Assembly (NCBI GenBank): GCA_038087875.1
Contig: CM075989.1
Coordinates: 18,850,001-18,914,000, forward strand
Length of the DNA stretch: 64,000 bases
Source: Malacoraja senta
Taxonomy: Eukaryota
Reading direction: 5' to 3'
Position 1 is the stretch's first letter. The number at the start of each line of letters is the position of its first letter. Below, piece after piece: positions 1-64,000 of the stretch. The position numbers were made by a program, and so were the translations under genes. The notes under the pieces were generated by a model. That model was not told the origin of the DNA, searched no databases, and saw only the letters and a list, made by a program, of their open reading frames with translations.

Positions 1-1274
1 CTAAGTTATTGAGGTACAGTGTGCCCAATGGTTTCATGAGAAGGCCAAACATTCTGCAATTGACTTTTGATTAGGTCTTTCTATAAATTTGAACATCTGG
101 TTATTATCGCACTAAATCCCAGACATGTACCATCACGTTTAAATAAAGTATAGCTGTACACAATTAAGCATAAAGCAGATTTTAATCACCAAACCATTCA
201 TAGTTCAGTGTGAACGGAGAGATGATCATAAGATCAACAGTGGTGAGTAGAATTAGGCCATTCGGCCCATCAAGTCTACTACGACATTCAATCATGGCTG
301 ATCTATCTCTCCCTCCTAAACCGCACCCTCTCCATAACTCCTGACACCCATACTAATCAAGAATGATTGCACACAGAACTGGTCTTCAACTTCTTGTCAA
401 TCAGGAGATGTGACAAGGCTTGATAAATGAGATGTAATCAGGGATGTTTACATCAAATACAGTTTAAGAGACATTTGGACAGGTACGTGGATAGGATAGG
501 TTTAGAGGGTTATGGGCTAAGCATGGCCAGGTGGGATTCGTGTAGATGGGGCACGTTGGTCGGCATGGGCAAGTTGGGCCAAAGGGCCTGTTTCCATGGT
601 GTATGACACTGACTTCATGCAGCTTTTTGGATGAGGTGGTACTGACCCAGCACAATCACACCGGGACATTGAAAAGACCAGACTCTCCCTTTGCCAGTCG
701 AAAGTTATTAGAGTTTGAAGAAAGATAATCATGTTATTGGCAAATAACATCTTTTATTTAAAGGAAAGATTTGTTCAAATAGAACTTACTCCAACCATTT
801 CTTGTGCTGAATATTATTTTCCTACACCGTATGACACAGTTGTGTAGGTCTTTAAAGTGTTTCCTCCAGTCGACAATGACTGCCTGTATCTTTGATAACT
901 CCACCGCCATTTTCAATTGGCAATGGAATGAGAGCTTGCTCGTCTCCTGCCAGCGAGTTGTTGAGTTTTCAGTGTTCTTTACATCTTTCTTTTCTTTAGG
1001 TCCTCAGTTTTCTGCAGGTGACCTCCAAGATCAGGAACAGCTTCTCCCTAACAACCAACAGGCTATTGAACACCACAAAACACCAACAAAACTTTGAATT
1101 GTCTTGGTTGCACTCAGGACTTCCAGCTTTTTTTTTGCTTTGCACTAATATTGTTTTTTTTTTTTAATTTATTGAATAACTCTACTGCTGTGCCGCCCCA
1201 AGGTGAATTCCTAAGACGTTACAACTAAAAGACAAATCTCAATAATTTCTCTGGACTTCATCTCAGATACAATG

Positions 1275-1573
1275 GGCAGCACGGTGGCGCAGCAGTAGAG
1301 TTGCTGCCATCCTGCACCAGGGACCCGGGTTCGATCCTGACTACAGGTGCTGTCCGTAGGGAGTTTGTATGTTCTCCCCGGGACCTCGCAGGTTTTCTCC
1401 AGGTGCTCCGGTTTCCTCCCTCACTGCAAAGGCATACAGTTTGTAGGTTAATTTTCTTTGGGTAAAATTGTTAATTGGCCCTGGTGTGTAGGATAGTGTT
1501 AGTGTTCAGGGTCGCCGCGGATGCGGTGGGCCGAGGAGCGCATCTCCGTGCCGTATCTCTGAACTAAACTAAA
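1275..1573 (+). mobile_element. tRNA-derived HE1/V-SINE-type SINE (representative of about 20 copies)
   Basis: A-box GGTGGCGCAGCAGTAG, B-box GGTTCGATCC, V-domain-like core, CR1-like tail and (AACTA)n end. Other approximate copies: 2616-2925, 5775-6080, 14327-14600, 21238-21525, 22697-22973, 29020-29320, 37326-37565, 39145-39425, 39948-40225, 48592-48909, 60675-60965 (+); 42825-43230, 44535-44820, 56250-56540, 58983-59255, 59380-59720, 61650-61925 (-). Confidence 0.85.
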
Positions 1574-3206
1574 CACAAGAAAAACTATCCAAGAAGTATT
1601 TTTCTGTATCATTCTGCAGCAAATGAAACATTAAAGTGGTGTTGGTGCTTCAATCTAAAACACTTAATGACCACATCAAGGCAGCAAAATCAAGGAAGTC
1701 AGCGGGTCATGCAGTAAAATAATTTCTGCTTTAATAAAAATAAAGGTTGCTAAATTCATACGGTCTTAATGGATTAGCAACATTAATCTTCAAACAAATT
1801 ATTGACTGTGACAACAAAGACTTTATTTTGCCTAGACATTTTACTCATTGGGTACCTTTTAATGAAGAGTGTCACAGCATGTCCTGTTATTAATCATAGA
1901 CATTACGTTGGTTGCTGTGACTATTTTTTAAAAACATTCTCTTAGTCTAAGACATGTCGATACTTGTCACAGTCATGTGCATTCTCACTCAACCAGTTGC
2001 ACGTGAGCGAGCAGAATGAACGATGAAAAATACCTGCACAATAAGAAATTTTATATTTATATAAGTATATTTTATATTACTAGAGAACATTTGCAGAAGG
2101 CGAACTGTAAATTAGTTGCCCGACCTCTCCCTGTAGCTCAGGTTCTCCAGTTGAAGGGCAAATATCATCAAGAGTGTGAGATGCGCATTTGCAAGAAAGA
2201 GTGGGATGCAGGGGAACAGAGATAAAGGAGAGAATGGAACGAAAAGGAATTGCTCCTTGGCAAATTGTGAAAATATGTAAAATTCTCATCAGAGGCAAAG
2301 AAACACTTTCATATTCTTGGCATTCACTAAAGGGAAGATCGTTTAGAATGTATTTCCCCTTGAGTTAGATACTGATATCTTTTCCAAAATATTGTACTTA
2401 CCAGGTTGGACAATTCATCTCTCTCGCCGGTCTTGACGACAGCCATAAGCCGGTATATTAATCTGTGAAATTCCATGTCCTCAAAAGGGTGTACTAAATG
2501 TGTTATAGGGTAACTTGTTTCCCTTTAACCCCGATTCTGAAATTTGTGGATTGTAATACTCGCACATTACCATATTAAGCATCGGCATTTCGTAGTTGAA
2601 ATATATGAAGGCAGCACCGTGGCAGAGCTGGAAGAACCGCTGTCTCACGGCACCAGAGACCAGAGTTCAAACCTGACTTCAGGTGCTGTCCGTGTGGAGA
2701 TTGCATGTTTTCCCTGTGACCGCTTGAGTTTCCTCCGGGTGCTCCGGATTCCCCCCCACATCTCAAATATGCGCGGGTTTGTAGGTTATTTGGCCTCTGT
2801 AAAATAGCTGCGAATGTGTAGAAGGTGGGATAATATAGAACTAGTGGTGACAGGTGATCGAAAATCAGAGTGGACTCAAAAGGTCGATTAGCCTGTCTCC
2901 AGGCTGTACCTCTGCACTAAGCTAAAGCAATATAGCACAGAAAGAGGCCCTTTGGCCCACTTCACCCCTGCTGAGGATAGTACCTGTCTGTACTAATCCT
3001 TTGGTCAGCACTTGGTCTGTAGCCACCTGAACTTTGGCGACTCAAGTGCTTGTCTGGATACTTAAATATGTAAAGAGTACCTGCGTCGACCACCTACTGA
3101 CGATTCGAACTATACTCTCGGTGACAAAATTCTTCCTGAGATCCCATCCAATTTACAAACCCACGTCCTTGGGATGAGGGAAGAAACCGGAGCATCCGGA
3201 GGGAAC

Positions 3207-3346
3207 CCACGCAGTCACAGGGAGAATGTGCAAACTCCACAAAGTCAGCACCCGAGGAAAGGATGGAACCCGGATGGATCCGGGTTCCATCCTTTCCTCG
3301 GGTGCTGACTTTGTGGAGTTTGCACATTCTCCCCGTGACTGCGTGG
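3207..3346. repeat. Near-perfect palindrome, 69-bp arms, inside a minus-strand SINE
   Basis: 3207-3275 is the reverse complement of 3278-3346 with one mismatch; 2-nt spacer. Confidence 0.93.
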
Positions 3347-4982
3347 CAGCGGCTCTACCAGCTGCGACACTGTGCAAGAGAGAAAACGATAGTAACGTCA
3401 AACTATCATGAATTGAATATCTAACAAGGATCCATCCAAATTTCTATCTGCAAATGGATGACGGCATCGTTCCGCTCAAGCTGATGTGACCGCAGAGTGG
3501 TTGGAGAGCTCAATGGAAGTGAAAACATTCACGGAATAACTGAGCACATTGCAAAGGGAAGCATAATACTTCTGTACACCGAGAAATAAATCAAAGCAGA
3601 TATATCCAAAGAAATTATATTGAGCATTGCAGTCATTAAATTACAGATGTTTACAGAAGCCATAATTAAACATACTATATTTATTATGTATATACACACT
3701 CAACCATGCACATTATTAAACAGTGAAAACTGTACCACCGGTACCAAATAGGCTGATTATATTATACATGCATAAGGCTTTGGGTCAGTCTTGATAAACA
3801 CTATAACTTACATGCACAACTGCTCCGAAAGAGCTTGAAAACACTTCCCTGATTATTACTTTGATCTTGACCACAGTGCAAGAAATGAGAAGCAAACTCC
3901 CTTCGTTTAATTTTAGTGCAACAAATTAGTGAAGCTCTTGTAAGCAAATTAGTGTCACGTCTTGGAATACAGGAGCAATAAAACTTTGCAGCATCCGGAG
4001 GAAAAAATTAATTTTGCAATTTCAATGCAGCTTGCAATAAGAGAAGTGATGGAACGGGATTAAATATGCACAACTCGAAGCGATATCCCTGCACAGTTTG
4101 GAGCTTCTGTGCTCAAAAACTGGAAGTGTGTGATTCGGGGAAAAACAACCTTCCGGCATTTAATGAGTACTCCATGCATAAATGACTACAAGTTGCAGCA
4201 CAGACGGAATAAATTGATGATAGACACAAAACGGCGAAGAAACTCAGCGGGACAGGCAGCAACTCTGGAGGGAAGGAATAGGTGAAGAAGGGTTTCAGCC
4301 CGAAACGTCACCCATTCCTTCTCTCCAGAGTTTCTGCCTGTCCCGCTGAGTTACTCCAGCTTTGTGTGTCTATCGTCCGTCTAAACCAGCATCTGCAGTT
4401 CCTTCTTACACAAAATAAATTGCTGTTCATTTCAATGGAACTCCTAATTGAGAACTTCCAAGCTTGTTTTCAACTATTAATGAGCTAGACATGCTACAGT
4501 ACTCCAAGATACTTGGCATTCATCACAAAGTAGGAAGTACGTTTTTGTTTTCACAGTTCTCATATGCGCAAAACGTCAAACCTGGAATCAGAATACTACC
4601 ATGATTCAAAACGTTTTACCTTACATTGCAGTTTCCATACAGTGGCACTAGCCTAGAATTTCCATATTTAAAAAAAACTTTGGAAATGGAGAAACATTTG
4701 AACACCAACCGCTAGCAAATCTCAGGGAGCCTCCAAGAAGCAGTTTCAGTACAGAGTTGCTACTCCTGCTTGCTTTTATACTTTGAACGGCTCTTACAAT
4801 GGTTGACCATTATTCTTGTCACGTTGCTGTTCGGGAACAACCAACCTGCAGTGGCCTTGAACAACATGTCCTCATCAAACACCACAGCCACCTCGATTCC
4901 AATTAACGTGAGAAACATTGTCAAAACCAGTGAGGAAAACGCAAGCTGCCTGACTATTTCTGCCTCAGGTTTTTTGCTGAGC

Positions 4983-5143
4983 TTACATTTTTCGTATCAC
5001 CTTTTGGCACTCGTACAGCAAGCAGTCTGGAAGGACACCGCAACCTGATCGCAGCCACAGTGATAACGTCCCAGCGTGGAATCGACAGTGGAGTAAACAG
5101 GCCGTCGATGGAAGCAGCTGGCAGGACACAATCCCTTCTGTTC
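4983..5143 (-). CDS. AP4E1: AP4E1 exon 21, terminal coding part (161 nt including TAA)
   Basis: GTEGIVSCQLLPSTACLLHCRFHAGTLSLWLRSGCGVLPDCLLYECQKVIRKM*. Confidence 0.93.
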
Positions 5144-8100
5144 CTGCACACAAAGAGAACAGTTCATTTGGGCACAGTCGTGGAAAAAAACAAAAACGTG
5201 TCCACTAGGTTTGCTTTCCTCGACATCTCCCTCACAACTTGCATTCAAGAACTAAATGAAAACTGCAGCCAGCTTTCTGTGGTAAATTCCTGCACACAAG
5301 CATTGGAGTCACAGTGACTCCAACACACTTCAACTAACATGCGCAGCCGAGGAATTACACCACAGTTTCCAGGAAGTGGATTGAGGGATCTCATTCACAC
5401 AGTCCACACTATCCCTTGGGTTATGGCCATTTGGAGACCCTTACAAGAGATCATCACATAGATTCATCTAATTTTAATGTTCCCCTCCCTCACTTAGTAA
5501 CGACTTCTTGTAAACATTATCATATGTTCATCGACCTCAAAGTTGAGAACAAGTCAGAACCGAATGATCAAGGAACACACACAGCTAACAGACATTACTG
5601 AAGGCGGTTTTACAACACCAACTTTCTCTCTTTCAGCTATTGAAGTAGATGTGGTGTTTTAGTTATGGTTGAATTCTTAAATCCCAATAATGTTTTCATT
5701 CCAACTACTTCATGGGGTGTGTGAGGGTGGGCAGAGGAGAGCCATTGAGCATCCTTGATTATGATTTGCATAGTGGCTTGCACAGTGGTACAGCAGTTGA
5801 GTTGCTGCCTTACAGCACCAGAGACCTGGGTTCAATGCTGACTACGGGTGCTGTCTGAATGGAGTTTGTACGTTCTCCCTGTGACCACGTGGATTTCCTC
5901 CGGTTGCTCTGGTTTCCTCCCACATTCCAAAGACGTGCGGGTTTGTAGGTTAACTGGCTTCTGTAAACTGTCCCTAGTGCGTAGGGTAGAACTAGTATAT
6001 GGATGATTGCTGGTCGATGGTCGGGACGGACTCGGTGGGCCAAAGGGCCTGTTTTCATGCTGTGTCTCTAAACGAAGCTAAAATCCTCAATAGTTAAATA
6101 CTGAACTGTATCGGTAAGTGTTCAGCAAGGATAATGGGGAGTGGGGTGGGGGGGGGCAGGAGATACAGTTCACATTAAAACTAGCCAGTTGCTGGTCAGA
6201 TAGTCCGGTCCATCATCTGATGCCACTATCAGCAGACAGGAACTTGTCTACGCAAACATGCACAGATATATATGTACACACCCACCACTCTCTGTGCGAA
6301 AACGTGCCCTATACATCTCCTTTAAACTTTGCCCCTCTCACCTTAAAGCTGTGCTCTCTGGTCTTTGATTTTTCCATTCTGGGATAAAGGTCTGACTGTC
6401 TACTCTAATTATGCCTCATAATTCTAGATACTTTTATCAGGTTTCCCATCAGCCTCCGTTGTCCCAGAGAAAATAATCTTATTTTGTCTAACTTCTTTTT
6501 ATAGTGAATGCCCTCTGATCCAGGCAGCATTCTGGCACAAGTTCAATGAGTTATAAAATCTTTCTGAGATTATCCATATTAAATAACATCAAACAACACT
6601 GTCTGAAGAAGGGTTTCGGCCCGAAACGTCGCCTATTTCCTTCGCTCCATAGATACTGCCTCACCCGCCGAGTTTCTCCAGCATTTTTGTCTACTGTCAA
6701 AAGAGAAATGGCTCAGACTGGTTGATGGCACTTCCCATTATTTTAAACCTGGGAGTAACTCAGTGGGACAGGCAGCATCTCTGGAGAGAAGGAATAGGTG
6801 ACGTTTCAGGTTCCCTTCAGAACCAGAAACATCACCCTTTCCTACTCTCCAGAGATGTTGCCTGACCCGCTGGGTTGCTCCAGCATTTTGTGTCTAACTT
6901 CAGTGCAAACCATCTGCAGGTCCGTCCTACACATTATTTTAAACTTGTTGGGTGCACAAAGCTACTGGGTCACATCCCTGCACACATAAAGCCTGCTTAA
7001 AGTTATGGTCAAGTTTCACGAGTGAAGAAGGGTCTCGACCCAAAACGTCACATATTCCTTCTCTCCATAGATGCTCACTCAGCCGCTGAGTTTCTCCAGC
7101 ATTTTTGCCTACCGACGAGTATATCACTTCATTTCTACAACGTGTCAATAATCACTGGAGCAGGAATAGATGGGCATATTCTGGTCGCCAAGCTATAGTG
7201 AGGATGTCATTGAGATGGAAAGAGTGCAGAAACGAGTCACAAGGATTCACTGGCACTGGAGAGAAGGAAGGGTGACGTTTTGGGTCATGACCCTTCTTCA
7301 CTCATTGAAGAGGTATGGGCAGGTAAAATTACAACACTCAAAAGGCATTGGGACAGGTACAAGGATAGCAAAGGTCTGGAGGAAATTGTGCTAAATACAA
7401 GCAAATGGGACTAACCCAGGCAGGCAACTTGGTCGGCATGTACACGTTGGGCCAAAGGGCCTGTTTATATGATGTCATCTATAATTGATGTTATCTGATA
7501 ATTGGAACAAGACTACATTGTAACGGGGAATGTTTTCACAGCAGATTTCTGTACAGCACTGCCTGTATTGTTAAGTCATTTCAAGGTTATAAACGTGCAC
7601 ATTACCTACCTATGATAGCCACGGTGTGCAGCCGGAGCTCTTTCTGTAGAGTGTGAAGTGCTGACGTCAAAGCTTCCGATGACTTTGATGAGACGTTAAG
7701 ATTCTGTTTCACGTCGTTGGACAGTGAAAGCCAAAGGTTCCCAAATTCTTCAGTCGACAGCTTTAAAGGCCTGGAAGCAGACAGAGGCAGAAACACAGCT
7801 AACGTGTTTATTGTTATATTTAAAAAAACATGCATTTACATCAGCACACTGGTATTACAAAATAATCAGCCAACGTTTTAATTTAACTCTACTATTATCT
7901 ACCCCTAACATTCCAGGCAGAAGCCTCGACATTCCCTTTCTTGCTACAACATTCCACACTGAAGGTTGAGCACATCAAAGGCAAAAAACAAAGTGATTCC
8001 AAGAAAACAATAAAAGACACAAAGTGCTTGAGTAACTCAGCGGGTCACACGGCAACTCTGGATAACCTGGATAGCCAACGTTTTGAGCATCCATATCTCC

Positions 8101-11100
8101 TGCTATCCTACCCTCCTCCAGCACTTTTGTCTTTTTTTGTAAACCAGCATCTGCAGTTCCTAGTTTCTCCAAGAAAACATAACTCATCTTTACAAAAGAA
8201 CCAAGTGTACTGGAGTAACACAGTGAGTCAGCACGCAGGTCTGGAGGACATGGATAGGCGAGGTTTCAAGTCGGGACCATTCTTCAGACTAATTGTAGCA
8301 GTGAGGAGAAAGTTAGAAGAGAGGTGGGGGCAGCATTAAGCCTGGCAATTCTTGGGTGGATCCAGGCCAGAGGGGGGGGGGGGGGGGGGGGGTGGATCGG
8401 CAAATGGTTGGACAAAGGCCGGATACGATCAGCCATGTGAAAAGGGGATGAGGAGAGAAGAGGCATGAAATGTGAGATCAGAGGAAGAGATATAGGTGGA
8501 AGGAGACAGTGGGAGGAGGGAAGGGAGAGGAGGGTAGGATAGCAGGAGATATGCATGCGCATCCAGGTGGGACACAGGGAAGAGTGAGCGGGGGTTGGGG
8601 GTGGTTAAGCTCTCAATTAATTAAGATTTTTTAAAAATGGTGACAAATTATCTTTTTTATTATTTAAATTATGGAAAATCAGTTTGATTACAGCCAAAAA
8701 TCTGCAGCGATCTTTCCCCTTGTTAATATTTCCATACCATACAGACAGCACACTCAAGGAAAAGTGTATGAGATCAACTCTAAGACACAGGCTTTCCATA
8801 TCACCCTCGAAACGAAAATATCTGTTTACTCAATTGCTAGGATATAACTGCAACTGCTCGGACAGGAAGGCTCTGCAGAGGGTAGTGAGGGGAGCAGAGA
8901 AGATCATTGGCGTCTCCCTACCCTCGGTACAAGAACTGTTCCTGAGCCGCTGTCGGAAAAAAGCTCAGAGAATTGCCAAGGACAAACTGCACCCCCTCCA
9001 CATACACCTGGATCTCCTGCCATCAGGCAAGAGATATCGCAGCATCAAAGCCCGGACTACAAGACTGCTAAACAGCTTCCTGCCATATGCTGTGAGGCTG
9101 CTAAACAGCCACTCTGTACTCACAGTCACCTGATTCTGCGGCTTGGCACGGACACTATAATAACTGGCACTGGCCACTTCAATAACTGGCACTGGCCACT
9201 CAAATCAGCCACCCCGGACATGTTTATGATTGGTCTTACTGTATTTTAACGTTGTTTTTATCTATTTTAACTTTATACTGTTCCATCAGGGACTGGATTG
9301 TTTTTAGTGTTAATATGTGTGAAATGTTTTAAATTTCATGTGTGATGCCCTGGGAAACGTCTTTTCGTTTTGCACTGTACAACTGTTGCTTGCAAGATGA
9401 CAATAAAGGTTGAATTGAAATTGAATTGAAATTGAACTACTTAAGAGTCAAAAGTTAAAAATGTGTGATTGCAGAAATTAAAAGCAGCAACACAGTTTTG
9501 TGCTTAACTAATTGCAGATTATTAATTACTTCTTTAACCAAACTAAAAGTTTCTTTCATCAAATGGGCATTGATAAAGGTTGATGTGACACAGCATAACA
9601 AAACAACAATGTTAAATCATGTTGTTGAAACTAGTATATAATTTTTTTTATTTTATTTTAAAGAGTTTGACAGGAGAGATTCTCTCAGTTGTAGTGTCTG
9701 GACTAATGGGTCAGAGTGACAGGAAAAAGGGTTGGTCATTTAATGGGAGGTCAGATGAAATATGAGATGCAATGGAATTGTAATCCCTACCCACCAACTG
9801 GTCATGACACTCCAGAAGCACAAGCATCCAAGGTCAGGTCAATTTTCAAACTCCGCTGATAATTGAGATGAAGATAAAAGTGGGCGGGTATATGTCACCA
9901 GCAGAATGCCGGCACAGACCTTGGCATCCTCGTGTCATTAGCCGAGCTGGAAGCAAGTCGCACACCTGCCGGAGTCACCACCACTGCTGCATGCGGCTCA
10001 AAGACACCAACGATTGAAATGGAAACCTCTCACAGATTTCACTGTTGCCCTTGCTAAAGATAATGCGACCATTGGGATTGTTAATCCTGAGTGTTCGGAC
10101 AAAAGATGATCTTTCACCAAGAAGAAATTCAGCAGAATTCTTCGTAAGAACGTAAATAGAAGTAGGCGGTATAGTTCAAGTGTAACACAAAATGCTGGAG
10201 GGTCAGGCAGTTTCTGTGGAGGGAATGGACAGACAGTTTTTCAGATCGGGACCCTTCTTCAGACCATCTGAGGATGGGTCCCAACCAACTTTGCATTCAA
10301 GACCAATATACCATTTGCCCTCCAACTGGTTATATCCGCACACAAATTGTATAATTCATATCCAAGGGCCCCCAATTCCCATAGAACTCCAACATTAACT
10401 AGTCTCTAGTGCTAGAGTATCTCAGCGGGTCGGGCAACATCTCTGGACAAGATTGAGAGTTGACGGTTCAGGTTGGAACCTTTCTTCAGACTGATTGTGC
10501 TGGGGAAGGGGGGGGTGGGGGAGGAAGATGGGGGGGACAAAGTCCGATAAGGTAGATACAGGCGGGGGGGGGGGGGGGGATTGATAGGCAGATGGTTGGA
10601 CCAAGGCCAGTGGTGAAATTACAAAAGGTGTGAGACAAGGATAGAAGAGTGAAGCTGGAGGATCAGTCACAATCAGTCTGAATAAGGGTCCGGTCTCATA
10701 ATATCACTTATCCATGTTCTCCAGAGATGCTGCCTGACCCGCTGAGTTTCCCCAGTACTTTGTATCTGTTTTTCTTTTGTAAACCAGCATCTGCAGTTCC
10801 TCGTTTCTACATTGCTGGATGGGGGAGCAGTCTAGATTCAAGACAGGGATATCTGAGATCTGCATCTTGTTTTCCTCTTTGTAACATTCAATGGTCTGTC
10901 ACTGACTGCCTGAGAATACCCACATTCAGTTTGCAGCTCATCATTCTCTACTGAACAAATCAAAGACATTTTATAGCAAATGCTCCATAATTAGAATTGT
11001 GAGATAAGCTTATGCACGAGGAAAGGGCATTTTTAGGGATAATTATAATTTTGGTGCATTTTAGTTCTCGTACCTGATAAAGTCAGTTAAGAATAAAGCT

Positions 11101-14100
11101 AGTGTACATTTCTCTTCAGTGCATTGGCGGGTCTTGGGATGATAACTGACGTGCCCCGAGAGGGCTACCTGGGAACAAGGCTTCACCATTTGCAGACACA
11201 GCTGACATCTGACGGAGCCATGGCATTCTATGGTTTCAAAATGAAAAGTTGAACTCTCAACAGCCTGTCAAAGAGATTAAAATCAGAGTTTAGGAAATTA
11301 TAAATTTGCAGTGCTGTCACATCTAAACCAGCAAAATATGATCAGATAAGGCAGTGTGTAACGCGAGGCACTGGAATTCCCCATACCGCGAACTGGACAA
11401 ACACTTCCTGCAAGCTCAGAGCCAGGGGACTTCACACACGAAGCAGCCGAGGGGAACAACACATGTGTTTTATCTCTCAGCTGAGGAACAAAGTATTAAC
11501 TGATGGCCGACTTCCTCACATTTACCGCATCCAAATGCAAAAGTACAAACAAATGTACAAGTTCAAGAGGTTTTGCTGCAAGACGGCTAATCTGATCCTG
11601 ACACAATCTTGCACCAGAGATATCTCACGACATATTCAAGAAGTACTTTGATGCAATACCAGTTCAATGTGTTTGGGAAGATACAACTCTTGTGATTTGG
11701 CAGAAAGACTAAAGATAGATCAGAAAAAGTATTTTCATCCAAGGAGCATGGGGACGTGGAGCTTTTGTCTTGAAAGGGTGATGGAGACAAAAAAAGACTT
11801 AGTACATTTTAAACGCTCGGTGAGCACCTGAGGTGCCATAATGTGTTGGCTACAGTGAAGTTAAAATGCCTGCATTGTCTAATCAACATTTCTGCCTTAC
11901 ATGGACACAATGGGCCAAATGCCCACATATACAAACATACAGTTGGGGAGCTGTCTGTATAATGCCACCCCACCTTGGGCAAATAACCTGCTTTTGTTAC
12001 TTAATTTAATTAATTAATTTCTTTGATTTATTTTTAATCGATAACGTTACAGGTCCTCCTGGGGTTACTAACGGCAGACTTGGGGACAATGCAAATATAC
12101 GAGCGAGTGTTTGGCAGACCGGCGGGATGGATTTGCGGGCTGCTGTGGGGTTACAGGCATCTTCTGTTGGGTGGGGATGGGGCATTTCAACGTGCTTTTG
12201 ACTCCCCCCCCCCACCCCCTTTCCCCAGAGCCGCAACCATGGGGGGTTGGGTCGAGTCGATCAGAGCTGGGATTGTGAGCAGACTTGTTTATTCATTCAG
12301 ACTCTGTGAAGGCAGCTGGCGGCCGCTCTTCCCGCGTCTGCTCGCTTGCTCTCCCGTCACAGCTGTTTCTGTGATCCTCCCCCACAGTCTCCACTTACAA
12401 ACAGTTCAGGTTATTCATAAGTTCATACGTTCTAGGAGCAGAATTAGACCATTCGGCCCATCAAGTCTACTCTGCCATTCGATCATGGCTGATCTATCTC
12501 TCCCTCTTAACCCTATTCTCCTGCCTTCTCCCCATAGCAATCAAGAATCTGTCAATCTTCGCCTTAAAAATATCCATTGACTTATCCTCTACAGCCGTCT
12601 GTGGCAATGAATTCCACAGATTCACCGCCCTCTGGTGAAAGAAAGTTCGCCTCATCTCCTTTCTAAAGGTACATTTTATTCTGAGGCTGTGGCCTCTGGT
12701 CCTACTGTCCCTCTAGTGGAAACATCCTCTCAGCATCATCTCTATCCAGGCTATGAACAGTTCTCAGGAATGGAACTCTGTCTTAACCTTGGGAATGCCT
12801 GTATAGCTTACAAAAATACAACGTAGGAACTGCCCATAAAAAGTTACTACTACTTGGGCAAATACCCATTTGTATTACTAAATTCAAGATAATTACATCA
12901 ATCATATTTACCTTCAATTCTTCAGTCAATGTAAATTCGATGGTCACATTAGTAACTTCTATATTGCTGTGATTAGTAAAAAATAGGATTATTAACAGGC
13001 AGTCCTCTTTCCAGACTTTGCAGGAAGACAGAGTTACATTTTCAGTGGCGCAAACTTGCTCAAATCCTGAATGCAAAAACTCTGAGAATTCGACCGGCAA
13101 GCTTGGAGTCAAACTGGAGACGGGTTCATGGGCCACAGATGAAGAGTTGCAATTTGCAGGCTGTATAATGTCAAAATTCCCATCTGCAAATAGACCCGAA
13201 AAAGATTCCTTTGATGCTGTCGGCTTGGCTTCGATTAAGTTGTTACTCAGAGCCCAGTCTTGATCAGATACTTGGCCAAGTTCCACTCCAGAGCAAGTTG
13301 CTGCATTTGCCAGAGGTACTGCTTTACTTTCTTGGAAGGAAATACAGCTTTCTGGGACATTATCCATTAGATCTGGAATTTCACCAGGGTGCGAAGCAGT
13401 CGCCTTCTGTGCAGACATCATCTTGTTAGAGCTATTTTGTTTCTCAATATTCTTTGACTTTCTGCGAAATGTATGGGCAGTGCTCGGAGTTTTCCCCATC
13501 TGGAAAGATTACAGAAAATATATGAGTTGTATTTTTCAAATCTTTAAATTATTATGTGATGGTAGATAAAATCTGGTCTTGGCATCATGTTCGGCATAGA
13601 CATTATGGGCCGAAGAATCTGTTCTAGTGCTGTAATGTTCTATGTTCTGATCAACATTGGCCTTAAGAAAGAATTGCCTTCACAAGAATCTTTTAAACAA
13701 ATGTTGTGCATAAGCTAGCGTACTGTTCGATTCACCAATACCACATTGAGGACATTTGACTTTATCTAAGGAATTGATGTGCTACTAAGCTGAGACTACA
13801 TTCTGTGCTCTGTATCTTCCCCTTGGCTCCATCTATTGTACTTGAGTTTGAGATGAGTATATTTATATATGGTATATTTGATCTCTTTGGATACCATGCA
13901 AAACAAAGCTATTCTCTGTACCTTGGTACATGTAACAAAAATAAACCGAAACCTAGTCACATCACAAGATAATTCAATTCAGTACAATCTAAGCACTTCT
14001 AAAAGCTGGTTGTGTGCTTATCAGGATTTTAACAAATTGGTTACCGGTTTTGCTGCTCATTTTCTTACACCCTGCAGGTTGAATTGCCCAAGTTGAACTG

Positions 14101-16158
14101 CAGATTCTACCCAGCATTCAATCAATGAAACAGAAGGCACATGATATATGTCCAGGGATACGTTCCAACATTACGATGTGTGAAGTAAATAATGAGCACC
14201 AATAAAATCAAGTAACAGCAAGTTAATGCTAAAATCAAGATCATTAAATCAAAAGATTTCAATTAGCTTAACTAATTAACATTGATAGTTAAATAAATAT
14301 CAGGTAACTGTACAGGTAATATCATGGGAGGCACAGTGGCACAGCGGTAGAGTTGCTGCCTCACAGATCTCGTGTGTTGTCTGTGTGGAGTTTGCATGTT
14401 CTCCCCATGACCGCATGGCTTTCCTCTAGTTTCCTCCCACATACGTGAGGGTTTGTAGTTTAATTGGCCTCTGTATATTGCCACTGGGTAGGGAGGGCAT
14501 TAGAAAGTAGGGAAACAGAACTAGTGTGATCGACTGATTGATGGTCGGCAAGGACTCGGTCTCTTGCCGACCATCAAAGGGCCTCTTCCCATAATGTATA
14601 ATTCACTCAATCTATAATATATAAACTATGAAATATGATTCTTGAAGTCTCACACAAATTTTCTGTGGGTCTAATCACATAAAATTGAAATCATGTGCAT
14701 TATATATCACATCATATTGGTTTATAACAGGCTCTCCCTCTAGTGGCCATGCTGGATACGCCATTCAACGTCTCACAAATGAGGCAGAGAAGTCATCGTC
14801 AAAGATCTTAGATCTTTGGTCATCGTCGTACAGCATGGAAACAGGCCCTTCGGCCCAACGTGCCCATGCCAACCAAGATGCCCCATCTACACTAGTCCCA
14901 CCTGCCCGCATTTAGCCCATATCCCTCTAAACCTAAAGTCCTATTGGTGTAAAATACAGATCCCACTGCTCTTCCATTTTCTTTTCTCAACATAAATATT
15001 GTGGGAACATCTTAACATGTGCTTTCATAAACACATATTTTCATTAAAGTATGATTGATGATTATGTTCCACTGTAAGATGTTGCAAGAGATCTGAAGTT
15101 TCTGTGTACAAATGTTTATAACTGGCTGCATAGTTATGAGATATAATCCAGGAAATTTATGACATTTTGCAATTTCAAAAAAGTTTAGTTCACAGAGCCT
15201 GTAACTTTGATTTGGAGTTGACAAAAAACAGAGTATAAGCATTTATACATTCCATGATTAGGGTACCACAGTCCTGCAGAATATTGTGAAGACATTCAAA
15301 CATGTTTCTTAAATGCATGTTCTTCCCACAAGCAAAAGTAGTTCAAAGAACAGGCAGTGATCAGAATAGATATTTTTTTGTACAATGTCATTGGAAAGCA
15401 GACTACAACTCTAACATAATCAATGAATGAGTTTATTCTTAACAAAACGAAGTGGGTTCACTATCAGACCTCAAAGTTCACTGATGTGCAGAGAATATCT
15501 TAGTTATTTTTAATTTACATTTTGGGAAAGATATTACTTTTCTTTAAAAAAAAGACTGGAGTAACTTAGCGGATCAGGCAGCACCCCAAGAGAAGATAGA
15601 CACAAAGTGCTGGAGTAACTCTGCCAGCAACTCTGGAGAAAAGGAACGGGTAATGTTTTGGGTCTGAACCCTTCTCCAGAGTGAAAGGGCCGGCAACATA
15701 TGACCTCAGGAAGAGTGGAGTGCATAATGAGGAGAACATGACTATGTTTCATTCAGGTCGAGACACTTCTTCAGACTGTCCAAGGATGCTACTTGATCTA
15801 CTGAGTTTCTCCAGCAATTTGGGTCTTTTGTTTTTGTAAACCAGAATCTGCAGTTCCTAGTTTCTACATTATCATTTTTCCTTGTTAAGTAAGCTGAATT
15901 AAGAGAAATTGCTCAACATTAGTTTAGTTATTTGGTTCAGAGTTCAAATTCCGACATGAAATTAGGACTTCACAATGAAGGGTGAGTGACTTCAATGGTG
16001 TAGGTAGATTAAAGGGCCAGTCCCACTGCGGCGACCTAATTTGCGAGTTTAGACGAGTTTGCACTCGACTCAAACTCCCAGCCGTCTTTTACCTTCCTGT
16101 TCATCGCAGGTGTGTGAAGTGTGTGAGTGTGAGTGTGAGTGTGAGTGTGAGTGTGTGT

Positions 16159-16217
<59 letters not shown>

Positions 16218-19200
16218 TCGCGGTTTCATCACTGACGGTCGATCCAGCTCGAGGTTTTTCAGGCGAGTGCCCTCGAGCTTGAAGGGCGAAGACAGTCGCT
16301 GAAAAGCCGCGTTAGTGGGACAGGCCCTTAAGGAGGCAGAAGAGACACCAAAAATTGTCCATGTTGGTTTACAAAAAACGGACACAATCCTGGAGTAACT
16401 CAGCGGGTCAGGCAGCATCTGTGGAGAGCATGGATAGTTTGTGGACAACCTGTCCATGTTCTCCAGATATGCTGGCTGACCTGCTACATTACTCCAGCGT
16501 GTGTGTGTGTGTGTTTGTGGACAACCTGTCCATGTTCTCCAGATATGCTGGCTGACCTGCTACATTACTCCAGCGTGTGTGTGTGTGTTTGTGGACAACC
16601 TGTCCATGTTCTCCAGATATGCTGGCTGACCTGCTACATTACTCCAGCGTGTGTGTGTGTGTTTGTGGACAACCTGTCCATGTTCTCCAGATATGCTGGC
16701 TGACCTGCTACATTACTCCAGCGTGTGTGTGTGTGTTTGTGGACAACCTGTCCATGTTCTCCAGATATGCTGGCTGACCTGCTACATTACTCCAGCGTGT
16801 GTGTGTGTGTTTGTGGACAACCTGTCCATGTTCTCCAGATATGCTGGCTGACCTGCTACATTACTCCAGCACTTTCTCTTTTTTTTTTAAATTAAAAAAA
16901 AGAGGCAGAGATTGTTCTAATTAAAGCAGAGATCAAAACCAGATAGGTGAACAAAATCAAGAATACATAGAAAATATACGAGGAAAAGCCATTTTCATAC
17001 GAATTAACACACCAGACCTTTCAGCCTAGGCTTGTGCTGATCAAAAGAACCATGCAACCTAAATGAGTTTGTCTTGGCATCTTGCTTGGCACTGTTCCTG
17101 TGCTGTACTGTTCTATATTCTATGTTCCTAATAGATCCAACTGCCACATGTTGAGGTCTTGTTTTTCATGTGCTCATAAAAATGACTTAGGATTTTCTTT
17201 GATTTGATGCAGTGACTTAAGTGCGAGAAACCAGATGATAGATGAGGAGGAAAATAAAGATCGGGGCATTATAAAACAGGCCAAACTGTGGAATGCAGTG
17301 CAGGAAAGAATGTACACTCGCAGGCAAACTTCATGAGAAAATTACATAAATACTTGAGGGGAAAAAATACTGCATTGAGGGGAGAGGGCAATGGCAACTT
17401 TCTCAACCCTGCAGTTAGAAAAAAACATTCATATTTTCCGATTTACAGAATTCAGTCTATTGTGAAGTACATCTCTCTGCAAGAGTCACGGTATGTTCAG
17501 CACAAATCTGGATTGCTGATTGAGTTTGAAGAAGGGTCTCAACCCGTAACGACACCTACTCCTTTTCTCCAGAGATGCTGCCTGACCCACTGAGTTACTC
17601 CAGCACTTTGCATCTAATCTTCTGGATTGTTACTCGAGTGGGCTCACTGGTAGATGGTGTCCAGTTGCTATAGCAATAGAGCATGCAAACCTGTGCTTGC
17701 ACACATTACAAGCAGGTCTGTCAAGGGATGTCAAACAAAGATAAGATACAAAATGCTGGAGTATTTTAGCGGGTCAGGCAGCTTCTCTTGCAAAAAATGG
17801 ATAAGCGACATTTCAGGTCGGGTCCCTTCTTAAGGTGCCAAACAAAGGATATAAGGCTCAACCTGCCTGCCTCCTCTCTCCTGAAACATCAGCTTTACCC
17901 CCAATGTCTACTGTTCAAGATCAGGTTTTTTTTAAAGCATCTTTTCACTTCACATTTCAAACATGCTCCTGCCCTCGATCCCACCTGCTGCCCTCTGCTG
18001 GCCAAATACTGGCTCTTCACAACCAGCCACTGTGCCCCACCAAGACCTCCTTCCTGCCCCCAAGATCAGAAGTGGGGCAGAAAACAACTTCATATTGTAT
18101 AAATTCAGGGTGTTAACTCAGTATAATTTCTTTGGGTGCACCATAAAATTAACCAAAGATTAATTATTTTTTAACAAAGACTGTGCAACAGCTTTGCGAT
18201 TCATATTTGCTTACCATCCTCTTTGAAGTGAATCTATACACATATATTGATGCTAACTTACCAGATTTACAAGGTTATTGGATCCCAAACCAACAAATAG
18301 AGATGATGCCAAAAGTTGTCTCTCTTGTTCTTCTGCAGAAATACTGACGACACTTTCTGCAGCGGAGGGACTTTGAGCAGCCATTTCACCTTCGGAAACA
18401 GCACTTGTTTTGCTTGAGGTTTCTTCTTTGGATTCCTTGCTTCGAAGGTAGCCCTTCGTACCCCACACTTTCTTCACCCCTTCAAGTTTCAGACCCTCTG
18501 AACTGAACATAAGAGGTATACAATTCAACACAAAATCCAAATGTTGGCAAAAAAAAAATCCTTTGTTCATGCATACAAGAAATCACTACTGCACAGAGTT
18601 TTTAGAAAGCAGAATGTTAGTTGTCTGTCTCCAAACACACAAATAAAAGTATTTGTTTTACACTGTTATAAAGTCCCTAAACGTTGATGGGATTGGATCG
18701 TGTAAGATATTTGCCAAAACTAGAGGTCACAGATTCAAGGCACACTTATGAGAAGTAAGCATTTAATTCAGAACTGACGTTCCAAAGATGAGCAGGTTTG
18801 TAGGTTAATTGGCATTTATAAATTATCCCCGCTGTGTGGAAGAGAACTAGTGTATAGGTAATCGCTAGTCAGCGCTGAGTCGTCAATGGGCCGAGGGACC
18901 CGTTTGCACATGGATATTGCTGCGTGCACACTGACCACCTGGTATCTTTATGACCCTACCCATCAAATGCATTTAATTAACACTTTAATCAAATGCTACC
19001 CATTTAGTATTATTGACTTATTTGCAGGGGACTGCTGAGAAATTAATACATTTAATTAATACATCCTCAAGATGAATAAAGTACAGAGTGCTCCAAAGCA
19101 ATTCCTCTAACTTCCAAAGTCGGTGGCTACATCAATTCAGACTTCTTTCAAAGACATATTCAACCACACATGCTAACGTTCAACCCAAAATCAACTGGGT

Positions 19201-22200
19201 TACAAGCTCAGAAATGTTAACAAAAATCTATTTCACATGCTATATTGACATATTAGATTTATAATCTAAACAAACAGTATTCATGCTAACATCTGATGAA
19301 GCAACACAAATCAGCAAACTTACTCTTTTAATCCAGATTCTGTGCTGTTGTAAGAAATCTCTGAATTTATGGACAAGTCTGCAGGGGATTGTCTTCCTGT
19401 AACACTGGAGATATGTGGGCTTGTTGGAAAAGATAGTCCATAAGGTTCAAAATTCAACACTGTGGAAAAATATGAATGAAATTACTTAATCGTGCGGCTA
19501 GCTTCTAACTGAAGATAGCAGGCATATGTGCAAACATGCTTAAACTTTAGAAGAACGTAGAACCGTACAGCACAGGAACTGGCCCTTTGGCCCACAATGT
19601 CTGTGCAGTACATAATTCTAAGCTAAACTAATCTCATCTGCCTGCACACAATCCATACCCTCTCCATATCCGTATGCCTGTCTAAATGCCTCTTAAATGT
19701 CACTATTGTATCTGCCTCCATCACTCCTAGCAGCACATTCCAGGCACCCACCAATCTCCGAGTAAAAAAACATATCCCGTATGCCCCCTTTAAACTTTGC
19801 CCCTTTCACTCTAAAGCTATGCTCTCTAATCTTTGACATTCCCATCCTGGGAAAAAGGTCTGAATGCTTATCTTTTCTTTCTCTCTTATACTTGATTTTG
19901 CATAGAAAATATTTGAACACTCACTAATTAATGATAATTATTTCAGTTTGATATTTCCACTAGGGGGTGCTGTCTCTCTGTGTATTTGCTTCCTAATCTA
20001 TTACACACACAGACTGCATTGATCATGCACTGCAGTTGGTTGTGGCCTCGTGAACAGCAAATCCAATGGTCTTCAATAAGAGAAATTAAAAAAAGAGAAG
20101 CAACTTGTGGTATTGAAAGGCAGAAATTAGGTCTTGAAAGAAAAACCATATGTGGAAGAAGCAGAAAGAGACGGAAGACAAAAAGGAACAATTTTAAAAC
20201 ATGTTTCAAAACCTTTAAAGTTCTCACGAAACACAAGGAAGTGCAGATGTTGGAATTAAAATAAAATAAAGTTCCATGGTTCACATTCTGCACCCTCCAA
20301 AGCTGAAAGGCATGTCGAGATCAGGAAATGATGGGGAAAGATCACTGGCTTGAAACATTATCTCCCTTCCCAGACAATGCCTAACCTGCTGCATATTTTC
20401 AACATTTTCTGATTTTATATCCGATTTCTAACATCAACAATGTTTTACCATTGAAAGATACCAGATGAGCAACGTTAAATCAATGTTGCCCTTCTGTAGA
20501 TATAAATTTAAAGAGGGTTTGTGGTGATTTTGCTTGCCCAGATTCTAAACTGCGTAGGTTAAAAAATTGTGAAATAAATAAAGCAAATGTTGGAAACACT
20601 CAGCAGGTCAGTGTCTGTGGAAAGAGAAACAGCGGAATTGGGGGAGATAACAAGTTTGTTTTCATTGTCTAAGGTGGGGTGAGGATGGATAGGACAAAGG
20701 ACGAGGCCAGGGTTCTCCTGGCGATCACCATTAGTTAACGGATTAAAGAGCAGTTATTAACAAATCCAGATTATACCTCAAGCTCAAAGTAAACTGTGGA
20801 GCAGTTCTGGCCCAGAGTGATCGCTGGTCCCTATATGGTCTTGGTTCAATGATATATCCACATAAACAGTGTCTGGGCATTAACTAGTAAAGCGAGATGT
20901 GTGGAGTAAACAGTTTGAGAAGACGGCATTTCATTCAAAAGCCTCAAAAAAGCTTCATCGTAATTGCCCAGCATAAGAATTTATTATGGGGTCTTCTCCC
21001 CACCCCCTATCAGTCTGAAGAAGGGTTTCGGCCCGAAACGTTGCCTATTTCCTTCGCTCCATAGATGCTGCTGCACCCGCTGAGTTTCTCCAGCATTTTT
21101 GTGTACCCATAAGAATTTATTAGATGGACGGGATAAAGTATTAGGATAATAAGTAATTACTTTGATAAAGATAAATTGTAGAAAGCCTAAAGAAATTGCT
21201 TTACCGCTGAGAAAGGTAATTGATTCCAACATCACTGCGGCACGATGGCGCAGCGTCATTGTTACTGCCCCACAGCGCCAGAGACCGGGTTCAACCCCGA
21301 CTACGGATTTTGTACTCCTGTACGGAGTTTTACGTTCTCCCTGTGAACGCATGGGTTTTCTCCGGGCGCTCCCATTTCCTCCCGCATCCCAAAGATGTAC
21401 AGGTTTGTAGGTTTATTGGCTTCGGTAAAAGTGTAAATTGTCCCTAGTGTGTACAATAGTGCTAGTGTACGGGGTGATCGCTGCTCAGTGCGGACTGGGT
21501 GGGCCGCTGCATCTCTAAATTCTAAAATAAATCATTTATTTATAAAGCAAGCATACCATGTCTTTTCTTCACCACTCTAAGTCCTTGTGTTGCCACTTTC
21601 AGGGAGTCATGGACTTGGTCTCTAAGATCCCTCTGTATATCAATGCTGTTAAGGGTCTTGCCATTAACTGTGTATACTTACCCCTTACATTCGACCTCTT
21701 AAAAGTGCAAAACCTTACACCTGCTCAGGTTAAACACCACCCGCCGAATTTTTATTTCCGCAGTTGCAGATTTTTCAACAAAAGACTCATCAACAGTAGA
21801 TGTTGTCGAGATTCAGGATGCACTTAAAATTAATAAACTGCTTAAAAGGCTAGATATGCTTACCATCGATAAATCACCCGCTCTGGATGAGATTCATCCC
21901 AGGTTGTTTAACGAATAAAGGAGAAAAGTGCAAAGGCCACGGCTACTACCACCAATAGACCCAGAGGCAGATTCAAGAGCTTAGAATGTCACCTTGCATA
22001 CAATTTGAGCACTGAGACATTTCTATATTCGGTTTAAACCAGCATTTGCAGTTCCTTCCTACGCACGTCATTTCTCTCATATATAGGAAGGAACTGCAGA
22101 TGCTGGTTTAAACTGGATAGAAATTACCCAGTGTTCAAATTGTATGAAGATAGACACAAAACGCTGGAGTAATTCAGCAGGACATGCAGCATGTCTGGAG

Positions 22201-25200
22201 AGAAGGAATGGGTGACGTTTCGGGTCGAGACCCTTCTTCAGACTCCTTCAGTCTGAAGAAGGGTCTCGACCCGAAACATCACCAATTCATTCTCTCCAGA
22301 GATGCTACCTGTCCCACTGAGTTACTCCAGCATTTCTCTCATGTATAATGATCCACTGCATCAGCTCCAATACCTCCGCAAGTGAAACTGACTTTTTTTT
22401 TTCTCTTTACCTTTTTCTTGAGCCAATTTCTCTTCTTGTCTTTGATGATGCGGCTTATACGGTGCAACTCCGCAACCCAACGCATCGGCAACAAAACCAT
22501 CCAGAAAAGAGAGCGAAGCATCAACCTAATCCAAGTAACAAGCACAATCCTGTTTATTCTTCTTTTCCATTATTTGCAGTTTTGAAAATTGGTTGCATCC
22601 TGATAAATTAAATTCAACACAATGATGCAGCAACTTTCCTTTTTGCAAAGCGGGTTGTTTAAAGGTACCACAGATGGCCTCATTTGAGGGGGTGGGGGGC
22701 ACAATGGTGCAGCTGGTAGAGCTCACAACGCCAGAGACCAGCGTTCGATCCTGACCTTAGGCCCTGTCTGTGTGCAGTTTGTACGTTCTCCATGACCATG
22801 CAGGTTTCTTCCCACATCCCAAAGGTTTGTAGATTAATTGGCCTCTGCAAATTACCTTTAGTGTGCAGGGAGTGGATGGGAAAGTTAGATAACATAGAAC
22901 TAGTGATTTATGGTCAGTATGGACTTGGTGGGCCGAAGGGCCTGTTTCCACGGTGCATCTCTAAACTAAACTAATTTGATATCCATCATGTCCAATAACC
23001 AGATGGTCACGCTGAGAAAGAACTCAGAACATTTCCCCATTCCACAGCTCAAAGATCAGAGCCTGAGACTGCAAGGGGTACCATCTTGAAATGAGACATT
23101 AAACCAGGTCTCCTCCCCCCCCCCCCTCCCCACCCAAAAATAAAAATATCAATTTCTCCCGATATGCTTCGTGTATCTTGTATGACAATTGCCTATCACG
23201 TTTGCTTGCAGAATAATGAATATTACTTCAAAATTAATGAACAGAGGTAAAACACCTTGAAATACAAAGACATTTCATCGATGCAAGCTTTTTCCTTAGG
23301 CTTAAAGCCGTCGGGTTTAATTAACTATGTTCAAAACTACACCATGAATTCCATCTTCTAACCGAGTTACTGAGAAAACAATTCAGAGCCATGGAGCTAC
23401 ACAGCAAAGAAGCAGGCTCTTCAGTCTAACTCGTCCATGTCGACCACATTGGTAACCAAGCAAGACCCGCTTTCTGCACCTGGCCAGTATCCCTCCAAAA
23501 TGTGTAGGAAGGAACTGCAGATGCTGGTTTATAACAAAGATAGACACAAAGTGCTGAAGTAACTAAACAGGTCAGACAGCACCTCTGAAGAAACATGATG
23601 GATGATGCTCAAGGTCGGAACTTGGAACGTCACCCTTTTTCTCCATTGATGCTGCCTGACCCGCTGAGTTCCTCCAACACTTTGTGTCCATCTTCAGTAT
23701 CCCTCCAAACCTTTCATATCCATTTACCTGTCCACGTATTTTTTTTAAATGTTGCAATTGTATCTGCCTCTACTGCTTCCTCTGGCAGTTCGATCTATAT
23801 ACAAACCACACCACACGGTGTGTACAAAAGTTTCCCATCAGTTCCCTTTTGAAACTTTTCCCCTCTAATTACTCAGCTTATCCAACCTCTCCTTATAACT
23901 CAACACCTCCAAGAGCCAGTAATATCCTCGTAAATGGTTTTTGCACCCTTTCCGGTATAATGACATCCTTTCAATAGTAGGGCTACCAGAACTGCACCTA
24001 AAGCATTTCAAAGTAAATCCTGTGTTTGAGAGAGAGGCTACTAATCACTGAGCGTGAACTAAGTAAACTTACAATATTTTGGTCTTGCGCACAAATAGTT
24101 ACAAGAGACTCACCACTATATCATCACAACTTGCATTCAGTGGTAACACTGAGGTCATCATCTCTCTGTTCTCAATAAATTGCTTCAACTCAAAACAACT
24201 TTGTCTCAAACAAGGATCCATTGAATTGCCCAAACTTTGCATGATTTCAGGTATTGCTTTGACATTCAGTGTCAGATGATAGAGTTTGGTAATCGCACTC
24301 AAGATCCAAGCTTTTGTTTCCAAATTTGCAGCACATTTTCCGAGTAAACAGTGTAACTTCTGTATGACGTCTTCTGGTTTGGTTTCTGTTTTGAGGTAGG
24401 AATATTCTCCCAGCACCTGACACACAGAGAAAGAACATATTTCAACCATTTAATCCAATCTTTATTTTCATACACATTTCTCTTACTTTCAGCCTTGCAC
24501 ATATTCTAACATTTATTTTCATCATAACTCGGTCATTCACCAAAAATGAGCAGCCTGTGTCAGTTATATTCATTAATATGTTGTTAACAGGCAACTGAAC
24601 CAACTAGAGAGCAGTGCTGAGCTCCCATCTACGTCACTGGGATCATTTGAACTATCTTTAATCAGACTTTATCTTGCACTAAATATTATACCCTTTATCC
24701 TGTATCTGCACACTGTGGATGGCTTGATTGTAATCATGTATAGTCTTTACACTGACTGGATAGCAGGTAACAAAAAGTTTTTCACTGTACACATGACAAT
24801 AACAAACTAAACATTCAACATGGGCCAGTATGTCTTGGCAAAATGTTGTTGTCTTAGAAACATAGAAAATAGGTGCAGAAGGAGGCCATTTGGCCCTTCG
24901 AGCCTGCACCGCCATTCATTGTGATTACGGTTGATCATCCACAATCAGTAACTCGTGCTGCCTTCTCCCCATATCCCTTGATTCCGCTAGCCCCTTGAGT
25001 TCTATCTATAACTCTTAGTCCAATAACAATTATGCAATGATGTTAACGTAAAATTATTTGCATGTACCAAGAAACAAAATAGGCCATGGCATGGACTTTA
25101 TGGCCACATTGAAAAGAGTTGTGAAAGTTAAGTAAAATTAACTGAAACAAGAAGTTTCTTGAGCCAACATTCCTGCTCAGTGTTCAATTATCATGTAATG

Positions 25201-28200
25201 ATGTGCGGGATGTTGGAAATCCAAAATAAAAACGTAAAATTCTGGACATTTAGACATCCTATTACTGTCATTCCATTTGATCTGTAAATTTCTCCCCCAC
25301 TTTGTAAAAACTAACTTGCACTTCTCAGTTCTAACAAAGGGTTGCAATGCTAAAACATCGGCTGTTTCTCATTCCACGGTTGTTGCCTGACTTGATGAGT
25401 TTATCCAGCAGAAAAAAATCAATTACTTGCTTAAGATGTTAGAATCACTACCTGTCACATCTGCGACATTTTCTAGTTCGAGTGAAGAATCAGAAAGTTT
25501 GAAATTTACTTTCCAGTTGGTTTTTCTGTACCCACCTATCACTGGCCAGGCTTTGCCCTGCCCCTCCTCTCTTCCACCTTTCGTCCCCCCCCACCCCCCC
25601 AACCACAATCCGTCTGAAGTAGGGTCCCAACCCGAAACATCGCCTATCCATGTTCTCCAGAGATGCTGCCTGACCTGCTGAGTTACTCCAGCACTTTGTG
25701 TCCACATCTAACTAGGTCACCTTCCCTGAAAATATTACAATGCAACATTAACATACTATATGCATGGACAATCACAATCCTATGAACTGCCAAGCCCACT
25801 CCATTCCTTTTATTTATAATCTTACCCAGCTCATAACCTGTAGGAATTTCTGGGGATATTGTGCTTTGGGCTTTTCCAAAAGGGCAAGGTAGGAATTCAC
25901 TGCATAGAGTCTCAACTGCTTGTCCTCCACTTCATCATCAAATCCTAGAAGTCAGAGAGAACATTACATTTTAAATATCAAAACCAAGCTGCAAATGTAT
26001 CAATAACATTTATCTTCAGGAGTCATATTTGGAAAATATGGGTGTCTAAATTATGTGAAGGAATGATATACATCTTGTTATACTCACAAACCAAGAGTGG
26101 ATTAGTAAAAGACTGACATTAAATGCCTTTGTCAGTACGACAATATCTCTGGCATAGACAGTGGTGCCTAAACCTTCTCATCCATGGCCAAAAATTGATC
26201 ATACATTTGGACTTTATGGAGAGGAAGTATCCTCTAGTGGGAGAGTCCAGGACCACAGGCCATAGCCTCTGAATAAAAGGACATATCTTTAGAAAGGAGA
26301 TGAGGAGGAATTTCTTTAGTCAGCCGGTGGTGAATCTGTGGAATTCATTGCCACAGACGGTTGTGGAGGCCAAGTCAATGGATATTTTTAAGGCGCCGAT
26401 TGACAGATTCTTGAATAGTACAGGTGTCGGGGGTTGTGGGGAAAAGACAGGAGAGGATTAAGAGGGAAAGATAGATCAGCCATGAATGAATGGCGGAGTA
26501 GACTTGATGGGCCAAATGGCCTAATTCTGCTGCTATAACGTGTATTTATGACTTGCGGGCCATATTTTAAGATAGCACGATAAATGAATGAATAATTCTG
26601 TCAAAATGATTCAAGCTTTCGAAACATGTTATTTTGCTTTGTAGCTTATTAATCACAAAATTAAAGCATTAAGAAAATCAAATTAAATAATTGAAGACAA
26701 TATTAAAGCATGAAACAAAAGACTCACAATGAATATTGTGAGGACAGTGAATGTTCTTACCAGTCTACCCGCCTGCCCCGTGAATGCCAAAACTTACACC
26801 ACAGCTGCAAGGCTGCATGTCAACTGGTTCAACAACTTTATATCCTATAATTTTATTTTAATCCTTTGGACCTCCTCTTACGGCCCAGTTTCACTCCTTT
26901 GCAATGTTGGGCCCCGGATGGAGGTTGGGAACCAGCGATCTTAAGTGTGCATCAGAAATAAGAAACACCTCAATAAAAGATTTTCCTACTTTCATAAAGG
27001 TATGACATTTAAAAGGGGCGCTGAATCATTTAAATGAATGACAAGTCACAGCGATACTCTTGTTTTGCATACACAAGGTGCATGCAAAGCAAAAAGAGTC
27101 ACCACATGAGGGCGCCACCGACAAAGTTAAGGAATCCCACACCAGGTCCTGTTTAAGAAGGAACTGCAGATGCTGGAAAATCGAAGGTAGACAAAAATGC
27201 TGGAGAAACTCAGCGGGTGAGGCAGCATCTATGGAGCGAAGGAACAAGAAAGTCTGGAAGGAGACCCTCCTTCATCAGTCTGAAGAAGGGTCTCGACCCA
27301 AAACGTCACCCATTCCTTCGCTCCATAGATGCTGCCTCACCCACTGAGTTTCTCCAGCATTTTTGTCCACACCAGGTCCTCCCTTGTTCTGTACCCCCAC
27401 GCCGGATCCTCCTTTGTCGCCCCCCCCCCCCCCAACTACCCTGGTGGTAAACACTTTCCAAGTTAAATATAACTACTGAATTTCAACAGTGATTCTTTCT
27501 GCTGGTCGTTTACCTTCAGCCAGTAGTCTCAAGAAGTTGTTTGGGATTTCCGGTTGTATCATATCTCCACCAACTGAAAACACAGTGTTCATGGTTTGTA
27601 TAAACCACTCGTTACTGGGAGCATATGTTTGTCGGTTGTCAAGGTGGGAAACCAATCCATTATAAATCTGTCTGCTTTCTTTTGATTATGTGACAGAGAA
27701 TGCACGGGAGGGATTGGGAAGATGTATTTCAAAAGAAAATTGCACTGAACAATACATGAAAGATTATTTTCTGGATGATATACTATTGAAATGCAAATCT
27801 GAAATTAGCATTTTCATTGCACATTTTAGGAAAAATTATAGAATAGTACCTCCCACCTTATTCTCAGCTTTCTTTTGGCTAAGATTAGCAAATGATGCAA
27901 AGGCAGCGCTGCATCCTGCAGCCAGACCATGCATGGATGCAATTTACACCACAGCCTTGATGCATGGGTTAGATTAGATGCATGATTAGAGTTTCAACCA
28001 AGCTGCATTTTAAACTTCTGCAGTCATTAAGAGGGAGAATGGAAGTCCACTTAAATCCAATTATATCTATGCATCCCAGAACTTTAAAAAAAATGTGAAC
28101 TGCAACATTCCAGACATCTATCAGCAATGCAGACTGAAACATCGTGCAAATTTTCATTTTCTTTAATGTCCACATTACAACTATCAACGGTCAAGACCTT

Positions 28201-31200
28201 CCAAACACTTTAAGTTTTTAGTGTTGGAAAGAACTGCAGATGCTGGTTTAAATCGAAGGTAGACACAAAATGCTGGAGTAACTCAGCGGGACAGGCAGCA
28301 TCTCTGGAGAGAAGGAATGGGTGACGCTTTGGGTCGAGACCCTTCTTCAGACTAATTGAAGAGGTATGGGCAGGTAAAATTACAACACTCAAAAGGCATT
28401 GGGACAGGTACAAGGATAGCAACGGTCTAGAGAGAATTGTGCTAAATGCAAGCAAATGGGACTAACCCAGGCAGGCAACTTGGTCGGCATGCACACGTTG
28501 GGCCAAAGGGCCTGTTTACATGATGTCATATATAATTCGTCAGACTTTTAAGTTTAATAATTTAAGTTACCCTGGAAAACTAAATGTAGGATTGAATCTT
28601 CTTAAAAAACACACTATTTCTCAAGTGTCTATTCTAATCCATCAGAAGGCACCTGGTATGTAAGGAGTGACAGAGAAACTAAGCTGAAAGAGTTTGGCAG
28701 GATGAACTTTCACATTGCCAATACTTGGGCTATAGGAGCACGAAACTCATGACAACCCAGATCCTGCAAAATAATGAACGGTTTAAAGAAATCACTGCAT
28801 TCTTTCCTCACCTTAAACATTCAAAAATATGACAATGAATATCCAATGCAAGTGCCTTCTCATAGAGTTTTTTACTATTTGTGATTTCAAAATCACCAGC
28901 TTTCTCATTTAATTTACACGCAGGAATACTTCTGAGCTCAGAGTGGCACAGTTGGCCAAAAATCCAGGTTCAATACTGAACTAGAGTTCTGTTTATGTGG
29001 AGTTTGCACGTAGGTAGGTACAGCTGCTGCCTCACAGCGCCAGAGACCCAGGTTCAATCCTGACCTCGGGTGCTGTCGGTGTGGAGTTTGCATGTTCTCC
29101 CTGCGACCGCATGGATTTCCTCCGAGTGCACCGGTTTCCTCCCACATCCCAAAGACGTGCGGGTTTGTAGATTAATTGGCCTCTGTTAATTGCCTCGAGT
29201 GTATCGGGAGTGGATGAGAAAGTGGGATTACATTGAACTAAAGTGAACAGGTGATCATTGGTTGGTGTGAACTCGGTGGGATGAAGGACCTGTTTTCATG
29301 ATGTATCTTCCAATCAATCAACTAACATTTCACACAGAATAATTAATCTTATCTATAATCAGTGCCAGCATATTTTTCTGTTCAATCTACATATTCTCAG
29401 TCTCAGCATCTCATTCCCATTATGATGCAAAATATAATCAATGCCTATTTGTTCAAACGCACGTCAATTGTTAAAGGATATTGTTCTGCAAGTTCTGCTA
29501 TTTTGCCAACTAAATTGATGGTGATGTATTCATCCTTGCTTTGTCTCAAGTAGTCCAGCAGTTTCTGCACTATAACAGCTACGTTTTGTGCATTGGTAAT
29601 TCGGTAGAGCAGTTCTAGCGTCTGTGGAAAGAGTGCAACTTGGATCATTTCAAAACAGTTAAAACAATATGAATGAAATGAGGAGACACAAAAACCCGTT
29701 GATGCTGGAATCTTGAGCAAAGTACAAAGTGCTGAAGGAACTCACCGGATCAGTCAGCATCTGTGGAGGAAATGGACAGATGACGTTTCGGGTCGGGACT
29801 CTTCCTCAGACTGACTGGAATTCTTTTCCAGTTTTTTCCCCTCTACTTCATTCAGTCTGAAGAAGGGTTCTGACCTGAATCAACGTCTGTGCATTCTCTC
29901 CTGACCTGCTGGCTTGTCCTCCAGCACTTTTGTGCTTTACTGAATGAAATCAGGAGTCATTTCAGAAAGCAGTCCACTCGGAGATGGAAGAATTAACAGT
30001 CTAAGGCTCCCATGCAATTTCCACTCACCAGAATCAACTTTGAAGCCAACTGAACTTAGATTAATTAAGAATAAAAACAAGAACAGTAAAACAATCCACT
30101 GGTAAAGATTTAATGAACCTTCAAATCAATGTTTTGAATATAAATAATGCCATCATTTCATTTGGCTTATCAAGCAAACTGCCTGGGTCAAAACGACTTA
30201 CCTCTCTCTTTATAATCGGGTCAGAGTGATCTAAACATTCAATTATTGTCAACTGGTGCTGAAGAACTAGATTCAAATCTTGCCGGATTACGTATGTGAG
30301 TGCTTTTAATCCTGGAACATTTAAATACAATGTTCATTTTTCAACATCAACAATGCAATGCAAAATAAAACTATTCCAAGACAAATCATCTAATGTCCTT
30401 ACCTAGATATTTCAGGTTGTTTTTTGGTGATAAGATAAACTTTCCAGTACACTTTGCTGCCTTCTCCAACAATTCTGACTTTGGATGAATGGTATATATT
30501 GTTTGAATACACTCAAATAATATTGCTGAAAAACACAAGATTAAAATGGAACAGGATGCAATAAGGAAGCTGCAGAAACGTGTTTCTTGATGAGAGCCTA
30601 AAGAATGATTCGTCTGTATTGCAATAATGTGCCAGCTGGAAAAAGAACAATATGCATATTTACGACAAAATGTTAAAACAGCTGAGCATTAGGATTTCAA
30701 AGAATTGGTAATTGTTTGAATCTGGCAAAGATTTATTGGCAAAAGAATAGACACAAAGTGCTGGAGTAACTCAGTGGGTCAGGCAGGATCCCTCTAGAAC
30801 ATGGATAGGTAATATTTTGGGTTGGGACCCTTCTTCAGACTGATTGTAGGGGGGAGGGGAAAGAAATCTAAGAGGAGGGGCAGGACAAAGCATGGCAGGT
30901 AAAAGGTGAACATAGGCAAGGGAGGTTTTTGATAGGCAGATGGTTGGACAAAGGCGGTAGATTTAAAAAAAAAGTGTGAGACAAAAGAATTGAAGAGTTG
31001 TGAATTGTGAAGCCAGAGGAAGGAACGTAGGTGGAGGGGAGACATAGGTGGGGCACAGGGCAGGTGGGGAGGAGGGAAAGAAAGGGTGTGTGAGGGGAAA
31101 GGGGGAGGCGGTGGGGTTGTTAAAGATGACCTAAAGTTGGAGAATTGAATGTTCATACCATTGGGTTATAAGCTACCCAAGCGGAATATGGAGGTGTTGT

Positions 31201-34200
31201 TCTCACACTTTGCATGTGGCATCACTCTTGCTATGGAGGCCCAGGACAGTAAAGATCAGTATGGGAATGGGAAGGGGAGTTAAAATGGTTGGCAACCTGG
31301 AGATTGGTGATTTAATGCCAATATTTTCTCTACAAATTGATTAATTGGAAAATATTCAACTGAAAAATAGTTAAAAGAGCCAGACCATAGAATAATAAAT
31401 GATTCCAACAGAATTATTCAGCTAAAGCTAAAACATTAGCAAGATTATTTATGGTGCATCGTAAATTCGTACAGTTGCACCAGAGACGGCTTTGGGTTTA
31501 TTCAAATTGGTGAGATTAATGTCAAGAGTATTATTTACTGAAGACAATGGTCATGGTTTACAGTGAGTCCAGAAATGAAATAAATAAGCTGCCAACAAAA
31601 AGATCTTCCTATGGAATCACTGGCATGGTTCCCATTCAAACCACAGGAGGCTACCAGATTACGTCCATGCAATCCAAACTCTTCCGCCTTCAGAAACAGA
31701 GAGAAAAAATATAATTAGCAGTCCAGTTCAGAGGATTTAAGAGTTGGAGACAAAATTGCTGGAGAAACTCAGCGGGTGCAGCGGCATCTATGGAGCGAAG
31801 GAAATAGGCTGACAAAAGTACTGGAGAAACTCAGTGGGTGCAGGACAAAAGTGCTGGCCTATTTCCTTCGCTCCATAGATGCTGCTGCACCCGCTGAGTT
31901 TCTCCAGCACTTTTGTCTACCTCAGAGGATTTAAGGTTGATTGGTTTAGTTTAGGCCCAAAATTGATCATTATAAAGCACTGTTCAGCACAAGAACTGTA
32001 TACCAAATGTGGTCACTGGAGAGGCTATTAGTTAACTATTTCCCAGTTTGAAAGTTTATCTACAGGCATCTGCTTGTTGGTGTAGACCTACAGAAGTAAA
32101 GTCAAGCACACACAGTTACTTACCATAGGTTATGTTGTGGTTCAGATCAGCTCTTCGTAAAGATTCATCAAGAACATCATACATTAATTCACTAGTTCTG
32201 CACCAAAATAAAAACACATTGCAAAGATACAAATTTAGATTAATGAAGTGAATTATTTTAAAATGTTGGATATTTTAAAGAAAGGTGGCTAGTACAAAGA
32301 AAGAACACAGATTAATTTTATCAGTGCCTTTCATTGGCTCTAAATATCCCAAAGAATTTCACAGCAGTAATTGTGAATTTTAGCTGCTATTTTAATATAG
32401 GCAGAATTGATTTATACGCAAGGGGAATAGTTAGGGTGAATGCACAGTCTTTTCCCCAGGGTAGGGAAATCAAGAACTAGAGGGCAAAGGTTTAAGGTGA
32501 GAGGGGAAAGATTTAATAGGAACCTGAGGGGCAACCTTTTCACACAGAGGTAGGCATATGGAACGAGCTGCCAGAAGTAGTTGAGGCAGGTACAATAACA
32601 ACATTTAAAATGACATTTGGATACATGGATAGGAAATGAGGCAAATGTGGGCGCATGGAACCATCGTGGACAGGGCATCTTGGTGGGCATGGACGAGTTG
32701 GGCTGAAGGGCTTGTTTCCATGCGGTGTGACTATGACACTAATAACTATTATTCTTCAAAATTGCCATGCAACTTTACTGTTCAGTCAAACACTCAGGCA
32801 TGATCTCAATTCAATAATTCATTCAAAGGATTGCACCAGACATTCAAGCATTCTCTCAGTAGTGTGACCACATCCTAAATTACTTACGCAGGTCATTGGA
32901 ATGGGATTTGACCTTGAAAACCTTATGATCTTGTAAAATGTAGCAGCACTATTTTAAAGATACAAATTTAATTTCCAATGGAATTATTATAACCCAGTCA
33001 AGTTCCACATCTCAAGTAACTTAATATCTCTCTCTATTCTGAATAAACAACTGAGCCTCCACAGCCAGGGTAGAGAATGCAATGATTCACCACACTCTTG
33101 GTGAGACGATATCATTCCTAAAGAACGCCTTATTCTGAGATTGTGACATGTAGTACTGGATTCCATCAGTATCCAGATGAGATCAGTTTAACGGCATCAT
33201 GTTCGGCGCAAACATTGTTATTCCTTATCTCCCATGTCAGACAAATAAATACTTCTGAAGCATTATCACTATTGAAATGCACTATAACCGCCTGCTTTTC
33301 CCTTCTAAAATATAAGCTCCAATTTCTACATTCATGGACTGGCATCTTAATGATGAGCAACAACAGACATTCTTACGTTGTTGAAAATACATAATGTATG
33401 CTTTAAAATAGATAACCCTTATATGCAGACATCTCTGGATACAGATATAATCCCTGTCTGCATCTTCAAAACCTCACCTGGATGCAACTTTTCCATTTTG
33501 AATTCCTACGCCCACATTTATAGTGGAAGCTGCCACTGTGCACTTGTCAAGCTTCCCCTCAGTGGAGTTACTGCTGCACCACTGCTGAGGGAGAGAGAGG
33601 GTACAATTACAGTGCGACAAGTTTACAGAGACAGTTACCATTATAAATATAGATAAAGGAGTGAATACAAACAAGGACTTTTAATATGGGAACCACTCTC
33701 TATCTATCGATATGCGCAAACAATCCTGACCTAAAATAAGATTTAATATAATGACATTGTATTTCAATTTAGAGTCATACAACACGGAAACACGACCTTC
33801 GGCCCAACTTGCCCACGCCGACCAACAGGTCCTATCTACACTAGTCCCACCTTCCCGCGTTTGACCCATATCCATGTAGCTGTCCAAATGTTTCTTAAAC
33901 GTTGTGATAGTAACTTCCTCAACTACTTCCTTCGGCAGGTCGAACAATACACCCACCACCCTTTGCGTGAAAAAGTTCTTGAATACTTTACAGGAGACCA
34001 ATCTGTAATTAAAATAATTGTATACAAGATTGTAATTAGCTGCATTAGAACTAATTGGCAATGCCATTGCTTATTATTCTTACTTGGGCCACATGTGATT
34101 CTACAGCCTCAACCAGCCGATATAAATATTCACCAGCCCTTCAGTCCAGAGGGGATGTGGAGAGGATGTTTCCACTGGTTGGAGAGTCTAGGACCAGAGG

Positions 34201-37200
34201 CCATAGCCTCAGAATAAAAACGATGTACCTTTAGAAAGGAGATGAGGAGGAAGTTCTTCAGTCAGAGGGTGGTGAATCTGTGGAATTCATTGCCACAGAA
34301 GACTATGAAGGCCAAGTCAACAGATATTTTTAAGGCAGAGATTGACAGATTCTTGATTAGTTCGGGTGTCAGGAGATACGAGGAGAAGGCAGGGGTTGAG
34401 AGGGAAAGAGAGATCAGCCATGAAGGAATGTCAGAGTGGGCTAGATGGGCCGAATGGCCTAATTCTGCTCCTATATCTTATACAAAAATGGTGATAGTGT
34501 ACTTCCTAGATTTTGTTTAATTTTGAAATATGGTAGCATTATACATCGAAATGGAAAACTAAGCAAGGAATAACTTACACAGGATCATCTTTTCCCAACA
34601 ATCTTAAAATCCTCAGCAACTGGATCTGTAGCCAGGGTGCTGGCACACTGTGGTAGTTGAAGTCCACTGCAAGCTTTCCGCCAACCACTTGCTTAAGAAT
34701 AGTTACAAAGCTCCCAGTTAAATCTTTATGGCCATCTGGATTTTCCTAAAATACAGGAATTGAACTATTAACTTTATTTTCTTTAAGATTTAGAAGCAAA
34801 AATGACCTTTTCAATTCAATACAATACATAATGCTGGACAAACACAGCAGGTCAGACAGCATCTGCAGAGTCTGACGAAGGGTCCTGATCCGAAATATCA
34901 TCTGTCCATTCCTTCCGCAGAGCACGTTGTGCCATTTTTGGCAAACCAGCATCTACATAACCCTCCAAGGTACTGCCTGGTCCGCTGAGTTCCTCCAGTA
35001 CTTTGTAGAAACAAGGAACTGCAGATGCTGGTTTACAACAACAACAAAAACACAAAGTGATGGAGTAACTCAGCAGGTCAGGCAGCATCTCTGGAGAACA
35101 TGGATAGGTGACATTTCAGGTCAGGACCCTACTTCACATTTGTAAACCATCTGCAGTTCATTGTTTTTACATTTTGCTGTTCCATTGCAAAATCTCCTCA
35201 AGGTAGCAAAGGGTCCTGACCCAAAATGTCACCCATGTTCTCCAGAGATGCTGCATGACCCGCTGAGTTCCTTCACTGCTTTGGTTTTTTTGCTCAAGAT
35301 TCCAGCAGTTCCTTGAGTCTACTGTTTCAATTCCAACCTGCTCATCACTCTTTCCCTGCTGCCTTAGAGAGGCACAGTTCAGACTGATGCTGTCATACTA
35401 AACAAGTATTTTGATCATAGTTTCATTTTTAATAAGTGGTTGACTATCCACTATTACCAAATTGCTCTAATTGTGTCACTAAGGGGCATGGGGAAAATCA
35501 ATGAGGGATTTCATTCCATTGTATTAGAAAATAAGAGAATGATGGAAAATCCAACTCGGCTGCAATAGAAATACAAGAGACTGCAGATGGTGGAATCTGC
35601 AATAGTCAGCAATCATACAATGCCACTACTTATGTAGGCACACACACACACTGTTTATGATTGCAATAACATATCCCAGAGTTAATGGACTGACTAAATT
35701 CTTAAACAGTTAGATAATTTTAATTTACCGTTCTACATCCAATACTTCAGTACGACTTGTTGGGAAAAGAATGAGGTTTGACAATATTGCATTTATGAGG
35801 CAAGAGAAGAAAACCGCAACAACAAAAAATCATTGATTACACCAGGGTACCTTAATCAGCAGAAGGTAGATGTGAAGAGAGGCAGCCATGACTCCAGGGT
35901 CCTTGTCACACAGAGCTTTCTTAAACTTGTCATGAATGTGTTGAACTTGATTTGGAGCAATAAGATAGAACTTATACAGCGCAAGCACTGCTTTTCTTCT
36001 TATTATTTCCCTATGAAGTAATATTTTCATTTTAGTCATGTTTACATAATTGCACTCATAATTATGAATTTTAAAACTCCAATGCTCTCAGGAGTCATAT
36101 AATCAACCTCAGATTTTCCAAGTGATTTCATCATAAAAACAACACAACTCTCAAGCGCTGTAAGTTTTCCTTCCATGGTTTACATGGTCTCCCTCAAAGC
36201 ATGGCATACTGCCAAGTCCACTTGTGAAATTAAGATTTTTACTGACAGCCAATGCAATTGTGAATTATGAAAGAAAGATACCCTAACATTTATAGTAGAG
36301 ATTTATAAATGTCTCTAATTGTTCACGGTCATTATCTGTAAAGGATGCATTGCATTATGGTGATGAGAAGCAACTCTATTTATTATTCAACAGTTAAGCT
36401 AAATGACTCATTTTCCTTTTCAATCAGAGTCCAATTGTAATCAATCAATAAATACAGAGCAAAATTAATTATTACGTGATGACAAAAGTTTGCAAATGCA
36501 GGCACAGGATATTATTTAACTTGACACAGACATGTCCCAGCTTACCTATGTACCCTTCAGCTAATTTTTCATTTTTCATATACTTTCCTGGTAAATACTG
36601 ATTTGGGATCCTGCTCATAGCCCCTAAAACCACATTGATTTCCCCTTTGGTTCCTGAATGGCTCCACTTTTCCCTCACTACATTCTTGGTTTTAATGTAC
36701 TTATAAAAGGTTTTGGGATTCGCAGCTTAATCCTGCTTACTGAGGCTGTTTCATGTCCTTCCCTCCCCCCCCCTCCTAATAGTACGTAATAAAAAGTTTT
36801 TCACTGTAGCCTTGGTACACGAGACAATAATAAACTAAACCGAACTAATTTCTTTCTTTAGTTCTCCCCAAGATTGTTCTCTTGAGTGGGAATTTTTCCA
36901 CCCATGGTGAACATTTTTGTGCACGCAGCAAAACATCCTGATCTGCCATGTACTCCCACAAGATTCCATCTGTGAAACAAATGCTCGATAAATTACATCC
37001 AAGATGTTGCCATCTTCCGTTCTTGTCTCTTACTTTGAATGCTGAAGCTTCTCTTCAACCAGAGGAAGAACGGCAGGGATCATATCCAGTGGAAAAAGCT
37101 GGCTGCCAACAGTCAAAGCCATGCAAACCTCAAGAAGGTTAGTGCTCTGGAGATCCTGCAAGTAGACCAAGATTTTCAAGAATTAGTACAATTGTACCAA

Positions 37201-40200
37201 ATGCACGAGATAAAAATGCAAAGGATACATCTTCTCAACTACTTGGACAAGCTCCATTAACTTATATGGATGTACAGCAGAAGTTTTATTTATCATCATT
37301 AAATTCTCTCTATGTAAAGAAAATGCAGCACCAGAGACCCGGGTTTGATCCTGACTTTGCCTGCTGTCTGTACAGAGTTTATACATTCTCCCCGTGACTG
37401 TGAATTTCCTCCCACACTCCAGAGACATACAGCTTTGAAGGTTATTTGGCTTCTGTAAGTGGTAAATTATCCCTCGTGTGTAGGCTAGTGCTAGTATACT
37501 TGGTGATTGCTGGTCGCACGGACTCGGTTGGCCGAAGGGCCTGCTTTCTAAGTCTAAAGACTAAAATAAATGATTCAGTCTTGGGAAACTTCCAACATGG
37601 TAATGTTCTTTCCAGAGTCCCTACACAGCTTTTTTTTAAAAATCATTTTGGGTGTTCTTTAAGTTACATCAGTTACTCGTGTATTAATCATATAGATCAT
37701 CAAACACCTGTGTGATGACGATGTACTCACTGACATTAATACCACAGAGAGCAATTTTACTTTAGCCAACAAAACTCGATATGGAACCAATATTACTCTT
37801 AGACAATAGACAAGAGGTGCAGGAGTAGGCCATTCGGCCCTTCAAGCCAGCACCGCCATTCAATGTGATCATGGCTGATCATCCCCAATCGGTACCCCGT
37901 ACCTGCCTTCTCCCCATATCCCCTGACTCCGCTATCTTTAAGAGCCCTATATAGCTCTCGCTTGAAAGTATCCAGAGAACCAGCCTCTGAGGCAGAGAAT
38001 TCCACACTCACAACTCTCTGTGAGAAAAATTGTTTTCCTCATCTCCGTTCTAAATGGCTTACCCCTTATTCTTAAACTGTGGCCCCTGGTTCTGGACTCC
38101 ACCAACACCAGGAACATGTTTCCTGCCTCTAGCGTGTCCAAACCCTTAACACTCTTATATGTTTCAATAAGATTCCCTCTCATCCTTCTAAACTCCAGAG
38201 TATACGCCCAGCCGCTCCATTCTCTCAGCATCTTTAAAGCAGTTAAAACAAAATGATAAAAAACAATGCACAAAATGAAATTCTTGAACTAGATAAAACT
38301 AGTCTAAATGGGTTCAGTTCAGTTTATTGTCCCGTGTACCGAGGTACAGTGAAAAGCTTTGTGAACGGGTGATCAATATGGACTTGTCGGGCTGAAGGGC
38401 CTGTGTTTATGCTGTATCTTTCAATCAATTCAATCAATCAATCAATCCCCCAGAAATGACAGGGTGTGATTTAGTAATGCTGGTGTAGGATTTTCAATGA
38501 AAGATTATTAAAAATGAAGGAAGACAGTCCTAAAAGGCCAGTAAAAGCCAGACTTTCATGCAATAAAAACAGATTGCACACTCCACATGGCCCTGCAATA
38601 AAAAGTTGCAATGTCACCTTTTTGTTTTGTAGACGCTATTGGAGGCTTGCAAACTGAGTAGTAACTGCGTCAGCACGACCCACACCAAGACATTAAACAT
38701 TAAGACAACACTTCCATTTGTTTTTAATTCAGTTCACAGGTTAATAGTCAGGATGTAGTATTGATCAGTTTGGATATTTCTTACCTTTAGGACGGTGTTC
38801 ACAAGCAACAGCAGCAGCTCGTGTCCCTCATTTAGAAAGAGAGAAACGGCCAAGTAGCCTAGCAATGAATAAACAAGTAAACATGAGTGCACTCAGTATG
38901 ATTCTCAAACAGATCTCCACTGCAGAATTTCAGCATGACAATGTGCATATTTTGCAGAAATCTTTAGTGCTAACCTTTGGCAAACTCAAATGTCACATTC
39001 AGCTAATGCAGGCTGACAATGTGACATCGTTTTCTCACCGCCTGACTAGTCCACATAAAGGTAGCCACAATGTAGAGGATTGCACATAGAAACGACAATT
39101 AATCAACAAAGATCAGAGAATACATTGAAAATTAACTAAACCTGGGTGGCACAGTGGCGCAGCAGTAGAGCTGCTGCCTTACAGCGCCAGAGACCCGGGT
39201 TCAATCTTGACTACGGGAGCTGTCTGTACGGAGTTTGTACGTTCTCCCTGTGACCTTCCTCTGGGTGCTCTGATTTCCTCCTACATTCCAAAGACATGCA
39301 GGTTTGTAGATTAATTAGCTTCTGTAAATTGCCCCTAGTGGTGTAGGATAGAACTAGAGTACGGGTGATCGCTGGTCAGCATGGATCGAATGGCCTGTTT
39401 CCATGCTGTATCTCTAAAACTAAAACCTGCCCTCACGTCACAAGCATGAGAAACTTTGTTTTATTTCTTTCCCTGCATCCACAAAATACAGTGGCCAATT
39501 TTAGAATCTTTACAAGTCAACAGAACAGTGGACCATTGACTAATAAGTGGAATTGCAAACACTATGCCTTATAAGGTTCAGTACCACCTCAGTGCTGCCA
39601 CACCAGCACAGCCAAACTGTACATTTAAAATGCTGTGTATTTTAAAAAACACAGGGGAACATACCAACTCTTTTTTCCATCAGGCTGCCCTGCTGAGCTA
39701 ATTTGATTGCGTGTATGTATCCAAAGGAGGCGTCGTACCCCAGCATTTCACAGTAGATCAAACGCACCAAACATTCCCACATTTGCTTCTGTAACAACAC
39801 CAGAAGGCATTAAGGAACAATTCGTTCAAACAGTAATTGCAGCGTTCAAAGTCTGAAGGATCATCTCAGATGCAAAGCAACAGCTAACCTTGCACAAATA
39901 ACACTGTTGTGGGGGAGGAAAGAAAATTTGAGATGTTGCAACGTCAAAGGTGGCTCCACAACGGTAGAGCTGCTGCCTCACAGCGCCAGAGCCCCGGGTG
40001 TCGTCTGTGTGGAGTTTGCACGTTCTCCCTCCCTGCGACCGCTCCAGTTTCCTCCCACATCCCAAAGACATGCGGGTTTGTAGGTTAATTGTCCTATGTA
40101 AAAGCCCTTGATGTGTAGGGAGTGGATGAGAAATTGGGATGTGTGAACGGATGTCGGCGTGGACTCTGTGGGCTAAAGGGCCTATTTCCATGCTGTATCC

Positions 40201-42180
40201 TTCAATGCTTCAATCAATCAATCAAAAAAAACAATTGCAGTGACCTCAGGACTGACTTGACTACAGAATATACCACGATAAAATGTGTGTGTGATTAAGT
40301 GACTTAAAGAAAAGCGAGCTCCAAACCATAGTTACAAAAGACAGCAAAATAAGGCAGCAAAAATAATCTATTCCTTCAGAGGAAATTAAGAATTACCGGA
40401 GATGTGGTGGGAGCAGAGACCTGTTCTTTTAACGTGGCCAATTCCTTCTTGATCAGTTTCTCCTCATCCTTAAACACAAATACCAACCATTTAGGAATGA
40501 CATTTTGAGTGACAGAACATTACTGAATTCACAATCTGAACAGTGAACCAGAAATTATCCAGAATAGATAAAGCATCAGTAAAACAGTTCCACAAAAGTG
40601 CGTGAAAATAATCTTCATAAGTCCGTAAGTTTTAGGAGCAGAGTTAGGCTTTTCGGCCCATCTACTCTGCCTTTCAATCATGGCTGATCTATCTTTCCCT
40701 TTCAACCCCATTTACCTGTCTTCTCCCCATAACCCCCAACACCCCTACTAATCAAGAATCTGTCAATCTCCGTCTTAAAAATATCAACTGACTTTGCTTT
40801 CACAGCCGTCTGTGACAAAGAAATTCATTCTCATCTTTCTAAAGGCAAGTCCTTTTATTCTGAGGCCGCAGCCTCTGGTCCTAGACTCTCCCACTAATGG
40901 AAACATCTTCACATCCACTCTCTCCAGGCCTTTCACTATTCGGTAAGTTTCAATGACGCGCCCCCTCATCCTTCTGAACTCCAGCGAGTTACAGGCTCCT
41001 TTATTTTTTAACTGTACACAGAAACATGGGATAGGTGGGCAGTTGTGTAAGTTATTCAAATCATCTTAGTCTTAGTGATGCTGAAGGGAAAATAAATCTA
41101 GAAAATTAATTTAAACTATCCTCTGACACAGGACACATTTAAATTTAAAGTGGAGCAAAAATTTCAAAACTACTCTTTATGCAAATAATCAGCAATCGTC
41201 TCACTAGGTAGATGCAAAATATTCAATACCATTGTTAAAGAAGTACAAGAGAGTTTTCCCCAGTGATCTAGCTCGCATTTATTTTTCAACCAAGATCACT
41301 GGAAAAACAAATAAAAGACAGTGCTGCGAATCCTCTCGCAACAAGCAGCGACCCAGGAGAGAGAAACAGAGTCAAAACTTAAAGTTGATGTCTATTTATC
41401 ACAACCTTTATTTAACCTGAAACACGACATAAGGGGAAAGGAGGGTCTGTTTAAGGATAGTGCAGGGGGCGTGAGGGTGAGAGATGGGCAGTGGGTGAGA
41501 ATTGGATGAGGGAGAATGAATGGGAGAAGCAAATATCTTTGGGGAGAAGGGTCAGAGGGAAAGGGGAGGGATTGTCAAATGTGGGTGGGCTTGGTCAGGG
41601 GAAGTTGTGGTGGGGATGGGTTGGTTGTGGAGGGGGCATTTTGGAGGGATTGTACAGAAGAGGATTTGGTGGAGAGTTGGTTGGGTGGAACGATAGTTCT
41701 GGGAAGGGTAGGGGTAGATTGGTCAGGGTTGGAAAAGTGAAGTGAGGGAGGGGAAAGGTCTGCACTCTGCCCCCGTCTAAACACATCCCATCCTTCCCTC
41801 CCTCCCTCCTCTCCCTCTATCCTCCTCTTCCCCTCCATCGCTCAATTCCTCCTTCTTTCTTGGTTTCTTGGTCCTCCAAAATATTCCAAATGGAATTTAA
41901 ACTGGAGGTGGTGGAGGGAGGACTTAAGCCAGAAGGATTTCCATCAATCCTCCCACTTCCCCTCCCTCTCTCCCCCTTCCTCCCCCAATCCTCCTCCCCC
42001 TCCTTTCCCTGCCTCCTCCCAAAGATCCTATAGCATCTTAGCTCCCACCTGTTTGGACGCCAGCTCGGTGAGGCCGCGGATGAAGCCGCCGAGCCGGGAC
42101 GCTGCCGTGATGCCGGCGGCGCCTTCCAGCGACAGGAGGCTGGGCAGCGCCGACAGCGTCTTCTCCATGACGTCGCTCAT
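4983..42180 (-). CDS. AP4E1: AP-4 complex subunit epsilon-1, complete gene (21 coding exons, 3426 nt, 1141 aa)
   Basis: Exons assembled manually give one open frame from MSDVMEKTLSALPSLL to LLYECQKVIRKM*. Recognisable AP4E1 peptides: LIYCEMLGYDASFGYIHAIKLAQQG, RRKAVLALYKF, VPAPWLQIQLLRIL, YAPSNEWFIQTMN, LKLEGVKKVWG. Splice phases are consistent throughout. Confidence 0.97.
6603..6630 (+). ncRNA. Minimal hammerhead ribozyme motif (Penelope-associated)
   Basis: CTGAAGA-A-GGGT[TTCG]GCCC-GAAA-CGTC: conserved core, UUCG-capped stem II, GUC cleavage triplet. Confidence 0.65.
7610..7770 (-). CDS. AP4E1: AP4E1 exon 20 (161 nt)
   Basis: RPLKLSTEEFGNLWLSLSNDVKQN...ELRLHTVAII; AG/GT. Confidence 0.93.
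8845..9436 (+). mobile_element. Rex1/Babar-like LINE 3' end
   Basis: DRKALQRVVRGAEKIIG...[24 protein letters not shown], then 3'UTR, AATAAA and (TTGAA)n tail. Confidence 0.8.
11074..11264 (-). CDS. AP4E1: AP4E1 exon 19 (191 nt)
   Basis: AVESSTFHFETIECHGSVRCQLCLQMVKPCSQVALSGHVSY...LFLTDFI; AG/GT. Confidence 0.9.
12912..13499 (-). CDS. AP4E1: AP4E1 exon 18 (588 nt; hinge and start of ear domain)
   Basis: MGKTPSTAHTFRRKSK...LSSCKVWKEDCLLIILFFTN...EELK; AG/GT. Confidence 0.92.
16013..16328. mobile_element. PIF/Harbinger-like MITE with internal (GT)n/(GTGAGT)n microsatellite
   Basis: 15-bp TIRs AGGGCCAGTCCCACT / AGTGGGACAGGCCCT (14/15 match) flanked by TAA on both sides. Confidence 0.72.
16438..16870 (+). 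repeat. 74-bp tandem repeat, about 6 units, built from a Penelope terminal-repeat segment + (GT)n
   Basis: Unit TTTGTGGACAACCTGTCCATGTTCTCCAGATATGCTGGCTGACCTGCTACATTACTCCAGC(GT)n; identical ORFs recur every 74 nt. Confidence 0.92.
18262..18502 (-). CDS. AP4E1: AP4E1 exon 17 (241 nt)
   Basis: SEGLKLEGVKKVWGTKGYL...QLLASSLFVGLGSNNLVNL; AG/GT. Confidence 0.93.
19324..19459 (-). CDS. AP4E1: AP4E1 exon 16 (136 nt)
   Basis: LNFEPYGLSFPTSPHISSVTGRQSPADLSINSEISYNSTESGLK; AG/GT. Confidence 0.92.
21015..21042 (+). ncRNA. Minimal hammerhead ribozyme motif
   Basis: CTGAAGA-A-GGGT[TTCG]GCCC-GAAA-CGTT (GUU triplet). Confidence 0.55.
22214..22241 (-). ncRNA. Minimal hammerhead ribozyme motif, AP4E1-sense, intron 15
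   Basis: Minus strand CTGAAGA-A-GGGTC[TC]GACCC-GAAA-CGTC. Confidence 0.62.
22411..22525 (-). CDS. AP4E1: AP4E1 exon 15 (115 nt)
   Basis: VDASLSFLDGFVADALGCGVAPYKPHHQRQEEKLAQEK; AG/GT. Confidence 0.95.
24114..24416 (-). CDS. AP4E1: AP4E1 exon 14 (303 nt)
   Basis: VLGEYSYLKTETKPEDVIQKL...LPLNASCDDIV; AG/GT. Confidence 0.95.
24595..24812 (+). mobile_element. LINE 3'UTR-type interspersed repeat (..AAAAGCTTTTCACTGTAC..GACAATAA tail family)
   Basis: Same sequence recurs inverted at about 54689-54845 and as fragments at about 13790-13950, 36790-36845, 38315-38360, 47595-47900. Confidence 0.6.
25826..25944 (-). CDS. AP4E1: AP4E1 exon 13 (119 nt)
   Basis: GFDDEVEDKQLRLYAVNSYLALLEKPKAQYPQKFLQVMSW; AG/GT. 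Confidence 0.95.
27514..27626 (-). CDS. AP4E1: AP4E1 exon 12 (113 nt)
   Basis: YAPSNEWFIQTMNTVFSVGGDMIQPEIPNNFLRLLAE; AC acceptor, GT donor. Confidence 0.93.
27627..29481 (-). other. U12-type (minor spliceosome) AT-AC intron 11 of AP4E1
   Basis: 5' end ATATCCTTT; branch-like CACCTTGAC with A at 27639, about 13 nt from the terminal AC. Joining restores AE-Q-YAPSNEW in frame. Confidence 0.92.
29482..29621 (-). CDS. AP4E1: AP4E1 exon 11 (140 nt)
   Basis: TLELLYRITNAQNVAVIVQKLLDYLRQSKDEYITINLVGKIAELAE; followed by U12-type donor ATATCCTTT. Confidence 0.93.
30202..30311 (-). CDS. AP4E1: AP4E1 exon 10 (110 nt)
   Basis: GLKALTYVIRQDLNLVLQHQLTIIECLDHSDPIIKRE; 91-nt upstream intron. Confidence 0.95.
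30403..30525 (-). CDS. AP4E1: AP4E1 exon 9 (123 nt)
   Basis: ILFECIQTIYTIHPKSELLEKAAKCTGKFILSPKNNLKYL; AG/GT. Confidence 0.95.
30748..31300 (-). mobile_element. Penelope-like element 3' end
   Basis: Minus strand HIPLG*L*PNGMNIQFSNFR (degenerate IFRLGSLQPxGMNIxFSNFR), purine/pyrimidine spacer, decayed hammerhead motif. Confidence 0.7.
32124..32197 (-). CDS. AP4E1: AP4E1 exon 8 (74 nt)
   Basis: TSELMYDVLDESLRRADLNHNITY; AG/GT. Confidence 0.95.
34579..34745 (-). CDS. AP4E1: AP4E1 exon 7 (167 nt)
   Basis: ENPDGHKDLTGSFVTILKQVVGGKLAVDFNYHSVPAPWLQIQLLRILRLLGKDDP; AG/GT. Confidence 0.95.
35851..36010 (-). CDS. AP4E1: AP4E1 exon 6 (160 nt)
   Basis: EIIRRKAVLALYKFYLIAPNQVQHIHDKFKKALCDKDPGVMAASLHIYLLLIK; AG/GT. 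Confidence 0.95.
37034..37155 (-). CDS. AP4E1: AP4E1 exon 5 (122 nt)
   Basis: DLQSTNLLEVCMALTVGSQLFPLDMIPAVLPLVEEKLQHSK; AG/GT. Confidence 0.95.
37800..38205 (-). mobile_element. CR1 LINE 3' fragment
   Basis: LEFRRMRGNLIETYK...[12 protein letters not shown]; 3'UTR with ggccgaatggcctactcc stem; similar fragments at about 12415-12750, 26210-26550, 34155-34480, 40615-40990, 45765-46000. Confidence 0.85.
38785..38858 (-). CDS. AP4E1: AP4E1 exon 4 (74 nt)
   Basis: GYLAVSLFLNEGHELLLLLVNTVLK; AG/GT. Confidence 0.95.
39665..39788 (-). CDS. AP4E1: AP4E1 exon 3 (124 nt)
   Basis: KQMWECLVRLIYCEMLGYDASFGYIHAIKLAQQGSLMEKRV; AG/GT. Confidence 0.95.
40397..40468 (-). CDS. AP4E1: AP4E1 exon 2 (72 nt)
   Basis: AG/GT flanks; DEEKLIKKELATLKEQVSAPTTSP. 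Confidence 0.93.
42049..42180 (-). CDS. AP4E1: AP4E1 exon 1 (132 nt)
   Basis: gccacgATG Kozak context; MSDVMEKTLSALPSLLSLEGAAGITAASRLGGFIRGLTELASKQ; donor GTGGGA. Confidence 0.93.
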
Positions 42181-42820
42181 CGTGGCGAGGCCTGGGCCTC
42201 GGCCTCGTCCCTGTAACTGCTCCTCCAGCCCCTCTCCCTCACCCTCACCCTCACCGCCGCTCCGCCCTGGGTCGCGCCATCTTGTTGTTGCCGCCGCCGC
42301 TGCTTTCGATCCAAAACTTTATTAACATCGCAGCGCTGCACCATCCCAGCCGCCAGGGGGCGCCGTGGCCAGAGGCTGCCCTGCACCATCCTGGCCGCCA
42401 GGGGGCGCGGCGACCAGGAAGGTGCAGGGCAGCCTCTGGCCACGGCAGCCCCCTATTAACATCGCAGCGCTGCACCATCCCAGCCGCCAGGGGGCGCCGT
42501 GGTCAGAGGCTGCCCTGCACCATCCCAGCCGATAGGGGGCGCCGTGGCCAGAGGCTGCCCTGCACCATCCTGGCCGCCAGGGGGCGCGCCGACCAGGATG
42601 GTGCAGGGCAGCCTCTGGCCACGGCAGCCCCCTATTGACATCGCAGCGCTGCACCATCCCAGCCGCCAGGGGGCGCCGTGGCCAGAGGCAGCGCTGCACC
42701 ATCCCAGCCGCTAGGGGGGCGCCGTGGCCAGAGGCAGCGCTACACCATCCCGGCCGCCAGGAGGCGCTGGGAACAGAGTGTGCTTTGCACCATTTCGGCC
42801 GCCGGGGGGCGCGGTGGGCT
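42050..42820. promoter_or_regulatory. CpG island / AP4E1 promoter region
   Basis: Very GC- and CpG-rich stretch over exon 1 and upstream; YY1-type AAGATGGCG on the minus strand at about 42275-42283. Confidence 0.8.
42322..42812 (+). repeat. GC-rich 45-bp-period minisatellite containing nine CTCF-consensus motifs and two inverted units
   Basis: CCGCCAGGGGGCGC at 42350, 42395, 42484, 42574, 42663; variants at 42529, 42708, 42754, 42799. Confidence 0.85.
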
Positions 42821-43659
42821 GGTCTTAGTTTCGTTCAGAGATACGACGCTGAAACAGGCCCTTCGGCCCACCGAGTCCGCACTGACCAGCGATCCCCGCA
42901 CACTAACACTATCCTACACACACACACACACACTAGGGACATGTTTTTACAATTATACCAAGCCAATTAACCTACAAACCTCTACGTCTTTGGAATGTGG
43001 GAGGAAACCCGAGCACCCGGAGAAAACCCACGCAGTTCACGGGGAGGTAGACAAAAGTGCTGGAGAAACTCAGCGGGTGCAGCAGCATCTATGGAGCGAA
43101 GGAGATAGGCAACGTTTCGGGCTAAAACCCTTCGTCAAACTCCCCACAGACAGCACCCGTAGTCAGGATCGAACCCGGGTCTCTGGCACTGTAAGGCAGC
43201 AACTCTACCGCTGTACCACCATGCCGCCCGGTCTTCATTAAACTAATCTCCTCTACCTGATGTGACCCATGCCCCTCCATTCCCTGCATATTATCCACAT
43301 GCTTATCTAAAAGCCTCTTAAACGCCACTATCACAGCTGCCTTCACCACCACCCCTTCCAGCAGGTTCCAGGCTCTCTGTAAAAAACCTGCCCCGCACAT
43401 CTCCATTGTGGTAGACATTTCCATCCTAGGAAAATTGTTTCTGGCTGACTATCGTATTTATGCCTCTCATAACTTTATATAATCCTATCAGAACTTCCCT
43501 CGACATATGGTGTTCCAGAGAAAACATTCCAAGTTTGCTCAATCCAAGCCAGCACTTTGTGTCTTATTCTGTAAACCAGCATCTACAGTTCCTTGTTTCT
43601 ACATGTCAGTCCAACCTTCCCATGTACCCAGTATATCCCAGTACTCACCAAAGCCTCCT

Positions 43660-44056
43660 TCCTCACCTCCATCCAGAGATACCAGCATCCTTTCCAGGTG
43701 AGACAGATGTTCACGTACACCTCTTCCAACCTCATTCAGTGCTCCTGATGTGGCCTCCTTTACATCGGCGAGACCAAGCACAGATTCGGCAACCGTTTCG
43801 CCAAACACGCTTGGCGAAACGGTTGCGCTTGGCCCATCAAGGTCTGCTGGATCTCCTAGTTGCTAACTATTTTAAGTCTCTTTCCCATTTCCATGCCAAC
43901 CTTGGATGGAAGGAATGGGTGATTTTTGAGGCTGAAGAAGGGTCTCGACCCGAGATGTCACCCATTCCTTCTATCCAGAGATGCTGCCTGTCCCGCTGAG
44001 TTACTCCAGCATTTTGTATCTATCTTTGGTGTAAACCAGCATCTGCAGTTCCTTCC
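43660..44056 (+). mobile_element. Penelope-like GIY-YIG endonuclease relic with downstream terminal repeat
   Basis: Degenerate FQVRQMFTYTSSNLI..CS*CGLLYIGETKHRFGNRFAKH. Confidence 0.72.
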
Positions 44057-47000
44057 TAAACATCCCTGTCAACATTTCTGTCCTGGGCTTCCAGACTATG
44101 TTAGCTACTTTTCCGAGGCAGCGAGATGTGTAGTTGGAGTCACTGGTGGTGAGTCTGGTCTGTGATGGACTGGGCAACACCTGCAACTCTAAGATTCTTG
44201 TGTTCTTTGGCAGACCTTGATATTCAATAGCATTACCAGGGCACAAAATGTTACTGGCCATCTGTCCATTTGATGAGGATTCATGTTATCTGTCCATTTG
44301 ATGAGGATTGTGAATTTAAATTAAACACGTTGGAAAGACCTCAGCAAAGATTTCCACTTCTGACCATATGATGGAAGGATATTCATTGATGAAGCGGCTG
44401 TAGATGGTGGTGTAGATGTCGGTGCCTCGGACACCAGCCTGAGGATCTCCTGATCTGAGGCTGAGATGACCGACTCCAACAACTACCACTATCTATCTTT
44501 GTATGAGGTATGGCTCCATCAACAGGACAGCTTGTTTAGTTTAGCTTAATTTATAGATACAGGGCGGAAACAGGCCCTTCGGCCCACTGCGGCCACACCA
44601 ACCAATGATCACCTATACATTAGTTCTACCCGACACACAAGGGCCAATTTACAGAAGCCAATTAACCTACAAATTTGAACTTTGGAATGTGGGAGCAAAC
44701 CGGAGAATCCGGAGAAAACCCATGCGGTCCCAAGGAGAACATATAAACTCCTTACCTGTAGTCAGGATCGAACCTGGGTCTCTGGTGATGTAAGGTAGCA
44801 ACTCTACCGCTGCGCCCCTGTGACATACTGATTCCCTCGTTATTTGTTGGGTATTTTAAGTCATTTAGCTCAACCTGATGTTCAAGGCACCTTATGCCAT
44901 CAAGTCATAGTCATCCAACATGAAAACAGGGCCTTCAGCCCAACTTATCCATAACGAGCAAGATACCCTCTCTGTCTACACTAGTCCCATTTGCATGTGT
45001 TTGGCCATATTCATCTAAACATTTCCTATTCATGTACCTGTATTTTAAATGTTGTTATCGTACCTGCCTCAACTACTTCCTCTAGCAGCTCATTCCATAT
45101 ACCCACCACCCTCTGTGTAAAAAAAGTTGCACCTCAGGTTCCTATTAAGTTGCCCCTCAGGTTCCTATGTGTGCATCAGTATGACAGGTGATGAGGGAAT
45201 ATCAACATTAAGGTGGTGTGTGACTTGGAATGGGTGTGGGTCGAGTTGGTATGTCCCATTTGCGTGATGCTTACAAAAACTATTTGTTTTTCTCTTTTCC
45301 CTCTTTCTCTTTCTTCTTCTTTTCTAGGGTCTATTTCTTAACTCTTTTTCTTTTGTTTTTAATTTTGTTCTTATAGGGTCTTCGTTATTTCTTGTTGTCA
45401 CGTTTTCTACACTTTCACCTTTTCCTTCACTTTCTTCTTTCTCTCAATCTCATCCTTTCCCTTTACTAGTGTAAAAAACAAACGGAGTACATTAATTGTA
45501 AGAAGATATATGTGACGAGTACTAATGTATGTGGTTGTAATGTAATGTACTTCTAATAAATAAAAAATAAAATAAAATAAAAATAAAAATAAAAAGGAAT
45601 GGGTGTGGGTCACTGGTATTCTGAAAGCTTCATACATTGACTCAAGAATCAGGTCATTTCCATAGCCTTTTTAAATTTCAGCAGACCATCTATGTTCCAG
45701 CTTCTTGCTTTACAATCTCTATTGAAGTCAACAAGACGCACTGGGGAACCTTCATGACATAAGTCAATAGACATTAGTGCAGTAGGCCATTCGGCCCTTC
45801 GAGCCAGCACCGCCATTCAATGTGATCATGGCTGATCATCCACAATCAGTACCTCGTTCCTGCCTTCTCCCCATATCCCCTGACTCCGCTATTTTTAAGA
45901 GCCCTATCTAGCTCTCTCTTGAAAGTATCCAGAGAACCGGCCACCACCGCCCTCTGAGGCAGAGAATTCCACAGACTCACAACTCTCTGTGTGAAAAAAA
46001 AAAAGTCCAAACACCACTTCTCTCCTCAATCTGGGCATTAGGTTCAGACAGAGTTTGAGGACATGTCGCAGTTGAGTTAGATCTGTTAGTGGATTGACGT
46101 CTCAAGTATAGGTCTTTGAACAGTCTTTGTCCTGGGGTTTTAAAAGACATTCGGATGGATACATGGATGGGAACGGTTTGGAAGAATTGCAAATGAGACC
46201 AGCTTAAATGGTGCACCTTGCTTGGCTTTGTCCAGTTAAGCTGAATATTCATACCACTGGGTTGTAAGCTGCCCAAGTGAAATATGAGGTGCTGTTCCTC
46301 CAATTTGCAAGTGGCCTGACCCTCATTCTAAAGAAGGGTCTCGAACCAAAACGTCACCTTTTCCTTTTCTCCAGAGATGCTGCCTGACCCGCTGAGTTTC
46401 TCCAGCAATTTGTGTCTATCTTTGGTGTAAACCAGCATCCGCAGTTCCTTCCTACACAGTTAAGCCATGGAGCCTGTTTCCATGCTATATGACTCTATGA
46501 CTCCATTAAAGTGGAAATACAGACAATTATAATTTCCTTAACTGAACGATACAAGCTGTGGTTGAAATGTTTGCAGCAATAATATTTTACTTCTTATAAT
46601 AATACTTAAAGAGTGGGCGGATTCCATCTTCAATAATATTTCAACCTGTGAGATATGTTATATATGAGTTCCAAATTCCTTATCACTATTTTAATTGAAA
46701 AAATATATATATTTTCTTATCTCTATTTCCAACTTGAGCTTCTCTTAGCCCGAGTCATTGGAAATTGGTTTAAAACCTCTTATTATCTTCATGTGTTTGT
46801 CTGCATCATAACCAATGGCTCTGACATTCACACTACAGAGGAAAGCACTCTGGATGATTTCATCTGGTACATAGAGTTCTCAAAATGTTCTGCTTTGGTG
46901 TATAATCAATAGATCCATATAAACTTTGTGACAGATTGCATTGGACTATAAGTATGATTCAATTTCCAATGGACGTCTGAAACATGTATTTATTCCTTCC

Positions 47001-48162
47001 TTCAGCTTATGAAAGTTTTGTCGCATAGTTATAATTTTAGTTTTTAGAGCACCCATTATGTTGCTTTCCTTACGAAAATAAAGTGCCGTATTTTGAAGCA
47101 ATTATTGAGTGTGTTTTTTTTGTTCAGAATACTTTTTAAAAAGTAAGTGTTTCCATGGTAAAATACCATTTATTGCGTTGAATGTGTTGATGACATTTCT
47201 GCCAATCTACTGAGTCAAAGTAAAGCAAACTGATATATAGATGCCAAATCTACAAATGCTGACTGATTCTAACCACGTTATATCCTCGATCTCACTGTCC
47301 CACACAACAACTTTTTGCTTTATATCAGTTCCTTCTTTTGTATCAGTCCCTTTTTGCTTTAAATCAGTCCATTTAATCGGTTCTACCCTTGTCACACATC
47401 CAGCCCATCTAACAACCGTCTAACAAGGCTTTCCCATGTTATTCTCTGCCCTGGGTCTCTTCCCTAACTCTATATTTTCTTTAAAGGTGACTATCACTAA
47501 TCGCAACCTCCCCTGATATTCTGAAACATTAACTCTCTTTCCTTCTTCACAGATGCTGCCTGACCAACTGCGTGTTTCCTGGTTCTATTTCATATTGTAC
47601 TTGAGTTTGAACTATTTGTATCTACTGTATATCTGATCTATTTGGATAGCATTTAAAACAAAGCTTTTGCCGCAGAATGCTGTGGATGCCAAGGGATATT
47701 TTTATGGTATAGGTAGATAGATTCTTTATTTGTATGGGTGTCAGGGGTTGTGGGGAGTAGGCAGGAGAATTGGGTTGAGGGGGAGAGTTAGATCAGCCAT
47801 GATTGAATGGCGGAGTAGACTTGATGGGCTGAATGGCCTAATTCTGCTCCTATCACTTATGAACATTTCACTGTACCTCAGTACACATGACAATATTAAA
47901 CCTAACCCTATATTTGTAGTAGTATTTCGATTTTCAGCAAACATCACACGTGACTTTAAAATAAACATTTTTTGAACTGAAGCCAAATAAACACTATTGT
48001 GAGCACACAGTCTAATATGTATATGACAACAGTTTTCCAATGAAACCCATAATGAGGAATGTCACCGTGTTTTGATTCCAGTATGAAGAACTTGCCTTCA
48101 GTGGAATCATGTCAGCCCTGTTTTTTATCCATTTATTATGCTACGCCTTTCCCAAAGTCAAC

Positions 48163-49140
48163 ACCTTCACGTTCCTGGGCGTGCATATCTGTGAAGATCT
48201 ATCCTGGGCCCAGCACATCGATGCAATCATGAAGAAAGTTATCAACGCCTTTATTTCCTTGGAAGACTAAAAGGAGATGTGGTAGGTTGTCAAATACACT
48301 CTTGAATGTCTACAGTGGAGAGCATACTGACTGGTTGCAGCACAGCCTGATTCAGCAACTCCAACGCCCATATATGTAGTAGACTACAGAGAGCGGTAGA
48401 CACTGCCTGGTTCATCACTGGGATCTACAGGAAGCGCTGCCTCAAAAAGGCAGGTAATATCATCAAAGACCCTATTTCATTTCACTACCACTATCGGGAA
48501 GAAGGTACTGGAGCCTGAAAACTGTGACCACCAGATTCAGGAACAGCTTCTTCCCTGCAACCATCAGGCTCTTAAACACTGCACAACAGTGTGGCACAGT
48601 GGCGTATTGGTAGAGCAACTGCCTATTGCAGCGCCAGAGACCCGGGTTCAATCCTGACTACGGGTGCTCTCTGTACAGAGTTTGTACGTTCTCCCCGTGA
48701 CCTGCGTGGGTTTTCTCTGAAATCTTCGGTTTCCTCCCTCACTCCAAAAACGAACATGTTTTTAGGTTAATTGGCTTGGTGTAAATGTAAAAATGTATCC
48801 CCAGTGTGAGTAGGGTAGTGTTAATGTGCGGGGATGACTGGTCGATGCGGACTTGGTGGGCCGAAGGGCCTCTCTCCGCACTGTATCTCTAAACTAAACT
48901 AAACTAAACATTAACTGTATCAACTAAGATCTTCTATAGACTGTGCCTTTGATTGCACAACAGATTGGTTTTGCATAACCATGGCTACCTCGTGGCACGG
49001 TCATTAATTTATTGTATTAATGATTATTATATATTTCCATCTGTGTGTTATTTGCGTCACAGACCTGATAAGCTGCAGCAAATACGTATCTCATTGTTTC
49101 AGTGCCCGTACATATGACAATTAAATACTCTTCACTCTTG
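48163..49140 (+). mobile_element. Older Rex1/Babar-like fragment interrupted by a SINE (about 48592-48909)
   Basis: Degenerate FTFLGVHI..DLSW..HI, RLYFL, LPSGRRY..LKT.TTRFRNSFFP motifs. Confidence 0.7.
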
Positions 49141-49736
49141 ACAGATGCCTAACAAGAGCTTCTTCGCAGCTCAGGGCATCAATCATCAAATGTATTAAGC
49201 ATTCAATGTTTGACGGCTCGCTGTCGGGAGAGTGTTTGCTGATGTGATTTGTTACACACGGGGTCTTTTGTCCAGCATTCAATGTGTTTGCAACGTGGAA
49301 CTATAATGTGAGGTGCCGAGCGCAGGCAGTCAATGAAATGGAAACTCGTTTACACACAGCCCACAGCCAACAAATGGACCGAATATCCTTCATCACCGTT
49401 ACTTTCATGCATGTCTTGCATTCATTTGTTCCATATCTCCGTACCACATCTAAATCTCTCGTTTCCCGTTCCCCTGATATCAGTCTGAAGAAGGGTCTCG
49501 ACCTGAAACGTCGCCTATTCCTTTTCTCCAGAGATGCTGCCTGACCCGTTGATTGTTTCCGTTATCATCGTTACTTTTTTGCATATCTTTCATTCATTGT
49601 TCTTTATCTCTCCACATCACCGTCTATGTCTCTCGCTTCCCTCATCCCTAACCTGTCTGAAGAAGGGTCTCGACCCAAAACGTCACCCATTTCTTTTCTC
49701 CAGAGATGCTGTCGAGTTACTCCAGCTTTTTTTGAC

Positions 49737-50170
49737 TCGCTTGTACTGGCTAGAATTTAGAAGATTGAGGGGGGATCTTATAGAACTTACACAATTCTTA
49801 AGGGTTTTGTAAGGCATTCTTAAGGCTAGATGCAGGAAGATTGTTCCCGATGTTGGGGAAGTCCAGAACAAGGGGTCACAGTTTAAGAAAAAGGGGGAAG
49901 TCTTTTAGGACCGAGATGAGAAAAAAAAATTCACACAGAGAGTGGTGAATCTGTGGAACTCTCTGCCACAGAAAGTAGTTGAGGCCAGTTCATTGGCTAT
50001 ATTTAAGAGGGAGTTAGATGTGGCCCTTGTGGCTAAAGGGATCAGGGGGTATGGAGAGAGGGCAGGTACAGGATACTGAGTTGGATGATCAGCCATGATC
50101 ATATTGAATGGCGGTGCAGGCTCGAAGGGCCGAATGGCCTACTCCTGCACCTATTTTCTATGATTCTATG
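49737..50170 (+). mobile_element. CR1 LINE 3' fragment (near-identical to the 3' end of the 52077-54064 copy)
   Basis: [16 protein letters not shown] coding end, CR1 3'UTR and TTCTATG tail. Confidence 0.88.
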
Positions 50171-50298
50171 TTTTTTGTGTCTATCTTCGGTTTGAACCAG
50201 CATCTGCTGTTCCTTCCACACAGATGAAAACGCCTGATGTATTTCTATCGCCCAGCTGAGCTGAGGGTTTGTGTGTGTGTGTGTGTGTGTGTGTGGAG

Positions 50299-62500: not shown

Positions 62501-62550
62501 GATGGTGAAATACGGGACAATTAAACCAGAAGAAGGCGTTTCATACCTGG
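50450..62550 (+). CDS. SCG3: Secretogranin III, 5' part (exons 1-8; gene continues past window end)
   Basis: Signal peptide followed by hallmark SCG3 peptides [35 protein letters not shown] and [27 protein letters not shown]; phases consistent. Confidence 0.96.
51685..51712 (+). ncRNA. Minimal hammerhead ribozyme motif, SCG3-sense, intron 1
   Basis: CTGAAGA-A-AGGTC[CC]GACCT-GAAA-CGTC; A-T replaces G-C at the stem II base. Confidence 0.6.
52077..54064 (-). mobile_element. Young 5'-truncated CR1-type LINE (ORF2/RT remnant, inactive)
   Basis: ORFs 53393-53875 and 52333-53373 encode CR1 RT motifs ([42 protein letters not shown]); (CTATGTAT)-type tail; ACTT duplicated at both ends; frameshift and loss of the FADD motif. 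Confidence 0.93.
54546..54598 (+). CDS. SCG3: SCG3 exon 2 (53 nt)
   Basis: [22 protein letters not shown]. Confidence 0.92.
55022..55578 (+). mobile_element. CR1 LINE 3' fragment
   Basis: [14 protein letters not shown]...[10 protein letters not shown]; 3'UTR and TTCTATG tail. Confidence 0.88.
55609..55636 (+). CDS. SCG3: SCG3 exon 3, 28-nt microexon (predicted)
   Basis: Strong pyrimidine tract + CAG, donor [18 protein letters not shown]; bridges the phase-0 end of exon 2 to the phase-1 start of exon 4. Confidence 0.7.
55736..55954 (+). CDS. SCG3: SCG3 exon 4 (219 nt)
   Basis: [25 protein letters not shown]...[28 protein letters not shown]. Confidence 0.9.
56806..56948 (+). CDS. SCG3: SCG3 exon 5 (143 nt)
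   Basis: [52 protein letters not shown]. Confidence 0.96.
57081..57547 (-). mobile_element. Rex1/Babar-like LINE 3' end inserted inside a SINE
   Basis: Near-identical reverse complement of about 8985-9420; interrupts a SINE spanning about 56955-57712. Confidence 0.82.
58281..58445 (+). CDS. SCG3: SCG3 exon 6 (165 nt)
   Basis: [29 protein letters not shown]...DREEDE; AG/GT. Confidence 0.9.
60405..60570 (+). CDS. SCG3: SCG3 exon 7 (166 nt)
   Basis: KIAKAANK...[24 protein letters not shown]. Confidence 0.9.
60590..61345 (+). mobile_element. Penelope-like element 3' end (GIY-YIG C-terminus, 3'UTR, hammerhead motif), interrupted by a SINE
   Basis: [26 protein letters not shown] / [12 protein letters not shown]-rich spacer, then CTGAAGA-stem-GAAACGTC at 61215-61242. 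Confidence 0.75.
61215..61242 (+). ncRNA. Minimal hammerhead ribozyme motif, SCG3-sense, intron 7
   Basis: CTGAAGA-A-GGGT[TCCG]ACCC-GAAA-CGTC. Confidence 0.63.
62434..62550 (+). CDS. SCG3: SCG3 exon 8 (117 nt)
   Basis: [43 protein letters not shown]. Confidence 0.96.
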
Positions 62551-62926
62551 GTGAGATTACATTTAAATATACACTGATTACATTTTATATTAGTGTCTAA
62601 TGATCAAAAAGTGCATTAATGAACAACTTCTCTTGTGAGAAGCAAGGAGAGGGAAGAATTACATTTCATGTTTTTCTTCACTCCTTACAATGCCGTGTAC
62701 GACAGTGATCGCAACTTCTACTGAAGTGTGGATGGCCGTTGGCTCACTAGGAGCTCATCCGCCCTTTGACAGGTCTTGTTTTTGGTCCTGCTGGGGGTCC
62801 ACAGCCACCTCCTCACCTGGCAAACCAGGTGGGGGAGACGGTTTAGTCGCCGACTATCCGATGGAGCAGGTAGCACGGGATTACATGGTACCCGTGGCGG
62901 GGGAAACTCACCCCGACTGGACCTGA

Positions 62927-63860
62927 AAAGTGCAAGGTCTTGCATTTTAGAAGTCAAACCAGGCCAGGACCTTCAAAATGAACGGTCGGCCCCGAGGAGT
63001 GTTGTAGAACAGAGGGATATCGGATGAAAGGTATATAGTTTCTTGAAAATAGCATCATAGGTAGATAGGGTGGTGAAGATGGCTTTTGGCATGCTGGCCT
63101 TCATTAGGCAGGGAATTGCATATAGAGATTGGGACGCTGTGTTACTGTTGTGCAAAATATTCATAAGATCGTGCTTGGAGTATTATGTTCACTTTTGGTC
63201 ACCTTGCTGGAGGAACGATGCCATTAAGCAGATTGACAAATTCTTGATTAGTACGGGTGTCAGGGTTATGGGGAGAAGGCAGGAGAATGGGGTTGAGCGG
63301 GAGAGGTAGATCAGCGACGATTGAATGGCGGAGTAGACTTGATGGGCCGAATGGCCTAATTCTGCTCCTAGAAGGTATGAAGCTGGAAAAAGGGTGCAAA
63401 GAAGATTCACGAGGATGTTACAAGGGCTTGAGGGCCTGAGCTACAGGGAGATGTTGGGCAGGCTAAGACTTTGTTCCTTTGAGTGCAGGAGGCTGAGGGG
63501 TGATCTTACAGAGGTGTACAAAATCATAAGGGGAATAGAGACGGTGAAAGCATATAGTATTTTTCCTAGGGGAGGAGAATCAAGAACCAGAAGGTGTAGG
63601 TTTAAGGTGTGAGGGGAAAGATTTAATATGAACCTGAGAGGCAACTTTTCCACCCGAGGGTGGTGGGTATATGGAATGAACTGCCAGAGGAAGTGGTTGA
63701 GGCAGATACAATACTACATTGAAAAGGACATTTGGACAGGTGCATGAATAGAGAGATATGGACCATACACGGGCAAAAGGGACTAGCTTAGATGGGACAT
63801 TTTGATCGCCATGGATGAGTTTGGCCAAAGGATCTGTTTCAGTCCTCTATAACTCTATGA
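62927..63860 (+). mobile_element. Degenerate CR1 LINE 3' region with a nested second CR1 tail
   Basis: KMAFGMLAFIRQGIAYR...LEYYVHFWSP; QRRFTRMLQGLEGLSYRE...RLRGDLTEVYKI. Confidence 0.8.
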
Positions 63861-64000
63861 CCCTCAGAAGACAATGGAACATCACCTGTAGGTGCAACAG
63901 GGAAATGATGTAGGTCGGTTCTGCATCCTGTCATGGATGAAATATGTAACATTAATCCTTGTTCAATTACACTTGAAGGTCGGATAGAAATTTTGAAAAG

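Follow-up and report, generated by a model that had tools for sequence, protein, structure and literature searches.

A skate minisatellite that multiplies a CTCF-type core behind the AP4E1 promoter, possibly as a one-sided promoter guard

Directly behind the CpG-island promoter of AP4E1, a skate minisatellite carries nine copies of a CTCF-type core, all pointing away from the gene. Judged from its sequence, the array may bind CTCF on several units. The best explanation, which we put forward tentatively and at not quite even likelihood, is that it would serve as a one-sided local guard against antisense transcription and as a cohesin anchor, without setting up a strong TAD boundary. The array is real, more intricate than first described and common to skates.

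The window, by which we mean the whole stretch of 64 kb that was analyzed, contains AP4E1 on the reverse strand and SCG3 on the forward strand, as an earlier note on this DNA had called them. The two genes stand head to head (42180-50450), and the array sits between a CpG island (CpG o/e 0.97, compared with 0.62 in the array) and a dispersed repeat. The features around it are:

42049..42180, reverse strand: first coding exon of AP4E1; the gene extends to about 4986 in 21 tblastn pieces (PF01602, PF14807)
42040..42320, no strand assigned: AP4E1 CpG-island promoter and 5' leader (GC 0.68, CpG o/e 0.97)
42830..43230, no strand assigned: dispersed repeat adjoining the far end of the array, presumably SINE-like (150 of 386 16-mers recur elsewhere in the window)
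50398..50418, reverse strand: RE1/NRSE-like site in the SCG3 5' leader (4 mismatches in 19 to the consensus)
50450..50547, forward strand: likely first coding exon of SCG3, its frame resembling a signal peptide; the exon itself has no Pfam match, and PF15467 is matched by later exons

Between the AP4E1 start codon and the first core there are 170 bp; the last core and the likely start codon of SCG3 (50450) are 7.6 kb apart. Over the long AP4E1 exon, identity is 94% to a cluster with the named members Amblyraja, Leucoraja and Rhinoraja, and at most 74% to other rays and sharks, which identifies the window as skate DNA. In the human genome the gene orders are SCG3-LYSMD2-TMOD2-TMOD3 and AP4E1-TNFAIP8L3, with AP4E1 adjoining SPPL2A and SCG3 adjoining DMXL2. 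Given the head-to-head arrangement found here, the AP4E1/SCG3 junction would therefore be one end of an inversion, and the other end would be close to the boundary that is called in skate at the Dmxl2 promoter. This junction was absent from the synteny literature examined. SCG3 is, we take it, under REST control. The RE1-like site lies 32 bp before the SCG3 start codon and is the best match in the 64 kb (17 of 3000 local nulls); its sequence suggests that SCG3 is controlled by REST in a cartilaginous fish. Scg3 was not found as a REST target in the available parts of PMC4371837 and its supplement.

The array and its cores are arranged as follows:

42320..42817, forward strand: minisatellite with a 45-bp unit, 9 forward and 2 inverted units and 3 copies of an AT-rich leader (GC 0.73, CpG o/e 0.62)
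42350..42363, forward strand: core 1, exact
42395..42408, forward strand: core 2, exact; its 3' half forms the loop of hairpin 1
42484..42497, forward strand: core 3, exact
42529..42542, forward strand: core 4, variant with 1 mismatch
42574..42587, forward strand: core 5, exact; within hairpin 2
42663..42676, forward strand: core 6, exact
42708..42722, forward strand: core 7, with one extra G; unmatched at 1 mismatch
42754..42767, forward strand: core 8, variant with 1 mismatch
42799..42812, forward strand: core 9, variant with 1 mismatch; its spacer is the most diverged of all

The nine starts are those that the earlier note had given, and its spacings (45, 89, 45, 45, 89, 45, 46 and 45) are exact. 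Five of the nine cores read CCGCCAGGGGGCGC and all nine lie on the forward strand, also as claimed. Neither the array nor its surroundings gave a CTCF core on the reverse strand; three further matches in the window lie more than 22 kb away. Measured against the CTCF core consensus (ZF3-7), taken as an IUPAC pattern and not as a weight matrix, five cores are exact and three have one mismatch, so that eight of nine match with at most one; the ninth, at 42708, has an extra G. The five exact cores share 12 of 14 letters, compared by eye, with the binding probe in 10.1101/2023.12.05.569896. The window as a whole holds 11 consensus matches against 0.83 expected, the array copies among them not being independent. 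Since these copies share one origin, the fair figure comes from shuffling a single unit: an exact core appeared in 480 of 200,000 dinucleotide shuffles. An upstream motif (ZF9-11) with a linker of 5-6 bp marks many insulator sites (PMC12885311, available text). With a linker of 6, this motif reaches 6/10 in three units of the array and 5/10 in six, and a score of 6 was attained by 6173 of 100,000 shuffles, making it a weak match at best.

The nine sites lie within 463 bp. Tandem Repeats Finder returned periods of 45, 134 and 179, indicating a higher-order repeat of 134/179 bp whose copies are identical at 54-55 of 56 and at 88 of 90 positions. Among the 13-mers of the array, a single one recurs elsewhere in the window. 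An RE1 array was considered and rejected, there being no RE1 match at 3 mismatches window-wide and none at 5 inside the array. The four-run pattern of a G-quadruplex is absent on either strand, and the reading frames across the array are repeat read-throughs, which speaks against a coding role. The AT-rich leader contains a TATA-like hexamer (42320, 42454 and 42633, forward strand) 30 bp before cores 1, 3 and 6; an antisense start from these hexamers would coincide with the core.

Both 89-bp gaps hold an inverted 44-bp unit, which the earlier note had overlooked:

42409..42452, reverse strand: inverted unit 1, broken inside the core; its pairing partner is 42356-42399 (91% complementary; predicted fold -58.4 kcal/mol)
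42590..42631, reverse strand: inverted unit 2; pairs with 42535-42576 (93% complementary; predicted fold -61.0 kcal/mol)

Each inverted unit is complementary to the unit directly before it, and behind it the AT-rich leader, first seen at the start of the array, occurs again. The predicted single-strand fold of the whole array has a z of -11.1. Both ends of an inverted unit fall inside the core, the start in its 5' half and the end in its 3' half, and thus no reverse site is formed. Contigs from relatives contain a forward spacer variant that opens with the letters found after cores 2 and 5; these first letters pair with the letters preceding the core, giving a small imperfect palindrome, and the junction letters fit fold-back copying. 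We infer the following origin. Slippage would have produced the 45-bp units; the short imperfect palindrome around the core of one unit variant would then have primed a fold-back copy of the preceding unit, with a 3-bp TAT match bringing synthesis back to the AT-rich leader; the resulting block would have been duplicated afterwards. Because such a fold-back begins inside the core, the inverted copies would lack a whole site and the polarity of the array would be kept. Selection against reverse sites is not needed, as the geometry of fold-back yields the same outcome. The core-splitting fold-back units are the one unusual trait of the array.

We compared the array with sequencing runs of related organisms. 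Part of the stretch is contained in 22 of the 24 listed runs, and at least half of it in one (X1, 0.58 of 74 words); no RNA data set is listed among those containing it. Contigs of four runs were compared over exon 1 and the first third of the array (42040-42460). X1 has no contig there, and the informative runs were X2, X4 and X8, from organisms B, C and D. All three yielded one contig spanning exon 1, the leader and the first core, with 5-6 differing letters and two small gaps, and further unit contigs besides. One X4 contig steps back one unit; one X8 contig (organism D) does likewise and ends in the right-hand flank seen in the window. The same exon, first core and units in three relatives mean that the array predates the split of these organisms, and they rule out an assembly artefact. 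Unit make-up varies among these organisms, with variant-spacer unit contigs in B, C and D. Core 1 has no listed differing letter in X2, X4 or X8, save that one X4 contig has an extra G ending a G run; a base is inserted in a core in one X4 and one X8 contig. Unit contigs are 3 to 12 times as deep as the single-copy contig, a figure that is not a copy number. Among the contigs listed for B, C and D over 42040-42460, none covers an inverted unit or contains a strand-changing joint, which hints at a recent origin of the inverted units.

The earlier note had further stated that the motif persists while the spacer changes. This statement rests on the last unit, in which the spacer differs at 10 of 31 positions and the core at 1 of 14 (Fisher p=0.07). 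Over the six full-length units the core, which makes up 14 of the 45 unit columns, takes 5 of 21 changes (p=0.32). In the relatives, listed differences fall in 0 of 28 core columns and 4 of 31 spacer columns (p=0.07; contig ends excluded). Neither the test in the array (p=0.32) nor that in relatives (p=0.07) gives significant evidence of selection on the core. The core CpGs are intact in 18 of 18 cases, and TG or CA variants occur in two CpG columns of the spacer; the numbers are small. On the sequences compared, the evidence leans to protection of the core without establishing it. Methylation could weaken CTCF binding, and both motif CpGs are present here (PMC6868874, available text).

If the array stays unmethylated, CTCF on several of its units would keep antisense transcription from running out of the AP4E1 promoter towards SCG3, and cohesin approaching from the SCG3 side would stall there; the array would perhaps also keep methylation of the flanking repeat off the CpG island. 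In favor of this reading are the rarity of an exact core in unit shuffles, the position of the first core beside the CpG island and the intact core CpGs. Mouse promoters provide the precedent. At housekeeping genes there, CTCF acts directly, and independently of looping, to repress upstream antisense transcription (10.1101/2021.10.30.465508, available text). A forward site just upstream of the start leads to activation, and a site further upstream blocks antisense transcription in either orientation, according to the relevant text of PMC12695661, in which a definition of 'forward' is absent and which we read in the usual JASPAR direction. As the cores are reverse to AP4E1, the orientation-free antisense block makes the guard the best reading. 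Against it, the antisense-blocking precedent consists of single sites at most ~100 bp from the start and leaves nine copies unexplained, the core is not significantly better kept than the spacer, and cores with inserted bases occur in the window (42708), in X4 and in X8.

Three alternatives concern what the cores do locally. Neutral amplification comes close behind the promoter guard, although we consider it unlikely on balance: one ordinary promoter CTCF site matters, or once did, and the slippage or fold-back copies of an unstable GC-rich unit add nothing. The lack of significant core conservation, the tolerance of damaged cores and the 96-98% identity of the higher-order copies, which makes them recent, would all follow, and the palindrome of the unit accounts for the structure without selection. 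The contigs of B, C and D, which can show presence only, do not cover the inverted units. However, four or more organism labels have tandem units, which in D adjoin the same right-hand flank, the most diverged unit retains its core (p=0.07) and no core CpG has decayed. A very improbable alternative is that CTCF does not bind at all, the array being a GC-rich minisatellite that resembles the CTCF core by chance, or being methylated. CpG o/e is indeed lower in the array (0.62) than in the promoter (0.97), the spacer CpG variants resemble deamination products, and GC-rich repeats are so numerous in a genome that a 0.24% event is expected somewhere; yet the consensus is exact, the array abuts an open CpG island and its core CpGs are intact. 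Least probable of the readings weighed is a direct activator of AP4E1, like the forward promoter CTCF sites of housekeeping genes. The distance would fit, such sites lying at a median of about 79 bp upstream (PMC12695661, available text), and the AP4E1 promoter is a CpG island. The orientation does not, because the cores are on the forward strand and AP4E1 is on the reverse strand, so that all are reverse to the gene. Loss of CTCF down-regulated 2% of reverse-only promoters compared with 29% of those with forward motifs or none (same source and text).

The remaining alternative, proposed in the earlier note, is a strong insulator or domain boundary parting housekeeping AP4E1 from neuroendocrine SCG3. 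Of this claim, it is supported that a CTCF-type core next to the AP4E1 promoter was amplified as a minisatellite, and the cores do face the SCG3 side. That is the favored side for enhancer blocking, a CTCF site blocking enhancers best from the side it faces (PMC12885311, available text), and predicted insulation rises with the number of strong sites (10.1101/2024.08.01.606065). We nevertheless judge the strong boundary improbable. The available parts of PMC10115646, whose Hi-C is from little-skate fins only, with 25-kb bins and boundaries above a score cut-off of 1, describe a 1.75-Mb TAD on Leri_33C (4,687,500-6,437,500) that holds the promoter bins of Leo1 (5.99-6.00 Mb), Tmod3 (6.00-6.01 Mb), Tnfaip8l3 (6.22-6.23 Mb) and Dmxl2 (6.41-6.42 Mb). 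By the human gene order, the AP4E1/SCG3 junction would fall at 6.01-6.22 Mb, more than 200 kb from the closest boundary called in the fins. No insulation minimum was found for it: no fin boundary is called from 4.6875 to 6.4375 Mb of Leri_33C, with the junction placed by gene order and in another species. Among the HiChIP rows listed in PMC10115646 (in part), all of low count, one spans the junction, from Tmod3 to 6.24-6.25 Mb, and two end inside the interval (5.81 Mb to 6.17-6.18 Mb, and 7.18 Mb to 6.08-6.09 Mb). The loop from 5.81 Mb could end at the array itself, in favor of a boundary, and weak or neural boundaries would escape fin-only Hi-C at this bin size and cut-off. Among the rows listed in the same supplement (in part), Ap4e1 is not named and Scg3 appears solely in the expression table. 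At skate boundaries the CTCF motifs tend to point inwards (PMC10115646, in part), and thus skates follow the orientation code; the direction of the cores would be into the TAD, consistent with an inner loop anchor. A TAD-boundary cluster with divergent sites is not what the array contains, all of its cores having a single orientation. Further against a boundary are the upstream motif of at most 6/10, the report that tandem arrays outside boundaries do not insulate (as cited in the accessible text of 10.1101/2024.08.01.606065), and the RE1-like site (17 of 3000 nulls), which could silence SCG3 by itself, so that an insulator is less needed.

CTCF motifs in tandem repeats are already well described, and the promoter-side kind is known from rodents. 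DXPas34 at the rodent Tsix promoter consists of CpG-rich monomers of 30-70 bp, each with a CTCF site, next to a promoter; it is lineage-limited, and monomer type and number vary among close species (PMC3149622, available text). The skate array likewise has a short CpG-rich monomer with one motif beside a promoter, and is shared within a lineage with monomer variation, as seen for its first third. The likeness is anatomical, with no homology claimed: the skate array is at an autosomal housekeeping promoter with no X-inactivation context, and has inverted core-splitting units, which the available text of PMC3149622 does not mention for DXPas34. Function is demonstrated for DXPas34 and proposed for the skate array. 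With the antisense-blocking promoter sites, which act in either orientation, it shares a position upstream of a housekeeping CpG-island promoter; those, however, are single sites in mouse and human, compared with nine reaching to about 500 bp upstream in the skate (10.1101/2021.10.30.465508; PMC12695661, both in part). The DXZ4 and ICCE macrosatellites and the gamma satellites also multiply CTCF motifs in tandem, but with units of 215 bp to 5 kb, in arrays of kilobases or more that do not lie behind promoters, and ICCE has sites on both strands, unlike the one-strand skate array (available text of PMC6125249 and 10.64898/2026.07.18.739380). Clustered CTCF TAD boundaries have several closely spaced consensus sites as well; the skate array differs in having no divergent pair, and no little-skate fin boundary is called at the inferred place (10.1101/2024.08.01.606065; PMC10115646, both in part). 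A literature search over titles and abstract openings, in which subscription journals are under-represented, found no publication on the array locus at AP4E1. From its letters, the array is plausible as a regulatory repeat of a described kind, not as a new system.

If bound, the array would be a natural dense cluster in close kin of the little skate, for which Hi-C, ATAC and HiChIP exist, and would allow a test of whether a boundary can arise from the number of sites alone, for which the published fin map points to a negative answer. The array also offers a concrete route for a transposon-free origin of co-oriented CTCF clusters. A quite improbable extension is that CTCF minisatellites have arisen again and again behind the housekeeping promoters of cartilaginous fishes and that the core drives its own amplification. 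Fold-backs primed by the core palindrome would always break the core, so arrays would grow and rearrange with one polarity; supercoiling at the promoter could also make the 44-bp stems extrude, disabling two sites. Were this true, promoter directionality and one-sided loop anchoring would be tuned by unit number, which would evolve fast.

Several other features of the window were recorded. In the AP4E1 leader, a word at 42251-42283 (reverse strand), which we take to be YY1-like, contains an ATG that opens an out-of-frame upstream ORF of 9 codons, and relatives have 12-bp and 3-bp gaps near it. Single CTCF-like matches lie within AP4E1 at 12625 (reverse), 17988 (reverse) and 19957 (forward), both reverse ones pointing away from the array. 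An AP4E1 intron contains a 74-bp minisatellite (16437-16870; 5.8 copies, 99% matches), and the first SCG3 intron a LINE-type reverse transcriptase in two frames (52333-54106, reverse strand; PF00078). A repeat fragment with a 22-bp tandem unit is shared, in opposite orientations, between 8968-9245 and 57272-57583.
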